Part shown: piece by piece, positions 1-64,000 of the stretch
Layout of the letters: every line of letters begins with the position of its first letter
How positions within the stretch are numbered: the first letter of the stretch is position 1
DNA from: Syntrophorhabdaceae bacterium
GTDB taxonomy: Bacteria > Desulfobacterota > Syntrophorhabdia > Syntrophorhabdales > Syntrophorhabdaceae
Assembly (NCBI GenBank): GCA_963666485.2
Contig: CAXXUO010000001.1
Span: 320,001 to 384,000, forward strand
Direction: 5' to 3'
Length of the DNA: 64,000 nucleotides
Made by a program: the position numbers and the translations under genes
Notes under the pieces: generated by a model
The model's database searches: none
What the model saw: the letters and a program-made list of their open reading frames with translations, nothing else
Told to the model about the DNA's origin: nothing

Positions 1-72
1 CGATCTATGGCACCTTTCCTCGATCATCTGTTCCACCAATTTTTCATCATCTACAACGAGTATGGTTGCCAT
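1..72 (-). CDS. Response regulator receiver-domain protein, N-terminus only (runs off window start)
   Basis: Reverse strand from ATG at 72 reads MATILVVDDEKLVEQMIEERCHRS; ILVVDDE is the classic receiver beta1/acidic pocket. Confidence 0.75.
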   Translation of the reverse strand, partial: MATILVVDDEKLVEQMIEERCHRS

Positions 73-121
73 AGTTTAAAATAAGCAGGCCTTGCAGTGG
101 ATTCAATGGTCGAATGAGTCT

Positions 122-140
122 GGTTAGAAAATGGTTAGAA
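122..140 (+). repeat. GGTTAGAA direct-repeat pair (putative integrase arm-type sites), outside the left att
   Basis: GGTTAGAA at 122-129 and 133-140; same pair at 365/377, 6816/6827, 9751/9762. Confidence 0.65.
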
Positions 141-199
141 TTGGCTTCAACGAGCCAATCGTTGCTTTTTTCCTGCTTTCGTAATCTATCGATATTTAA

Positions 200-255
200 G
201 AGATTTAAATTGGAGGCGGCATCCGGATTTGAACCGGAGAATAACGGTTTTGCAG
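200..255 (-). repeat. att direct repeat (3' half of tRNA-Cys plus 11 bp); distal end of the island
   Basis: GAGATTTAAATTGGAGGCGGC...GGTTTTGCAG identical to 9830-9885; identity stops exactly at the anticodon loop CTGCAAA. Confidence 0.95.
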
Positions 256-364
256 CGAGCCGCCAGACCGCTCAGCAAGGCCAGTTGTCTGAATAATATC
301 ATGTGGATGACTTGGTTTATGACGTGGCTTGTTTGATGCTATTTTGTGCTGGTTTAAGGGGTCT

Positions 365-384
365 GGTTAGAAGGACGGTTAGAA
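365..384 (+). repeat. GGTTAGAA pair (putative arm-type sites)
   Basis: GGTTAGAA at 365-372 and 377-384, ~110 bp inside the left att. Confidence 0.65.
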
Positions 385-410
385 ATGAAAATGAAATAGA
401 TATTCAGGTG

Positions 411-1979
411 TTAATCTAGCAAATCAGAAATATACATTTTTATTTCTTTAAACAAACTTGGTGAATTCATAGCAATTTGTCTGCATAATAGTTGACGAAC
501 ATAATCTTCATTTCCAATATAGCCAAGTTCTTGGCATAAAATATAAAATTCAGAATGTTTCTCTGCGCGCTTGGCTTTTTTAATAGCATTTTTTAAACTG
601 TCAGTACTCACTGCAAATAGATTTGATAAGTCATCTATAATTTCATGACATTGATTCAATATCCATAATTCTGGGTGTATAGAATCTGGGAGTGTTATCA
701 ATCTTTTTTCCACCCATTCTTTTGCTGCCTCTTTCTTTTTTGGATTTTCAACTAAATTTATAAATTGCTTGAAATAATTATCCATTTCATTTCTTTTATC
801 CCCGTCAAGAATACCTAGGCATTCACCCACTTTAAGGTTTTTATATCTCGCCGATAATTGCCTGATTAACGATGATGCCGATCCTATCGGGATAATATTA
901 ACCCGATTACGAATCTCGTGATCAAAAAAAGAATGCACGACATTCATGGCACAGTTATCTTCTACAAATATGTCGAGTTCATTACTATTTTCACCCGCGA
1001 GCTTGCCACCTGCGAAAGATGGTGAAATTCCTGATGTTACGATGGTCGAATCGCCTGCATGTTCGATGAAAAAACGTGCCTCGGGGGGAACATTTCTTAA
1101 AATATTTGTTGAATGAGTCGTGCATATAATTTGTATATGGCGATTTTCGCAAACTTTTTTTAATTCCTGTATGAACTTTGCCTGAGCTTCTTCATGAAGA
1201 CCCAGCTCTATCTCATCGATGACTAGCAATGCTCCGCCAGAACAGGCAAAAATTGTGGAAAAAATCTCAAAGAGAGCATTTTCACCCGCTCCCATATTAA
1301 AACCTGAATATGTAATTCCGTCGTTTATTACCATAGGTAAATGATATTTGCTGTATTCGTTGTACCAGAAATTCTCATAGCTATTACCCAGAATTTTACT
1401 TACTACTGCTTTTACAGATTCTTCCCAACCGCGAGGTGCGGTACGCATGAAGAATTTTTTATAACTGCATGAGACACTTTTTTCCGAGTGTGGCACAACT
1501 CGTTCTATTCCGAAAAAAATCACGTTTTTTCTAACCCGCCTTGAGTATTTATTCCATTTTCCACCTTTAGTCTTATATCTCGCTTGATAGGCAAATCCAA
1601 TACCATCCGGAATTTTCGGAGTTTTCTTCCACTTATTATTTAAAAATAAATACCTAATATAGATACCTTCGGGCGGCACTTCTTCATTCGTTTGAAAGAA
1701 AAAATCTGAAAAAGTATAATATGGTTCTTTTCGAGACGGTAATTTGAATCCTTCAGGAGAATTATGATAAGCACATGCAGCTAAGGCAAGAATTGTTGAT
1801 TTTCCACTACCATTTTTTCCAGCAATGACCGAGATTGGATATTTAAATCTTATTTGGAATGCCTTAAGCCCCCTAATTTGGCCTTCAATTAGTGATATTT
1901 CATGTAGTGTGACTTGCGTATTATCGTATGGAAACCACTTTAAATTCGCCCTATCAAGATCAGAATATCGATATGGCAT
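411..1979 (-). CDS. ABC-ATPase + TOPRIM nuclease (OLD-like ATP-dependent endonuclease), putative defence protein
   Basis: Walker A GKNGSGKS, signature-like MGAGE, Walker B LLVIDE, H-loop TTHS; C-terminal TOPRIM motifs IFVED and ILDGD. Confidence 0.85.
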   Translation of the reverse strand: MPYRYSDLDRANLKWFPYDNTQVTLHEISLIEGQIRGLKAFQIRFKYPISVIAGKNGSGKSTILALAACAYHNSPEGFKLPSRKEPYYTFSDFFFQTNEEVPPEGIYIRYLFLNNKWKKTPKIPDGIGFAYQARYKTKGGKWNKYSRRVRKNVIFFGIERVVPHSEKSVSCSYKKFFMRTAPRGWEESVKAVVSKILGNSYENFWYNEYSKYHLPMVINDGITYSGFNMGAGENALFEIFSTIFACSGGALLVIDEIELGLHEEAQAKFIQELKKVCENRHIQIICTTHSTNILRNVPPEARFFIEHAGDSTIVTSGISPSFAGGKLAGENSNELDIFVEDNCAMNVVHSFFDHEIRNRVNIIPIGSASSLIRQLSARYKNLKVGECLGILDGDKRNEMDNYFKQFINLVENPKKKEAAKEWVEKRLITLPDSIHPELWILNQCHEIIDDLSNLFAVSTDSLKNAIKKAKRAEKHSEFYILCQELGYIGNEDYVRQLLCRQIAMNSPSLFKEIKMYISDLLD

Positions 1980-2003
1980 ACTATTTCCTTAATGTTTTAT
2001 ATT

Positions 2004-3725
2004 TTATTTCCATTGAAATGTTTCGGCTGCCAAGTCCGCAAGATTCTTCTGTCTGGAAGTAACTTCGTCGATACCGAGCTTATCTATCTTGGCAACCTTG
2101 TTAAAAGCCTTCGCCATTGTACTGCCACCAGGCATCGCTGTTACAAGTCCCTTGCATTGGATAAAAGAACTGTTTGCATAGACCTCTTTCTTGCTCATAA
2201 CGCTGGCATCTTTAATTGATCTGTTTAAGGGCTTTTCAATCAGGACAAGATTACCAAGTCTTTCGACATTTTCGGCGTGTTCAGCTTCGTTCATAGAAAG
2301 TATTTTTGCAGCATCAAATTTTCTCGGAATGATATGTTCGACTTCATAATTGGAAAATTCATTGATCGCTTTGTAAGCCCCGCCTGTTGTTTCCCTCAAA
2401 AACCCCTCGATGCGCAGCAACAGGTAGACTAATTTTTTCTTCGAGATATCGTTAATTTTTAAATTTAGCAGCTTGTCGTAAGCCAATTGCCCTAACCTTC
2501 TAACTTCGGGCAAAATAGTTTTCCTGATTAATTCTGACACTTGATCATCCGATTTGCATTGAAGCAAGCCTTGTGTCCAATCACTGAAAGTTTTTTCTAT
2601 GGCGCCAGTATAAGATCGCTGTACGGAATACGAAATTAAAAGAGATTCAACCGCAGCCAGAATGCTATCGTAATTAGCACTTGCGGGACTAATCTGCCTC
2701 AACGATATAAGCAAAGGAAAGAACTGTTTTCCTTTTTCAGATAGCCTTCTGATATTTGCTATTTTTTTACTATCGGTACCATCTGGAGCTTTACCATTAA
2801 TAATATTTCTATAAGCTTCAGCAAAACTTTGAACCCTGGTTATAAAATCGAAAGGCGTCCGAGTTAATTCGGTATTTAGCGGATTTTTTATCCATTCAAA
2901 TACATCGTCTTCTGGTATTTTTTTGCTATAGGCGACCAGAATGTAATATTTTAGAAATCGCTTCTCGCTTTCATTTAATTTATCGAGGGTTTCTTTAAAT
3001 TTATTCCATTCGGACTTTAGTTCATCCCAATTTGATTCATCTTCATTGGCGAAAAGGGCACTTTTAACCAGATCGATCGGGGTTAGCGATTTTCCTTTTG
3101 AATTTAATGTCTCAAACACCATTAATGCCTGTCGCATACTATATGCAATGTAAGGAAGAACTACGACGTTCGATAAAATATAATTAGTAAACTTTTCAAT
3201 TGGTATTTCAGGCGCATCGAAATAACTTTCGACAGCCATGAAAGCGTTTTTCATATTGGAAATTGTATCGTTAAAATCCTCAAATAATTTGACCTTATCG
3301 GGATCCTCGACTATCTCTCTGATCAATGCATCTGCTCGAAGATCACTGAAGATAATCCTGAATTTACTTTGCAGTTTTCCCTCTTCCATTCTTTTATAGG
3401 CGATGAGTTGTCCTAAGAAGCCGGCCATTTCAGTATCGCCTTTTTTTAAAAAATAATTTTTGAGGGCGGCAATGATAATGAAAAGAGTGGTCAATCTTTG
3501 TTGGCCATCGATTATCATAAAATCTTGTCCATCATCAATTAACACAATCGCACCAATAAAATATTTTTGGTTGTCATCTCTTTGATAGCTATCGGCAAAG
3601 TCATTTAGCAACTGCGAAACATTTTCCTCTTCCCATACGTATTCACGCTGAAAATCTGCCACACAAAAGAATTGATTGAATAAATCATGAACCGATATTG
3701 AACGGTCATTTCTGAAATTTTCCAC
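2004..3725 (-). CDS. GmrSD-family (DUF262 + DUF1524/HNH) modification-dependent restriction protein
   Basis: FQREYVW, IIDGQQRLTTL, FETLNSKG (DUF262); EVEHIIP...LGNLVL...N (HNH); GTG start with AAGGGGA RBS. Confidence 0.9.
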   Translation of the reverse strand: MENFRNDRSISVHDLFNQFFCVADFQREYVWEEENVSQLLNDFADSYQRDDNQKYFIGAIVLIDDGQDFMIIDGQQRLTTLFIIIAALKNYFLKKGDTEMAGFLGQLIAYKRMEEGKLQSKFRIIFSDLRADALIREIVEDPDKVKLFEDFNDTISNMKNAFMAVESYFDAPEIPIEKFTNYILSNVVVLPYIAYSMRQALMVFETLNSKGKSLTPIDLVKSALFANEDESNWDELKSEWNKFKETLDKLNESEKRFLKYYILVAYSKKIPEDDVFEWIKNPLNTELTRTPFDFITRVQSFAEAYRNIINGKAPDGTDSKKIANIRRLSEKGKQFFPLLISLRQISPASANYDSILAAVESLLISYSVQRSYTGAIEKTFSDWTQGLLQCKSDDQVSELIRKTILPEVRRLGQLAYDKLLNLKINDISKKKLVYLLLRIEGFLRETTGGAYKAINEFSNYEVEHIIPRKFDAAKILSMNEAEHAENVERLGNLVLIEKPLNRSIKDASVMSKKEVYANSSFIQCKGLVTAMPGGSTMAKAFNKVAKIDKLGIDEVTSRQKNLADLAAETFQWK

Positions 3726-3806
3726 TGGTTATCCCCTTAAGGAAAAATAAATAAATGCTTAAATCATTGAAATTCTCATGATTTAATTAGTTTTATGTTT
3801 AACCAG

Positions 3807-3835
3807 ATATTATTATCCACAATTTAAAATGTCAA
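3807..3835 (-). promoter_or_regulatory. sigma70-type promoter for the GmrSD/ATPase-TOPRIM operon
   Basis: Minus strand TTGACA-N17-TAATAT; spacer contains TTATCCACA (3813-3821 on +). Confidence 0.6.
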
Positions 3836-4338
3836 TAAACAATGAGAAAATTACGGATATAGAGTATTTTAGGCGCAATTTATTTGTTAAAATGGTTTTC
3901 TATGCAGTGTATGACATGTCTTTCATGGGTTATCGCTGGCAAATATTGAAATGTCATATTTAAATACTGACCAGCTTTTCGTCGATTACTAACAGTAAAA
4001 TCTTATTAATTATCAAGACAAATTCATTTTATCCATTCATATAAGAAGGAAAAAAACAGCGATAAGAATTGTTTGCCTCTCCTGTGACCGCAACGTTTTC
4101 CTTCATTGGCAAGCTGCATATTACCAAAAAACCATAATAAAAAATCTATTACGAAAAATCAGACCCATTCAAAATTCCTGCCTGATTGATAAAGAGCAAC
4201 AGTTGGACTTTTTTTACCCTGCGTTTTCCTGGTGATAGCACATTGGGCTTCTCACAAAGATTGTATATGAACACTATTGACTATCGGTACACAAATCTGG
4301 TCGTCGCAGACAAATCTATTCAAGGGGAGGTGGTATTC

Positions 4339-4389
4339 GTGGACCTTATCTTCGCGCTCCTGTTGGCATGGCTGATCGGTAAAAAGTAA
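4339..4389 (+). CDS. 16-aa hydrophobic peptide MDLIFALLLAWLIGKK, candidate type I toxin
   Basis: Strong RBS AAGGGGAGGT (4322-4331) before GTG; single hydrophobic helix with terminal KK; hairpins follow. Confidence 0.45.
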   Translation: MDLIFALLLAWLIGKK

Positions 4390-4625
4390 ACCGATCCACC
4401 ACAGGCAGGCTCGTGCATTCACGAAATGTTACATGCTACGGAACGCACGGGCTTGCCTCTGCCATCGAGAGCGACGAGGTGACGAAAAGTTTTGGTTACT
4501 GGACAGGGATAACGAGGCTTGCTTCAGGTTGCTTCGGGACATAGAAGACAGACATTCTTGTATTTATGCTCACAGGGCGCCGCCTGAGCAAACCTCAGCG
4601 AAAAGGGGACGAACCTCAGCGAACA

Positions 4626-4856
4626 TCACTTCTTCTTTTTAGGAGAAGCCTCTTCCAGCTTCTGAATTCTTTCTTCAAGGCTTTTCAGTGCATCGCTCAC
4701 CGTTGGGGTTTTATCAAAATACTGGTTAAGCGCATCCTCAACCACTGAAGATATTGACATCTCCTTCTCTTCAGCCACCATTTTTAGCTTATCTTTCATG
4801 GCAAGCGTCATGCGAAGCTGTACTACTTCTGTCTTTAGTCTTCGTCTACGAATCAT
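4626..4856 (-). CDS. Ribbon-helix-helix (CopG-like) DNA-binding protein
   Basis: VVQLRMT beta strand, then helix-turn-SISSVVEDAL helix; C-terminal coiled coil; start may be upstream (4892). Confidence 0.7.
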   Translation of the reverse strand: MIRRRRLKTEVVQLRMTLAMKDKLKMVAEEKEMSISSVVEDALNQYFDKTPTVSDALKSLEERIQKLEEASPKKKK

Positions 4857-5104
4857 GGATGCGATTGTATCAGGTTTCGGAAAGCCTTTCAATCAATATC
4901 AATACGTTTGGCAATACATTGTAATGATTGATGTATATACATTTGTATTGACACATGGCAACACTTGTGGTCCAATATCGAACCTGCTTGTCTGGTTCAG
5001 GACGTTCGGTGCAGGTTGGGTCGTCTCGGGAAACACAGGTGATCCATATCATTACTCGGCGCCCCCATGAAGGCAACGCCAATAATAATTTAAAGGAGTT
5101 AGAT

Positions 5105-5374
5105 ATGAAGAACCAACCAAGGATTAAACAAACAGAATTGGCGGGTAGTTTGGAATTTGGACGTTACACAGCAGGAGCCGAACTTACACCAGAGGAATCC
5201 ATACGTGGTTTCTGCTATACATGCATGTTCAATTTCTCATCAAGATTCGATGAATTGAGCCCTGAATGTGCCAATGACGAAGAATGTCCTTTATATCCTT
5301 ATTCTCCGTTCCAAGAGGGGAATATAAAGGTCGACCCGCGCGACAGAAGGGACTACATCATCATCAATCCGTAA
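5105..5374 (+). CDS. Small Cys-rich hypothetical protein (possible Zn-binding)
   Basis: AAGGAG RBS before ATG 5105; IRGFCYTC...C...CPLYPY. Confidence 0.6.
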   Translation: MKNQPRIKQTELAGSLEFGRYTAGAELTPEESIRGFCYTCMFNFSSRFDELSPECANDEECPLYPYSPFQEGNIKVDPRDRRDYIIINP

Positions 5375-5442
5375 AACGTGAATAGCAAGCAGAAGGTCTT
5401 CCAATAAGGCCTTCTGCGCACTATCCAAAGGAGGGTATTGCT

Positions 5443-6309
5443 ATGACTATACCGCGGTATAGACGAAGAACTGTTTCCGCACGGGATCTTCAAATTAAAG
5501 TTGTGAAAAATATTAATCTGCTCGACAGGCCATTATTCATCCCATCCAGAACACGGGTAGAGCAGGACGTGTATAACGATCAGAACGGATATGAGATATC
5601 ATGTCCGACCGGTCTTCCGGTGTCCAAAGATATCGATCTTCTGAATCTATTATTGCATAAAACACAGGCTACGCGGGGGCTGCTTACAGTCGAGTTTGAT
5701 TCAATGTCGGATTTACTCCAGGAACTGGGGTATAGCGTCGGCGAAAAAAATTATGCAGCCGTCCGGCAATCGTTGGAATGCTGGGGACAGACCCAAATTT
5801 GTTTTCAACAGGAATCGCTGTATATCGGCAGGGGCCGGTATGGCGGATTACCGAGGACGCACATATTGCAGGTCAGCCACCCTCATAATGGGCTTCGCAT
5901 TGAATTTAACAGACATTTTCTGGATCTCAACAATTCGTCGAGTTATGTGATGAAATTCCCGCTGAAGTTAATGCCGAAGTTTACACCCTTCTCTAAGAGA
6001 CTATTCGAGATTCTTCGGAAGAATGAGAAGAACTTCGAGCAGGAATTACAATGGAAAATTTCATTAGATAAACTTCGTCGAAAAATGCCCATAATAAATG
6101 GCTTATCCAATGCCAAATTTGTATATCAGGTTAAAGATTCCTGCAATGAGATCAACGAGAAAATGCACCGTTACGGGATGCGGCACGGCTATGCAGTCGA
6201 ACGAGGCGGCCGAAGATACCAAATATTCATCTTCAATAAAGGATTGATGGAGCGTCGTACTGCGCGGGATACAATTCGTACTGAAGGGCTATTATTTCGT
6301 ACTTCATGA
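5443..6309 (+). CDS. Replication initiator protein (Rep_3/RepA-like winged helix)
   Basis: AAGGAGG RBS; SKRLFEILR...WKISLDKLRRKM pattern typical of iteron-binding initiators; phased iterons at its 3' end. Confidence 0.7.
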   Translation: MTIPRYRRRTVSARDLQIKVVKNINLLDRPLFIPSRTRVEQDVYNDQNGYEISCPTGLPVSKDIDLLNLLLHKTQATRGLLTVEFDSMSDLLQELGYSVGEKNYAAVRQSLECWGQTQICFQQESLYIGRGRYGGLPRTHILQVSHPHNGLRIEFNRHFLDLNNSSSYVMKFPLKLMPKFTPFSKRLFEILRKNEKNFEQELQWKISLDKLRRKMPIINGLSNAKFVYQVKDSCNEINEKMHRYGMRHGYAVERGGRRYQIFIFNKGLMERRTARDTIRTEGLLFRTS

Positions 6310-6460
6310 CATGACGTTCGTACTTGGCGGGATGATTTCTCGTACTTTACGGGATAGAAAATGCTCTAAACCATTGGGGGCCAAGGGTATCTGGCCCCTA
6401 GATATATATTTAGATACTATATGTACATCGATATATTCTTTTGAAACTAGGTTTTTGATT
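6255..6460 (+). other. Iteron-type replication origin: five iterons plus AT-rich tract
   Basis: TCGTACT at 6255, 6276, 6297, 6318, 6340 (period 21,21,21,22), three followed by CGGGAT; AT-rich ~6399-6460. Confidence 0.75.
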
Positions 6461-6815
6461 CCCGTTCTCCGTACGTTCGCGTTGCTCACTTGCCACTCCG
6501 AACGGGGGGGTTTCTAAAAGAAGACCCCAAAAGCATCTTGTACTGTTCTGGTGCGCACCTTAAGAGGCTCTTTCCCTGACGAATCTAATGCTCTTGTACG
6601 TGGGATTTTACGTTTTCATATAAAACGATCGCCAGAACGCAAGTGCCGACGTCTGAGAAGCATCCTGCAAAGAACTTGAATATCATTTTGACGCAGTATT
6701 CCCGATCCGAGTACAGCGGCACGCTTAATGACAGTTGGCGTTGTGCACGCCGACCATACTCCTTGTCATAAGGTCGACATACTGCACAGACAGTCACCAA
6801 AATTAATGGCCGGCC

Positions 6816-6834
6816 GGTTAGAAAGCGGTTAGAA
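6816..6834 (+). repeat. GGTTAGAA pair upstream of the integrase
   Basis: GGTTAGAA at 6816-6823 and 6827-6834. Confidence 0.6.
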
Positions 6835-6910
6835 GACGCTTGTGAACGCTTTATAAACGCGCGGTTCCGATGGGACAGCAGGTTACCTTAACCGTTATTC
6901 AAGATTGTTC

Positions 6911-6938
6911 TTGAACCAATCCCGAGGTCTCCTATAAT
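6911..6938 (+). promoter_or_regulatory. Putative integrase promoter
   Basis: TTGAAC-N16-TATAAT; RBS AAGGAGGT at 6986-6993. Confidence 0.5.
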
Positions 6939-6998
6939 GAAGTCAATTAAATATAAACGCTTGATAGAAGCCAACATACAGCAAAAAGGAGGTACACC

Positions 6999-8090
6999 AT
7001 GCAGGGAAGTATCGTAAAGAAAGGATCAGTTTATTATGCAGTTATCGCCTTAAGTCACATGAAGCGAAAATGGTACAAGGGAGGGGATACTCGAAAAGCA
7101 GCACAGAAGGTCTTACGTGAGAAGCTTGGAGAACTTGACGCAGGGACGTACAAGGAGATACCCAAGGCTACGTTCAAGGAGTTCATCGATCACTGGTTAA
7201 CCACATATTGCGAAAGCAACCTCAAGCCCTCAACATTAAAAGGCTATAAAAGCATCTTAACAGTCAATATGGTTGGCTTTCACGAACGTAAGTTAATCGA
7301 CGTTACGACAGGCCAACTGGCGGCACATGTATCGAATAGACTTAAAGGTGGGGCATCTGCAATGACGATGAACCACGAGGTGGCTCTCATAAAGCTTGTC
7401 TTTAAGCATGCGAGGCGGTGGGGATACGTCAAGATCAGTCCCGCTGAAGACCTCGACAGACCAAAGGCAACATCAAAAGAGATCGAGGTCCTCAGCCCTG
7501 ACGAGTTCAAACTGTTCATTGAGAAGTTACATCCCCATTTCCGAACCGCGTTTACGACAGCTTTTCTTTGCGGTCTGAGGGCTGGCGAGCTGTGGGCACT
7601 GCAATGGGGAGATATTGACTGGGTATCGAACAGGCTGTATGTACGGCGATCTGTTTGGAAAGGTCGATTTCAGACGCCGAAGACGAAGAAGAGTATACGC
7701 AAGATCGATTTACCGCAACAGCTAGTTCAAGAATTGAAGGTTTGGAAGCTTAAATGCCCTGTCAGTGAGCATGATCTTGTATTTCCTGGGCTTGAAGGTG
7801 GCATTGCGAACCATGTGAATATCGCTAACAGGCACTTCTACCCTGCCCTGCGAAGAGCGGGATTAAGGCACGTGTCATTTCACAGCTTACGTCATAGTAA
7901 TGCCAGTTTAAGGATACAGGCAGGGCAAAACATCAAATACGTCAGCGACCAACTGGGTCATTCGACGATTAAGATCACCTTGGATGTGTACGGTCACCTG
8001 TTCGATGACGTAAACTTCACAAGGCAACAAGTTGAGATGCTGGATGCTTGTTTTAATACCAAGAATAAAGAATCTATTACCAATATTTAA
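6999..8090 (+). CDS. int: Tyrosine recombinase / phage-type integrase
   Basis: N-terminal arm-binding-like domain; GLRAGEL (R), TPKT (K), HSLRH, LGHS, catalytic Y in DVYGH. Confidence 0.95.
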   Translation: MQGSIVKKGSVYYAVIALSHMKRKWYKGGDTRKAAQKVLREKLGELDAGTYKEIPKATFKEFIDHWLTTYCESNLKPSTLKGYKSILTVNMVGFHERKLIDVTTGQLAAHVSNRLKGGASAMTMNHEVALIKLVFKHARRWGYVKISPAEDLDRPKATSKEIEVLSPDEFKLFIEKLHPHFRTAFTTAFLCGLRAGELWALQWGDIDWVSNRLYVRRSVWKGRFQTPKTKKSIRKIDLPQQLVQELKVWKLKCPVSEHDLVFPGLEGGIANHVNIANRHFYPALRRAGLRHVSFHSLRHSNASLRIQAGQNIKYVSDQLGHSTIKITLDVYGHLFDDVNFTRQQVEMLDACFNTKNKESITNI

Positions 8091-8131
8091 TAATAGTTTC
8101 CAATTTTGTTTTTATTTATTACAATTTCAAT

Positions 8132-8797
8132 ATGAATAATACAATATATGATCAAATCAATAAAAACATATCTAATGTTATACAAGGCATACCGTCTGCC
8201 CACGTTAGCGATTACGATTACTTAATAGAAAACTTAAACAATTCAGCCAACGCTGGTTATCAGAGCCGGTACAAAACATACTGGAGACTGCATGGAGCTG
8301 GTCTATCACAAGATTATTGCGATATTTATTTTCAGTATTTACAGAATGCCGTGCTAAATCCCTTGCCACTCAAAACCCTTGTAACCGAACTTTACCAAGT
8401 ACCCTGCTCTCCAAATAGAAAAGCGATTCAATTTTCTTTTTGTACCAAACTTTGTCATATGATAGATCGCAAATTGCCAATTTACGATTCAAAAATAGCT
8501 GAATTCTATAATTTTAAGCGGCCTGATTCGCAAATATCTGCCGAAAGACGAATCAATATGTACATCAGATTCTACGAATTTCTGAAGGCTGAATATCAGA
8601 AAGTGCTTGATAGTAAAATACTTGATGAATCAATCAAATCTTTTAGGGTTTCTTTTCAGCCCAAGAATTTTACTGATATAAAAATCATAGATTCGTTGAT
8701 CTGGGGTTCAGCCCCAAAAAAAGTGAAAGAACCCTCACCCCGAGAACAAAATATTCAGAGATTATTGAAAATGCTTGCATCCGAAGAGGAGCATTGA
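8132..8797 (+). CDS. Hypothetical protein, possible alpha-helical (HhH-GPD-like) DNA glycosylase fold
   Basis: SFCTKLCH...LPIYDS and terminal IIDSLIW resemble the K...P-x-x-D...D-x-x-x-W pattern of helical glycosylase-like families; function not verified. Confidence 0.45.
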   Translation: MNNTIYDQINKNISNVIQGIPSAHVSDYDYLIENLNNSANAGYQSRYKTYWRLHGAGLSQDYCDIYFQYLQNAVLNPLPLKTLVTELYQVPCSPNRKAIQFSFCTKLCHMIDRKLPIYDSKIAEFYNFKRPDSQISAERRINMYIRFYEFLKAEYQKVLDSKILDESIKSFRVSFQPKNFTDIKIIDSLIWGSAPKKVKEPSPREQNIQRLLKMLASEEEH

Positions 8798-8821
8798 CAA
8801 CAGAAATGAAAAAATCGAGCC

Positions 8822-9739
8822 ATGATTGAAACACGAACAGTATTTGTTCTGGGTGCTGGTGCAAGTATCCCATACGGTTACCCTTCGGGCGCTGGGCTGA
8901 AAGACCGTATATGTTCGGAATTTATACGTGACATCGAAAAATTTCACGATAGAGATCCCGAAGCACGTAATTCAATGAAGCGGTTCTTCGATAAACGAGC
9001 TGAGTTTGTTGATAGTTTCAAAAGATCGCGGGTGACATCAATTGATAGATGGCTTTTATCGAACACAGATTGTAGTGAAATAGGCAAATTAGCAATTGCC
9101 AATTCGATTATCAGATGCGAAAGTCCTGATATGTTATTCCCGAGTAGAGATATTGACTGGTTCACAGTTCTTTTTAATGAGATCATAAAAGAAGCAGAAA
9201 CCCCCGAACAATGCAGCCTAACGAAAATAGGGTTTATCACATTCAATTACGATAGATTATTGGAACATTTATTTTATGAAAGTTTTACACATACCTATAG
9301 AAATATCGAAAAAGAAAAAATCGATGCAGCTTTAAAAGAACTCCAAATTTATCATATTTATGGTGCAATTGAGAATCCCCCGTGGCAAAAAGGAATTTCA
9401 TTCAATTACGGAAGCCAATACAAATTTGATTTTATAAATCCTGCAAAGGATCGTATTCGGGTAATTGGTGAAAGAATTGATTCTTCTTTAGGAAATATTC
9501 ACGACTTATTATCAAAAGCAGATAGAATATTTTTTCTCGGATTTGGTTTTGACCCTCAGAATCTTAAAATGTTGAGGGCATCGGATATTTTTCCTATGGT
9601 ATCTGAAATTTATGGCACTGCATACACGTTTTATGACAATGAAATAGCAGATGTACTTAAAAGGACGAATCATAACGCAAAGATTGAACCATGTGAAAGC
9701 GTTGAACTTCTGCGCAAATATTTTATCGGACGAAGTTAA
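8822..9739 (+). CDS. SIR2-like domain protein (putative NADase defence effector)
   Basis: VLGAGAS..YGYP, ITFNYD, IYHIYG, FLGFGF motifs. Confidence 0.8.
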   Translation: MIETRTVFVLGAGASIPYGYPSGAGLKDRICSEFIRDIEKFHDRDPEARNSMKRFFDKRAEFVDSFKRSRVTSIDRWLLSNTDCSEIGKLAIANSIIRCESPDMLFPSRDIDWFTVLFNEIIKEAETPEQCSLTKIGFITFNYDRLLEHLFYESFTHTYRNIEKEKIDAALKELQIYHIYGAIENPPWQKGISFNYGSQYKFDFINPAKDRIRVIGERIDSSLGNIHDLLSKADRIFFLGFGFDPQNLKMLRASDIFPMVSEIYGTAYTFYDNEIADVLKRTNHNAKIEPCESVELLRKYFIGRS

Positions 9740-9750
9740 TATTATCTTGT

Positions 9751-9769
9751 GGTTAGAAATTGGTTAGAA
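9751..9769 (+). repeat. GGTTAGAA pair (putative arm-type sites)
   Basis: GGTTAGAA at 9751-9758 and 9762-9769, 79 bp before the att repeat start. Confidence 0.65.
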
Positions 9770-9840
9770 AATATCCCAAATAGACAAACCAATCCCCATC
9801 CTTTGTTATCCTATCCTATCGATTGTATTGAGATTTAAAT

Positions 9841-9915
9841 TGGAGGCGGCATCCGGATTTGAACCGGAGAATAACGGTTTTGCAGACCGTCGCCTTACCA
9901 CTTGGCTATGCCGCC
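9841..9915 (-). tRNA. tRNA-Cys (GCA), intact; integration target
   Basis: GGCGGCATAGCCAAGTGGTAAGGCGACGGTCTGCAAAACCGTTATTCTCCGGTTCAAATCCGGATGCCGCCTCCA folds as a cloverleaf with encoded CCA. Confidence 0.97.
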
Positions 9916-10039
9916 GCTTTGAGGCGGAGTTAAAAATTTTAAGCGGGTCCTTGGACCCGCGTGATTTCGTATGGAGCGGGAGTCCTCACCCGCTACATTC
10001 CTTATTATAACAAGCGAGCTATGCTCGCCGATTAATCTA

Positions 10040-10114
<75 letters not shown>

Positions 10115-10218
10115 GCGTGTTGTTTTTTATAATATAAACCTGTCCCGCATGTCAAGACGGAAAAGGGACACGGCGGAATCCGGCCTGCGTACATTTCGGC
10201 TACAGCGCAATTCGGAAG

Positions 10219-10578
10219 CTAGACCTTTGCGTAGTCGGCCATTCCCTGGAAATCGATGAGCACGACGGGTTCATTGCCCACTACCCAGGCGTCGTGGCCG
10301 ACCGGGAGCATCGAAACATCGCCCGGTTTACCTTCGAGCCGGGTACCGTCGTCCATAACGATCATGATTGTCCCCGAAACGTGGTATTGAAAGTGGGGCG
10401 CCTCGCACGATTTAGTCTTCGCTATTGGCTTAACCGATTCAGACCACTTCCAGCCCGGCTCGAGGGTCGTCCTGCCTATCACCCTTCCGCCGATGTTGAT
10501 GAGCTCCAGTTTGCCTTTGGGAAATGTACGCACCTCATCCGGTTCCTGAAAAGTTTTTTTCTCGGCTTTATCGGGCAT
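10219..10578 (-). CDS. Cupin domain protein
   Basis: AGGAGG RBS before MPDK; PGWKWS, CEAPH, GHDAWVVG cupin motifs. Confidence 0.85.
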   Translation of the reverse strand: MPDKAEKKTFQEPDEVRTFPKGKLELINIGGRVIGRTTLEPGWKWSESVKPIAKTKSCEAPHFQYHVSGTIMIVMDDGTRLEGKPGDVSMLPVGHDAWVVGNEPVVLIDFQGMADYAKV

Positions 10579-10642
10579 ATGCCTCCTCCTTGCCTTCGAT
10601 CGGGCCATTTTCAGACCATATGAAGAAGTTAAGACCGTGACG

Positions 10643-11524
10643 TCAATGCGCAAGTGAGAGGACCTCCAGGACCGCATTATTCCATCCCGCCGGCCCGGGG
10701 CCGCCGGCCTTCTCAAAGTTGTATCTTTCGAGTTCGGGATCGTAGGAGCCATCGGGCTTTTGAACTATGATCGGGACATCAACGGCCTGAAGCATGGACA
10801 GGTCACTCAGGCTGTCCCCCAAGGCGACGGTGAGCACCCTGCCGCGTTCGCGGCGGTACATGCCTGTAAGTACCGACACCGCCCTGCCCTTATCAGTCTG
10901 ACCGGAGATATGGAACAGGGACGCCCGGGTCAGGCGAAAACCCCGCTCCTGTATGATCTCGTCCATCTTTTGGACATCATGGATGCTTCCCCGGAAAACG
11001 AAGGGCTCATCAAATTCGCGTCTCGCGGCGAGGAGTGCCTCATCCACCGGCAGGCGGGTAAGGCTTGCAATCTCGGCGACCGGCATATCGCCGAACCCGC
11101 GTACATCGAACCCCCGGGCCCGCAATTCCTTCACTGCCTCGCGCACCTCCCGGTATGGCGCACCGAGCCGGATAACGTGGAACTGCCCATCGATTTCGCC
11201 GCGCCCCGCCAGGCCCTGCGTCCCCGGAGAAAAATATCCGCGGGGAATGAAGATCGCGCCCCCGTTTTCCGATACAAAAGGGTCCGAAATTGCCAGGGCC
11301 TCCCGGTAATGCTCGATCTCGGCCCGCGTCTTGCTCGAACATATCACGAGGGGAATGTTTCTTTTCCGGACAGCGTCAAGCGCCTCGTCTGCGGCATGGT
11401 GCGAATAGTGCCCGTCGAGGAGCGTCCCGTCGAGGTCCGTAAAGACAACGATGCCGGGGGACGTCGCGGATGTTTGTCCGGCGCGGTTTCGCATTTCGGC
11501 CCGGTCGACAGCCCTGTTGGTCAT
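10643..11524 (-). CDS. mpgP: Mannosyl/glucosyl-3-phosphoglycerate phosphatase (HAD IIB)
   Basis: DLDGTLLD, SSKTRAE, ENGG, REFDEPF, GDSLSD; divergent from a gpgS-like gene; start uncertain. Confidence 0.85.
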   Translation of the reverse strand: MTNRAVDRAEMRNRAGQTSATSPGIVVFTDLDGTLLDGHYSHHAADEALDAVRKRNIPLVICSSKTRAEIEHYREALAISDPFVSENGGAIFIPRGYFSPGTQGLAGRGEIDGQFHVIRLGAPYREVREAVKELRARGFDVRGFGDMPVAEIASLTRLPVDEALLAARREFDEPFVFRGSIHDVQKMDEIIQERGFRLTRASLFHISGQTDKGRAVSVLTGMYRRERGRVLTVALGDSLSDLSMLQAVDVPIIVQKPDGSYDPELERYNFEKAGGPGPAGWNNAVLEVLSLAH

Positions 11525-11618
11525 ACATATATTATGCTACCTCCGGGGGGCCAAAGGAACCATCCCCCGGAGACGCGGCAAAGTTTTACGCTCGTATGAC
11601 CGTACAGGGGGACGACAG

Positions 11619-12836
11619 GTGTCGGACTTTTTTCAGACCGGCGGAATTGCTACCCTGCATAAACTGGGGAAGAACAATCTCGACGAGCTCGAGTCGAGGC
11701 TGACGCGGTACGCCAAGGACAGGCCCATTGCACTCGTGCTCCCCTCCCTCTTCAGCGAGATAAACGGCCCGGCGTTACAAACGATCCTCAATGAGCTCAT
11801 GACGGCCGATTACATAAGCGAGGTCGTCGTGACCTTAGGCCCCGCTTCAGAGGCTGAGTTCGACATGGCCCGCCGGTTCTTTTCGCCTCTCCCGCAAAAA
11901 ACGTGCGTTATCTGGAATACGGGGAAAAGGATGAGGAAACTGTACCGCGCCATAGAGGGTGAAGAATTGCCCACGGGCTCAGACGGCAAGGGCCGGTCCG
12001 TCTGGATGGCGTACGGGTATGTGCTCGCGCGGCATGAGTTCAACGCCATCGTCCTGCATGACTGTGACATCGTCTCCTACTCCCGCGAAATGCTGGCGCG
12101 GCTGTGCTACCCCGTCATGAACCCCGGCCTCGACTACGATTTCTGCAAGGGCTACTATGCCCGCGTGACGGACAAGATGCACGGGCGCGTGACGAGGCTT
12201 TTCGTGGCCCCTCTCATCAGGGCCCTGCAGACCATGATCGGTTTTCATCCACTCCTCGTTTTCTTCGACAGCTTTCGCTACATACTTTCCGGCGAATTCT
12301 CCATGAGCGTCAACCTTGCCCGGATCAACAAGATACCGGGCGACTGGGGCCTCGAGGTGGGCACGCTGGCGGAGGTCTACAAGAACACCTCCATCAATCG
12401 GGTCTGCCAGGTCGACATATCGGACAGCTACGAGCACAAACACCAGGAGCTGTCCCCGGACGACGCGTCGAAAGGGCTTAACAGGATGTGCATCGATATT
12501 GCCAAATTGATCTTCCGGACGCTGGCATCCGAAGGCATCGTCTTCTCGGACGGCTTCTTCAAGACGCTCCTGGCCACGTATTCCCGCACCGCCCAGGATG
12601 TCCTGAAGCGTTACGAGGACGATGCGTCGATCAACGGCCTGAATTTTGACCGCCACATGGAAAGCCTTTCCATCGAGACATTTACGAACGGGATAAAGAT
12701 CGCGTCCGGGGTGATCATGAAGGACCCCCTCGGCGTCTCCCTTCTTTCAAGCTGGGACCGCGTTATAGCCGCAGTGCCCGATATACTCGACAAGATATGC
12801 GAGGCAGTGAACGAGGACAACCGGAAAGGAAGATAA
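11619..12836 (+). CDS. gpgS: Glucosyl-3-phosphoglycerate synthase-like glycosyltransferase
   Basis: GTG start, DFFQTGGIATLH, GKGRSVW, HDCDI, KGYYARV, LSGEF, YEHKHQ. Confidence 0.8.
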   Translation: MSDFFQTGGIATLHKLGKNNLDELESRLTRYAKDRPIALVLPSLFSEINGPALQTILNELMTADYISEVVVTLGPASEAEFDMARRFFSPLPQKTCVIWNTGKRMRKLYRAIEGEELPTGSDGKGRSVWMAYGYVLARHEFNAIVLHDCDIVSYSREMLARLCYPVMNPGLDYDFCKGYYARVTDKMHGRVTRLFVAPLIRALQTMIGFHPLLVFFDSFRYILSGEFSMSVNLARINKIPGDWGLEVGTLAEVYKNTSINRVCQVDISDSYEHKHQELSPDDASKGLNRMCIDIAKLIFRTLASEGIVFSDGFFKTLLATYSRTAQDVLKRYEDDASINGLNFDRHMESLSIETFTNGIKIASGVIMKDPLGVSLLSSWDRVIAAVPDILDKICEAVNEDNRKGR

Positions 12837-12839
12837 GAT

Positions 12840-13532
12840 ATGGAAGAACATTCAACACACGAAGATCAACGCACGTTCGAATTCCGGCAATGCGTGACCA
12901 TCCTGAAGGCCACGGGCTTAAAGGCATCGAACATCAGGGAGCTGGCACAGGGGATCTCCACGGTCAGCGATGAATCCATATTCCACCACACATACCAGTA
13001 CTTCCTGAAAGAGCACATCCTGGAATACACAAATGACTTTGCGCACTGGGCCGGAGAGAGCCTGGAGGAACGGGCAGTTGCGGAAGAGCTTTCAAATGTG
13101 GACCCGTACGGTTTTTCCACGATCGCAGACTTAAGGTCGGCCCTCCTTTCGGTCATCGATTCCTGCCTCGAGGCCATGCCGCAGGACCGGTATGCACGTC
13201 CGGGAGATGAGTTCTTTTTTAACGAAACGATAACGTATGTCTTCCCGGCAGGCGTCTGGGCGCGAAACCTGGCTGAATTTATGATGGCCTTGAAATTCGT
13301 CGATCACGAGAGCATCTATTATCATTTTTACGAGGCCCGCACCCGCGTATCCGGGGGGATGGACGATTTCTCGCTGTGGATCGGTGAGGCCCTCCAGAAA
13401 ACCAAGCTCGCCGAAAAACTCAGGGCGATAGACCCCTTCATGCACAACACCGAAGAGATCCGCACGCACATCTCCACGATCCTCATGGAGGAAGTGAGCA
13501 GGGACATGGAACGCATGGGGGTGGACCTGTGA
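12840..13532 (+). CDS. DUF5752-like protein (commonly next to TreT)
   Basis: Internally duplicated SIFHH..NDFAHW / SIYYH..DDFSLW motif. Confidence 0.75.
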   Translation: MEEHSTHEDQRTFEFRQCVTILKATGLKASNIRELAQGISTVSDESIFHHTYQYFLKEHILEYTNDFAHWAGESLEERAVAEELSNVDPYGFSTIADLRSALLSVIDSCLEAMPQDRYARPGDEFFFNETITYVFPAGVWARNLAEFMMALKFVDHESIYYHFYEARTRVSGGMDDFSLWIGEALQKTKLAEKLRAIDPFMHNTEEIRTHISTILMEEVSRDMERMGVDL

Positions 13533-14743
13533 TAGAACGGTATGCCGGGATCTCACCGAAAGGCGATCTCCTGCTCCTGAGGAAGCTCGCGGACAGGCTG
13601 GCGGGCAAGACCTTCCTCCACATCAACTCCACGCGCGAGGGCGGCGGGGTCGCGGAGATACTCCAGAGAATGATACCCATCATGGCCTCGCTCGGGATCA
13701 AGGCCCGCTGGGATGTCATCACGGGCGACGACAGGTTCTTCGATATGACCAAGAAGGTCCACAATGCCCTGCAGGGATATCCTGAAACTATAGACGAGGC
13801 CATGTGGGACCATCACCGCGCCGTCAACGGATCGAACGCGTCCTGGCTCGATCTCGAAGCGGATGCTGCGGTCATCCACGATCCGCAGCCGGTGCCGCTC
13901 ATCGATTTTCGCCGCGGGGACGGGGTCTGGATATGGCGGTGCCATATCGATGTATCGAACCCCGAAAAAGACGTGTTCCGGAAAATCGGTACGTACGTCG
14001 AAAAATTCGACGCCGCGCTGTATTCCGTGTCACGTTTTGCCGGCGGCATGAGCAGGAACGAGTTCATCATCTCGCCGTCCATAGACCCTCTCGCCGAGAA
14101 GAACCGGGCGTTGAGCCAGGCGGAGATCGAAGAGAGCGCCGCAAGGCTCGGCATCCCGCTCGACCGGCCCGTCGTGCTCCAGGTTTCCCGCTTCGACAGG
14201 TTCAAGGACCCCACGGGCGTCATACTCGCCTACCGGAAGGTGAAAAAATATAATGATTGCGTCCTGGTGCTCGCCGGGAGCCCGGCGACCGACGATCCCG
14301 AGGGTGCGCATGTGCTGAACGAGGTCCGCGAATTCGCATCCGACGATCCCGACATCAAGATCCTTCTTTTGCCGCCCTTCAGCGACAAAGACATCAATGC
14401 ACTGCAAAGCATCGCCAGGGTCATTCTCCAGAAATCTCTCAAGGAGGGGTTCGGCCTGACCGTCACAGAAGGGATGTGGAAGGGCAAGCCCGTCATAGGC
14501 GGGGCTGCGGGAGGCATCCCGCTGCAGATAACCCACGGTGTAACGGGGTTCCTCGTACATTCCATCGAGGGGGCTGCCTTCAGGATACGCCAGCTCCTGA
14601 ACAACAGCGACATGGCGGAAAGGATGGGCCAGCAGGCGCGCGAATATGTCCGCCGGCATTTTCTCATAACAAGACAGGTCAGGGACCACCTGGCCGTCTG
14701 GTACTCGCTTTCCGGGGGAACAAAAAGCCTTGTAGAATTATAG
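13529..14743 (+). CDS. treT: Trehalose synthase TreT-like GT4 glycosyltransferase
   Basis: INSTREGGGVAEIL, HDPQP, WRCHID, PSIDPL, SRFDRFKD, EGFGLTVTE. Confidence 0.85.
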   Translation: MIERYAGISPKGDLLLLRKLADRLAGKTFLHINSTREGGGVAEILQRMIPIMASLGIKARWDVITGDDRFFDMTKKVHNALQGYPETIDEAMWDHHRAVNGSNASWLDLEADAAVIHDPQPVPLIDFRRGDGVWIWRCHIDVSNPEKDVFRKIGTYVEKFDAALYSVSRFAGGMSRNEFIISPSIDPLAEKNRALSQAEIEESAARLGIPLDRPVVLQVSRFDRFKDPTGVILAYRKVKKYNDCVLVLAGSPATDDPEGAHVLNEVREFASDDPDIKILLLPPFSDKDINALQSIARVILQKSLKEGFGLTVTEGMWKGKPVIGGAAGGIPLQITHGVTGFLVHSIEGAAFRIRQLLNNSDMAERMGQQAREYVRRHFLITRQVRDHLAVWYSLSGGTKSLVEL

Positions 14744-14796
14744 GGTACGGTTTACCCGGCATTGCGCGCTTCAGCCCACTGAATTAGTAGATAGAG

Positions 14797-16653
14797 ATGA
14801 GGACACCTCAGCAGCCGTGCGCCTTAACGCCGGTGGGCGCGCTTCCGGATAAAGGCGGAGGGACATTCTTTCGCGTATGGGCCCCTTTTGCCAACCAGGT
14901 CCTCGTACAAATCGCCAGGGACGGTAAGAAAAGGCTCGTTCCCCTGAAAATAGAGGACCGGGGATATTTCACGAACAGGGTCGAGGATGTCCGTGACGGG
15001 GACATATACCGTTATGTGGTCGACGGCAGTGAACTGCCCGACCCGGCGTCCCGCTTTCAGCCCGAGGGTGTCCACGGGCCCTCGCAGGTGGTCGATCATT
15101 CGCTCTTTCGATGGGATGATCGTGCCCGGCACGCCATCCCGGCGGAGCAGTACGTCATATACGAACTCCACGTGGGGACGTTTACCCGGGAAGGAACATT
15201 TGACGCGATCATACAATGTCTCGATTATCTCAAGGAGCTCGGGGTTACCGCCATCGAGATCATGCCGGTGGGCCAGTTCCCGGGAGAGCGTAACTGGGGG
15301 TATGACGGGACGTACCCCTTTGCTCCGCAAAATTCGTACGGGGGGCCGACGGGACTCAAGGCACTCGTCAACGCATGCCATGCCGCGGGCCTCGCGGTCA
15401 TCCTTGACGTCGTCTACAATCATCTCGGGCCCGAAGGGAACTACACCGGCCGCTTCGGGCCGTATTTTACGGACAGGTACCGTACGCCGTGGGGCGATGC
15501 CATAAATTTCGACGGGCCGTTAAGCGACGAGGTGCGGAACTTCTACATACAGAATGCGGTCGACTGGATCAGGCATTACCACATCGATGCGCTGAGGCTC
15601 GATGCGATCCACGGTATTTACGACTTCAGCGCCCGGACGTTTCTCGAAGACCTCGTCACGACCGTCGACGGGGAATTTGGCGGCGGCACCGTGCCATTCC
15701 TCATCGCCGAGAGCGACCTGAACGACATCGGCGTCATAACACCGCAGGCGTGCGGGGGCCGGGGATTTCATGCACAGTGGAACGACGACTTTCACCATGC
15801 GCTCCATGCCCTGCTTACCGGCGAAAAAGCGGGCTATTACGAGGATTTCGGCAGCCTCGCCGACATGGCGAAAACGGTGCGGCAGGGATATATCTACACG
15901 GGACAGTTCTCCCGATATCGCCGGAAAAGGCACGGCACCCCGTCCGCGCACAGGCCCTGCCGGCAGTTTATTGTCTTTTCCCAGAACCACGACCAGGTCG
16001 GCAACAGGGCCTCAGGCGAGAGGCTGACAAGTCTCGTATCTGACGATAGGCTTCGCATGGCGGCGATGATGGTCCTCATGTCACCCTCGATCCCCCTTCT
16101 GTTCATGGGTGAAGAGTACGGGGAGACCGCGCCGTTTCTTTACTTCGTGAGCCATGGCGATGAGGAGCTTGTCGAGGCCGTGAGGATCGGACGGGCCGAA
16201 GAGTTCGCATCCTTTCACGGGCGCTTCACCCCTGCGGACCCCCAGTCAGCCGAGACCTTCCGGAGGTCGAGGGTCAACCGGGACCTGCGGCTCATCCGGC
16301 CCCATTCCCGGCTGCACGCGTTCTACAGGCATCTTCTGGAACTGCGAAGGTCCTTACGGCCCTGGGACATAAAAGAAAACTGGCCGCGCGTCGAGTCATG
16401 GACCGGGAATCAGGCACTGCGCATCGTCCTGCTGACAGGGGCAGAAGAGAAGCTCGCGTATCTCTTTAATTTCGGTACGGAGGCCATGAGCGTTTCCCCC
16501 GGGCTGCCGGATGGGGCGTGGGTCAAACTCGCCGACACCTTGTCGCAGCGATGGGGCGGGGACGGCGAGACGGCACCCGTGCGGGTGCAAACAGGGAACG
16601 CGCAGATACCGCTCGGCCCGCTCAACGCAGTCGTATACCGAAAGGAGAATTGA
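14797..16653 (+). CDS. treZ: Malto-oligosyltrehalose trehalohydrolase
   Basis: FRVWAP, YELHVGTF, RNWGYDG, DVVYNHLGPEGNY, LRLDAIH, QNHDQVGNR. Confidence 0.95.
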   Translation: MRTPQQPCALTPVGALPDKGGGTFFRVWAPFANQVLVQIARDGKKRLVPLKIEDRGYFTNRVEDVRDGDIYRYVVDGSELPDPASRFQPEGVHGPSQVVDHSLFRWDDRARHAIPAEQYVIYELHVGTFTREGTFDAIIQCLDYLKELGVTAIEIMPVGQFPGERNWGYDGTYPFAPQNSYGGPTGLKALVNACHAAGLAVILDVVYNHLGPEGNYTGRFGPYFTDRYRTPWGDAINFDGPLSDEVRNFYIQNAVDWIRHYHIDALRLDAIHGIYDFSARTFLEDLVTTVDGEFGGGTVPFLIAESDLNDIGVITPQACGGRGFHAQWNDDFHHALHALLTGEKAGYYEDFGSLADMAKTVRQGYIYTGQFSRYRRKRHGTPSAHRPCRQFIVFSQNHDQVGNRASGERLTSLVSDDRLRMAAMMVLMSPSIPLLFMGEEYGETAPFLYFVSHGDEELVEAVRIGRAEEFASFHGRFTPADPQSAETFRRSRVNRDLRLIRPHSRLHAFYRHLLELRRSLRPWDIKENWPRVESWTGNQALRIVLLTGAEEKLAYLFNFGTEAMSVSPGLPDGAWVKLADTLSQRWGGDGETAPVRVQTGNAQIPLGPLNAVVYRKEN

Positions 16654-19106
16654 TGGAACGCTATATTTGCATACACTGTCATTTCTATCAGCCTCCCCGG
16701 GAAAACCCGTGGCTCGAATCAATAGAGGTCCAGGATTCGGCGTACCCCTACCACGACTGGAATGAGCGCATAACGGCGGAATGTTACGGTCCCAACTCCG
16801 CTTCACGCATCGTGAATGCCGACGGACGAATAACGGACATTGTGAGCAACTATTCGAAGGTCAGTTTCAACTTCGGCCCCACCCTGCTTGCGTGGATGGC
16901 CGTCAGATCAAAGAAGGTCTATGACGCCATCATCGAGGCGGACAGGCAGAGCGTCAAAGAGAGGTCCGGCCACGGCAATGCCATCGCGCAGGTCTACAAC
17001 CACGTGATCATGCCGCTTGCGAACAGGCGGGATAAAGAATCCCAGGTACGCTGGGGCATACGGGATTTCGAGTTCAGGTTCGGGCGCTCCCCGGAGGGGA
17101 TGTGGCTCGCCGAGACCGCGGTGGACCACGAGACGCTGGAATGCCTGGCAGGCGAAGGGATAAAATTCACCATACTGGCGCCGCACCAGGCCAAAGCATT
17201 CAAAAAGATAGACGGAAAAGACTGGCACGACGTCGCGGGCGGCAGGATCGATCCGACCCGTCCTTACCTGTGCCGCCTTCCCTCAGGTTCGTCCATCGTG
17301 CTTTTCTTTTACGACGGACCCGTATCGGGCGGCATCGCCTTCGGGAACCTTTTGGTCACGGGGGAGAACCTTGTGTCAAAGCTCGCCTCGGGCTTCTCCG
17401 GCACACGGGACTGGCCACAGCTCATGCACGTCGCGACCGATGGAGAGACATACGGCCATCACCGGCAGTTCGGGGACATGGCGCTCGCATTTGCCCTGCG
17501 CCACATCGAGGAGAGCAGCCTGGCAACCCTTACCAATTACGGGGAGTACCTCGAGAAATACCCGCCCGATCATGAGGTCACAATCTATGAGAGAAGCTCC
17601 TGGAGTTGTGCGCACGGCGTCGAGCGCTGGCGAAGTGATTGCGGCTGCAATACCGGGGGCCACAGCGGGTGGAACCAGGCCTGGAGGGCCCCCTTGAGGA
17701 ATGCCCTCGACTGGCTCAGGGACGAGCTGGCTGAAAAATACTACCAGTATGCATGGCACTACCTGAAAGACCCGTGGGCGGCGCGCGACCGTTACATCGA
17801 CGTTATCCTCGACCGCAACGGACTGAACGTGGAAAAGTTCCTGGCCCGCGAGGGCAGGCGCGAGTTCTCCTCCGGGGAGCGCGTCATTGTCCTGAAGCTC
17901 CTCGAGATGCAGCGCCATTGCATGCTCATGTTCACGAGCTGCGGATGGTTCTTTGATGAGCTTTCGGGGATCGAGACCGTGCAGGTCATCCAATACGCAG
18001 GAAGGGCCATTCAGCTTATGGCGGGGATCTACAGGAACGGCGGGGCGATCGAGGAAGAATTCAAGGACGTGATCGGCGAGGCGAAAAGCAATGTCCCCGA
18101 GTATAAAGACGGCGCGGCGATCTACGAGAAATGGGTGAAACCGGCTTCGATCGACCTCCATAACGTCGCCATACATTACGCGATAAGCTCCGTCATCGAG
18201 AAATTCGAGGACAGGACAAGGATATTCAGTTACACGGTGGAAAGGAACGGTTACAGCAGGACACCGGCCGGCACCAACACGCTCGTTGTCGGCGATGCGG
18301 TGATCACGTCCGAGATAACCGGGCGACGGGAGCATATATGCTTCTGCGTCCTCCATCTCGGCGGGCATATCTTCAACGGGGGCGCCCGGACATACATCAG
18401 CGACGAGATGTACGAGGTCATGAAAAGGGACGTGTCGGAGACATTCGAAAAAGGCGACATCGCGGGAGTGATCCGTGCAATGGACTCCCATTTCGGCATG
18501 CACAGCTATTCCCTGCGGCATCTCTTCAGGGACACCCAGCATAAAATACTCAACGTTCTCGTCAGGGAGGCCCTCGACAGGCAGGACGACATCTACCGGA
18601 CCCTCTTTGAATCGGGGCAGGTCCTTATGAATGTCCTCGTCGAAGCCGGCATGCCAGTGCCGGCCGTTTTCCGGGCCACCGCGGAATACGCCCTCAATCT
18701 CGACCTGGTGAACGCTTTCCGCCAGGAAAAAATTGATCCCGGGCGGATCGGGGCCATCGTCAACCAGATCCGGAAGGCGCACCTCGCCTGTGATGCAGAG
18801 GTTGAGCTTGCCGTCAGAAAAAGGATCGAATCGTACATGAACGAGCTCAGTGAGAACCCTGACAGCATACCCCTTATGGAGAGAGTCAAAGAGTCCATGG
18901 ACATGGCCCGAATGGTCCCCGTCGCCCGGAACCTCTGGGACGTTCAGAACATTTATTTCACCATGGTAAAGAAGGTCTACCCCGATTTCATCGGGGCCGG
19001 TCAGGAAGAAGCGGCAGGCGTTGCGAGTTGGACGGAGGCCTTCAGGCAGCTAGGTGAAGCGCTCGAATTCGATTACGACGCGATCGTCGCGAACCGGGGG
19101 ATTTAG
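16653..19106 (+). CDS. GH57 glycoside hydrolase with DUF3536
   Basis: HFYQPPRENPW, GMWLAETAVD, TDGETYGHH, SWSCAHGVERW, FTSCGWFF. Confidence 0.9.
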   Translation: MERYICIHCHFYQPPRENPWLESIEVQDSAYPYHDWNERITAECYGPNSASRIVNADGRITDIVSNYSKVSFNFGPTLLAWMAVRSKKVYDAIIEADRQSVKERSGHGNAIAQVYNHVIMPLANRRDKESQVRWGIRDFEFRFGRSPEGMWLAETAVDHETLECLAGEGIKFTILAPHQAKAFKKIDGKDWHDVAGGRIDPTRPYLCRLPSGSSIVLFFYDGPVSGGIAFGNLLVTGENLVSKLASGFSGTRDWPQLMHVATDGETYGHHRQFGDMALAFALRHIEESSLATLTNYGEYLEKYPPDHEVTIYERSSWSCAHGVERWRSDCGCNTGGHSGWNQAWRAPLRNALDWLRDELAEKYYQYAWHYLKDPWAARDRYIDVILDRNGLNVEKFLAREGRREFSSGERVIVLKLLEMQRHCMLMFTSCGWFFDELSGIETVQVIQYAGRAIQLMAGIYRNGGAIEEEFKDVIGEAKSNVPEYKDGAAIYEKWVKPASIDLHNVAIHYAISSVIEKFEDRTRIFSYTVERNGYSRTPAGTNTLVVGDAVITSEITGRREHICFCVLHLGGHIFNGGARTYISDEMYEVMKRDVSETFEKGDIAGVIRAMDSHFGMHSYSLRHLFRDTQHKILNVLVREALDRQDDIYRTLFESGQVLMNVLVEAGMPVPAVFRATAEYALNLDLVNAFRQEKIDPGRIGAIVNQIRKAHLACDAEVELAVRKRIESYMNELSENPDSIPLMERVKESMDMARMVPVARNLWDVQNIYFTMVKKVYPDFIGAGQEEAAGVASWTEAFRQLGEALEFDYDAIVANRGI

Positions 19107-19110
19107 GGAA

Positions 19111-22092
19111 ATGGAAAAGCCTGTCTTTCGAAACCTCCGCATACCCCTTTCAACGTACCGCGTCCAGATGAACCGCAACTTCCGTTTCACCGATGCCGCC
19201 GCGATAGTGCCTTACTTAAGCGATCTCGGCATCACGGACCTCTATACGTCCCCTTACCTGACCTCGCGGCCCGGAAGCCTGCATGGCTACGATATCACCG
19301 ACCCGACCCGGTTGAACCCCGAGATAGGAACTGCCGAGGAATACGAACTCCTCGTCAACATCCTCCGCCAATACGATATAGGGCAGCTCCTCGATATTGT
19401 CCCGAACCACATGTGCCTCGACGACAACAACAGGTACTGGATGGACCTTCTCGAGAACGGGCCGGCCTCGCAGTGCAGCGACTTTTTCGATATAGATTGG
19501 GACCCGGTCAAAAAGGAGTTGAAAGACAAGGTCCTGCTTCCTTTTCTCGGTGACCAGTACGGGGCAGCCCTCGAAAAACAGGACATACAGCTCGCCTTTG
19601 AAAGCGGCTCCTTCTTCATCCGGCTTTACGAGGAGAACCTTCCTGTGCTTCCGGAGACGTATGCCGATATCCTGTCCCTCCGTATCGATGAGCTCGATAC
19701 ACCGGCCGCCGGCCCGGGCGAGGGCCGCAACGAGGTAATGAGCATCATCACGTCGGCCGGCAACCTGCCGTCATATCTCGAAACGGACCCGAAGAAGGTC
19801 GAGGTGAGGTACCGCGAAAAAGAGATAATCAAGAAAAGGCTCAAAGAGGTGTACAACGCCGATCCGCTCGTCCGGGAATTTATCGACAGGAACGTTGCGA
19901 TATTCAACGGTACCCCGGGAGAGCCGAAAAGCTTCGACCTTCTGGACGGCCTGTTGCTAAAACAGGTCTATCGCCTCTCATACTGGCAGGTGGCAACGGA
20001 AGAGATCAACTACCGGCGATTCTTCGATATAAACAGTCTTGCGGCGATCCGGGTCGAGAACCCCGAGGTGTTCGAAGAGACGCACCGGCTTATTTTCGGG
20101 CTTATCGAGGAGGGTAAGGTGACGGGCCTGAGGGTCGACCATCCGGACGGCCTTTACGACCCGACGGAATATTTCGACCGGCTTCAGCGGCGATGCTTCG
20201 CGATTGCCATGAGGTCCCACATCGACGAGGTACGGGAAGATGTCGACCTGCCCTACGGAGAAAGATATATCGAATCGGCCATATCGGACAGGTACGAAGA
20301 GGCCTTGCGGCTTGAGCGGCACTTCAAACCCTTTTATATCGTTGCCGAAAAAATACTCGGAAAAGGCGAGATCATGCCCGTCGAATGGCCGACCTTCAGC
20401 ACCACCGGCTACGTCTTCCTGAATTCCCTCACCGGGATCTTTGTCGACGGCCAGAACGCAAAAGCATTCGATGCCCTTTACAGGAGGTTCACCCGCATCC
20501 AGTCGGACTTCCAGGAGGTCCTCTACCGCAACAAAAAGCTCGTCATGGAGACCGCGATGTCGAGCGAGATCAACACGCTCGGGCACCGGCTGAACACGAT
20601 CACGGAAAAGAACAGGCTGACCCGCGACTTCACCCTGAACAGCCTGACGAGGGCGATTGTCGAGGTCATTGCCTGCTTTCCCGTCTACCGGACCTATGTC
20701 AACGGGCCGGACGTCAGGGAGCGCGACAGGCACTATATCGAGCTCGCCATATCGCGGGCTATACGGAAGAACCCCGTTACCAACGAATCCATCTTCAGAT
20801 TTATAAAAAATGTGCTTCTGCTCGTGTTCTCCCCCGGCACGCCGGAGGATGAAAAAGCCTCCTGGCTTAACTTTGTGATGAAATTCCAGCAGATAACGGG
20901 CCCGGTCATGGCAAAAGGCGTCGAAGACACGGCCTTCTATGTGTACAACAGGCTTGTGTCCCTGAACGAGGTCGGGGGCAACCCGGACCGTTTCGGGACG
21001 CTCCTTGACACGTTTCACGGGCAGAACATAGAGAGGCTCAAGAACTGGCCCTTCGCCCTCATTACCTCGTCGACCCACGACACGAAGCGCAGCGAAGATG
21101 TCCGGGCGCGGATCAGCGTCCTGTCGGAAATGCCCGGCGAATGGCGCGAGCGCATTATCTCCTGGGCAAAGATAAACCGGAAGAAGAAGATGCTCGTCGG
21201 CAATCGGTTCGTCCCGGACCGCAACGAGGAATATCTTTTGTACCAGACACTTATCGGGACCTGGCCGCCCGGTCATACAACAGAGGATGAATACGACACG
21301 TACAGGTCCCGGATAAAATCGTACATCAGCAAGGCCGTGAAAGAGGCAAAGGTCAACTCGAGCTGGATCAACCCGGACAAGTTATACGATGAGGCATTGA
21401 ACGCATTTGTCGACGCGGTCCTCGACAGGTCGAGACCCAATGCGTTCCTCGATGATTTCCTGCCTTTCGAGCAAAGGACAGCGGTCTTCGGCATGTTGAA
21501 CTCCGCTTCCCAGGTCCTGCTCAAGATATGTTCCCCCGGCGTTCCTGACTTTTACCAGGGGTCGGAATTGTGGAACTTTACACTCGTCGACCCCGACAAC
21601 AGGCAGCCGGTCGATTACAGCCGCCGCATCCGCCTTCTTGCTGAAATTAAAGACGAACTTGGAAGGGCGGACCATGCCGTCCTTGCGAAAGAATTGACAA
21701 GGTCCATGGAAGACGGCAGAATAAAACTGTACATAACATACAGGGCCCTGAAGCTGCGCAGGCAATTGCGGGAAGTTTTTGAGGAAGGGGAATATATTCC
21801 GCTTGAAGTGACAGGGGCCCGGTCAGGGCATGTCATAGCGTTCGCCCGTCGTCATCTCACCTCGATGGCCGTGGTGGCGGTCCCGAGGTTCCTTGTGAAA
21901 ATATTGTCCTTGCCGGATCTGCGCTTCGATGATATATGGGAAGATACAGTGATAATATTGCCTGCAGCGGCAGGTGAAGGAGACTACAGGAATATTTTTA
22001 CCGGCGAAGAGATGGCAGGACAGGGACCGGCAATTTCGTGCTGCGATATTTTCCGGAATTTTCCCGTCGCTCTTCTGAACAAGGTCTCGTGA
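19111..22092 (+). CDS. treY: Malto-oligosyltrehalose synthase
   Basis: STYRVQ, GSLHGYD, DIVPNHM, YRRFFDI, GLRVDHPDGL, STHDTKRSED, LVDPDNR. Confidence 0.95.
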   Translation: MEKPVFRNLRIPLSTYRVQMNRNFRFTDAAAIVPYLSDLGITDLYTSPYLTSRPGSLHGYDITDPTRLNPEIGTAEEYELLVNILRQYDIGQLLDIVPNHMCLDDNNRYWMDLLENGPASQCSDFFDIDWDPVKKELKDKVLLPFLGDQYGAALEKQDIQLAFESGSFFIRLYEENLPVLPETYADILSLRIDELDTPAAGPGEGRNEVMSIITSAGNLPSYLETDPKKVEVRYREKEIIKKRLKEVYNADPLVREFIDRNVAIFNGTPGEPKSFDLLDGLLLKQVYRLSYWQVATEEINYRRFFDINSLAAIRVENPEVFEETHRLIFGLIEEGKVTGLRVDHPDGLYDPTEYFDRLQRRCFAIAMRSHIDEVREDVDLPYGERYIESAISDRYEEALRLERHFKPFYIVAEKILGKGEIMPVEWPTFSTTGYVFLNSLTGIFVDGQNAKAFDALYRRFTRIQSDFQEVLYRNKKLVMETAMSSEINTLGHRLNTITEKNRLTRDFTLNSLTRAIVEVIACFPVYRTYVNGPDVRERDRHYIELAISRAIRKNPVTNESIFRFIKNVLLLVFSPGTPEDEKASWLNFVMKFQQITGPVMAKGVEDTAFYVYNRLVSLNEVGGNPDRFGTLLDTFHGQNIERLKNWPFALITSSTHDTKRSEDVRARISVLSEMPGEWRERIISWAKINRKKKMLVGNRFVPDRNEEYLLYQTLIGTWPPGHTTEDEYDTYRSRIKSYISKAVKEAKVNSSWINPDKLYDEALNAFVDAVLDRSRPNAFLDDFLPFEQRTAVFGMLNSASQVLLKICSPGVPDFYQGSELWNFTLVDPDNRQPVDYSRRIRLLAEIKDELGRADHAVLAKELTRSMEDGRIKLYITYRALKLRRQLREVFEEGEYIPLEVTGARSGHVIAFARRHLTSMAVVAVPRFLVKILSLPDLRFDDIWEDTVIILPAAAGEGDYRNIFTGEEMAGQGPAISCCDIFRNFPVALLNKVS

Positions 22093-22118
22093 ACGAAATG
22101 GAAGGAGCTTGACCGATA

Positions 22119-23354
22119 ATGGCGCAGGTGCTCGCAATGATCCTGGCTGGCGGCCGGGTCGGGGAACTCGAAGTATTGACCTTTTTTCGGCCGAAGTCCG
22201 TCGTTCCCTACGGCGGATTGTACCGCATCATCGATTTTCCGATGAGCAACCTCATGCATTCCGACATCGAGAATGTCGGGATCCTGTCACAATACCGGCC
22301 TTTTGAACTCATAAGGCACATCGCCAACGGCGAGCCCTGGGACATGACGGGCAGGCAGCGGCGGGCCGTCATACTGCCGCCTTTCCAGGGACGCGGCTCA
22401 TCCGACTGGTACAAGGGGACCGCCGATGCCGTATATCAGAACATCGATTTTATCAGGATGAACGACCCCGAGATCGTCGTCGTCCTGTCAGGCGATCACA
22501 TCTACCGGATGGACTACCGCACGCTGATAGAATTCCACAAGGAGAAAAAGGCGGACCTGACGGTGGCCTTCACGCACGTCCCGCCGTCGCAGGATTCGTC
22601 GCGCTTCGGCCTCGCATCGATCGAGGACGGGGACCCCCGGGGCGGGCGCGTCACGGAGTACAAGGAAAAACCGAGGAGTTCGAATCTCGAATGGGCGTCC
22701 CTCACGATATACGTTTTCAGGACGGACCTTCTCATCTCATCGCTCATGGACAACGCGGCGCATACTTCCCACGAGTTCGGAAAAGATATTATCCCTGCGC
22801 TTTTGAAAAGCAAGCGGGTATACGGTTATAAACACGCCGGCTACTGGGGCTACACGCGGACGATCGATGAATATTACCGCACCAGCATGGATATCCTCGG
22901 ATACACGCCGAAGGTGGATATCCGCTCGTGGGAGCTCAGGACCAACATGGCCAACGACAATGTCCGCGATCGTAAACCGGCCTTTGTCGGCCGGTCCGCG
23001 AAGATCGAAGACTCGTTCTTCTACTGCGGGTGTTCCATCGAAGGAACGGTAACGAACTCGATCCTCTTTCCCGGGGTTTCCGTGGAAAAAGGCGCCGTCG
23101 TCGAAGATTCGATCCTCTTCTTCGATGCGAAGGTCCGCAGCGGCGCCCGGGTGATGCGCACGATCGCCGACAGTTCCTGCACCATTTCCGCAAACGCCGG
23201 CATAGGGGACCCGGGAGGTGCCCTTTCCCTGATCGGCATGGAAACCGTCGTTCCTGAAAATATACGCCTCGCCGGCGGGGTCAAGGTCCACCCCAAACTG
23301 AAAGCCGGTGCTTTCACGAAGGCCAGCTACGCTGCCGGGGAGGAGGTCCAATGA
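22119..23354 (+). CDS. Glucose-1-phosphate adenylyltransferase family protein (GlgD/GlgC-like, divergent)
   Basis: ILAGGRVGEL, YRIIDF, WYKGTADAV, LSGDH; hexapeptide C-terminus. Confidence 0.85.
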   Translation: MAQVLAMILAGGRVGELEVLTFFRPKSVVPYGGLYRIIDFPMSNLMHSDIENVGILSQYRPFELIRHIANGEPWDMTGRQRRAVILPPFQGRGSSDWYKGTADAVYQNIDFIRMNDPEIVVVLSGDHIYRMDYRTLIEFHKEKKADLTVAFTHVPPSQDSSRFGLASIEDGDPRGGRVTEYKEKPRSSNLEWASLTIYVFRTDLLISSLMDNAAHTSHEFGKDIIPALLKSKRVYGYKHAGYWGYTRTIDEYYRTSMDILGYTPKVDIRSWELRTNMANDNVRDRKPAFVGRSAKIEDSFFYCGCSIEGTVTNSILFPGVSVEKGAVVEDSILFFDAKVRSGARVMRTIADSSCTISANAGIGDPGGALSLIGMETVVPENIRLAGGVKVHPKLKAGAFTKASYAAGEEVQ

Positions 23355-24613
23355 AAGGTACGGCGGCAATACTTCTCGCAGGCGGTGTCGGCAGCAGGCT
23401 CAACATCCTCGTCCGCCACAGGGCGAAACCGGCGGTGCCCTTCGGCGGCATATACCGCATCATCGATTTCACCCTCAGCAATATCGGCAACTCCAGTATG
23501 ACGAGCGTCGCGGTCCTCACGCAGTACAAGCCCCTCTCCCTGATGGACCATATAGGGGACGGGTCGTCATGGGATATGTCGGGGCGGTCGCGAAGCGTCA
23601 AGATATTCCCCCCGAAAACCGGGGAAGAGGACTGGGACTGGTACAAAGGAACGGCCGACGCGGTGCGGCAGAACATATCATTCGTCAATTCGGCAAACAG
23701 CGACGAGATCATGATCCTTTCCGGCGACCACGTGTATCACATGGATTACCGCGAGATGGTGTCCTTCCACCGCGCTAAAGGCGCCCGGGTCACCATCGCG
23801 ACGATCCCCGTCGCCTGGGAGGATACGCACCAGTTCGGGACGGCCATAATCGACGGCAACAACCAGATCCTCGAATGGGAGGAAAAGTCCCCCAAGGCAA
23901 AATCCAACCTCGCTTCCATGGGTATATACGTCTTCGACCGGAAATACCTCATTTCCCTTCTGACGGAATCCAAAGAAGATGATTTCGGGCATCATATAAT
24001 CCCGCGGGCGCTCGAGGAAAAGGTCGTCTACGCCTATCCCTTCGACGGGTACTGGCGGGACGTCGGTACGATCCAGGCATACTGGGACGCGAACATGGAT
24101 ATCCTCGATCCGTCGTCGGGCATAAATCCTGAGAACTGGTGCATCATGACCAACATCAACGCGGGAGCGCCGCAGTACGACAGGCCACCCGTGTCCGTCT
24201 CCGGCCGCGCCCGGATAAAAAGGTCGATCATATCGGCGGGCTGCACCATAGAAGGCAGCGTCGAGAACTCGGTGCTTTCCCCCGGGGTCGTGGTCAAGAC
24301 GGGCGCCTCCGTGCGCAATTCGATCATCCTGCACGACTGCGTCATCGAGGCAGGGGCCAAGATCGACCGCGCGATAATCGACAAGGAGGTCCTCATCGGG
24401 GAGAAGGCAACCATCGGGTTCGGTGATGCGGGCATCGCCAATGCCGAGCACCCGAAACACCTTTACTCGGGATTGACCGTCATCGGGAAGCGGACCCGGA
24501 TCCCTGACGGGATCATCATCGGGACAAACTGCATCATAGACCCGATGCTGGATGCATGCGTCTTCCCGAAAGAGGTAAAAAGCGGTTCGTCTGTCACATG
24601 CTCGAGGCCCTAG
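23351..24613 (+). CDS. glgC: Glucose-1-phosphate adenylyltransferase
   Basis: LAGGVGSRL, RAKPAVPFGG, GTADAV, SMGIY, YWRDVGT. Confidence 0.9.
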   Translation: MKGTAAILLAGGVGSRLNILVRHRAKPAVPFGGIYRIIDFTLSNIGNSSMTSVAVLTQYKPLSLMDHIGDGSSWDMSGRSRSVKIFPPKTGEEDWDWYKGTADAVRQNISFVNSANSDEIMILSGDHVYHMDYREMVSFHRAKGARVTIATIPVAWEDTHQFGTAIIDGNNQILEWEEKSPKAKSNLASMGIYVFDRKYLISLLTESKEDDFGHHIIPRALEEKVVYAYPFDGYWRDVGTIQAYWDANMDILDPSSGINPENWCIMTNINAGAPQYDRPPVSVSGRARIKRSIISAGCTIEGSVENSVLSPGVVVKTGASVRNSIILHDCVIEAGAKIDRAIIDKEVLIGEKATIGFGDAGIANAEHPKHLYSGLTVIGKRTRIPDGIIIGTNCIIDPMLDACVFPKEVKSGSSVTCSRP

Positions 24614-25881
24614 ATCTTACCGATTCACAAACTATAGTCAAGAGACAGGATGTCAGGGCGAAGCTGGCCGAGATCGGCGAAGCGGACATCCTCGTCGGGA
24701 TACCCAGCTTCAACAATGCCCACTCCATCGGCCATGTTGTCCGCGCGGTACAGGCGGGGCTCGCAAAATATTTCCCGGACAGGAAAACCGTGCTCGTCAA
24801 TTCGGACGGGGGATCGACAGACGGAACGATGGAGGTGGTCCATGAGACGACCATCGACGATTTCCGGTCGATCCTCGTTTCCCATCGCATGGAATCCTTT
24901 TCCAAGATAGCGATCCCCTACCACGGCATACCCGGCAAGGGAAGCGCGTTCCGGGCCATCTTTGAAATAGCGAAGGCGCTTAACGCCAGGGCGTGCGCGG
25001 TCGTCGACTCGGACCTGCGCAGCATAACACCTGAATGGATAGAATTGCTTGTAAAACCCGTCATTGACGACGGGTACGATTACGTGGCACCGCTCTATCA
25101 TCGCCACAAGTACGACGGGACGATAACGAACAGCATCGTCTACCCGCTCACCCGCGCGCTGTACGGAAAGGACGTGCGCCAGCCCATAGGGGGAGATTTC
25201 GGCTTTTCCGGAAGGCTTGCCGGTTTCTATCTCACGAAGCACGTATGGGCATCGGACGTTGCCCGGTACGGCATCGATATCTGGATGACAACGACTGCCA
25301 TCGCCAACAATTTCCGGATCTGCCAGGCCTTTCTCGGGGCGAAGATACATGACGCCAAGGACCCGGGGTCTGACCTCTCCGCCATGCTTTACCAGGTTGT
25401 CGCGGCCACGTTCGATCTGATGGAGGAATACCGCGAGACCTGGAAGAAGACCATGTCTGTCGATGCCGTACCCGTTTTCGGGTTTACCTACGAGGTCGGC
25501 CTCGAGCCGGTCAACGTCAACATCCAGAGAATGCTGGAAAAGTTCCGGCTCGGCGCGCGCGAGCTCGGCCCCGTCTGGGAAAATGTCCTGTCCCGCGAGA
25601 CGATGAATTTCCTGGTCGGCCTTGCGGATGCACCCGGGGACAATTTTTATATGCCCGACAGGATATGGGTCGACATCGTTTACAGTTTTGCACTGGCGGC
25701 GCACCGCAAGGTCATCAACAAGGAGCATCTGCTGAAATCCCTCACCCCTCTGTACATCGGACGCACTGCATCCTTCGTTATCGAGACCCGGGAAGCGAGC
25801 GGCCCGGAAGTCGAAGATAAGATCAACAAGCTCTGCGAAGAATACGGCCGGTTCAAGCCGTCTTTTGCGGAGCACTGGTAA
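24598..25881 (+). CDS. GT2 glycosyltransferase, glucosylglycerate/mannosylglycerate synthase-like
   Basis: VGIPSFNN, DGGSTDGT, GKGSA, DSDLRSI, RQPIGGDF, YGIDIWMT. Confidence 0.75.
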   Translation: MLEALDLTDSQTIVKRQDVRAKLAEIGEADILVGIPSFNNAHSIGHVVRAVQAGLAKYFPDRKTVLVNSDGGSTDGTMEVVHETTIDDFRSILVSHRMESFSKIAIPYHGIPGKGSAFRAIFEIAKALNARACAVVDSDLRSITPEWIELLVKPVIDDGYDYVAPLYHRHKYDGTITNSIVYPLTRALYGKDVRQPIGGDFGFSGRLAGFYLTKHVWASDVARYGIDIWMTTTAIANNFRICQAFLGAKIHDAKDPGSDLSAMLYQVVAATFDLMEEYRETWKKTMSVDAVPVFGFTYEVGLEPVNVNIQRMLEKFRLGARELGPVWENVLSRETMNFLVGLADAPGDNFYMPDRIWVDIVYSFALAAHRKVINKEHLLKSLTPLYIGRTASFVIETREASGPEVEDKINKLCEEYGRFKPSFAEHW

Positions 25882-25902
25882 TAAAGGCCAGGGGAGCTTT
25901 CC

Positions 25903-26613
25903 ATGAATTTTATACAGAGAATACTTGTTGAACCCTTCGAAAAGTTTTACGAGAGGTTCCTGACCTTCATGCCGAATCTTCTCACCGCGATCGCCCTTCT
26001 TATCTTTGGCATCGTTCTCGGATCTCTCTTGAGGCTGGTGCTCCTGAAGATATTTCACGCGATCCACCTCGATAAGGCCGCGGAGAGGCTCGGCATTTTC
26101 GAAATGCTGCTGAAGGACGGCATAAAAGGTTCCCTTTCCGCCTTTGTCGCCCGGCTCATCGGGTGGGCCGTCATCTTTACATTTGCCGTCATCGCTCTTC
26201 AGACATTGAACATACCAACCATCGAGAACCTTCTCGACCGGTTTTTCGCCTATCTCCCGAATGTCTTCACCGCCGCCGTTATTCTTTTCTTCGGCTATAT
26301 CTTCAGCAACTTTTTCGGGCGCGCCGCCCTGATAGCATCCGTCAACGCCGGGATACGAAGGGCCGGAATGGTCGGCAGGCTGGTCAAGCTCGTCGTGTTC
26401 ATCCTTTCCGCGACCATGGCGATGGAGCAGCTCGGCATCGGCAGGGACACGGTCCTGGTCGCATTCGCGATCGTTTTCGGGGGGATCGTCCTCGCCCTTG
26501 CAATTGCGTTCGGCTTCGGGGGAAGGGACATCGCCCGCAATTACCTGCAGCGAAACGTCGATCACGATAAGGAACCCGAACGGGATATCGACAAGCACAT
26601 CGATCCGTTATAA
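25903..26613 (+). CDS. Membrane protein with MscS-type transmembrane repeats (CmpX-like)
   Basis: Repeated F/YLPN helices; ALAIAFGFGGRD; no cytoplasmic cage. Confidence 0.75.
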   Translation: MNFIQRILVEPFEKFYERFLTFMPNLLTAIALLIFGIVLGSLLRLVLLKIFHAIHLDKAAERLGIFEMLLKDGIKGSLSAFVARLIGWAVIFTFAVIALQTLNIPTIENLLDRFFAYLPNVFTAAVILFFGYIFSNFFGRAALIASVNAGIRRAGMVGRLVKLVVFILSATMAMEQLGIGRDTVLVAFAIVFGGIVLALAIAFGFGGRDIARNYLQRNVDHDKEPERDIDKHIDPL

Positions 26614-26623
26614 AAAAGACCCC

Positions 26624-26955
26624 CTCTCGCCCGTTCGTCGCTTTCGCTCCTCTCTAAAGTTCGCAGAGTTCGCGGAGAAAGGCGGAGGCCGCGGGAGCCC
26701 GGAGCCTTACCATTGCCACCCGCCAATAGCAAGCTCGGAGGCGGGTACCCGGCTATCAGGGCGGCATCTTCGATCCTGCCCTTCAGGCAGGATGGACCGC
26801 TTGGACTATTAATTCCCTTGTATTGTTTTTTTCTTTTCCTCGGCGAAGCCGACGAAAGTGCCGGCTGGTCGTGGTCGGCTCCGCGACCAGCCGGCAAAGT
26901 CTTTTCCTTCGCAGTTCTCTGTGCTCTCTGCGAGCTCGAGCGAAGCGGGCGAGAG
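26624..26955. repeat. Intergenic REP/MITE-like element with nested hairpins
   Basis: CTCTCGCCCG (26624) / CGGGCGAGAG (26946) inverted ends; perfect 13-bp stem 26859-26896; ATCCTGCC/GGCAGGAT stem ~26773-26793. Confidence 0.6.
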
Positions 26956-27030
26956 AATGTCTTTTCAGGAGCTTGACAGAAGTTGCTATTTCTGGTTTTT
27001 ATTCAAGAAAGTAAAATCGGAGGGTGGGGG

Positions 27031-28059
27031 ATGATCGAGTTCAGGGTGGTGGAATCGGCGAGCACGTTTCTTGACCCGAGGAAAGGTTTCGAGCCGTCCA
27101 CGGTCGATTTCCAGGTCAGGTTCGATCCCCTGACGGGGAGGTCGTGCCACTTCTCCCATTTCGGGGCGCTTAAGGCACAGGAATTGGATTTGCCCGGTTA
27201 TGAAAGGCCCGAGGTGAAGGGGTTCTGCCCGTTCTGCAGCGACAAGCGCGACAAGGCAACCCCGAAATTTACACCGGACATCGTTCCCGGGGGGCGGCAG
27301 ATGCGCGGCGAGGCGTGCCTGGTCCCGAACCTTTTCCCCTATGACATTCACAGCGGCGTCGTCATCATGACTGACGACCACGTTGTCGGGCTTTCCGGAT
27401 TTACACAAGACCGCCTTGCGGACTCCTTTTCCCTCGGCATCGACTTCCTGCGCAGGATACACTCGCTCGACCGCGATCTCCCGTACCATCTCATGACGTG
27501 GAACTATATGCCGCCGTCAGGCGGGGGGCTCGTCCATCCGCACCAGCAATACTTTGCGACCCGGTTCCCCGGCAATCAGTTCATGGACGAACTGTCGGGG
27601 TCGGAGCGTTTCTCGGACACCCATAGGAAGAACTACTGGCATACCCTCATCGAAACAGAGATGTCGGGCAATGTGCGCTATATCGGCAGGGCCGGGGATA
27701 CCCACTGGATCGCCCCGTTCGTGTCAATGGGGCTGCTCGGTGAGATCATGTGCATCTTTCCGGATGTTTTCTCAATCGGGGAATTCAAGGATAAGCATAT
27801 CACGGACCTTGTATCCGGGCTTGAAAAGGTCTTTCGATTCTATGAACACGAAGGGATCTTCAGCTTTAATGCCTCGCTATCGTTCGGCCCCGGGGGACAG
27901 GACCATTTCTGCTGTTTCTTCCGGCTGGTCCCGAGAACATTCCTCAACACGCGGGATTTTGCCCCCGACCTCAACTTCTTCCAGGCTGTGCTTTCCGAGC
28001 CCATCTGCATCGTGTTACCCGAAGACCTGTGCCGCGATATACGGCCCTACTTTGCCTAG
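27031..28059 (+). CDS. Galactose-1-phosphate uridylyltransferase-like (GalT/HIT) nucleotidyltransferase
   Basis: RFDPLTG, CPFC, PNLFPY, HPHQQ active-site motif. Confidence 0.8.
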   Translation: MIEFRVVESASTFLDPRKGFEPSTVDFQVRFDPLTGRSCHFSHFGALKAQELDLPGYERPEVKGFCPFCSDKRDKATPKFTPDIVPGGRQMRGEACLVPNLFPYDIHSGVVIMTDDHVVGLSGFTQDRLADSFSLGIDFLRRIHSLDRDLPYHLMTWNYMPPSGGGLVHPHQQYFATRFPGNQFMDELSGSERFSDTHRKNYWHTLIETEMSGNVRYIGRAGDTHWIAPFVSMGLLGEIMCIFPDVFSIGEFKDKHITDLVSGLEKVFRFYEHEGIFSFNASLSFGPGGQDHFCCFFRLVPRTFLNTRDFAPDLNFFQAVLSEPICIVLPEDLCRDIRPYFA

Positions 28060-28106
28060 GCGGCTTTTTGCCTTGCATCACCGGTACACTGTGATATAGT
28101 TGTTAT

Positions 28107-28679
28107 ATGGATGTAAAAGAACTTGTAACAAAGAACCGCAGTTACCGGCGGTTCCAGGAAAACGATCCGCTAACGCCTGAGCAGTTGAAAAACCTCGTCG
28201 AGCTTGCACGGCTGTCGCCATCGGCGGGCAACCTTCAACCCCTCAAATTCATGCTGTCACACGATCCCGTCAGAAACGGGGCTATTTTCTCATGCCTGCA
28301 CTGGGAGAGCTTTATAAAGAATTTTCCGGCGCCCGGCCCGGGCAGGCGGCCAGCGGCGTACATCGTTGTCCTCGGCGACAGGTCGATCACCGAAAAATTC
28401 TGGTGCAACCACGGGATCGCGGCCCAGAGCATCCTTCTCGGCGCGGTCGAGATGGGTTTCGGCGGTTATTCTCTGACAGACATCGACAGGCAGGCGCTTT
28501 CCGGATTTTTGAGGATACCCGAGCATCTTGAAATATTACTCGTCATTGCACTCGGCCTGCCGCGGGAACGCGTCGTGATAACCGATGCAGTCGACGGCAA
28601 GGTGACCTACTGGCGAGACATCAACAAGGTCCACCACGTCCCCAAGCGCGGCCTGAACGAGATCATTCTCGACCTGTAG
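28107..28679 (+). CDS. Nitroreductase family protein
   Basis: RSYRRF, SPSAGNLQP, HHVPKR. Confidence 0.9.
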   Translation: MDVKELVTKNRSYRRFQENDPLTPEQLKNLVELARLSPSAGNLQPLKFMLSHDPVRNGAIFSCLHWESFIKNFPAPGPGRRPAAYIVVLGDRSITEKFWCNHGIAAQSILLGAVEMGFGGYSLTDIDRQALSGFLRIPEHLEILLVIALGLPRERVVITDAVDGKVTYWRDINKVHHVPKRGLNEIILDL

Positions 28680-28692
28680 GGTGAGGAATCCT

Positions 28693-29265
28693 ATGACTTT
28701 ACTGGAACTCGTGACAAAGACCCGAAGCTGCAGACGATTTTACGAGAAGGAGACAATAGGCCTCGATCAACTGAAAGCGCTGATCGACCTTGCCCGGCTC
28801 GCCCCCTCGACAGCGAACCTTCAGCCGCTCAAGTACATCATTTCCCATAACCCCGGCAAAAATTCCGGGATCTTTTCCTGCCTCGGCTGGGCAGGCTATC
28901 TCACGGATTGGCCCGGCCCCGTGGACGGGGAAAGGCCTGCCGGGTACATAATCATCCTGGGGGACACGTCGTTGACGAGGGATTTCGACTGTGAGTACGG
29001 CACCGCCGCCCAGAGCATTGCCCTCGGCGCCACCGAAATGGGCCTCGGCTGCTGCATGATCGGCAACATCGACAAGGACCGCCTCGCCGCTCTTCTGAAG
29101 ATACCTCCCCGCTACGACGTGCTTCTCGTCATCGCGCTCGGCAAACCGAAAGAAGAGATCGTCCTCGAAGAGATAAAAGACGGCAATATAAAGTACTGGC
29201 GCGACGAGAAGCAGGTGCATCACGTGCCGAAACGTCCGCTGGCGGAGTTGATATTCGAACCGTAA
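28693..29265 (+). CDS. Nitroreductase family protein (tandem paralogue)
   Basis: RSCRRF, APSTANLQP, HHVPKR. Confidence 0.9.
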   Translation: MTLLELVTKTRSCRRFYEKETIGLDQLKALIDLARLAPSTANLQPLKYIISHNPGKNSGIFSCLGWAGYLTDWPGPVDGERPAGYIIILGDTSLTRDFDCEYGTAAQSIALGATEMGLGCCMIGNIDKDRLAALLKIPPRYDVLLVIALGKPKEEIVLEEIKDGNIKYWRDEKQVHHVPKRPLAELIFEP

Positions 29266-29270
29266 AAGAT

Positions 29271-29390
29271 GGTTCAAGGTTCAAGGTTCAAGGTTCAAAG
29301 AATTTCTTCTTAGTCTAACCATCCCAATTATTTGATACAGCTTAAATCAATGGGTTCTTTTCCTTGAACCTTGAACTTTGAACCTTGAAC
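29271..29390. repeat. Inverted heptamer-array element (GGTTCAA)4...(TTGAACC)4
   Basis: Arms 29271-29298 and 29364-29390 around an AT-rich spacer. Confidence 0.9.
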
Positions 29391-29398
29391 ATTTATTT

Positions 29399-29427
29399 TT
29401 GACATTCCCCCCATGCAGCGCTACATT
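29399..29427 (+). promoter_or_regulatory. sigma70-type promoter
   Basis: TTGACA-N17-TACATT before the gene at 29448. Confidence 0.6.
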
Positions 29428-29447
29428 ACACTATCGGAGGGCAGGAA

Positions 29448-29816
29448 ATGAAGATACGGATCGTTGCGGGGCGGGTCAGCGTTGAGGCGGAGCTTTTCGA
29501 TACGGCGTGCGCGCGGGCCATAGCGAAGATCCTGCCGATAAACGCACACCCGAACGAATGGGGTGATGAATTCTACTTTTCGGTGGACGTAAAAGGATCT
29601 CTCGATGAGACGGCGACGCGCAATGTCAAGGCCGGAGACATCGGGTTCTGGCCTCCCGGTAATGCCATTGCCATATTCTTCGGTCCCACGCCGCTTTCCC
29701 ACGGCCCCGACCCCGTCCCGGCGAGCGACGTCAACCTGATCGGAAGAACGACCGGCGACGCAACGATATTGCGGCAGGCAAAAGGGGCGGCGATGATAAG
29801 AATAGAGGCAATATAA
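29448..29816 (+). CDS. Cyclophilin-like fold protein (DUF369-like)
   Basis: LPI...WGDEFYF, GDIGFWPPGNAIAIFFGPTP. Confidence 0.8.
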   Translation: MKIRIVAGRVSVEAELFDTACARAIAKILPINAHPNEWGDEFYFSVDVKGSLDETATRNVKAGDIGFWPPGNAIAIFFGPTPLSHGPDPVPASDVNLIGRTTGDATILRQAKGAAMIRIEAI

Positions 29817-29842
29817 AAACCGCCGGGGACGGTTTTTATATT

Positions 29843-29995
29843 GTTCCACGTTCCAGGTTCCACGTTCCACGTTAAAGGCAAGAAAATAAAGGTCCAATCA
29901 ATGCAGGACGTTTTGCGATGAAGATAAGGCGGGGGGGTGAACTCCCTTTTAGTGTTTGGTTTTTAACGTGGAACGTGGAACCTGGAACGTGGAAC
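29843..29995. repeat. Inverted heptamer-array element (GTTCCAC)4...(GTGGAAC)4
   Basis: Perfect 34-bp inverted repeat 29843-29876 / 29962-29995 including a mirrored variant unit. Confidence 0.92.
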
Positions 29996-30002
29996 GGTTT
30001 TT

Positions 30003-31076
30003 ATGACCGATGACACAATAAAAAGTCTTTCTTTACACGATGTGGTGCGGCCGCTTGTCGCTACATTTGCGACATCCCTCGGGCGAAAGACAATGATGCG
30101 GAGCATTATTGTCAGGGCCCGGCTGAAGGGCGGGGGGGAAGGGTCGGGGGAATGTCCCACGAGTTTTGTCCTGCCGCACGAAAATGCGCGGAACATACGG
30201 GGAATGATCGAAGGTGAAAGACAGGGCCTTATCGGGAAAAGCGCGTCCGGATATGCCGCAATCGCCTCTGCGTTGCGGGATAAGTACCCCCTTCTCCCGA
30301 TGACCGTCTCGGGGATCGAGACCGCCCTGTGGCGCGCATGGCTCGCAGCCTCCGGCAATGATGAACTGAAATGGTTCGGCGGGGCATCCGATCATATCGA
30401 GACGGACATAACCGTCCCGGTCACTCGCGACGGGGCGTTCCTGACCCGCTGGATCGGTCAGGCTGCCAGGAAGGATTTCCGGATATTCAAGGTTAAAGTG
30501 AACGGTAAAACCGAAGATGATACCTGGCTGATCGACCGCGTTGCATCGATGCTCTATAACGCCGGGAAGGAATTCACCTTAAGGCTCGACGGCAACCAGG
30601 CATTTTCCGTCAAAAGCTGCCTCACCCTGTGCGAACGTGTTAACCGTAAGGGATACCCGGTTGAACTTTTCGAGCAACCCTTGAAAAAAGATGATCACCG
30701 GGGGCTCAAGGAATTGGCCCGGCATGCGCCGCTGCCCATCATCCTCGACGAGACGGTCTTTTCACGGACCGATATGGAGATCGCTGTCGGCGAGGGTTTA
30801 GGGCACGGCGTCAATGTCAAGATAGCCAAGAGCGGGATCGCCGGATCGCTCGCAATCATCGATCTGGCGAAAAATCATGGCATGAAGCTGATGGCCGGAT
30901 GCATGATCGAAACGATGACAGGGCTGTCGGCAGGCATCGGGATGGCAATAGGCACGGGCATCTTCGATCATATCGATCTTGATTCCATACATTACCTTCG
31001 CCATGCAAATCGCTGGGGACGGATCATTGTTGAGGGCCCGCGTTACCGCATTGGCAAAGATACCGGCATCAATTGA
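30003..31076 (+). CDS. Enolase-superfamily dipeptide epimerase (L-Ala-D/L-Glu epimerase-like)
   Basis: FKVKV (KxK), LDGNQ, FEQP, LDE, NVKIAK, GCMIE, DLD. Confidence 0.85.
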   Translation: MTDDTIKSLSLHDVVRPLVATFATSLGRKTMMRSIIVRARLKGGGEGSGECPTSFVLPHENARNIRGMIEGERQGLIGKSASGYAAIASALRDKYPLLPMTVSGIETALWRAWLAASGNDELKWFGGASDHIETDITVPVTRDGAFLTRWIGQAARKDFRIFKVKVNGKTEDDTWLIDRVASMLYNAGKEFTLRLDGNQAFSVKSCLTLCERVNRKGYPVELFEQPLKKDDHRGLKELARHAPLPIILDETVFSRTDMEIAVGEGLGHGVNVKIAKSGIAGSLAIIDLAKNHGMKLMAGCMIETMTGLSAGIGMAIGTGIFDHIDLDSIHYLRHANRWGRIIVEGPRYRIGKDTGIN

Positions 31077-31150
31077 AGAAAGCCCTGGGGTAATCGACAG
31101 GCTGCAAAACTTGGAACACCCTGTCATCTTCTGTTATACTCTCATCATCA

Positions 31151-32398
31151 ATGAAAAATACCGGCAAGGGGACTTTATTTGAGCGCATCGCCCGGTCGTT
31201 GAGGATCGCCGGCATGATCGTTCGCGAATCTCTGCGGTCTTTCCTCAACAATAATGATTTTGAGATGTCGGCAGCCATGGCGACATACAGTTTTTTTGCG
31301 CTCGTCCCTCTTCTCTTTTTTATCGTAAGCGCTGTGGCAGGGAACGGGCACTATTCCGGCATGCTCGTTACAGGCATCGAAGGCCTGATCGATCATCTAT
31401 TCCCGCGTATCCGGGAGTGGATGAGCCTCGAATTTTCGGTGGTGACGCGAAACCCGGTCACTGTCGGCATAGCGGCAGCGGTCATGGTCTTCGTCGCTGC
31501 CATGTCCCTCGTTGATTCGCTGCGGACAACATTTTTCAAGATCTTCAAGAAGGATCCCCCGTCATCTTTCGTCGCAACGCAGCTTGGCAATATCAAAAGC
31601 GCCCTCATCCTGCTTTTCCTCTTCGTCGCCCTGACCGGCGCGGAGCTGATCTTCAATTCCTTGATCTCTCACCTGTCCTCACGGGGGATCGTGCTCACCG
31701 AAACGAAGAGCATAATTTTATCCGTGGTCGTGGCGACCGGCTGCATGGGCTTTTTCTATTCCATCTTCCTGCCGGTCAGGCTCACTCCCGTGAAACTGGT
31801 CGGGGCGTCCCTTATTTCGGCATTTCTTATAATCGCCATGCGGGAGATCTTTGTCTTTGTCCTCGAAAAGAACCCGTCCTACGGGGAAACTTTCGGTTCG
31901 CTCAGGGTACTCTTCGTCATGATCGCCTGGGTGTACTACTGTTTTCTCGTTATTCTTTTCGGGGCCGAAGTGGCCGTGAACACGGTAAAACGGGACGCCC
32001 TGCTCCTTAAGGGCCTCTTCGCCGGCTACATGCCCGGCCGGACGCCGGCCCGGTTGTTCGACAGGTACATCACGCACCACGCCGCCGGTACGACCATTTT
32101 TAACGAGGGCGATGACGGCGGGACAATGTTCTATGTCATCGAGGGCTCGGTGGACATAAACCGGGAGGGAAAGCATATATGCACCATGGCCGCCGGCGAG
32201 TACTTCGGCGAGATGTCCATGCTCCTCGGCACAAGCAGGACCGCCGCGGCCATCGCCGCGCAGGAAACAAAGCTCGTCCCGATATCACAGGATAATTTCA
32301 ACATAATACTCCGTGAAAACGCCCCTATCGTTCTCGCCATACTGAAGGAAATGGCGGACCGGCTGAAGGATACGGATGAATCGCTCGTTCATCGGTGA
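31151..32398 (+). CDS. YihY/BrkB-family membrane protein fused to a cyclic-nucleotide-binding domain
   Basis: AAMATYSFFALVP, YGETFGSL..L..WVYY...LFGAE (YihY); IFNEGD..G.MFYVIEGSV, FGEMSML...RTA (cNMP). Confidence 0.85.
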   Translation: MKNTGKGTLFERIARSLRIAGMIVRESLRSFLNNNDFEMSAAMATYSFFALVPLLFFIVSAVAGNGHYSGMLVTGIEGLIDHLFPRIREWMSLEFSVVTRNPVTVGIAAAVMVFVAAMSLVDSLRTTFFKIFKKDPPSSFVATQLGNIKSALILLFLFVALTGAELIFNSLISHLSSRGIVLTETKSIILSVVVATGCMGFFYSIFLPVRLTPVKLVGASLISAFLIIAMREIFVFVLEKNPSYGETFGSLRVLFVMIAWVYYCFLVILFGAEVAVNTVKRDALLLKGLFAGYMPGRTPARLFDRYITHHAAGTTIFNEGDDGGTMFYVIEGSVDINREGKHICTMAAGEYFGEMSMLLGTSRTAAAIAAQETKLVPISQDNFNIILRENAPIVLAILKEMADRLKDTDESLVHR

Positions 32399-32400
32399 AG

Positions 32401-32496
32401 AACGGCGTACGGCTAACGGCTAACGGCTAACGGCTAACGGCTAACGGCTAACGGCTAACGGCTAACGGCTAACGGCTAACGGCTAACGGCTAACGG
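32401..32496 (+). repeat. Tandem heptamer array (AACGGCT)n
   Basis: 11 perfect units 32415-32491 plus two variant and one partial unit, between convergent genes. Confidence 0.95.
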
Positions 32497-32594
32497 AAAA
32501 AAAGTTTTTCAGGAAAATACCACATATCGGGAAGTATTTAGCGCGGGGGACATCTTTTTAAATTTTTTTGATAGGTGAAGTGAAGCCTTACGCC

Positions 32595-33800
32595 TTATAC
32601 GGTCTCCGCATTAAGGGTGCCCTTATGGAGCGTGATTGTGAGCGCTTCGCCTGATGCTACCGTGGATGCGTCGGTGACGATCGCGCCGGTGCCGGCGCGG
32701 GCGGTGATGCTGTAGCCGCGCTCTAATATGGCTGTCGGGTTCAAGTCCCCGACCCGCTGGGAAAGGGAGCCTAATTTTACGCGCCTGTTCGTCATGTAGA
32801 GTTCCATATTCCGCTCCAAACCCGCCGAGAGTTCGTCAAGATAGATCCTGTGCGAATCGAAGAAATCTTTCCTGTCCTTGAACTCCATGACATTACGGAC
32901 GAGGTCGTATTTTGCCCGATCGATCTTTTTCCGCATTGCCTGGCAGAGCGCCTCGCTCATCCCGGCGATGTACCGTTTCAGGTCGGCCTTGTCAGGGCAG
33001 ACGATCGCGGCAGCGGCTGTCGGGGTGGGGGCGCGGACGTCCGCCACGAGATCGGCGATCGTGAAATCCACCTCGTGGCCAACCGCCGAGACGATCGGTA
33101 TCGCTGAATCGAATATCGCCCGTGCGAGCAGTTCTTCATTGAACGGGGCGAGATCTTCGTACGACCCCCCTCCCCTGCCGATAATGATCACATCGACATC
33201 CCCCGCTTCATTGAAACAACGGATCCCGTCCGCGATCTCACCGGCCGCTTCGGCGCCCTGAACTGATGCGGGATAAAGCTCGACAGGAATATTGCCGAAC
33301 CTTTCATGGATGATGCGGAGCATGTCGCGTATCGCAGCACCCGCGGGCGACGTGACGATGCCGATGCATCGCGGGAATGCCGGAAGGGGTTTCTTGCGGC
33401 CCTCGTCGAACAGGCCTTCCTTGAAAAGCTTTTCCTTGAGCTCGAGGAAGCGCAGGTACACGAGGCCCTGGTCGCCTTTCCTCATGAGATCGCTCACGAT
33501 GATCTGGTATTCGCCCCGCTTCTCGTAGATATCGATGCGGCCCTTGCACAGAACGCGCTCGCCATCTTTTACTACCTTGCCACCGGACACCCGGCTCGCG
33601 TAGTTGAAGAGGACCGCCCGTATCATGGCGGAATCGTCTTTGAGCGTGAAATAAAAATGACCGGACGGGTAGAGTTTGGCATTCGATACCTCGCCCTCGA
33701 CCCGGACATCCCGGAACCTTCCGCTGACAAATCTTTTGAGCTCGGCCGTCAGTTCGGAGACGGTGAAAAGACCTTCTTCCTTCTGAACGAACAATGTCAT
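32595..33800 (-). CDS. xseA: Exodeoxyribonuclease VII large subunit
   Basis: VEGEVSN, SGHFYFTLKD, GAAIRD, RGGGSYEDL, VGHEVD, APTPTAAA. Confidence 0.95.
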   Translation of the reverse strand: MTLFVQKEEGLFTVSELTAELKRFVSGRFRDVRVEGEVSNAKLYPSGHFYFTLKDDSAMIRAVLFNYASRVSGGKVVKDGERVLCKGRIDIYEKRGEYQIIVSDLMRKGDQGLVYLRFLELKEKLFKEGLFDEGRKKPLPAFPRCIGIVTSPAGAAIRDMLRIIHERFGNIPVELYPASVQGAEAAGEIADGIRCFNEAGDVDVIIIGRGGGSYEDLAPFNEELLARAIFDSAIPIVSAVGHEVDFTIADLVADVRAPTPTAAAAIVCPDKADLKRYIAGMSEALCQAMRKKIDRAKYDLVRNVMEFKDRKDFFDSHRIYLDELSAGLERNMELYMTNRRVKLGSLSQRVGDLNPTAILERGYSITARAGTGAIVTDASTVASGEALTITLHKGTLNAETV

Positions 33801-35086
33801 TTCTTCTTTTTCAGGTGGTCCTTCATCAGCTTCATCGAGCAAAACTCACCGCACATGCTGCAGACATCGTCCTTCAGGTTCCGTTCCTTCCTGAAACTCT
33901 TTATCTTGTCGGGATCGATCGCGCACTCGATCTGACCTTTCCAGTCAAGCGCCTTCCGGTAGGTGGACATTGCCTTGTCAAGCGCGAAGGCCTTCTGGTT
34001 GCCGCGGGCCAGGTCGGCGGCGTGGGCTGCTATCTTCGTCACGATGACGCCATCCCGCACATCCTGCGGCAGGGGCAGGCCAAGGTGTTCCGACGGGGTA
34101 ACGTAGCACAGGAAATCGGCGCCGTAATATCCCGCCAGTGCCCCGCCGATCGCCGATGTTATATGGTCGTACCCGGGAGCGATGTCGGTCACGATGGGAC
34201 CGAGGACATAGAACGGGGCCTCGTTGCACAGCCTTTTCTGAAGGACCATATTGGCCTCGATCTGGTTGATCGGGACATGGCCCGGGCCTTCTATCATGAC
34301 CTGGACGCCCTGGTCGATCGCCTCCTGGCACAGCTCGCCTAAGGTTATCAGCTCCTGGATCTGGCCGCGGTCGGTCGCGTCGGCTATGCATCCCGGCCTC
34401 AGCGCGTCCCCGAGGCTCAACGTCATGTCATATTTCTTCGCGATGGCGATCAGCCTGTCGTAATTCTCGTACAGCGGGTTCTCTTTCCCGTTCACGATGA
34501 TCCACTCGGCGAGGAACGCCCCGCCGCGGCTCACGATATCGGTCACCCTTCCCTGGTTGCGCAGCCGGTCGATCGCGCTTTTCGTCACGCCGCAGTGGAC
34601 CGTGACAAAATCCACACCGTCGGCGCCGTGCTTTTCGATGACGTCAAAAAGGTGGTCGGGGTCCATCTTCGTTATAGGTTTCTTTTTCGCCACCGTCTCG
34701 ACTGCCGCCTGGTAGATCGGCACCGTGCCGATCGGTATTTTGGCTGCGCCGATGATGATCTTGCGGATCGCATCGAGATCGCCGCCGGTGCTCAAGTCCA
34801 TGACGGCATCGGCCCCGGCGTCCCGAGCGATAGCGAGCTTTTCAAGCTCTTCTTCGACATTGACGCGTTCGGGGGACGTGCCGATGTTGGCGTTCACCTT
34901 GACGCTCATTCCCTTCCCGACGCCTTTCGGGGTGAAATCCTTGTGCCTGTTGTTTGCAAGGATCGCCGCCTTGCCCTCGGCGATAAGCCTGCGAAGCTCT
35001 TCCTTATCGATACCTTCATCGCGGGCAACGCGTTCCATTATCTTCGTGATCTTGCCTTCCCGTGCTGCAATCAATTGATTTTTCAT
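33797..35086 (-). CDS. thiC: Phosphomethylpyrimidine synthase
   Basis: KVNANIG, MDLSTGG, SRGG, GDALRPG, EGPGH, CSMCGEFC; next to thiD. Confidence 0.93.
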   Translation of the reverse strand: MKNQLIAAREGKITKIMERVARDEGIDKEELRRLIAEGKAAILANNRHKDFTPKGVGKGMSVKVNANIGTSPERVNVEEELEKLAIARDAGADAVMDLSTGGDLDAIRKIIIGAAKIPIGTVPIYQAAVETVAKKKPITKMDPDHLFDVIEKHGADGVDFVTVHCGVTKSAIDRLRNQGRVTDIVSRGGAFLAEWIIVNGKENPLYENYDRLIAIAKKYDMTLSLGDALRPGCIADATDRGQIQELITLGELCQEAIDQGVQVMIEGPGHVPINQIEANMVLQKRLCNEAPFYVLGPIVTDIAPGYDHITSAIGGALAGYYGADFLCYVTPSEHLGLPLPQDVRDGVIVTKIAAHAADLARGNQKAFALDKAMSTYRKALDWKGQIECAIDPDKIKSFRKERNLKDDVCSMCGEFCSMKLMKDHLKKKK

Positions 35087-35166
35087 AGTTGTTTCATCTC
35101 CGTCAAAATAAGTAGGTTCGCTAGCCTGCCGCAGGCCGGGTTGCGGGTCATCCTTCTTCAAGGTTT

Positions 35167-35961
35167 TCATTGCGCCGGCCGGCACGCCGTTGAAACATAA
35201 TAATATCCGTTCTCATCTATCCTGTAGCGCCTCCCGATAAGCTCCTCGAAAGCGCCCTCGGTGGCGGTGAATGCATCGGGCAGGGGATATCCCCTCGCCA
35301 GGAAACATGTCAATATTGCAGAAAAGGAGCAACCCGTGCCGTGGATGGCCGCATCGAGCCGTTTTCTTTCGTGAAGCAAAAAATCGTTGCCATCGAAGAA
35401 AACGTCTACGGGGTCTCCTTCAAGGTGTCCGCCCTTCACGATAACCGCGCGCGGCCCCTGCGACCTTATCGCAGCCGCCGCGGTCTTCGCGTCGTCCACG
35501 GTCCGCACCTTCCTGCCTGTGATGACCGATGCCTCGTCGGCATTCGGCGTCAGCACCGTGGTTTTCTCGAAAAGAAGGGAACGGCAGGCCGATATCCCTC
35601 TTTCACTGATGAGGGATATCCCGTTCTTCGCCGCGAAAACCGGGTCAAAGACGACCGGGACACCTTCCCGCGACCCGATGAAAGCGGCCGCTTCCCGTGT
35701 GCAGGTCTCACTGCACAGGACGCCCAACTTTATGCCCTTCACGCTGACGCCTCTCGTTGCCGCCGCCAGGGTATCGCGAAAAAGCGCCGCAGGCGCGGCT
35801 TTTATCCTCTCGACCCCTTGAGGCCCCTGGACCACGGTGCATGTCGGTACGGCTATACCGTGAAAACCGAATGAAAAAAAGGTGTCGACGTCCCTTATGA
35901 TCCCCGCCCCGGACGAGGCGTCGAACCCGGCCAGGGACACGATGCTGTTCATTATATCCAT
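35167..35961 (-). CDS. thiD: Hydroxymethylpyrimidine/phosphomethylpyrimidine kinase
   Basis: AGFDASSGAG, DPV, TPNADEA, KGGH, HGTGC. Confidence 0.88.
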   Translation of the reverse strand: MDIMNSIVSLAGFDASSGAGIIRDVDTFFSFGFHGIAVPTCTVVQGPQGVERIKAAPAALFRDTLAAATRGVSVKGIKLGVLCSETCTREAAAFIGSREGVPVVFDPVFAAKNGISLISERGISACRSLLFEKTTVLTPNADEASVITGRKVRTVDDAKTAAAAIRSQGPRAVIVKGGHLEGDPVDVFFDGNDFLLHERKRLDAAIHGTGCSFSAILTCFLARGYPLPDAFTATEGAFEELIGRRYRIDENGYYYVSTACRPAQ

Positions 35962-36230
35962 GATACCCGGTCTGCTAAATAACCCTGCTCACGAAGACGG
36001 CAACCCGGCAAAGCCCGATATACCCCTTCGATTTTGTTATTAAAACTGTAAACTATATCATATATGCGGCTTCAGGGGCTATATAATTATCCCTTGACGG
36101 GCATACGTTCGACGCTTTTGTCGACTCATGTGCGGGGCGTCGACATTTATTTCCGATAAAATCTGCGCATGCAGGAACATGGCATGTTATTTGTCCCGTA
36201 GAATCGTGGACTTATAAAAATGTTACGGGA

Positions 36231-36245
36231 TGGCACGATAATTGC
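36231..36245 (+). promoter_or_regulatory. sigma54 (-24/-12) promoter
   Basis: TGGCAC-GATAA-TTGC matches TGGCAC-N5-TTGC; a sigma54 activator is encoded in the same locus. Confidence 0.85.
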
Positions 36246-36291
36246 CAAACTAAATATCATGATTTGCAAAAAACCAATTTCGGAGGTTACA

Positions 36292-36801
36292 ATGAAAAAG
36301 TTTACCGGGGTAGTCGTGGTCGTGTTTTTGTTGCTGTTCGCAACGAGTGTCATTGCCTTTGGCCAGGGAGCCGGGTACGGCATGGGCCAGGGCGGCGGGT
36401 ACGGCATGGGCAAGGGCGGCGGGCCCGGCATGGCAGGCCATTGGGGCGTTAACCTCTCCAAGGACCAGCAGGACAAGATGTGGCAGTTGCGCGAGAAATT
36501 TAATAACGACACGTCTGCGCTGCGCTACGAAATGTTCCAGAAACGGAACGAACTGAGAACGTTATTTGCCGACCCGAAGGCAACGGATGCACAGATCCTC
36601 GCGAAGGAAAACGAGGTCAACGCCTTAAGGCAGAAGATGCACGACAGGATGATCCGTTTTAAACTTGAACAGAGGAAGATCTATACACCGGAACAGCTCC
36701 AGCAGCTCTCCCAGAGAGGCGGCTTCGGCGGACGCGGAATGGGCGGCGGCATGGGACGCGGAATGGGCGGCGGCATGGGTGCCGGTGGATGCGGCTTCTA
36801 G
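36292..36801 (+). CDS. Spy/CpxP/ZraP-family periplasmic protein
   Basis: Signal peptide, Gly/Met-rich repeats, LSKDQQ and YTPEQ (LTxxQ) motifs. Confidence 0.85.
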   Translation: MKKFTGVVVVVFLLLFATSVIAFGQGAGYGMGQGGGYGMGKGGGPGMAGHWGVNLSKDQQDKMWQLREKFNNDTSALRYEMFQKRNELRTLFADPKATDAQILAKENEVNALRQKMHDRMIRFKLEQRKIYTPEQLQQLSQRGGFGGRGMGGGMGRGMGGGMGAGGCGF

Positions 36802-36892
36802 CAAAGGCTTCCGGCATAGCCGGTATGAAGAGAGAACATCCGGGAAGGCGGGCCATGAAGGCCCGCCCTTCCGGGCAGAAAAGGGAGGGAGT

Positions 36893-37282
36893 ATGAAAAG
36901 GATCCTCACAGTAACAGTCCTCGTGATCATTGCGGGATTTTTTGTCGTTTCGTGCGCATCCGAGGGCTACAACACCCAGAAGGGGGCTGCGATCGGCGCG
37001 GGCCTTGGCGCGATTGCCGGCCAGGTGATCGGCGGCAACACGGGGTCGACCCTCATAGGCGCCGCAGTCGGCACCCTCGTCGGCGGGATAGCCGGGAATG
37101 CCGTGGACCAGCACGTGACAAACCAGCAGAAAGCGGGCACACAACAGGCAGGCGCATACCCTTCATCGAGCCAGGTGACCCCTCAGGACCAGCCTCCCGG
37201 ACAATGGGTTGAAGTGCCGGGTCAGTGGATAGGCGGGAAGTGGGTACCTTCGCACAAGGTATGGGTTCCTGTCAATCCATGA
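36893..37282 (+). CDS. Glycine-zipper lipoprotein
   Basis: Lipobox VVSC, GAAIGAGLGA..G zipper, C-terminal W-rich repeats. Confidence 0.8.
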   Translation: MKRILTVTVLVIIAGFFVVSCASEGYNTQKGAAIGAGLGAIAGQVIGGNTGSTLIGAAVGTLVGGIAGNAVDQHVTNQQKAGTQQAGAYPSSSQVTPQDQPPGQWVEVPGQWIGGKWVPSHKVWVPVNP

Positions 37283-37707
37283 CATTTTTTGCTGCACTGG
37301 TCTTATTCCTTCTGTTTATCATGCCCCCTGTTTGGGCCCAGAATTCGTATTCTGAGTTCGAGAGGGGGCTTGGGCTTTCAGAGCCGCAGAGAATGCAGGT
37401 CGAAGACATACGGAACAGGTACGTCAATGAATGGCAGGTGCTGCGGCAGGAATCCGCGCGCAAAAGGATGGAACTGAGGGAGCTCAGCAAAGATCCTGTC
37501 ACGAACGCCGGGAGGATGAACCGGCTGCAGGGCGAACTCCAGGAACTGGACACTGCCAGGCACAATTCCTACCAGCAATACCGTTCCGAGGTCTCGCGGA
37601 GCCTTAACGAAAGGCAGAGGCAGCAGTACAATAATTTCTGCGACCAGGAACGCAGAAAGAGAATGGGGCGCGAGCGCGGGTTCGGCCAGGGTTGGCATGG
37701 GAGATAA
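37279..37707 (+). CDS. Second Spy/CpxP-like periplasmic helical protein
   Basis: Signal peptide ..VWA-Q, LGLSEPQ and LNERQ motifs. Confidence 0.7.
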   Translation: MTFFAALVLFLLFIMPPVWAQNSYSEFERGLGLSEPQRMQVEDIRNRYVNEWQVLRQESARKRMELRELSKDPVTNAGRMNRLQGELQELDTARHNSYQQYRSEVSRSLNERQRQQYNNFCDQERRKRMGRERGFGQGWHGR

Positions 37708-39280
37708 GCGCGCTCTTGCTTTTCCTTTATTTTTCGCCTTTTTCCTCATACTCGTCACTTTAGCCGGTTTCTTCCAGATACGCATCATTCGCAGCAACAT
37801 CGAGCGGCAGCTGCAAGGTGAAGCCGAGGTCATCTTTTCCCATATCCAGAGGGAGATAGACCTCAATCTCGACTATCTTAACCTTCTCGACAGGTCCCCG
37901 GCGTTGATCACACCCTATTTTTACAACATCATGTCGTTTGATGAATCGATCATCGATGAGGTCGACTCCGCCCTTAAAGAGAGCTTTAAGGAGGGCGGCA
38001 AGCAGGACGTAAGCTCGCTTCCTTATGCCAATATCATCGAGTACGACATCTCGGGCACGGTCATTGCGAGCAAGGGCAGGCCCAACATCCCCGGGGACAC
38101 CCTCAGGAAACTGCGGTCCGGCAGCCAGGAAACGGTGATCAGGATGCCGATGCGGCATGACAGGGGCCTTCTCTTCGGCGAACGTTTCGGCAAGCGCATC
38201 GTTTTCGTCCGGATCGACCCCGGAGACCTCGAGGTGCTCCGGCGAAAGGTCATACTCAAGGACATCATCGAGCGGGAAGAGAAGAGGTTCAACATCGATG
38301 CGATCAGGGTGTATGACGTGAGCGGCAGGGTCTTCGCCGGATCGAAAGACAATCCCAAACGCGGCACGTTCATCCTCGACAGGGGCCTCGATTCCAAGCT
38401 GCTGCCCGGTTATCGCATGCGGATCTTCGTATCGCGTGACCTTGCCAGGGACACGGTCCAGAGGTCTTCGATCGGCTTTATCCTGATACTCGCCGTCCTT
38501 TTCATTTCGGGTGCCGGGAGCATCTATGGTTTCTTTGTCATGGAGCGCAAGTACTCCCGAAAAGTGAAAGAGATGGAACGTGAACTGGAGATGAAGGAAC
38601 GCCTGGTATCGCTTGGCAAGCTCGCCTCGGGAATGGCGCACGAGATACGGAACCCGCTCAACGCGATCGGCCTGTCTGTTCAACGCCTGAAAAGGGAGTT
38701 CGTGCCGGGAGAAGAAAAAAAGGATGAATACCTGGCATTCCTCGATATCATACGAAAAGAGCTTACGCGGGTGAACGGGATCGTCGAGGAATTCCTCCAG
38801 TCAACCCGTGCGCAGGCCCCCTTCAATAAAGAAAGCCTGCGGGACATCATCGAAGAGGTTATTATAATAGTCGGTGAAAAGGCCTCTTCGAAGGGCATCT
38901 TCATCGAGAACGCGACGGATACCGGGATAATTATCGAATGTCAGCGTGACAGGTTGAAGCAGGCATTCTATAATATCATTATCAACGCGATCGAATCGAT
39001 GCCCGAAGGCGGGAAGATCGCCGTAAACGTCAGACAGAAGGACCTGAACGTGGAGATATCCATCAAAGATTCGGGGCCGGGCATATCGGAAGAATCCCTG
39101 GGCCGGATCTTCGAGTATTATTACACGACCAAGGACAAGGGAATGGGCCTTGGTCTGCCCATTTCGTACATGATCGTAAAAGATCATGGCGGCGACATCA
39201 AGGCGACGAGCGCCGCCGGCCAGGGCACCACGTTCACCATCGTGCTGCCGGAAGGCCGCGACGGCGCAATGGACGCGTAA
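37697..39280 (+). CDS. Sensor histidine kinase (ZraS/AtoS-like)
   Basis: Two TM segments, MAHEIRNPL, N box, DSGPGI, GMGLGL. Confidence 0.92.
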   Translation: MGDKRALAFPLFFAFFLILVTLAGFFQIRIIRSNIERQLQGEAEVIFSHIQREIDLNLDYLNLLDRSPALITPYFYNIMSFDESIIDEVDSALKESFKEGGKQDVSSLPYANIIEYDISGTVIASKGRPNIPGDTLRKLRSGSQETVIRMPMRHDRGLLFGERFGKRIVFVRIDPGDLEVLRRKVILKDIIEREEKRFNIDAIRVYDVSGRVFAGSKDNPKRGTFILDRGLDSKLLPGYRMRIFVSRDLARDTVQRSSIGFILILAVLFISGAGSIYGFFVMERKYSRKVKEMERELEMKERLVSLGKLASGMAHEIRNPLNAIGLSVQRLKREFVPGEEKKDEYLAFLDIIRKELTRVNGIVEEFLQSTRAQAPFNKESLRDIIEEVIIIVGEKASSKGIFIENATDTGIIIECQRDRLKQAFYNIIINAIESMPEGGKIAVNVRQKDLNVEISIKDSGPGISEESLGRIFEYYYTTKDKGMGLGLPISYMIVKDHGGDIKATSAAGQGTTFTIVLPEGRDGAMDA

Positions 39281-39301
39281 AAAGAAGAGAGGTTCTGATA
39301 T

Positions 39302-40660
39302 ATGGACAGGGTCGGCATACTGGTTGTCGAAGATGAAGAATCACAGCGGTCGCTCCTTGCCGGGCTTCTGAAAAACGAGGGGTACACGGTGGGCGAGGCC
39401 GCGGACGGGGCGACAGCCTACGAACTCCTCCAAAAGGGCATATACGAGATCGTCCTGCTTGACTATCGCCTTCCCGACACGGACGGGCTGGCTCTTCTCA
39501 AAAAAATAAAAGAGCTGAACCCGTCGACCGAGGTCGTGATGGTTACGGCATTCGGAAGCATCGAGAACGCGGTGGGCGCCCTGAAGGCCGGCGCGTCCGA
39601 ATACCTCACGAAACCGGTCGACCTCGACGACCTCTTGTTCAAGCTTCGCAAGATCGAGGAAAAGACATACCTTGTCCGGGAGAACATAGTCCTGCGCGAA
39701 ACGCTGCGCGACCGCTTCAAATCGGAAGAGTTCGTTTACCAGAGCGAAAAGATGCACGAAGTGTCGAGCCTTGTCGTGCGGATCGCAAAAACCGATTCGA
39801 CCTGTATCATAGGCGGCGAAAGCGGGGTAGGGAAAGAGGTCGTTCTCAACATGATCCATGCCTTGAGCGACCGCAAGGACTTCCCTCTTATCAAGGTGAA
39901 CTGTGCGGCGATACCGGAGACGCTCCTTGAAAGCGAGCTTTTCGGGTATGAAAAGGGGGCGTTCACCGGGGCATACCAGCGAAAACCGGGCAAGTTCGAG
40001 CTCGCCAACAAGGGTACGATCTTCCTCGACGAGATCGGCGATATACCGCTTCTTCTTCAATCGAAGCTGCTGCGGGTGATCCAGGAAAAGGAGATCGAGC
40101 GCCTGGGAGGTTCGCACCCTGTCAAGGTTGACGTCCGGATCATTGCCGCGACGAACAGGAACCTCGAGGAAGAGGTCAAGAAAGGGGCGTTTCGCGAGGA
40201 CCTTTACTACCGCCTCAATGTCGTGACGATAAACGTGCCGCCCCTCAGGGAAAGGAAAGAGGACATACCGCTTCTCATCGATTTTTTCCTGAAGAAGTAC
40301 AGCATCAAGCATAAGAAGAACGTCAAGGGGTTAACGAGAGAGGCGCGTGATGTCCTCGTAAAATATGATTATCCGGGAAACGTCCGCGAACTGGAGAACA
40401 TACTCGAACGGGCGATCGTTCTGACGCGGGGGGAGCATATCACGAGCGATGACCTGCCGAACCTCGCCGACCACGCCGCCGCTTCAGGCGACGGCAGCAT
40501 CCGGGGGACCGTGGAGTCGCTCGAGCGGTCGATGATCATCGAAGCGCTCGTGAATGCGGACTGGGTCCAGACAAAAGCAGCGCTGGCACTCGGCCTGTCG
40601 GAGCGCATGCTGCGCTACAAGATAAAGAAATACAACATCGTCAGATCGTCGCGATCGTGA
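39302..40660 (+). CDS. sigma54-dependent response regulator (NtrC/ZraR family)
   Basis: Receiver; GESGVGKE; GAFTGA; FLDEI; PGNVREL; Fis-type HTH. Confidence 0.95.
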   Translation: MDRVGILVVEDEESQRSLLAGLLKNEGYTVGEAADGATAYELLQKGIYEIVLLDYRLPDTDGLALLKKIKELNPSTEVVMVTAFGSIENAVGALKAGASEYLTKPVDLDDLLFKLRKIEEKTYLVRENIVLRETLRDRFKSEEFVYQSEKMHEVSSLVVRIAKTDSTCIIGGESGVGKEVVLNMIHALSDRKDFPLIKVNCAAIPETLLESELFGYEKGAFTGAYQRKPGKFELANKGTIFLDEIGDIPLLLQSKLLRVIQEKEIERLGGSHPVKVDVRIIAATNRNLEEEVKKGAFREDLYYRLNVVTINVPPLRERKEDIPLLIDFFLKKYSIKHKKNVKGLTREARDVLVKYDYPGNVRELENILERAIVLTRGEHITSDDLPNLADHAAASGDGSIRGTVESLERSMIIEALVNADWVQTKAALALGLSERMLRYKIKKYNIVRSSRS

Positions 40661-40720
40661 TCCCAAACCCGCGAATCTTCGGGTAATTGAATATTTTCAC
40701 TCCGGATGTTATAGATACCT

Positions 40721-41851
40721 ATGCCAGATCCAGTACCGTACGAGATCACGACCCATGGCGACGGGGATGTAACCCTTGTTTTGACGGGAAGACTGGACCT
40801 TGCCCGTTTCGGCATCTTAAGCCCGCTCATTGAGGAGCTTTTCGCGTCGTATAAGCCAGTCAAACTCGATGTCGACATGGCCGGCATAGATCATATCGAT
40901 TCCACGGGTGCCCTGTTCATCATCAAGCTCGAGGATGAGGCGCGCGCGCGCGATGTCCCATTCTCCATCCGCGGCCTCTCTAAGGAAAAAATGGCGATCC
41001 TGGGCCTTATCGACAGGCATGCCATAGCTGCACCGAGCCTTGCACCCGCTGAACGCACCTTAAGCATAATCGAGAATCTAGGAAATGCGTCCATTAAAGC
41101 GGTACAGGACCTGTACGATATCACAGCTTTTTCAGGGGAGCTGGTCTATGAGCTCTTCCATTCAGCGAGACATATTCGCAAGGTTCGCTGGAGCGACGTC
41201 GTCTCCTACATGAAAAAGGTCGGCGTCGACGGCCTGCCCATCGTGGGGCTCATCAGCTTCCTCCTCGGCCTCATCATGGCCTTCATGTCCTCACTCCAGC
41301 TCAAGCAGTTCGGTGCGAACATCTACGTCGCATCGCTCGTGGCCGTCGCCATGATACGTGAGCTCGGGCCCATTATGACCGCCATTATCGTTGCCGGGCG
41401 GTCGGGCTCCGCATTCGCTGCCGAGATAGGCACCATGAAGGTGAACGAAGAGGTCGACGCCCTTGCAACGATGGGGTTCAGCCCGATGCGTTTCCTGACC
41501 ATCCCGAAGGTCATCGCCTCGTTGCTTACGGTGCCGGTGCTGACCATTTTTTCAAGCGTCTTTGCGATCATGGGGGGGCTCATCGTCGGGGTGGTGGGGC
41601 TTAACCTCACGATCTTTACCTATGTACAGCAGACGATGAAGGCTATCGCCATTTTCGATGTCGTATCGGGACTTGCTAAATCCGTTGTTTTCGCCATAAC
41701 GATATCCGCCATAGGGTGCCAGAGGGGCTTCAAGGTGCGCGGCGGCGCGGAAGCGGTCGGCAACGCGACCACGTCGGCGGTTGTTACGTCGATATTTCTC
41801 ATTATTGTTATCGATTCCACCTTTGCTATAATACTTCATTACATTCACTAG
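40721..41851 (+). CDS. mlaE: MlaE-family ABC permease with N-terminal STAS domain
   Basis: HIDSTG (STAS), RELGP, AGRSGSAFAAEIGTMKVNEEVDAL. Confidence 0.9.
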   Translation: MPDPVPYEITTHGDGDVTLVLTGRLDLARFGILSPLIEELFASYKPVKLDVDMAGIDHIDSTGALFIIKLEDEARARDVPFSIRGLSKEKMAILGLIDRHAIAAPSLAPAERTLSIIENLGNASIKAVQDLYDITAFSGELVYELFHSARHIRKVRWSDVVSYMKKVGVDGLPIVGLISFLLGLIMAFMSSLQLKQFGANIYVASLVAVAMIRELGPIMTAIIVAGRSGSAFAAEIGTMKVNEEVDALATMGFSPMRFLTIPKVIASLLTVPVLTIFSSVFAIMGGLIVGVVGLNLTIFTYVQQTMKAIAIFDVVSGLAKSVVFAITISAIGCQRGFKVRGGAEAVGNATTSAVVTSIFLIIVIDSTFAIILHYIH

Positions 41852-41854
41852 AAG

Positions 41855-42649
41855 GTGGGGAAGGAACTGAACACGTCTGAACCGGTCATAGCAGTAGAAG
41901 GGCTTACCGTACGATACGGGGACAATACCGTCCTCGACAACGTCGCGTTCAAGGTAAACGCCGGGGAGATATTCGTCATCATGGGCGGGAGCGGATGCGG
42001 AAAGTCGACCCTCCTCAAGCATGTCATCGGCATTGAACAGCCTGCCGAAGGCAGGATATGGATAAACGGGGTCGACACCTCGCTCCTCGATGACGTAGAG
42101 CTGAGGGACCTGCATATGGGCATCGGCATGTTGTTCCAGTCGGCCGCGCTCTTCGGCTCGATGACGGTCGGCGAAAACATCTCCCTTCCCCTCACCGAGT
42201 TCACGCCCCTTTCACGCCCGGACATCCGATCGGTCGTGAAAATGAAACTCGGAATGGTGGAACTTGCGGGATACGACAATCATTTCCCTGCCGAGCTTTC
42301 GGGGGGAATGAAAAAAAGAGCGGGCATCGCCCGGGCAATGGCGCTCGAGCCCGCGATGCTTTTCCTCGATGAGCCTTCAGCCGGGCTCGACCCTGTCACA
42401 TCGGCGGAGCTCGACCTACTCATCAAGAAGCTCAACGAGGGCACCGGCACAACAATGGTCATCGTGACCCATGAGCTCGAGACCATTTTCAACATAGCAC
42501 ACCGCGTGATCATGCTCGACAGGGATGCAAAGGGCGTCATCGCGGAAGGCGACCCCCGCAGGTTGAGGACGGAGTCGAAGGACCGGAGGGTCACCGACTT
42601 CTTCAACAGGCGGGTGCCGGACAAAACGAACGAAGGAACGTCATCATGA
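41855..42649 (+). CDS. mlaF: MlaF-family ABC ATPase
   Basis: GGSGCGKS, LSGGMKKR, DEPSAGLDP. Confidence 0.9.
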   Translation: MGKELNTSEPVIAVEGLTVRYGDNTVLDNVAFKVNAGEIFVIMGGSGCGKSTLLKHVIGIEQPAEGRIWINGVDTSLLDDVELRDLHMGIGMLFQSAALFGSMTVGENISLPLTEFTPLSRPDIRSVVKMKLGMVELAGYDNHFPAELSGGMKKRAGIARAMALEPAMLFLDEPSAGLDPVTSAELDLLIKKLNEGTGTTMVIVTHELETIFNIAHRVIMLDRDAKGVIAEGDPRRLRTESKDRRVTDFFNRRVPDKTNEGTSS

Positions 42650-43569
42650 TAAAGAAAAAAACCTATTTCCTCGTGGGTTTTTTCGTACTGGCAGGTGCCC
42701 TCATTGCGATAGGCACCATAGTCTGGCTGGGAGCGTCTCAATATTTCGCCAAAGGCGAGCGCTTTGTCACATATTTCGATGAATCCGTCCAGGGCCTGCA
42801 GGTCGACTCGAGCGTAAAATATCGCGGGGTGGAGATCGGCATGGTTGAAAAGATCAGAGTCGCTCCCGATTACAGGTTGATCGAGGTCGTCATGAAGATC
42901 AATTTCAGCGGTGACGCGGCAAACAACACTATTGCCAAGTTGAAGGCGGCCGGGATAACGGGCATCGTGTATGTCGAACTCGACCACCGGAAAAGGGGCG
43001 ACCTCGCCAGGACACCGCCCATCCCCTTTGAACCGGATTATCCCCTGATCCCGTCGAACCCTTCCGAGCTACAGGAGATCGTGTCGGGGGTCGATGAAAT
43101 AGTCAAGAAAATGCAGGCGATAGATTTCCAGGCTATCTCGGATGAGCTTGTCGCCGCGACAAAAGGCGTGAACAATTTCTTCGCCGGCAACAAAATGAGC
43201 AAGATCATATCGAACCTGGAGCATATGACGCAGACGCTCGCCGATTCGGCAAACCAGGTCTCAAAAATGTTAGGCGACGGAAGGGCGGACGCCCTGCTCA
43301 CGGACGCACGCGATGCGGTGCGCGACGCCAAAGAGACGATCGCGCGGCTCAAACAGGAGATGGAAAAGATGAAGCTGGCCGAGACCACGGGGAAGGCAAA
43401 CAAGCTCATGGACGATCTCTCGCGCCGGTCGAGAACGATCACCATGGAGGTCCAGCAGACAAGCGAGAACCTGCGGAGGGCATCGGACAATCTCGATCAG
43501 CTCATACAGAGGCTCAAGGCGGACCCGTCGGACATACTGTTCAGTGACCCACCCCCGAAAAAGAGGTAG
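42646..43569 (+). CDS. mlaD: MlaD/MCE-domain protein with helical extension
   Basis: VGFFV, ESVQGL...VKYRGVEIG; C-terminal coiled coil. Confidence 0.88.
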   Translation: MIKKKTYFLVGFFVLAGALIAIGTIVWLGASQYFAKGERFVTYFDESVQGLQVDSSVKYRGVEIGMVEKIRVAPDYRLIEVVMKINFSGDAANNTIAKLKAAGITGIVYVELDHRKRGDLARTPPIPFEPDYPLIPSNPSELQEIVSGVDEIVKKMQAIDFQAISDELVAATKGVNNFFAGNKMSKIISNLEHMTQTLADSANQVSKMLGDGRADALLTDARDAVRDAKETIARLKQEMEKMKLAETTGKANKLMDDLSRRSRTITMEVQQTSENLRRASDNLDQLIQRLKADPSDILFSDPPPKKR

Positions 43570-43572
43570 CGT

Positions 43573-44208
43573 ATGAAAATGAGGAAGAGAAATATAGGGC
43601 TTATTACTGCCATCATTATATGTACCGCGCTGTTGGCCGGCTGTTTCGGCAAGACCAAGCCTCCTTACACCATGGAACAGTTTACCCTGGACTACGCATC
43701 GCCGAAGGCGGGTGACCGGGCGCCGATCGATGAATTGCTGACGGTCGAAAGGTTCGCCATTGCACCCCAGTTCAATTCCCCGTCTATGATGATACGCACC
43801 GGGCAATACAAGTTCGAAACGTATGATTACAGCCGCTGGTTCGTCAACCCCGCCGATATGCTGACCGGCTTCGTCCTGCGGGACATCACGCGCTCGGGGT
43901 TGTTCAAGGGTACGTATTCCCAGTATGATACCGAGCTTTCCCGGTACCTCCTGGAAGGTTATATCGAGGACTTCGGGGAAACGGCCGACGGGCAAGCCCG
44001 GGTGAGCATCCGCATGACGCTCATCGACACAAGCCGACAGAACCCGGTGGAGCAGATAATCTTCCAGAGGCAGTACGCTCAGTCGGCGCCGCTCGCTGAC
44101 CACTCGGCAAACGGGCTCGCCGCCGCCTTGAGCTCGGCGATGCAGGAATTGTCGGCACGGCTTATCACCGATATAGATGCGGTATTACGGGCAAAAACCG
44201 GCAAATAG
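43573..44208 (+). CDS. ABC-transport auxiliary lipoprotein (PqiC-like)
   Basis: Lipobox LAGC; RWFVNPADML; follows the MCE gene. Confidence 0.8.
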   Translation: MKMRKRNIGLITAIIICTALLAGCFGKTKPPYTMEQFTLDYASPKAGDRAPIDELLTVERFAIAPQFNSPSMMIRTGQYKFETYDYSRWFVNPADMLTGFVLRDITRSGLFKGTYSQYDTELSRYLLEGYIEDFGETADGQARVSIRMTLIDTSRQNPVEQIIFQRQYAQSAPLADHSANGLAAALSSAMQELSARLITDIDAVLRAKTGK

Positions 44209-44304
44209 TGCATGGCTACTTTTTGTTTGACTTTACCGGCGGCGAAAGAATATCTTAAAATCGAAGCATATCCCTCGGCAGGGGTTTAAAACCAAGGCTT
44301 ATTT

Positions 44305-45042
44305 ATGACACGCAAAGACCCACTTGTGGACCTGTTGATACACGATCTTACCGGTCCTTTATCCATCGTGTTGACGAGCGTGAACAACCTTCTCACCAAA
44401 GAAGAGAAGTGCGGCCCCTACACGGAATACCAGGTCGACACGTTAAAACGCGCCCAGCGCAACGCCGAGAAGGCAAAGGCCCTTTTGCTCGAGATCATCG
44501 AGGTCTACAGGTCCGAGGAAGGTCTCTTCCGCAACGAAAACTTCATGATTGCCGATGTCCTCAAGGAGGCCCTGCTCGATGCCCTGGAAATAGTCGATCC
44601 TGCTATATGCGAGGAGCTTTCCCGCGGCGGGGAGCAATCATTTACGGAAATACTCGCCCGCAACGGGATCACGATAGACCTGAGCGGGAGGTACTGTAAT
44701 GAATCCTTCAGCCATGATCCGAAAAAAATACGGCAGATACTGAGAAATCTCATATCGAACGCACTAAAGTATCGAAAGAAAACGATGAAATTGACCCTCA
44801 CCGGGGACAGCGACCTCGTCATTGCCGTCGAAGATGACGGGCGCGGCATCCCGCAGGAGAAACAGACCTATATTTTCAAGCGTTTTTTCAGCAGTCAGAA
44901 CAAAAAAGAGGAACCCGACGGACTCGGCTTCGGCCTCTCATGTGTAAAACATATTGTCGAAAAAATGAAAGGTGATATATCATTAAAAAGCGGTGAAGGT
45001 GCAGGTTCATGTTTTACCGTTCGTATACCGCCCCTTTCATAG
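44305..45042 (+). CDS. Histidine kinase lacking a sensor domain
   Basis: LIHDLTGPL at residue ~13, NLISNALKY, DDGRGI, GLGFGL. Confidence 0.85.
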   Translation: MTRKDPLVDLLIHDLTGPLSIVLTSVNNLLTKEEKCGPYTEYQVDTLKRAQRNAEKAKALLLEIIEVYRSEEGLFRNENFMIADVLKEALLDALEIVDPAICEELSRGGEQSFTEILARNGITIDLSGRYCNESFSHDPKKIRQILRNLISNALKYRKKTMKLTLTGDSDLVIAVEDDGRGIPQEKQTYIFKRFFSSQNKKEEPDGLGFGLSCVKHIVEKMKGDISLKSGEGAGSCFTVRIPPLS

Positions 45043-45065
45043 ATGAACAAAAATAAAAGGAGGTT

Positions 45066-45557
45066 ATGATGGCACAATCAATTCTCGATGGAAAACGGAT
45101 ACTGGCAGTTGACGATGAGCCCGATGTCCTCAAAGTGCTTGAAGAAGAAATTATGGATTCGTGCCCGAAATGCACTCTCGATAAAGCGACCAATTTTGAA
45201 GATGCCTCCAACCTGATCGCCACGAAGAGCTACGATGTTGTCGTCCTCGACATCATGGGCGTGCGCGGCTTTGATCTCCTTGACATGGCCGTGAAGAAAA
45301 ACATGAAGGTCGCCATGCTCACAGCCCACGCATTGAGCCCCGAAGCACTCAAGAAATCGTATGACATGAAAGCGCGCGCCTATCTCCCGAAAGACAAGCT
45401 CGGTGAGGTGGTCCCTTTTCTTGAGGACGTCCTGGCGACGGATTTTCAGTCCGGCTGGACAAAGCTCTTCGAAAAGCTCCACGGTTTCTTCACCGACAGG
45501 TTCGAATCCGACTGGGAAAAGAAGACCGGCCTCACGTGGAGGGAGTGGCAGAAATAG
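45066..45557 (+). CDS. Response regulator (receiver plus short C-terminal extension)
   Basis: ILAVDDE, VVLDIMG, MLTA, YLPK. Confidence 0.88.
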   Translation: MMAQSILDGKRILAVDDEPDVLKVLEEEIMDSCPKCTLDKATNFEDASNLIATKSYDVVVLDIMGVRGFDLLDMAVKKNMKVAMLTAHALSPEALKKSYDMKARAYLPKDKLGEVVPFLEDVLATDFQSGWTKLFEKLHGFFTDRFESDWEKKTGLTWREWQK

Positions 45558-45573
45558 TAGAAAAAGGTTCAAT

Positions 45574-45607
45574 AAAAAAAGCGGGCCAAAACTGGCCCGC
45601 TTTTTTT
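45574..45607. terminator. Bidirectional-type intrinsic terminator
   Basis: A7-GCGGGCCA AAAC TGGCCCGC-T7. Confidence 0.8.
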
Positions 45608-45608
45608 A

Positions 45609-45713
45609 TTCCAGGTTCCACGTTCCACGTAAAAGATACCGAACACCTCGAGGAATAACGGGAGATCTTCTTTTTTTAACGTGGAACGTGGAACCTGGAA
45701 CGTGGAACGGTTT
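45609..45713. repeat. Inverted heptamer-array element (GTTCCAC/GTGGAAC)
   Basis: Right arm 45674-45713 identical to 29961-30000. Confidence 0.9.
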
Positions 45714-45779
45714 CTTGATTTGCCCGCCCTTTTAAGTTAAATTACACAGGATTTAGCGAAGATCGGAGGACCATTTGCC

Positions 45780-46760
45780 ATGAAGCGGATATTCAGCGGG
45801 ATACAGCCGACGGGGGAGATACACCTGGGCAATTATGTCGGGGCGATCAGGAACTGGGTCTATCTCCAGGAAGAATATGATTGCATTTTCAGCGTGGTCG
45901 ACTACCATGCTATCACCATCGAATATCCCGTTGAGGAGATGGCGAGGCGCACTCTCGAAACCGGGCTTATCCTGCTTGCCTGCGGCCTCACCCCCGAAAA
46001 ATCCAGAATATTCGTCCAGTCGCACGTTCCCGAGCACACCGAGCTTGCCTGGATATTCAATACCGTGACGCCGATCGGTGAGGTCGAGCGAATGACGCAG
46101 TTCAAAGACAAGTCAAAACAGCACCGGTCGAACATCAACATGGGCCTCATGGACTACCCCGTGCTGCAGGCTGCTGACATCCTCCTTTACAAGGCCGGGT
46201 TCGTCCCTGTCGGCGAGGACCAGGTGCAGCACATCGAACTTTCCCGTGAGGTAGCGCGGAAGTTCAATGCCCGCTTCGGCGATGTCTTCCCCGAGCCCCA
46301 GGAGATACTGTCGATGGCCCCGCGGATCCTTGGCGTCGACGGCCAGGCCAAGATGTCGAAATCGCTGGGCAATTTTATCGGGGTCCTGGAAGATGAAAAA
46401 AGCATCTGGGAGAAGCTCCGCACCGCGGTCACAGACGTCAACCGGGTACGCAGGACCGACCCCGGTGACCCGAACATATGCAACATTTACACGATCCACC
46501 GGGCATTTTCCGAGAACAGCATGCTGATAGATATTGACAAAGGGTGCACGACCGCCGGTATCGGCTGCATCGACTGCAAGAAAATGCTTTTCGAGAACCT
46601 GAAAAAAGAGCTCACCCCTATCCGCGAAAAGGCCCGAGAACTTGAAGGCAACATCGATTACGTCAAGGACGTCCTTAACAAGGGCGCCGCGGCCTGCCGG
46701 GAGATAGCGGACGAAACCATGGAAGAAGTCAGGAAAGTCATGGGACTGTACGTTCCATAA
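45780..46760 (+). CDS. trpS: Tryptophan--tRNA ligase
   Basis: SGIQPTG..HLGN, YPVLQAADIL, VPVGEDQ, KMSKS. Confidence 0.97.
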   Translation: MKRIFSGIQPTGEIHLGNYVGAIRNWVYLQEEYDCIFSVVDYHAITIEYPVEEMARRTLETGLILLACGLTPEKSRIFVQSHVPEHTELAWIFNTVTPIGEVERMTQFKDKSKQHRSNINMGLMDYPVLQAADILLYKAGFVPVGEDQVQHIELSREVARKFNARFGDVFPEPQEILSMAPRILGVDGQAKMSKSLGNFIGVLEDEKSIWEKLRTAVTDVNRVRRTDPGDPNICNIYTIHRAFSENSMLIDIDKGCTTAGIGCIDCKKMLFENLKKELTPIREKARELEGNIDYVKDVLNKGAAACREIADETMEEVRKVMGLYVP

Positions 46761-46762
46761 TC

Positions 46763-46842
46763 GTTCAAGGTTCAAGGTTCAAGGTTAAAAAACGGAAAGC
46801 TCCCCTGACAAACCTTGAACCCGGAACCTTGAACCTTGAACC
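46763..46842. repeat. Inverted heptamer-array element (GTTCAAG/CTTGAAC)
   Basis: Arms 46763-46786 and 46811-46842. Confidence 0.88.
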
Positions 46843-46854
46843 ATTTTTGTTTGG

Positions 46855-46883
46855 TTGACATTTTGCTTTCATGCTTTTAATAT
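46855..46883 (+). promoter_or_regulatory. sigma70-type promoter
   Basis: TTGACA-N17-TAATAT just before the ftsB-like gene. Confidence 0.6.
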
Positions 46884-46892
46884 TAAAGGAAC

Positions 46893-47171
46893 ATGTTAGA
46901 GAATCCCGTAAAGAAATACGGATTTATCATATTCCTCTCAACGATTTTCTTTCACCTTATCCTTATGGATGGGGGAATATATGACCTCTTAAAGGTCAAG
47001 CTGCAAACGAGATCGGCAAAATTATCTGTCATGCGGGTCGAAGAAGAGAATGCGGCACTTTCCCGTGAGCTTCGCAGGATAAAGGAAGACGACCAGTACC
47101 TGGAAGAAATGGTTCGAAAGAAATACGGTCTCGTACGTGAAGGGGAGAAGGTGTACAGGGTTGAACAATGA
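46893..47171 (+). CDS. ftsB: Septum formation initiator (FtsB/DivIC family)
   Basis: TM helix, GG turn, coiled coil, YLEEMVRKKYGLVREGE. Confidence 0.85.
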   Translation: MLENPVKKYGFIIFLSTIFFHLILMDGGIYDLLKVKLQTRSAKLSVMRVEEENAALSRELRRIKEDDQYLEEMVRKKYGLVREGEKVYRVEQ

Positions 47172-48043
47172 AATACGAAGGAACGATTTACAGGCCCCCC
47201 AGCGAGGCGGACAGCCTCATTCTACAGATAACGATCGGCTGCTCCCATAACAAGTGCACATTCTGCGGTTCTTATAAAGACAAGAAATTCCGGGTACGTA
47301 CATTTGAAGAGATAGCCGAAGACGTGCAGGAAGCAAAGCAGTATGCCCGTTACATCAGGAAGGTCTTCCTCGCTGACGGCGACGCGCTTATCCTCCCGCA
47401 GAAAAAGCTCCTGCCCATCGTCCAGCTTGTCAGGGATGCATTTCCCAAGCTCGAGCGGATAGGCGTCTACGGAAATACGAAGTCCATCCTCAAAAAATCG
47501 GTCGAGGAACTCAAGGAGCTCAAAGACCTGGGCGTGGGTATTGTCTACCTCGGGGTCGAATCGGGCGATCAGGTCGTCCTCGACAGGGTATGCAAAGGCA
47601 CGCTTCTCGATAAGACGGCCCAGGCGGCGCAAAGGGTGAAGGATGCCGGGATACTTCTTTCCGTGACCGTACTGCTCGGCTTAGGCGGCGTCGAGAGAAG
47701 CAGGATACACGCGGAAGAGACAGGGAAGTTCTTAAGCAGGATCAAGCCCGACTATGCCGGCGCCTTGAGCGTCATTGTCGTGCCCGGCACGGTGCTCGCC
47801 GATGAGATAAAGAAAGGCACGTTCGTCGTGCCCGACCCCTACATGCTTCTCGAAGAGCTCTACATCATGATCGAGAACACCAATGTCGACCACACGTATT
47901 TCGCTTCGAACCATGCCTCGAATTACCTTCCCGTCAAGGCATGGCTTCCCGAAGAGAAGGAAAAGACGTTAAAAGCGATAAAACATGTCCTGTCCGAGCG
48001 GGACCCGTCAATGCTCAGGCCCGAGTTCATGAGGGCCCTGTAG
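47168..48043 (+). CDS. Radical SAM protein
   Basis: YRPPSEA, CSHNKCTFC (CxxxCxxC), SNHASNY. Confidence 0.9.
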   Translation: MKYEGTIYRPPSEADSLILQITIGCSHNKCTFCGSYKDKKFRVRTFEEIAEDVQEAKQYARYIRKVFLADGDALILPQKKLLPIVQLVRDAFPKLERIGVYGNTKSILKKSVEELKELKDLGVGIVYLGVESGDQVVLDRVCKGTLLDKTAQAAQRVKDAGILLSVTVLLGLGGVERSRIHAEETGKFLSRIKPDYAGALSVIVVPGTVLADEIKKGTFVVPDPYMLLEELYIMIENTNVDHTYFASNHASNYLPVKAWLPEEKEKTLKAIKHVLSERDPSMLRPEFMRAL

Positions 48044-48044
48044 C

Positions 48045-48476
48045 ATGAACGCAATGATGGGCGGCAGTGACCTTGAATTTGTGGAGACACCCATACGTGT
48101 CCGGTATGCGGACACGGACCAGATGGGAATAGTCTACTACGGCAACTACCCCGCGTTTTTCGAGGTCGGCCGCAGCGAGTACATGCGCCAGAAAGGATAC
48201 CCGTACCGGGACGTTGAGCAAATGGGGTATTACTTCGTCGTGGTGGGCCTCGAGGCAAAATATTACGGCAACGCGACCTATGACGACGTTGTTGTCGTAA
48301 AGACCAGGATCACGGAGCTGAAATCGAGGGGGATCACCTTTCACTACGTCGTGACGCTCGACGGGACCCTTGTGGTCGAGGGGAGTACAAAGCACATCTG
48401 CATCAACAGCGATAAAAAACCGGTTACCATACCGCAAGAGATCCTCGATATATTCCGAGATGGCCGAACCGCATAA
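48045..48476 (+). CDS. Acyl-CoA thioesterase (YbgC/FadM hot-dog fold)
   Basis: RVRYADTDQMGIVYYGNY. Confidence 0.9.
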   Translation: MNAMMGGSDLEFVETPIRVRYADTDQMGIVYYGNYPAFFEVGRSEYMRQKGYPYRDVEQMGYYFVVVGLEAKYYGNATYDDVVVVKTRITELKSRGITFHYVVTLDGTLVVEGSTKHICINSDKKPVTIPQEILDIFRDGRTA

Positions 48477-49521
48477 CATCCTGGTCATCCGCTTGAGTTC
48501 CTTGGGCGACGTCCTGATGAGCGTCCCGGCAGTGCGTGCATTGCGCCGGCGCTTTCCTCAAGCACATATCTCGTGGCTTGCCGAGGGGTCCGTCGCGGGC
48601 ATCCTCGCCCAGCAGGATTTCATCGACGACGTCATTTACTTCCCGCGGGGCGCCATCTCCCGGCATCTCAAAACAGGCCATTTGCCGACGACAGCGTACA
48701 TCCTGAAGGATTTCCTGAAAACCTTGAGGCAGCGTAAGTACGACCTCATCATTGATTTTCACGGGATCGCAAAGAGTGTCGCGATGATGCTGCTCGCGCG
48801 AGGAGGCAGGACCGTCGGTTTCGGGACCATGTACGCTAAGGACTTAAGCCACGTGTTCTACCGTGAAAAGATCCACGGGGTCCAAAAACGTATCCACAAA
48901 GTGGACCGGAACATGCTCGTTGCCAATTTTATGGGATGCAGTGAACAGGCGGCGGAACTTCCGCTTCGGGCCCATGATGAATCCCGTCGCTACATACGCG
49001 AGTTTTTCCAGTCTCACAATATACAGCAACCGGTATTTGCCGTGAATCCCTTTGCCAGCAAAGACTCCGCGTTCAAGCGCTGGCCGCTGGAGCGTTACGC
49101 AGACCTCGCAGGCAGGATCATAGAGAGCAAAATGGGATCCGTCGTCATTATCTGGGGCCCCGGGGAGCGCGAGGAGGCGACGAGGCTTGCCGCAATGGCG
49201 GGGGAAGGCGTCGAGCTCGCCTGCCAGACCGATATTGCCCAGCTCTATGCCCTTCTTACCGAGTGCTGCGCCTATATCGGCGGCGATACGGGAACGACCC
49301 ATCTTGCATCCGCGGCGCAGATACCCGTCATCAGCCTTTTCGGGCCAACTGATTTTATTGTGAACCGCCCGTATTCCCGAAAAAGCATCATTATCCGCAA
49401 GGACATACCCTGCAGTCCATGCAAGAACAAGAGCTGCAAAACACGTGAATGCCTGATGGACATATCCGTGGACGAGGTTTTCGAAACGGTAAGAAAGGTC
49501 AACCCGGCAAACGAGGCATAA
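48460..49521 (+). CDS. GT9 LPS heptosyltransferase
   Basis: RLSSLGDV, KRWP, GDTGTTHLA, LFGPT, CSPC. Confidence 0.9.
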   Translation: MAEPHNILVIRLSSLGDVLMSVPAVRALRRRFPQAHISWLAEGSVAGILAQQDFIDDVIYFPRGAISRHLKTGHLPTTAYILKDFLKTLRQRKYDLIIDFHGIAKSVAMMLLARGGRTVGFGTMYAKDLSHVFYREKIHGVQKRIHKVDRNMLVANFMGCSEQAAELPLRAHDESRRYIREFFQSHNIQQPVFAVNPFASKDSAFKRWPLERYADLAGRIIESKMGSVVIIWGPGEREEATRLAAMAGEGVELACQTDIAQLYALLTECCAYIGGDTGTTHLASAAQIPVISLFGPTDFIVNRPYSRKSIIIRKDIPCSPCKNKSCKTRECLMDISVDEVFETVRKVNPANEA

Positions 49522-49522
49522 A

Positions 49523-51025
49523 ATGCGAATTCTTTTTATCTACCCCAACATAAACACCCAGGTCGGCTTCAATTACGGTATTTCGTATATTTCCGGGTTT
49601 CTGAAGGAAAAAGGCGTCGAGACCGGGCTGCTCAATATCAATGAAAAGCTGGGATACCCCTTCGACCTCAACCGCATAAAAGAGGACGTCCTCGCGTTCC
49701 GGCCGGACATGATCGGTTTTTCCGTCCTTACCAATCAATATAAATATGCCCTCGAGATAGCGAGAGACATAAAACGATACCTCGATGTCCCCATTTTGTT
49801 CGGCGGTATCCACGTTACGATGGACCCCGTCGAAACGCTGATGCAGGACGAGGTCGATCTCATCTGCATCGGTGAAGGAGAAGAGGCCCTTGCGGAGCTC
49901 CTCGCAAAAGGGAACCCGGTTGGCGTTCGCAATATCGGGCGGAAGGAGAACGGCAAGCCGGTGATCGAGCCCCTGCGCCCCTACACGGATATAAGCACAT
50001 TGCCATTCAAGGACTACGAGATCTTCGATTTCCAGAAGATGATCGACGCGAAGGACGGGTGGGTCGGGCTCACCGCCTCGAGGGGCTGCCCCTTCCGGTG
50101 CACCTACTGCCTCAACCACAAGATAATCGATGTCTATAAAGGCAGCGGCCACATGCCGAGGGGATACATACGCAGGCACACGGTCGACCAGATGATCGAA
50201 GAGATAGAATATCTCCTGAAGAACTACGAGCGCATCACGATGTTCATATTCGACGATGATATCTTCACGTTCGACAAGGCATGGCTCAGGGAATTCACCG
50301 AGCGCTACCGGTCGATCACCAGCATCCCCTTTGTTTGCAATGCCCACGCGCGCATCTTCGACGATGAAACGGCGCGCCTTCTCAAGAATGCGGGATGCCG
50401 CATCGTCAAGTTCGGGCTTGAGAGCGGCAGCGACCGGATACGCCGCAAGGTGCTTCAACGGTACATGTCCAACAAACATATAGCGGACGCTTTCGCAACA
50501 GCTGAAAAACACGGGCTCCACACGTCCGCCTTCGTCATGCTCGGGCTCCCTTATGAAACGATCGAAGACATTCGCGATACGGTGGACCTCCTTGCCGAGA
50601 TAAAACCCGGAAGGTTCAGGTGGTCGCTCTTCTTCCCGTTCATCGGGACAAAGGCCTACAGCATAGCCGAGTCATCCGGCCAGATCGATCGAGAGCGCAT
50701 GGAAGAGCTCGACAACTTTACCGACGAGACCTGCATGAGGCTCGGGGACGATGTCGACCTCTACTGCGACAAGGTCAAATCGATCCTGTGCGCTTTCGTG
50801 AATGCCCGGTCGGGGCTCGAACATACCGACGGGTTCCGCCGCCTTGTAGACGAGGTAGAATCGATGGACTCACACTCCTGGCGGGACAAAAAGGAAAATA
50901 TTTTCAAGATAATAGAGAAACTCAACGAAGAGATGGAAAAATCGGGTGGACTCCATTATACTGTGAAATACAATCCTTTTATGGGCGTACGGAGTGACTG
51001 GAAAGACGATAGTATATCTTCCTAA
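49523..51025 (+). CDS. B12-binding radical SAM protein
   Basis: GGIHVT, GEGE, SRGCPFRCTYC, DDDIF, GLESGS. Confidence 0.9.
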   Translation: MRILFIYPNINTQVGFNYGISYISGFLKEKGVETGLLNINEKLGYPFDLNRIKEDVLAFRPDMIGFSVLTNQYKYALEIARDIKRYLDVPILFGGIHVTMDPVETLMQDEVDLICIGEGEEALAELLAKGNPVGVRNIGRKENGKPVIEPLRPYTDISTLPFKDYEIFDFQKMIDAKDGWVGLTASRGCPFRCTYCLNHKIIDVYKGSGHMPRGYIRRHTVDQMIEEIEYLLKNYERITMFIFDDDIFTFDKAWLREFTERYRSITSIPFVCNAHARIFDDETARLLKNAGCRIVKFGLESGSDRIRRKVLQRYMSNKHIADAFATAEKHGLHTSAFVMLGLPYETIEDIRDTVDLLAEIKPGRFRWSLFFPFIGTKAYSIAESSGQIDRERMEELDNFTDETCMRLGDDVDLYCDKVKSILCAFVNARSGLEHTDGFRRLVDEVESMDSHSWRDKKENIFKIIEKLNEEMEKSGGLHYTVKYNPFMGVRSDWKDDSISS

Positions 51026-52976
51026 CTGGCTGGGCGACATGGTGATGGCCGTGCCGTTCCTCCATGCCTTAAGGGCAAGCCTCAGGGACGAGTTGTGGGT
51101 CATCGGCAAGGAAAGTGCGATCCACCTTTATAATGGCCTCAATCTTTTCGATCGCTTCGTTCCTGTTGGCAGCGGGGGGTTGTCTTTTTTCATCGATACA
51201 GGCGGTCAGTTAAGGAAGATCGACTTTGCCCGCGCCATCGCAATGCCCCATTCTTTCAGGTCGGCCCTTTTCTTCTGCAATCTCAGGATCCGTGAGATCA
51301 TAGGATATGCCCGCAACAGGCGGGGCTTTATCCTCAGCCGGAAGGTAGAGGAAAGCCGTGGTCTCGAATCAACCGTCGAGCATTACCTGAAGATATCGGA
51401 CACCCTCGGCATACCGCGCTCGATCACGACGCCTCATCTCGCCGTCACGCCCGACGAAGAAAGTAAGTTTGACCAGGAATTTACAAAGATCGCAAGGCCT
51501 TTCGCCGTCATGGTCGTGGGGGCCCAGTACGGGCCTTCAAAATGCTGGCCCGCTGAATATTTCTCGGAACTGGCCGACAGCATGATAGAAAAATTCGATC
51601 TGAACGTGTACATGCTCCCCGGCCGTGATGAAAAGGCCATCGCGGACAGGGTATATGCCGGGATCACGCATAAAGACCGTGCCGACATCCTGTCGATGAA
51701 TATACGGGACATGAAGGTGTGCCTGTCGCGGGCGGCCGTTGTCGTGAGCAATGACACGGGGCCGCGCCATATCTCGGCCGCGCTTTCGGTACCGACCATC
51801 GTGTTCGCGGGGCCTATGGATGAAGAATATACGGCCTATTCAAGCCCGTCGACACGCGTCCTGTCGAAGGATGTGCCATGCCGCCCCTGCAATAACAAAA
51901 GATGTGAAAAAGGCCATGAGTGCATGACGGAGATAAAACCCCGGGAAGTTGCCGGAATAGTGGGAGACATCATTGGAAAAAGACCTGAACACGGGAATCT
52001 GCCCTATTTTCTTGATCAATTTGCCGGCAAAAAGATCTGCGTGGTGGGGGACATCATTGCCGACGTGTATATCTTCGGTAAACCGTACCGCCTGTCGCGG
52101 GAGGCCCCCGTCGTTGTCGTCAAGTACGAGGAATCGAAGATCTACCCCGGCAGCGCCGGCAACACGATAAACAATCTCTCCGCCCTGGGTGCCGAGGTCT
52201 ATCCCGTCGGCTTCATCGGGAGCGACTCGATCGGCGGTAAGCTCCTCGATTTCTTCGCGTCGGCGAACAACGTTGACACCAAGGGCATCATAAAGCACGC
52301 CGGCGAAACGACAACAAAGACACGCATCCTCGCCGGCGATACTCACGTATCGAAGCAGCAGGTCATTCGCATAGACAAAGACGACCACCGAAAGTACACG
52401 GTGAAAGAAAGGTCCCTTCTCATGGACAGTCTCGCCGCGATTGCCCCGCTCGTCGATGCCATCATCGTATCCGATTACGGGCACGGAGCCGTGAGCGCGA
52501 AGGTGCTTGAATTTGTCAGGGACGCAGCGAAAAAAACCATCGTCGTCGGCGACTCGCGGTACAGTCTCCGGAAATACACCGGGCTGACAATGATAACGCC
52601 GAACGAATCGGAGGCGTACGGCCTGGCAGGTCTGCCGGATGATGCGGCGATAGAGGAAGTCGGGAAAAAGGTCCTCTCCGGGATGAACCTCAAGGCCCTG
52701 CTCGTCACGCGCGGGAACAAAGGCATGACCCTTTTCCCGAAAAACGGCAAGGTGCACCACATACCTATATCCGGGAAAGATGACGTAACGGACGTAACCG
52801 GTGCCGGGGACACGGTCTGTGCCGCGGCGGCACTTTCGCTCGCGAGCGGCGCCGATTTCCTCAACGCCGCGAAAATAGCGAATTACGCAGCCGGTATCGT
52901 CGTCATGAAGCGCGGAACGGCGACGGTGACGGTGGAAGAGCTGAGGAAGTCGATTATGAATGGGGGGAAGATCTGA
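50994..52976 (+). CDS. Apparent fusion: GT9 heptosyltransferase II (WaaF-like) + heptose-7-phosphate kinase (HldE/RfaE domain I); probably two genes joined by a 1-nt deletion
   Basis: PNWLGDMVM...NDTGPRH...CRPC, then VVGD, RLSREAPV, SDYG, TPNESE, DVTGAGDT. Confidence 0.85.
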   Translation: MTGKTIVYLPNWLGDMVMAVPFLHALRASLRDELWVIGKESAIHLYNGLNLFDRFVPVGSGGLSFFIDTGGQLRKIDFARAIAMPHSFRSALFFCNLRIREIIGYARNRRGFILSRKVEESRGLESTVEHYLKISDTLGIPRSITTPHLAVTPDEESKFDQEFTKIARPFAVMVVGAQYGPSKCWPAEYFSELADSMIEKFDLNVYMLPGRDEKAIADRVYAGITHKDRADILSMNIRDMKVCLSRAAVVVSNDTGPRHISAALSVPTIVFAGPMDEEYTAYSSPSTRVLSKDVPCRPCNNKRCEKGHECMTEIKPREVAGIVGDIIGKRPEHGNLPYFLDQFAGKKICVVGDIIADVYIFGKPYRLSREAPVVVVKYEESKIYPGSAGNTINNLSALGAEVYPVGFIGSDSIGGKLLDFFASANNVDTKGIIKHAGETTTKTRILAGDTHVSKQQVIRIDKDDHRKYTVKERSLLMDSLAAIAPLVDAIIVSDYGHGAVSAKVLEFVRDAAKKTIVVGDSRYSLRKYTGLTMITPNESEAYGLAGLPDDAAIEEVGKKVLSGMNLKALLVTRGNKGMTLFPKNGKVHHIPISGKDDVTDVTGAGDTVCAAAALSLASGADFLNAAKIANYAAGIVVMKRGTATVTVEELRKSIMNGGKI

Positions 52977-52983
52977 AAAGATC

Positions 52984-53067
52984 GTTCTACGTTCTACGTT
53001 CCGCGTTCTACGTTGATAATATCCCGCGTAACGAAAGTCTTTAACGTAGAACGTAGAACGTAGAACG
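52984..53067. repeat. Inverted heptamer-array element (GTTCTAC/GTAGAAC)
   Basis: Arms 52984-53014 and 53043-53067. Confidence 0.88.
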
Positions 53068-53082
53068 TTTTCTGGAGAAAAG

Positions 53083-53565
53083 ATGGGCAAAGTGATCGAA
53101 ACCCTGGATGAACTGAAGACCATCATTGATGCGGTGAAGGCGGCGGGGAAGAGGGTTGTTTTCGGGAACGGGTGCTTCGATATCGTGCATGTGGGGCACG
53201 TCCGGTACCTGAAAGGGGCGAAGGAACTGGGGGATGTCCTCATCGTTGCGGTTAACGATGATTCGTCAGTGACCGGTCTCGGCAAGCGCAAAGAGGTCGT
53301 AACACCTGCCAGCGAACGGGCGGAGATCATATCGGCACTCGATTGCGTGGACTATGTGGTACTGTTCGGTGAACCCACTGTCGAGAATCTTCTGCGGACG
53401 CTGAAGCCTCATATCCATGCCAAAGGGACCGACTATACCGAGGATAACGTCCCCGAGCGGGACATTGTCGTTTCATATGGAGGCAGGGTAGCGATCGTCG
53501 GCGACCCGAAGGACCATTCAACCCGCGACATTATAAAAACCATCAAGAACCTGCAAGAAAAATGA
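53083..53565 (+). CDS. Heptose-1-phosphate adenylyltransferase (HldE/RfaE domain II)
   Basis: [23 protein letters not shown]. Confidence 0.88.
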
Positions 53566-53639
53566 CGTGGTCAAACACTGCTTTCTGATTTGATTTCAAG
53601 CACTTTTTGGTGTATTGTAACACAATCGGACCCATCAAA

Positions 53640-54431
53640 ATGTACAAAGAACAGGCCACAAAGCTGCCTTTATCTATTTATATGATCACATTCAACAATA
53701 GCGCCACTATAGCGAGAGCGCTTGAGAGTGTCGCCGGGTGGGCAGACGAGATCGTGGTGGTCGATTCACACAGCCCCGATGGCACGGCCGATATCGCCTC
53801 GCGGTATACCGAACGGGTGTTTCATCTCGATACGAGTGACCTGAGGGAAAAATACCAGTATGCCCAGGACCAGTGCAGAAACCCCTGGGTCATGTTCATC
53901 GACGCGGATGAATGGCTTACCGGATCTTTTAAGCGCGAGGCAGAGGATATTGTCGGGTCGCTATCGGCGTGCGACGGCTACATCGCCGACCGCAGGAACA
54001 TCTATCTCGGACGCGAGATCAAACACGGGGGATGGTACCCGGACAGGGAGATACGCCTCTACCGGAAGGACCGGGGAGGCTGGCAGGGAGGCATCCACGC
54101 GAAGGTCCATGTCGAGGGGCGCGTCGGCCACATGAAGAACCATTACATGCACACCCCCTACGCGGATACGGCACACCAGATCCGCACCATAGACCGGTAT
54201 TCGGAGGCATACGCCCGTGATCTCTATAACGCCGGGCGCCATTTTCATTTTTCTAACATGGTCCTGCGCCCGGTCTATCGTTTATTCAGGGACTATATCT
54301 TCAAAAGAGGTTTTCTCGACGGCATCCCGGGGGTCATTATCCTGGCGTCGACGATGTATTATGTGTTCATGAAGCACGCACGGCTCTGGGAGATGGAGAA
54401 AGCAAACGGAGGGGGGAAAAGTGTTCAATAA
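53640..54431 (+). CDS. GT2 LPS glycosyltransferase (WaaE/KdtX-like)
   Basis: VDSHSPDGT, IDADE, GGWYPD, GFLDG. Confidence 0.85.
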   Translation: MYKEQATKLPLSIYMITFNNSATIARALESVAGWADEIVVVDSHSPDGTADIASRYTERVFHLDTSDLREKYQYAQDQCRNPWVMFIDADEWLTGSFKREAEDIVGSLSACDGYIADRRNIYLGREIKHGGWYPDREIRLYRKDRGGWQGGIHAKVHVEGRVGHMKNHYMHTPYADTAHQIRTIDRYSEAYARDLYNAGRHFHFSNMVLRPVYRLFRDYIFKRGFLDGIPGVIILASTMYYVFMKHARLWEMEKANGGGKSVQ

Positions 54432-55398
54432 CAAAGAGGTCCTTGTCACCGGGGGACTGGGTTTCATAGGGAGCAACCTGTGCATTGAACTGGTAAAGAA
54501 GGGCGCCCGCGTCACGATCATCGACAACATGCTTCCGCGGCAGGGCGGCAGCATGTTCAACATCCGCGATATCGTGTCAAATGTTTCCGTCAACATCTCC
54601 GACGTTCGCAACCAGCTCTCCATGAACCACCTGGTGAAGGGCAAAGACTATATCTTCCACCTCGCCGGGCAGGTCAATCACGTTGACAGCATGAAAAACC
54701 CCCTGCAGGACCTGGAGATAAACTGCGTCGGCACTCTTGTGCTTCTCGAAGCCCTGCGCCATAATAACCAGGATGGGAAGGTTATCTTCGCGGGCACCCG
54801 CGGCGAGTATGGCTCCAGTGTCAGCCTGCCCGTGGACGAAGACCACCCGACAAATCCCAAGGGCGTCTACGCCGTGACAAACCTCACCGCCGAAAAACTG
54901 GTCCTCGTCTACGACGACGTGTTCGGGGTAAAGGGGACGTGCCTGAGAATTACCAATACATACGGGCCGCGCCACCAGATGCTCCACGATGAGTATGGTG
55001 TTTTCAACTGGTTCATCCGCAAGGCCATGGACAATGAAGAGATACCCGTCATGGGGGACGGAAGGATACTCAGGGATTTTCTCTATGTTGAAGACCTGGT
55101 CAGTTCCATGCTTCAGGTAGCATCGGCGGAAGAAGCGTACGGCAAGGTATTCAATGTAGGCACGGGAGTTCCCGTAAGCTTCTTTGACCTCGCCGAAAAG
55201 ATAGTCGCGATAGCGGGGACAGGCAGGACGAAATTCACGGAATTCACACAGGAACGAAAAGAGGTCGAGCCTGGCGATTATTATGCCGATATAACGCGTA
55301 TCAAAAACATCACCGGGTGGGAGCCTGTCGTTTCCCTCGACGACGGTATCGCAAGGACCATGGATTTCTACAGGCAATTCAGGAAAGAATACTGGTAA
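54421..55398 (+). CDS. NAD-dependent epimerase/dehydratase
   Basis: TGGLGFIG, HLAG, TNTYGP, RDFLYV. Confidence 0.9.
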   Translation: MFNNKEVLVTGGLGFIGSNLCIELVKKGARVTIIDNMLPRQGGSMFNIRDIVSNVSVNISDVRNQLSMNHLVKGKDYIFHLAGQVNHVDSMKNPLQDLEINCVGTLVLLEALRHNNQDGKVIFAGTRGEYGSSVSLPVDEDHPTNPKGVYAVTNLTAEKLVLVYDDVFGVKGTCLRITNTYGPRHQMLHDEYGVFNWFIRKAMDNEEIPVMGDGRILRDFLYVEDLVSSMLQVASAEEAYGKVFNVGTGVPVSFFDLAEKIVAIAGTGRTKFTEFTQERKEVEPGDYYADITRIKNITGWEPVVSLDDGIARTMDFYRQFRKEYW

Positions 55399-55399
55399 G

Positions 55400-56137
55400 A
55401 TGACGAATTCACATCAACCGAAAGCCCTGGCCCGCGACGGCACACATGAAAAGGTTGCGGCTTTTCTCGATAAGAGACCCCGTGGGCGGATCCTCGATGT
55501 CCCCACCGGTGAAGGCGCTCTTGCCATCATGCTCAAGAACATGGGGTTTGAGGTTTCCTGCTGCGACATCGAGACGGAACGTTTTTCCGCTCCTGGGCTT
55601 ACGGTCGATCGCGGGGACCTCACGAAAAGGCTGCCTTACGATGACGGGGTGTTCGATTACGTATGCTTTGTAGAAGCGATAGAACATATGGAAAACCCGT
55701 ATGCCGCGGTGAGGGAATTGTCCCGCGTGACAAAACCCGGCGGTGTCCTTATCTTGACGACGCCGAATTATCTCAACGTGGAAAGGCGGCTCAAGTTTCT
55801 CGTAACGGGGTATTTCACCAAGCCCGTTTCGGGAAAGACATTCCGGGAACGCTTCTCGGGGCAGACGCATGACATGCACTCTTCTCCCATAGGTTATACG
55901 CTTATCCGCTTCATCCTGGAGCATGCCGGTTTCACCATTACAGACATGACCTACGATCGAAAGAAGAAAAAACAGGTCTTTCTGAAGCCCGTGGTCTGGC
56001 TCATCAGGCTGTACTGTCGCCTGTGGGGCAGATCCAAACGGAAACAATACTGGCTGGACGAAACGGCAGGGCCCGTCATTCTCGACGGAGGGAATACCCT
56101 CATACTATTCGCTCAAAAGGACGGTATATCCGCATGA
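55400..56137 (+). CDS. Class I SAM-dependent methyltransferase
   Basis: ILDVPTGEG, EAIEH, KPGG..ILTTPN. Confidence 0.85.
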   Translation: MTNSHQPKALARDGTHEKVAAFLDKRPRGRILDVPTGEGALAIMLKNMGFEVSCCDIETERFSAPGLTVDRGDLTKRLPYDDGVFDYVCFVEAIEHMENPYAAVRELSRVTKPGGVLILTTPNYLNVERRLKFLVTGYFTKPVSGKTFRERFSGQTHDMHSSPIGYTLIRFILEHAGFTITDMTYDRKKKKQVFLKPVVWLIRLYCRLWGRSKRKQYWLDETAGPVILDGGNTLILFAQKDGISA

Positions 56138-57246
56138 ATGTAAAGATCTTCGATATAGACCGGGACCATGCCGCGATCAAGCCAGAGCTCATCGAAACCA
56201 TTTAAGAATGTCCTGTCAGGCGGCGAATTCATTCTTGGGAAAGAAGTACGCGCGCTCGAGGAGGAATTTGCCGCGTACGTGGGAACGAAATATGCCGTCG
56301 GCGTTGCGAGCGGTACCGACGCGATAAAGATCGGAGGCCTCGCCCTGGGGCTTAAACCGGGAGACAGGTTCGTCACGACACCCAACACGTACATTGCAAC
56401 GGCCATGGCATTATCGGAACATGGCTGCATCCCCCGGTTCTGCGACATCGAGGACGACTCGTACAACATGGACCCGGCCGCCCTGGAAGAACTCCTGAAA
56501 AAAGACCCCGGCATCAGGCTCTGCGTCCCCGTCCATCTCTACGGGCAGCCATGCAGACTCGATGAGATCAGGGAAATTTGGCGGACGGCACGGCGTCATG
56601 GTGATGGAGGATGCCTGCCAGGCACACGGTTCGCGTTACACGGACAGGAACGTCGGCACGATGAGCGATGCAGCCGCCTTCAGTTTTTATCCGACAAAAA
56701 AATCTCGGCTGCTATGGTGACGGCGGGATCATCGTCACGGACAATGACGAGGCATACAGCCGGATGATGGTCTTAAGGGCACACGGGCAGACCGACCGCC
56801 ACGTCCACGACGTACAGGGTTTCGTGTCGCGGCTTGACGAGCTCCAGGCAGCGCTTCTGCGCGTGAAGCTGCCCTGTCTCGACGAGTGGAATATCGCGAG
56901 GAGGCGCAACGCATCCCTCTACGATGCGGGCCTTGAAGACCTGCCTGTTAAAAGGCCCGTCGAAGCCCCCTATGCGTATCATGTCTACCACCTTTATGTC
57001 ATAGCCGCCGAGGACCGTGATGCCCTGCGCGCATACCTCAGCGAAAAAGGCATCATAACCCTCGTACATTACCCGACCCCCATACATCTTCAAAAAGTGT
57101 ACAGCCACCTGGGATACGGGCCCGGTTCATTCCCGGTGTCCGAAATATCGGCCCGCCGGATCATTTCCCTGCCCATGTACCCGTCGCTCAAGGAGGAGGA
57201 GATCGCATTTGTGTGCGGGGCAATAAGCGAGTTTTACGGGAAATGA
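56134..57246 (+). pseudogene. DegT/DnrJ/EryC1/StrS aminotransferase broken by three +1 frameshifts (or sequence errors)
   Basis: [30 protein letters not shown](C)YGDGG, SRLDELQAA recovered by removing single bases near 56198, 56580, 56700. Confidence 0.85.
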
Positions 57247-58376
57247 GGGTCCTGCACCTTTTCAGCGACTGGAAATGGACAGGGCCGGCTGAACCGGTGC
57301 TGTCGCTGTGCGAAAACCTTCAGAACGAGGGTGTGGACGTCGTCGTTGCGTACCGCAAGACACCGATCGATTTCCCCGAGAGAACGGTGGGCAAAGAGGC
57401 CCAAAGGCGAGGCCTGCGCTGCTTCGAGGGATTGAGGCTCAACAGGTACTTTTCGGCCCGCGACTGGGTCCATGACCTGACATCTTTCGGCCCTTATACC
57501 GAAAAGGAAGGCTTCGATGTGGTCCATACCAACCTTTCGCACGATTATTTTACCGCGATAACGGCCCTCTCGTTTCGCAGGAACCGTCCGCGCATCGTCC
57601 GGACGGACCACAAGCGCGACGGTCTCCCTCCGAACATTTTCATGTCCTGGGCAATGGCGCGGACAGACGGCCTTGTCACGTACAGCCGGAAGCTGGCAAA
57701 GCTCGATATGAACAATTTCAGTTTGCCCGAAGAGAGGCTGTGCATTGTCCCGCCGGGCGTAAAGCCCTACGAAGGCCCTGCCGGAGACTTAAGACAGGAG
57801 TTGGGGATATCGCCCGATGATCGCGTGATCGGGGTCATTGGCCGTCTGAAACCCGACCGCGGCTACGATGTGGTCCTCAAAGCCTTCAGTATCCTGCGCT
57901 CCCGTGTTGACAGGGTCAAGCTTGTGATCGTCGGCCGAAGCTCCCAGATAGAGGCGAGCGTTATGAGACCGCTCAAGGAACTGGGCATCGAAAAGGATGT
58001 TATCGTTGCGGGCTACCGTTTCGACGATTATTTCCTCATGATACAGACATTCGATATTTACATCATGATGCGCGCGGGGAGCGACGGAAGCGGCCGGGCA
58101 CTCCGCGAGGTTTTGAGCCTCGGGCGGCCGGCCATCGTGTCCGACAGGGGAATGCTTCCCGATCTTGTCGATGACGGCAGAACGGGCTTCGTGACGAAAT
58201 GGGACGCCGTAGAACTTGCCGTCAAAATGGAAACCCTCGTAAATGACGAGGCCGCCCGGCGAAGTTTCGGGGAAAATGCGCGCCGCCGGGCCGATGAAGA
58301 ATGGAGTTTCAGGCTCCAGGCAAAGGCAATGAAGAATTTTTATGAAGCATTATTACGCATGGGACCGCGAAGATAA
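57243..58376 (+). CDS. GT4 glycosyltransferase
   Basis: MRVLHL..WTGPAE, IGRL, DGRTGF. Confidence 0.85.
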   Translation: MRVLHLFSDWKWTGPAEPVLSLCENLQNEGVDVVVAYRKTPIDFPERTVGKEAQRRGLRCFEGLRLNRYFSARDWVHDLTSFGPYTEKEGFDVVHTNLSHDYFTAITALSFRRNRPRIVRTDHKRDGLPPNIFMSWAMARTDGLVTYSRKLAKLDMNNFSLPEERLCIVPPGVKPYEGPAGDLRQELGISPDDRVIGVIGRLKPDRGYDVVLKAFSILRSRVDRVKLVIVGRSSQIEASVMRPLKELGIEKDVIVAGYRFDDYFLMIQTFDIYIMMRAGSDGSGRALREVLSLGRPAIVSDRGMLPDLVDDGRTGFVTKWDAVELAVKMETLVNDEAARRSFGENARRRADEEWSFRLQAKAMKNFYEALLRMGPRR

Positions 58377-58419
58377 TCCTCTTTATTTCTTTTTCCGATT
58401 ATTGTACAGTGACAAAAAA

Positions 58420-59559
58420 ATGAAGATCGGCCTGGCAATCTACAATTTTGACCCAAAAAAAGGGGGCGCTGAGCGCTACACATACGACCTCGCCGGAAGG
58501 CTGGCAGCGAAGGGCCATCATGTCCTCGTTTTTTGTGCCCATGGCAAAGAGTCCGCCGGCGTCACACTCATACCGCTCAAGGCAATAAAATACCCGCACT
58601 GGCTGAGAAACCTCACCTTTGCCCTTTCGCACAGGCGCGCCCTTCGGGAACACCGGCCGGATGTCATGCTTGGTTACGGGAACGTCCTCTCTCTCGACGT
58701 GTACCAGAGTCACGGCGGCGTCCAGCGGGTATGGATGGAACGAGAGATCGCGAGCTATGGCCCGCGGGGTAAAAAGGGCCTCAAGCCGCTTCTGTTGAAA
58801 TTGAGCATTAACCAGGCGGTCCAGCGCTGGATAGATGGCTACGCGGTGCGAAAGAACCGGTTCAACCGGATAATCGCCATCTCCGACATGGTGCGCGATC
58901 ACATGTCCGAACATTTCGGCGTCGCAAAAGAAAGATTCGATATCGTCTATAACGGGGTCGACACCGTGCGTTTCAGGCCCTCCCCGGAGCCGCCTCCGGG
59001 TCCGACGGTGATACTTTTCTGCGCCGGCAATTTCAGGCTCAAAGGTCTAGCTCCCCTCATCCGGGCGTTTGCCAGGGTTGCGGGCGAGGTGAAAGACATC
59101 CGGCTTATGATCATGGGACGGGGGAACAGAGACCCCTACATGAAAATGATCGATGAAGCAGGCATGCGCGGCCGGATAGAATTTATCGGTGAGACCTCAC
59201 AACCTGAAGATGTATACCGCAAGGCGCATGTCCTGGTCCACCCCACCTATTATGATGCCTGTTCCCTGACGACAATGGAGGCAATGGCCTCGGGGCTGCC
59301 GGTGATCACCACGCGGTGGAACGGCGCATGCGCATTCGTTTCCCCGGAGGAAGGCTTCATTATTGACGAACCGGACAATATCGATGTCCTCGCATCGGCT
59401 ATTAAGGCACTGACCGACTCCGGCAGGCGGACCGCAATGGGTCAGAATGCACGCAGGAAAATGGAACAATTCACGATGGATAAAAATGCGGACGAGATCG
59501 AAGCGGTGCTCGCAAGATCGAAAACCGAAGGCGCTGCGGGTGGTGCACATGGCCGATGA
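58420..59559 (+). CDS. GT4 glycosyltransferase (WaaG-like)
   Basis: GGAERY, YNGVD, KGL, EAMASGLPVI. Confidence 0.88.
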   Translation: MKIGLAIYNFDPKKGGAERYTYDLAGRLAAKGHHVLVFCAHGKESAGVTLIPLKAIKYPHWLRNLTFALSHRRALREHRPDVMLGYGNVLSLDVYQSHGGVQRVWMEREIASYGPRGKKGLKPLLLKLSINQAVQRWIDGYAVRKNRFNRIIAISDMVRDHMSEHFGVAKERFDIVYNGVDTVRFRPSPEPPPGPTVILFCAGNFRLKGLAPLIRAFARVAGEVKDIRLMIMGRGNRDPYMKMIDEAGMRGRIEFIGETSQPEDVYRKAHVLVHPTYYDACSLTTMEAMASGLPVITTRWNGACAFVSPEEGFIIDEPDNIDVLASAIKALTDSGRRTAMGQNARRKMEQFTMDKNADEIEAVLARSKTEGAAGGAHGR

Positions 59560-60196
59560 TTCCCGGTCGCCCTATTATTTCAGTCCCCGTCACGATATGA
59601 TAGAGCTCATACCCGCAAATGCGCAGCGGGTCCTCGAGGTCGGATGCGCCGGGGGCGCAACGGGCAAGGAACTGAAGGAGCGCGGGATCACAGAGATCGT
59701 GGGCATCGAAGTTGTCGAGGATATAGCACGTTCGGCAGAGCCTTTTTATGACGCCCTCTACGTCGGTGATGTAGAAACGGTCCCGCTTCCCTATAAGCAC
59801 GGCCATTTCGATTGCATCCTCTACGGCGACGTCCTCGAGCACCTTAAGGACCCGTGGGCCCTCCTCGCCAGGCACAACAGGATCTTGCGGCATAACGGCA
59901 TGATCATCATTAGCGTGCCGAATATACGCCACTACCGGATCGCCAAAAAACTCGTGCTGAAAGGCGAGTGGAAATATACCGACGACGGGATCATGGACCG
60001 GACACATTTACGCTTTTTCACGCTCGGGTCGACCCGGGACATGATAGAAAATGCAGGATTCGAGATACAGGCGATCATAAAGAAACCTTCCGGCGCAGGC
60101 TGGCTCAAAGGACTTAACACGTTGTCCGGCAACCGGCTGCTAGAATTCCTGGTGCGGCAATACATAATAAGCGCCCGAAAGATACGGGAGGTGTAG
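59549..60196 (+). CDS. Class I SAM-dependent methyltransferase
   Basis: VLEVGCAGG, DVLEHL, GIMDRTHLRFFT. Confidence 0.88.
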   Translation: MADDSRSPYYFSPRHDMIELIPANAQRVLEVGCAGGATGKELKERGITEIVGIEVVEDIARSAEPFYDALYVGDVETVPLPYKHGHFDCILYGDVLEHLKDPWALLARHNRILRHNGMIIISVPNIRHYRIAKKLVLKGEWKYTDDGIMDRTHLRFFTLGSTRDMIENAGFEIQAIIKKPSGAGWLKGLNTLSGNRLLEFLVRQYIISARKIREV

Positions 60197-60198
60197 CG

Positions 60199-61158
60199 AT
60201 GCCGCGGGTAAGCATAGTCATCCCCAATCTCAACGGCGAACACCTCCTGCCCATGGCGCTCGACACCCTCCGCAAACAGACCTTCAATGATTTCGAGGTT
60301 ATCGTCGTCGACAACGGCTCGAAGGACGGATCGCTCAAGCTGTTGAAAGAAAAATATCGTGAGGTCCGCATCGTGTCCCTCGACAGGAACTACGGCTTCG
60401 CCTACCCGGTCAACCGGGGCATCGAGGCGTCGAAGGGTGAATTCGTGTGCCTGCTCAATAACGATATCGAACTTGACCCGCGGTGGATGGAAGAACTCCT
60501 CACGGCCCTCGAGAAGAACCCTGAAGCGGGTTCCGCGGGACCCAAGCTCATGCGTTATCACGAGCGCGAAAGGATCAATGTTCTCGCGATACGGGTAAAC
60601 CGGGACGGCCATGTCGAGATCGTCGGGGCCGGCGAGCGCGACACGGGCCAGTACGATGAAGAGCATCTCGTCTTCGGTGTCAACGCCGGGGCCTCGATGT
60701 ACCGCAAGGCCATGTTCGACGACATCGGGCTTTTCGACGAGGTCTTTTTCGCGTCGTTCGAAGACGTCGACCTTGCCTTCAGGGCGCAACTCGCGGGCTA
60801 CAAGGCGCTGTACGTTCCGCAGGCCGTCGGGTACCACATGGTGGGGGCGACGATCAAAAAGAAGCGGTATCGCCCGACATACCTCAACAACCGGAACTCC
60901 ACCCTGTTTTTCTGGAAAAACATGCCGGGTGAGCTCATCCGGAAAAACCTTGCGGGCATCATGGGCAGCAAGTCGGGCACATTTGCCAAAAGGGTCCTGA
61001 AAAATTTCTGGAAGCTCAGGACGCTCTATTATCTCAGAGGGACTGTCGCCGGCTACCTGCGCATGCCCCACGTCATGAAAGAACGCAAACAGATCCAGCA
61101 GATGCGCAGGGTGAGCCCCGAATACATAGAGTCGATCCTTGACAGGGATTTTGTATGA
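60199..61158 (+). CDS. GT2 glycosyltransferase
   Basis: VDNGSKDGS, LLNND, FEDVDL. Confidence 0.88.
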   Translation: MPRVSIVIPNLNGEHLLPMALDTLRKQTFNDFEVIVVDNGSKDGSLKLLKEKYREVRIVSLDRNYGFAYPVNRGIEASKGEFVCLLNNDIELDPRWMEELLTALEKNPEAGSAGPKLMRYHERERINVLAIRVNRDGHVEIVGAGERDTGQYDEEHLVFGVNAGASMYRKAMFDDIGLFDEVFFASFEDVDLAFRAQLAGYKALYVPQAVGYHMVGATIKKKRYRPTYLNNRNSTLFFWKNMPGELIRKNLAGIMGSKSGTFAKRVLKNFWKLRTLYYLRGTVAGYLRMPHVMKERKQIQQMRRVSPEYIESILDRDFV

Positions 61159-62147
61159 AAGTCCTTTTCCTGGTACAGGGATTCACGGTAGCGGCAAGCC
61201 GGTACCGCGTACTGCAATATATTCCGTATCTCAAAAATCAGGGTATCGAGGCAACCGTGTCCCTGTATCCGCGCAACCCTCTGGAGACAATGAGCTTTCT
61301 TGGGAAGCTCCCGGAATATGACTGCCTGTTCCTTCAGCGAAAACGTTTCCGGGGGCCGTTTCTTGCCCTCGTACGCAAGCGTGCGAGAAAGATCATCTAT
61401 GATTTTGACGATTCGGTAATGTACCGCAATTCCAAGGCCGGGAGCCCCTACTCCCGGACGCGGATGAAACGGTTCGCCGACATGGTGAAGGCCTCGGATT
61501 TTGTCATCGCAGGGAACCGGTTCCTGATGGAGCAGACGGTCCCGTTCACAAAAAAAGTGGACGTCCTGCCGACAGCACTCGATGGCGGGCGTTACGTTCC
61601 AAAAGATTACAGCAAAGGCAAGGAACGGGTCACGATCGGTTGGATCGGTGACCACGGGAGCATCCATTACATGGAGAAGATGAAACCGATATTCGAAAGC
61701 ATCGGCCGGACCTACCCAAAAACAGAGCTCAGTATTGTCTGCGACGTATTCATTGACTGCCGTGACATTCCGGTCATCAAGAAAGCCTGGTCGCAGGAAA
61801 CGGAGATAGAGGACCTCAGGGATATGGATATCGGGCTCATGCCCCTCATGAACGATCTGTGGTCAGAGGGCAAATGCGGGCTCAAGATACTCCAGTATTT
61901 CGGCGTCGCGGTGCCCGCGGTGTGCACCCCGGTCGGCGTCAATAAAGACGTTGTGAAAGACGGCGAAACGGGATTCTATGCGAACACCCCGGACGAATGG
62001 GTCGACAGGCTGTCGAAACTTATCGAGGACCCGGGCTTAAGAAGGCGGATGGGTGAGAGCGGGCGCGAGGTCGTGATGAAGGATTATACGATCGAGGCAT
62101 GCGCGCCGAGACTGCTGGAAATTCTCTATAACACAGCGGGAAGGTGA
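61155..62147 (+). CDS. GT4 glycosyltransferase
   Basis: SRYRVLQY, YDFDD, GKCGLKILQY, PVGVN. Confidence 0.85.
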   Translation: MKVLFLVQGFTVAASRYRVLQYIPYLKNQGIEATVSLYPRNPLETMSFLGKLPEYDCLFLQRKRFRGPFLALVRKRARKIIYDFDDSVMYRNSKAGSPYSRTRMKRFADMVKASDFVIAGNRFLMEQTVPFTKKVDVLPTALDGGRYVPKDYSKGKERVTIGWIGDHGSIHYMEKMKPIFESIGRTYPKTELSIVCDVFIDCRDIPVIKKAWSQETEIEDLRDMDIGLMPLMNDLWSEGKCGLKILQYFGVAVPAVCTPVGVNKDVVKDGETGFYANTPDEWVDRLSKLIEDPGLRRRMGESGREVVMKDYTIEACAPRLLEILYNTAGR

Positions 62148-62155
62148 CCGGCGGT

Positions 62156-62872
62156 CTATTTTACCCGCTTCAGGTAACCCCGCGGGTTGAACGTCATAAA
62201 AAACTTTTCTTTCTCAGCATCGATGATAAAGCGGTCATCCTTTGTTAAAAATTCCTCGATAGCCTCCATCGGCCCCGGGCCATGCTCAACAAGGACCGGG
62301 TGGCCGTTCACATTTGAATCCTCCACGATCAGGTAACAACCTTTCGAAACGAGATCGCTGTATATTTTCAATTCCTGGTCAACATGTTTCTTGCTGTGGT
62401 CGGAGTCGAGTATGATCATAGTTTTTTCATCTTTCTTAACATGCTTCTTTACCTGCGCCACGACATCAGGGGCGACCGAAGACCCGGCAATATACGTAAT
62501 GCGGGGATGCGCGGGCCTTTTGGGCTTCGTGTCTATATCGACGCTCACGATCCTTCCGGTACCGATGAGGTCGCACATTGAAGCAAGGTAAAGCGTGGTC
62601 CCGCCTTCCGCCGTGCCGCATTCCACGATGAGGTCGGGCCGCGTGTCCCAGAGCGTTTCCTGGTATATCCACAGGTCAAGCGGGCATTTCTGCACGAAGA
62701 CGCCGAGCCAGCGGGTATTCTTCCAGGTCTTGCCCTGCAATGCCGCGTCATAATAAAGCCTGTGGAACTGGGTGACAATCTCTTTTTCGGTTTCGGGATT
62801 GCCGAATTTTTTCTTGTCGAGATATTTTCTTACTTTCCGTATTCCCCGTTTCGCCTCTTTGACAACGCCCAT
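62156..62872 (-). CDS. CmcI-family (cephalosporin hydroxylase-like) O-methyltransferase
   Basis: KCPLDLWIYQE, PDLIVECGTAEGG, ILDSDH, TFNPRGYL. Confidence 0.88.
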   Translation of the reverse strand: MGVVKEAKRGIRKVRKYLDKKKFGNPETEKEIVTQFHRLYYDAALQGKTWKNTRWLGVFVQKCPLDLWIYQETLWDTRPDLIVECGTAEGGTTLYLASMCDLIGTGRIVSVDIDTKPKRPAHPRITYIAGSSVAPDVVAQVKKHVKKDEKTMIILDSDHSKKHVDQELKIYSDLVSKGCYLIVEDSNVNGHPVLVEHGPGPMEAIEEFLTKDDRFIIDAEKEKFFMTFNPRGYLKRVK

Positions 62873-63007
62873 ACGCCCCTCGTCCCTTCTCTAAATCTGT
62901 GATATGAAAACGCCATATTCTCACCCCGCGCGTGATATGATGTCAACACAAAAGTCGTTTTCAATCCTCTGGTCATTTCCGCACCGGTGGTGTATAGTGA
63001 TTTTCAC

Positions 63008-64000
63008 ATGAAGAAATACCCGGCAGAAAAATTCACCTGGTTCGTGAAGGACGAAGATGTTTTTCCCGTCGTCCAAGATATCGTTCATCCTGAAGGCGAT
63101 AGGCGAAGCTACCATATTCGTCAGTGGCGCGGATCGAAGGTATTCATCAAGACATTCAGCGAAAAAGGTGTGGCAGGAAGGGTCCGCTCTCTCCTGGCGC
63201 CGCGCGGCAAAAAAGAATACCTCATAGCGGAGAGGCTGGGCTCGCTCGGCGTCCCTTCTCCTGTTCCCCTGGGCTATGCCGTCGGGCAGAATGTCTCCGC
63301 CATCATCGAGACGTGTATCGACGGCAGGACGTTCCTCGACGTATTTAAGAATACCGATGACAGGGGCCGACTGCTGAAGGAGCTTGCGCATTTCCTTCGC
63401 TTCCTCAAGGCGAAAAAGGTGCGCCACGACGACCTTCACCTCGACAATATTCTCGTTTCTGGCGAGACGCTGCACCTCATTGACCTGCACAAGGTACGGA
63501 TAAAAGCGGCATTCACCGAAACGGACGAGATCACGAACGCGAAGCATGCTCTCGGGACGATATATTACGACATGGGTCCCCCGGAGCGCAGCCTCTTCTT
63601 TGCCGCGTATGAGGCCGAACCGGTTATGGCGGGCAAGATCACGGACGCGATCAGGTCGTTGCGCGATGCATGGGTCGTAAACAAGATGGCCCGTGCATTC
63701 CGCGATACCTCGGTCGTGCGCCGGGACGGAACGAGATTCATCATCCGAAACCGTGAAGGATCAGGCAGCGGTAAATTTGTTGAAATGCTGAAGAAAGACA
63801 GGAAAGTGCGGGTCGAGCGCTACGGTGATCACGTGCGTAAAACATATACGGGCATATTTCGTCTCAAAGCCGCATGGCGAAACCATGTCGCCCTGGAATA
63901 CCTGCGCAAGGCCATCACGCCCGCCGTTTATTATGCCGAGGTCCCCAAACACGGGCACGGCTATATAGCCATGGAAGATCTGACAGGCAGGGGCGAGGAA
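63008..64000 (+). CDS. LPS kinase (WaaP/Kdo/InaA family), truncated by window end
   Basis: ATG 63008 reads MKKYPAEK...VFIK...KKEY...HDDLHLDNIL...LIDL; a second kinase-like lobe appears to start near the end. Confidence 0.8.
   Translation, partial: MKKYPAEKFTWFVKDEDVFPVVQDIVHPEGDRRSYHIRQWRGSKVFIKTFSEKGVAGRVRSLLAPRGKKEYLIAERLGSLGVPSPVPLGYAVGQNVSAIIETCIDGRTFLDVFKNTDDRGRLLKELAHFLRFLKAKKVRHDDLHLDNILVSGETLHLIDLHKVRIKAAFTETDEITNAKHALGTIYYDMGPPERSLFFAAYEAEPVMAGKITDAIRSLRDAWVVNKMARAFRDTSVVRRDGTRFIIRNREGSGSGKFVEMLKKDRKVRVERYGDHVRKTYTGIFRLKAAWRNHVALEYLRKAITPAVYYAEVPKHGHGYIAMEDLTGRGEE

Follow-up and report, generated by a model that had tools for sequence, protein, structure and literature searches.

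The two co-oriented genes that lie behind the integrase of a small element inserted at a tRNA-Cys gene of a Syntrophorhabdaceae bacterium most probably constitute two independent single-gene defences that share a variable slot for cargo on that element. The first (gene 1) codes for a putative DNA glycosylase and the second (gene 2) for a stand-alone SIR2-like protein. Since their relatives were never found together elsewhere, the two are regarded as separate anti-virus passengers rather than as a new two-part system. The window, that is, the whole stretch of DNA analysed, comprises 64,000 nucleotides, and positions refer to it (Table 1).

Table 1. Positions of the gene pair and of the element that carries it
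Feature	Position	Strand	Remarks
Gene 1, 221-aa putative Dag1-like HhH-superfamily DNA glycosylase	8132..8797	+	candidate active site K106, D119, D187, W191
Gene 2, 305-aa stand-alone SIR2-like protein, putative NAD+ hydrolase	8822..9739	+	GAGAS, N142, H178
Left attachment repeat, 56 bp	200..255	.	100% identical to 9830-9885
Right attachment repeat, 56 bp	9830..9885	.	overlaps 3' part of tRNA-Cys
tRNA-Cys(GCA), integration target	9841..9915	-	ARAGORN
Tyrosine integrase	6999..8090	+	Pfam Phage_integrase E 8e-21
GmrSD-type modification-dependent nuclease, separate cargo	2004..3725	-	Pfam GmrSD_N E 2e-33, GmrSD_C E 3e-17; PADLOC HEC-06 E 3e-61
ABC/AAA ATPase-fused candidate defence protein, separate cargo	411..1979	-	Pfam AAA_15/AAA_21; PADLOC HEC-04 E 9e-50, ATPase-Toprim E 5e-27
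Paired 8-mer GGTTAGAA	9751..9769	+	right edge of ~1.7-kb cargo block
Unnamed element ORFs, 288 and 139 aa	5443-6309, 4955-5374		no Pfam, PADLOC or NCBIfam match

The gene pair and its mobile element

The stop of the integrase gene, at 8090, and the start of gene 1 are 41 bp apart, and a further 24 bp separate gene 1 from gene 2, both being on the + strand; the ORF positions confirm the arrangement directly behind int that an earlier note on this DNA had described. The GmrSD-type nuclease reported there on the same island was recognized by both of its Pfam domains, and a defence setting for the gene pair is likely. Positions 226-9858 were covered with zero mismatches by a single contig of 9,633 nt in three of four sequencing runs (zero reads in the fourth); the runs come from one sample, maybe the source, so that this match serves as a check of the assembly only. 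The word depth of this contig was about 1.4 to 2x that of the chromosome contig to its right (16.5/8.08, 6.39/3.6 and 13.8/9.81 in three runs of one sample), a ratio that is not a copy number. Promoter and terminator scans gave results at chance level (9 vs 9.7 and 3 vs 3.5, respectively), and for this reason a leaderless start of gene 1 is not claimed.

The GC content is 0.34-0.48 within positions 1-10,000 and about 0.55 beyond. The presence at 200-255 and 9830-9885 of a 56-bp repeat with the 3' part of tRNA-Cys showed that the genes ride a 9.6-kb integrated element, which also encodes an RHH protein and a 288-aa ORF that may resemble a replication initiator. The genes for the GmrSD (HEC-06) and ATPase (HEC-04) proteins are co-oriented and 24 bp apart (411-3725).

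The comparison with a relative from the same family (L189), whose integrase is 68% identical and which also sits at tRNA-Cys, revealed the nature of the site occupied by the pair. The likeness at the DNA level extends to position 8044, after which the relative continues directly with the GGTTAGAA repeat and the att site, whereas the window carries about 1.7 kb with both genes before the GGTTAGAA repeat at 9751. As the relative is devoid of the 1.7 kb, gene 1 and gene 2 are cargo, and the slot that they occupy can be empty. They may have arrived together or one after the other; their GC content is equal (0.356 and 0.361) and the same as that of the other cargo (0.357 and 0.375). At the same-tRNA loci of genus relatives (n=9; one without tRNA-Cys) no element protein was found within 1-1.5 kb, and among viral contigs no close relative of the integrase was found.

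The GGTTAGAA 8-mer occurs in pairs at 122/133, 365/377, 6816/6827 and 9751/9762, and 9 of its 21 genomic copies fall in positions 1-10300; the pairs are probably arm-type sites of the integrase. One pair lies upstream of the integrase gene, likewise in the relative L189, and may serve its autoregulation through arm-type sites. The tRNA-Cys att repeat is present a third time at G000:C1:318375-318426, about 1.6 kb before the window start and 1.8 kb left of the element. Over 133-138 bp its region is 80% alike to each of the two att flanks (window 118-253), with short pieces of integrase-like DNA in between, and it is probably what remains of an earlier, related element arranged in tandem.

The glycosylase-like protein

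The AF2 model of gene 1 has a pLDDT of 95.1, and the solved folds closest to it in fold searches are the Ogg2 and MagIII repair enzymes. Judged from this model, gene 1 is probably a glycosylase-like protein of the HhH superfamily, which agrees with the fold tentatively assigned in the earlier note. The Foldseek comparison with PDB and BFVD gave zero matches at E 0.001 or better, the PDB sequence searches (queries gene 1, A1, A3 and A2) nothing significant, and the searches of Pfam, PADLOC and NCBIfam zero matches; 136 relatives searched against NCBIfam yielded single weak matches only and no named family. An Atlas lead, HI_0787_N, had a score of 0.94 and a recognition value below the threshold.

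The residues K106, PIYD (116-119), D187 and IW (190-191) make up the pattern K...PIYD...D..IW noticed earlier. Among 212 relatives, a set limited to proteins of 150-240 aa, K106 is kept in all, P116 and D119 in 211 each, D187 in 208 and W191 in 205; this conservation, as well as that described below for gene 2, indicates that the motifs are more than chance. Residues ~197-221 form a non-conserved tail, and a tail of at least 28 residues is present in 4 of the 212.

The family comprises 1,806 clusters at 50% identity (E up to 0.001). It has members in Nitrospirota, Acidobacteriota, deltaproteobacteria, Planctomycetota, Patescibacteria and others, and gave zero matches on plasmids. Homologues in three viral contigs (L185-L187) are single lower-GC genes amid phage genes. 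Some homologues (L085:5644-7047, L016:5605-6600, P0206, P0032 and P0006) are extended, either at the N-terminus by a hydrophobic segment and a Cys-rich stretch or at the C-terminus by an HTH_73 domain. In L086:373-1677 a single open frame (435 aa) fuses a partial HAM1-family domain to a full gene-1 homologue, possibly by insertion into a HAM1 gene; it was considered as an echo of the Kongming system and set aside, being one case with the HAM1 part cut short.

The nearest solved folds would also suit a mobile DNA-repair glycosylase acting on 8-oxoguanine or alkylated purines and not involved in defence. This reading is unlikely in view of the patchy spread of the family (4 of 401 genomes in a sample of the phylum and 2 of 96 in one of the order), the low-GC mobile setting, the restriction-type neighbours and an identity to Ogg2 of about 10%. 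Moreover, the spacing between the Lys and the Asp is about 18 residues in Ogg2; that of gene 1 is 13, like the 14 of Dag1.

The SIR2-like protein

Gene 2 contains the motifs GAGAS (11-15), TFNYD (140-144), HIYG (178-181) and FLGFG (238-242). It matched Pfam SIR2_2 (PF13289) with 24.9 bits at a cut-off of 24.5 and nothing else above cut-off, in accordance with the earlier description of SIR2 motifs unaccompanied by an obvious sensor domain. PADLOC SIR2 models match it over short stretches only; the model PDLC04087 is matched by 97 of 100 family members, and in the Atlas neighbour clusters SIR2_2 is found on 10-18% of members. N142 and D144 are kept in 100 of 100 relatives and H178 in 99, and gene 2 is probably an NAD+ hydrolase. 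The PDB contained no sequence match. The family consists of 2,307 clusters at 90% (profile of 315 positions), with 14 distant SIR2 matches on plasmids, in Agrobacterium and Rhizobium. The absence of ThsB, HerA and short pAgo partners, pointed out in the earlier note, was borne out among the 8 element proteins scanned, none of which matched the ThsB/TIR, HerA, pAgo or HAM1 families in Pfam, PADLOC or NCBIfam.

In a viral contig (L149:5001-6431) a gene of this family of short SIR2 proteins has, 6 bp behind it, one for a TIR_2 protein of 157 aa, a Thoeris-like layout seen in 1 of 35 loci. In L163:466-2160 the short SIR2 gene is flanked by genes for an N6 methylase and for the nucleotide-modification-associated Nmad3.

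Linkage of the two families

The partner was seen in none of 140 gene-1 loci and none of 50 SIR2 loci. For 133 of the former (107 clusters at 90%; 78 with 1 kb or more of downstream sequence), with an identity to gene 1 of up to 55%, the A2 profile gave zero matches and a broader SIR2 profile a best E of 0.28, the window itself scoring 5e-108; seven further loci contained no SIR2 partner. Neither did Pfam detect SIR2 among 129 co-oriented neighbours (65 of the 78 genes on the downstream side and 64 of the 80 on the upstream side, those omitted being mostly duplicates). Of these, 46 had a Pfam match, including 4 transposases and 20 restriction, nuclease or toxin-antitoxin proteins as judged by their names, with no background control.

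The 50 SIR2 loci (35 + 15; 46 distinct genes), which are 23-36% identical to gene 2 in long matches, its relatives at 40-46% lying outside the set, showed no gene-1 match; upstream room was present for 31 of the first 33 distinct genes. Pfam found no glycosylase, HerA, pAgo or HAM1 among 106 neighbours and a single TIR_2 (that of L149), and no family recurred except integrases and duplicates. At the level of whole genomes, the SIR2 family was found in 7 and the gene-1 family in 4 of the 401 genomes of the phylum sample, and in 8 and 2, respectively, of the 96 of the order sample, both together only in the genome of the window (G000). Among 50 genomes with gene 1, counted from 53 genome loci with L003, L051 and L053 left out, the SIR2 family occurs in a single one, on the contig of gene 1 but at a distance of about 750 kb. 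The fusion search gave, as weak evidence, one long form (493 aa) devoid of SIR2, and a glycosylase-SIR2 pair was not described in the literature searched, most subscription papers being outside it.

These data, with no linkage in the survey, speak against an obligate pair more than against a looser coupling. In a facultative or young coupling each gene would act by itself in most genomes, while this SIR2 family would respond to what is produced by defences that attack DNA (an excised base, or DNA that is abasic or broken), its neighbour boosting it here. SIR2 loci sometimes adjoin modification or restriction genes (N6 methylase and Nmad3 in L163, RAMA/GIY-YIG in L164, methylase and TIR in L149), and in L052 a frameshifted copy of gene 1 has a different SIR2_2 gene (439 aa) 600 bp upstream of it. 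Such neighbours, however, were seen once each, as chance in defence hotspots gives, and the L052 protein could not be aligned with gene 2 (best E 1.0), so that this coupling is very unlikely. The same SIR2 gene was caught by a motif scan and missed by both profiles, hence distant SIR2 genes more than one gene away could be missed. An equally small chance is given to the idea that the short SIR2 proteins of this partner-less family are activated when bases are excised from modified phage DNA, by the liberated modified base or by abasic DNA, any nearby glycosylase acting as sensor, the island then representing young glycosylase-to-NADase signalling. Likelier than such signalling, at about even chances, is a defence by this large family on its own, in response to some trigger.

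The earlier note had proposed a two-component system of gene 1 and SIR2, in which the recognition of modified bases is coupled to NAD depletion. In an obligate pair of this kind gene 1 would sense or excise modified bases and turn on the SIR2 NADase by binding, by the released base or by abasic DNA. The proximity of the two genes in one 1.7-kb block of equal GC, the rare C-terminal helix kept in gene 1 and the precedent of Kongming, KomBC modules of which sometimes occur with a uracil-DNA glycosylase (bioRxiv 10.1101/2024.12.20.629578, accessible part), are compatible with such an obligate pair. The proposal is nevertheless hardly credible: the homologues proved to be unlinked, an outcome that the note itself had named as a refutation, no second case appeared in the 140 + 50 loci or in the 401, 96 and 50 whole genomes, the sole long form lacks SIR2, no SIR2 gene lies close to the relatives whose match extends into the tail (L067, L085), and the Kongming partners, in that part of the preprint, occur in tight linkage and require HAM1, which is lacking here. 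Least probable of all is a toxin-antitoxin pair stabilising the element, with gene 1 neutralising a constitutive SIR2 toxin, since the layout of a small upstream gene, a toxin-like enzyme downstream and an adjoining integrase is outweighed by a SIR2 family that is intact in dozens of loci lacking gene 1 and has no common upstream partner.

Proposed mode of action and significance

For the two independent defences every catalytic step is inferred. Gene 1, like Dag1, would flip a non-canonical base of incoming phage DNA into its pocket; this base would most likely, at about even chances, be a 7-deazaguanine derivative, and may be another modified base. W191 would stack on the flipped base, K106 and D187 would cut the glycosidic bond and probably the backbone too, and modified phage DNA would thus be destroyed unaided. 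Gene 2 would be a self-contained SIR2 NAD+ hydrolase (N142, H178), off until a phage product, and not gene 1, triggers it directly, its activation leading to abortive infection. The two genes may share a transcript and, together with GmrSD and the ATPase, may give layered protection by mutually independent means.

As a pair, the genes are an ordinary case of accumulated defence cargo. The family to which gene 1 belongs has no name and carries the residue pattern of Dag1 in lineages of anaerobes and soil bacteria remote from Vibrio; it offers a test of the breadth of glycosylase defence and a possible reagent for modified bases. Gene 2 represents a large family of short partner-less SIR2 proteins and raises the question of their off/on control.

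Comparison with known systems

Gene 2 shares with the defence SIR2 NADases ThsA, DSR2, Sir2-HerA and SIR2-pAgo the GAGxS loop and the catalytic Asn/His at a similar spacing; N142/H178 would correspond to N133/H171 of DSR2, mutants of which lose NAD+ cleavage (PMC11087589, accessible part). It differs from these proteins by its length of 305 aa, by the lack of a detected SLOG, sensor or APAZ domain and by the lack of a partner gene. Without a linked partner it does not belong to Thoeris, Sir2-HerA, SIR2-pAgo or Kongming, as far as the accessible parts of the sources describe them, and unlike DSR1/DSR2 it has no large C-terminal sensor behind the SIR2 domain. It resembles AbiH (PF14253), a single-gene abortive infection protein, by a weak match (E 0.067; Atlas 0.91) that is below cut-off (13.7 vs 30.9 bits). 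In the accessible part of a review preprint (10.1101/2024.10.26.620412) AbiH is left unclassified, and SIR2 is listed as an effector of systems with several parts.

The published system closest to the idea in the earlier note is Kongming (Zeng et al., bioRxiv 10.1101/2024.12.20.629578), in which, according to the accessible part, base modification is tied to SIR2 NAD+ depletion, UDG being among the variable partners. There the HAM1 sensor KomB is tightly linked to SIR2, whereas gene 2 has neither HAM1 nor a conserved linkage.

Gene 1 has 9-15% identity and no sequence match to the Ogg2-type 8-oxoguanine glycosylases (Tm1821 3n0u, MjOgg 3knt/3fhf, SsOgg 3fhg), which are housekeeping repair enzymes, whereas gene 1 is patchy mobile cargo. 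Pfam DUF6308 (PF19827), not named in any paper of the literature searched, weakly matches 50 of 136 gene-1 family members (best E 2.6e-5) but not gene 1 itself.

The Dag class, according to the accessible part of its description (Getz et al., bioRxiv 10.1101/2025.10.29.685425), is stand-alone and needs no effector; its members were discovered in Vibrio integrons and have been tested. In Dag1 the essential residues are those matching K106, D187 and W191, and D132 is partly needed. The mutation of the PIYD Asp suggested in the earlier note is thus the second-best choice, D119 being the counterpart of D132, and the three residues matching the essential ones are preferable. The Asp residues of gene 1 are 68 apart vs 52 in Dag1, and its family, unlike the tested Dags, occurs in other lineages and is putative. 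Like Dag1, gene 1 is small and single-domain, with a predicted HhH-superfamily fold near Ogg types; like the Dags it is stand-alone, patchy, AT-rich and near mobile or defence genes. In both proteins the Lys is followed 13-14 residues on by an Asp (13 in gene 1, 14 in Dag1) and then by Asp-x3-Trp, a likeness of pattern only. Gene 1 is a candidate Dag, sharing with these proteins, in so far as the accessible text describes them, the predicted fold, the residue pattern and the genomic setting.
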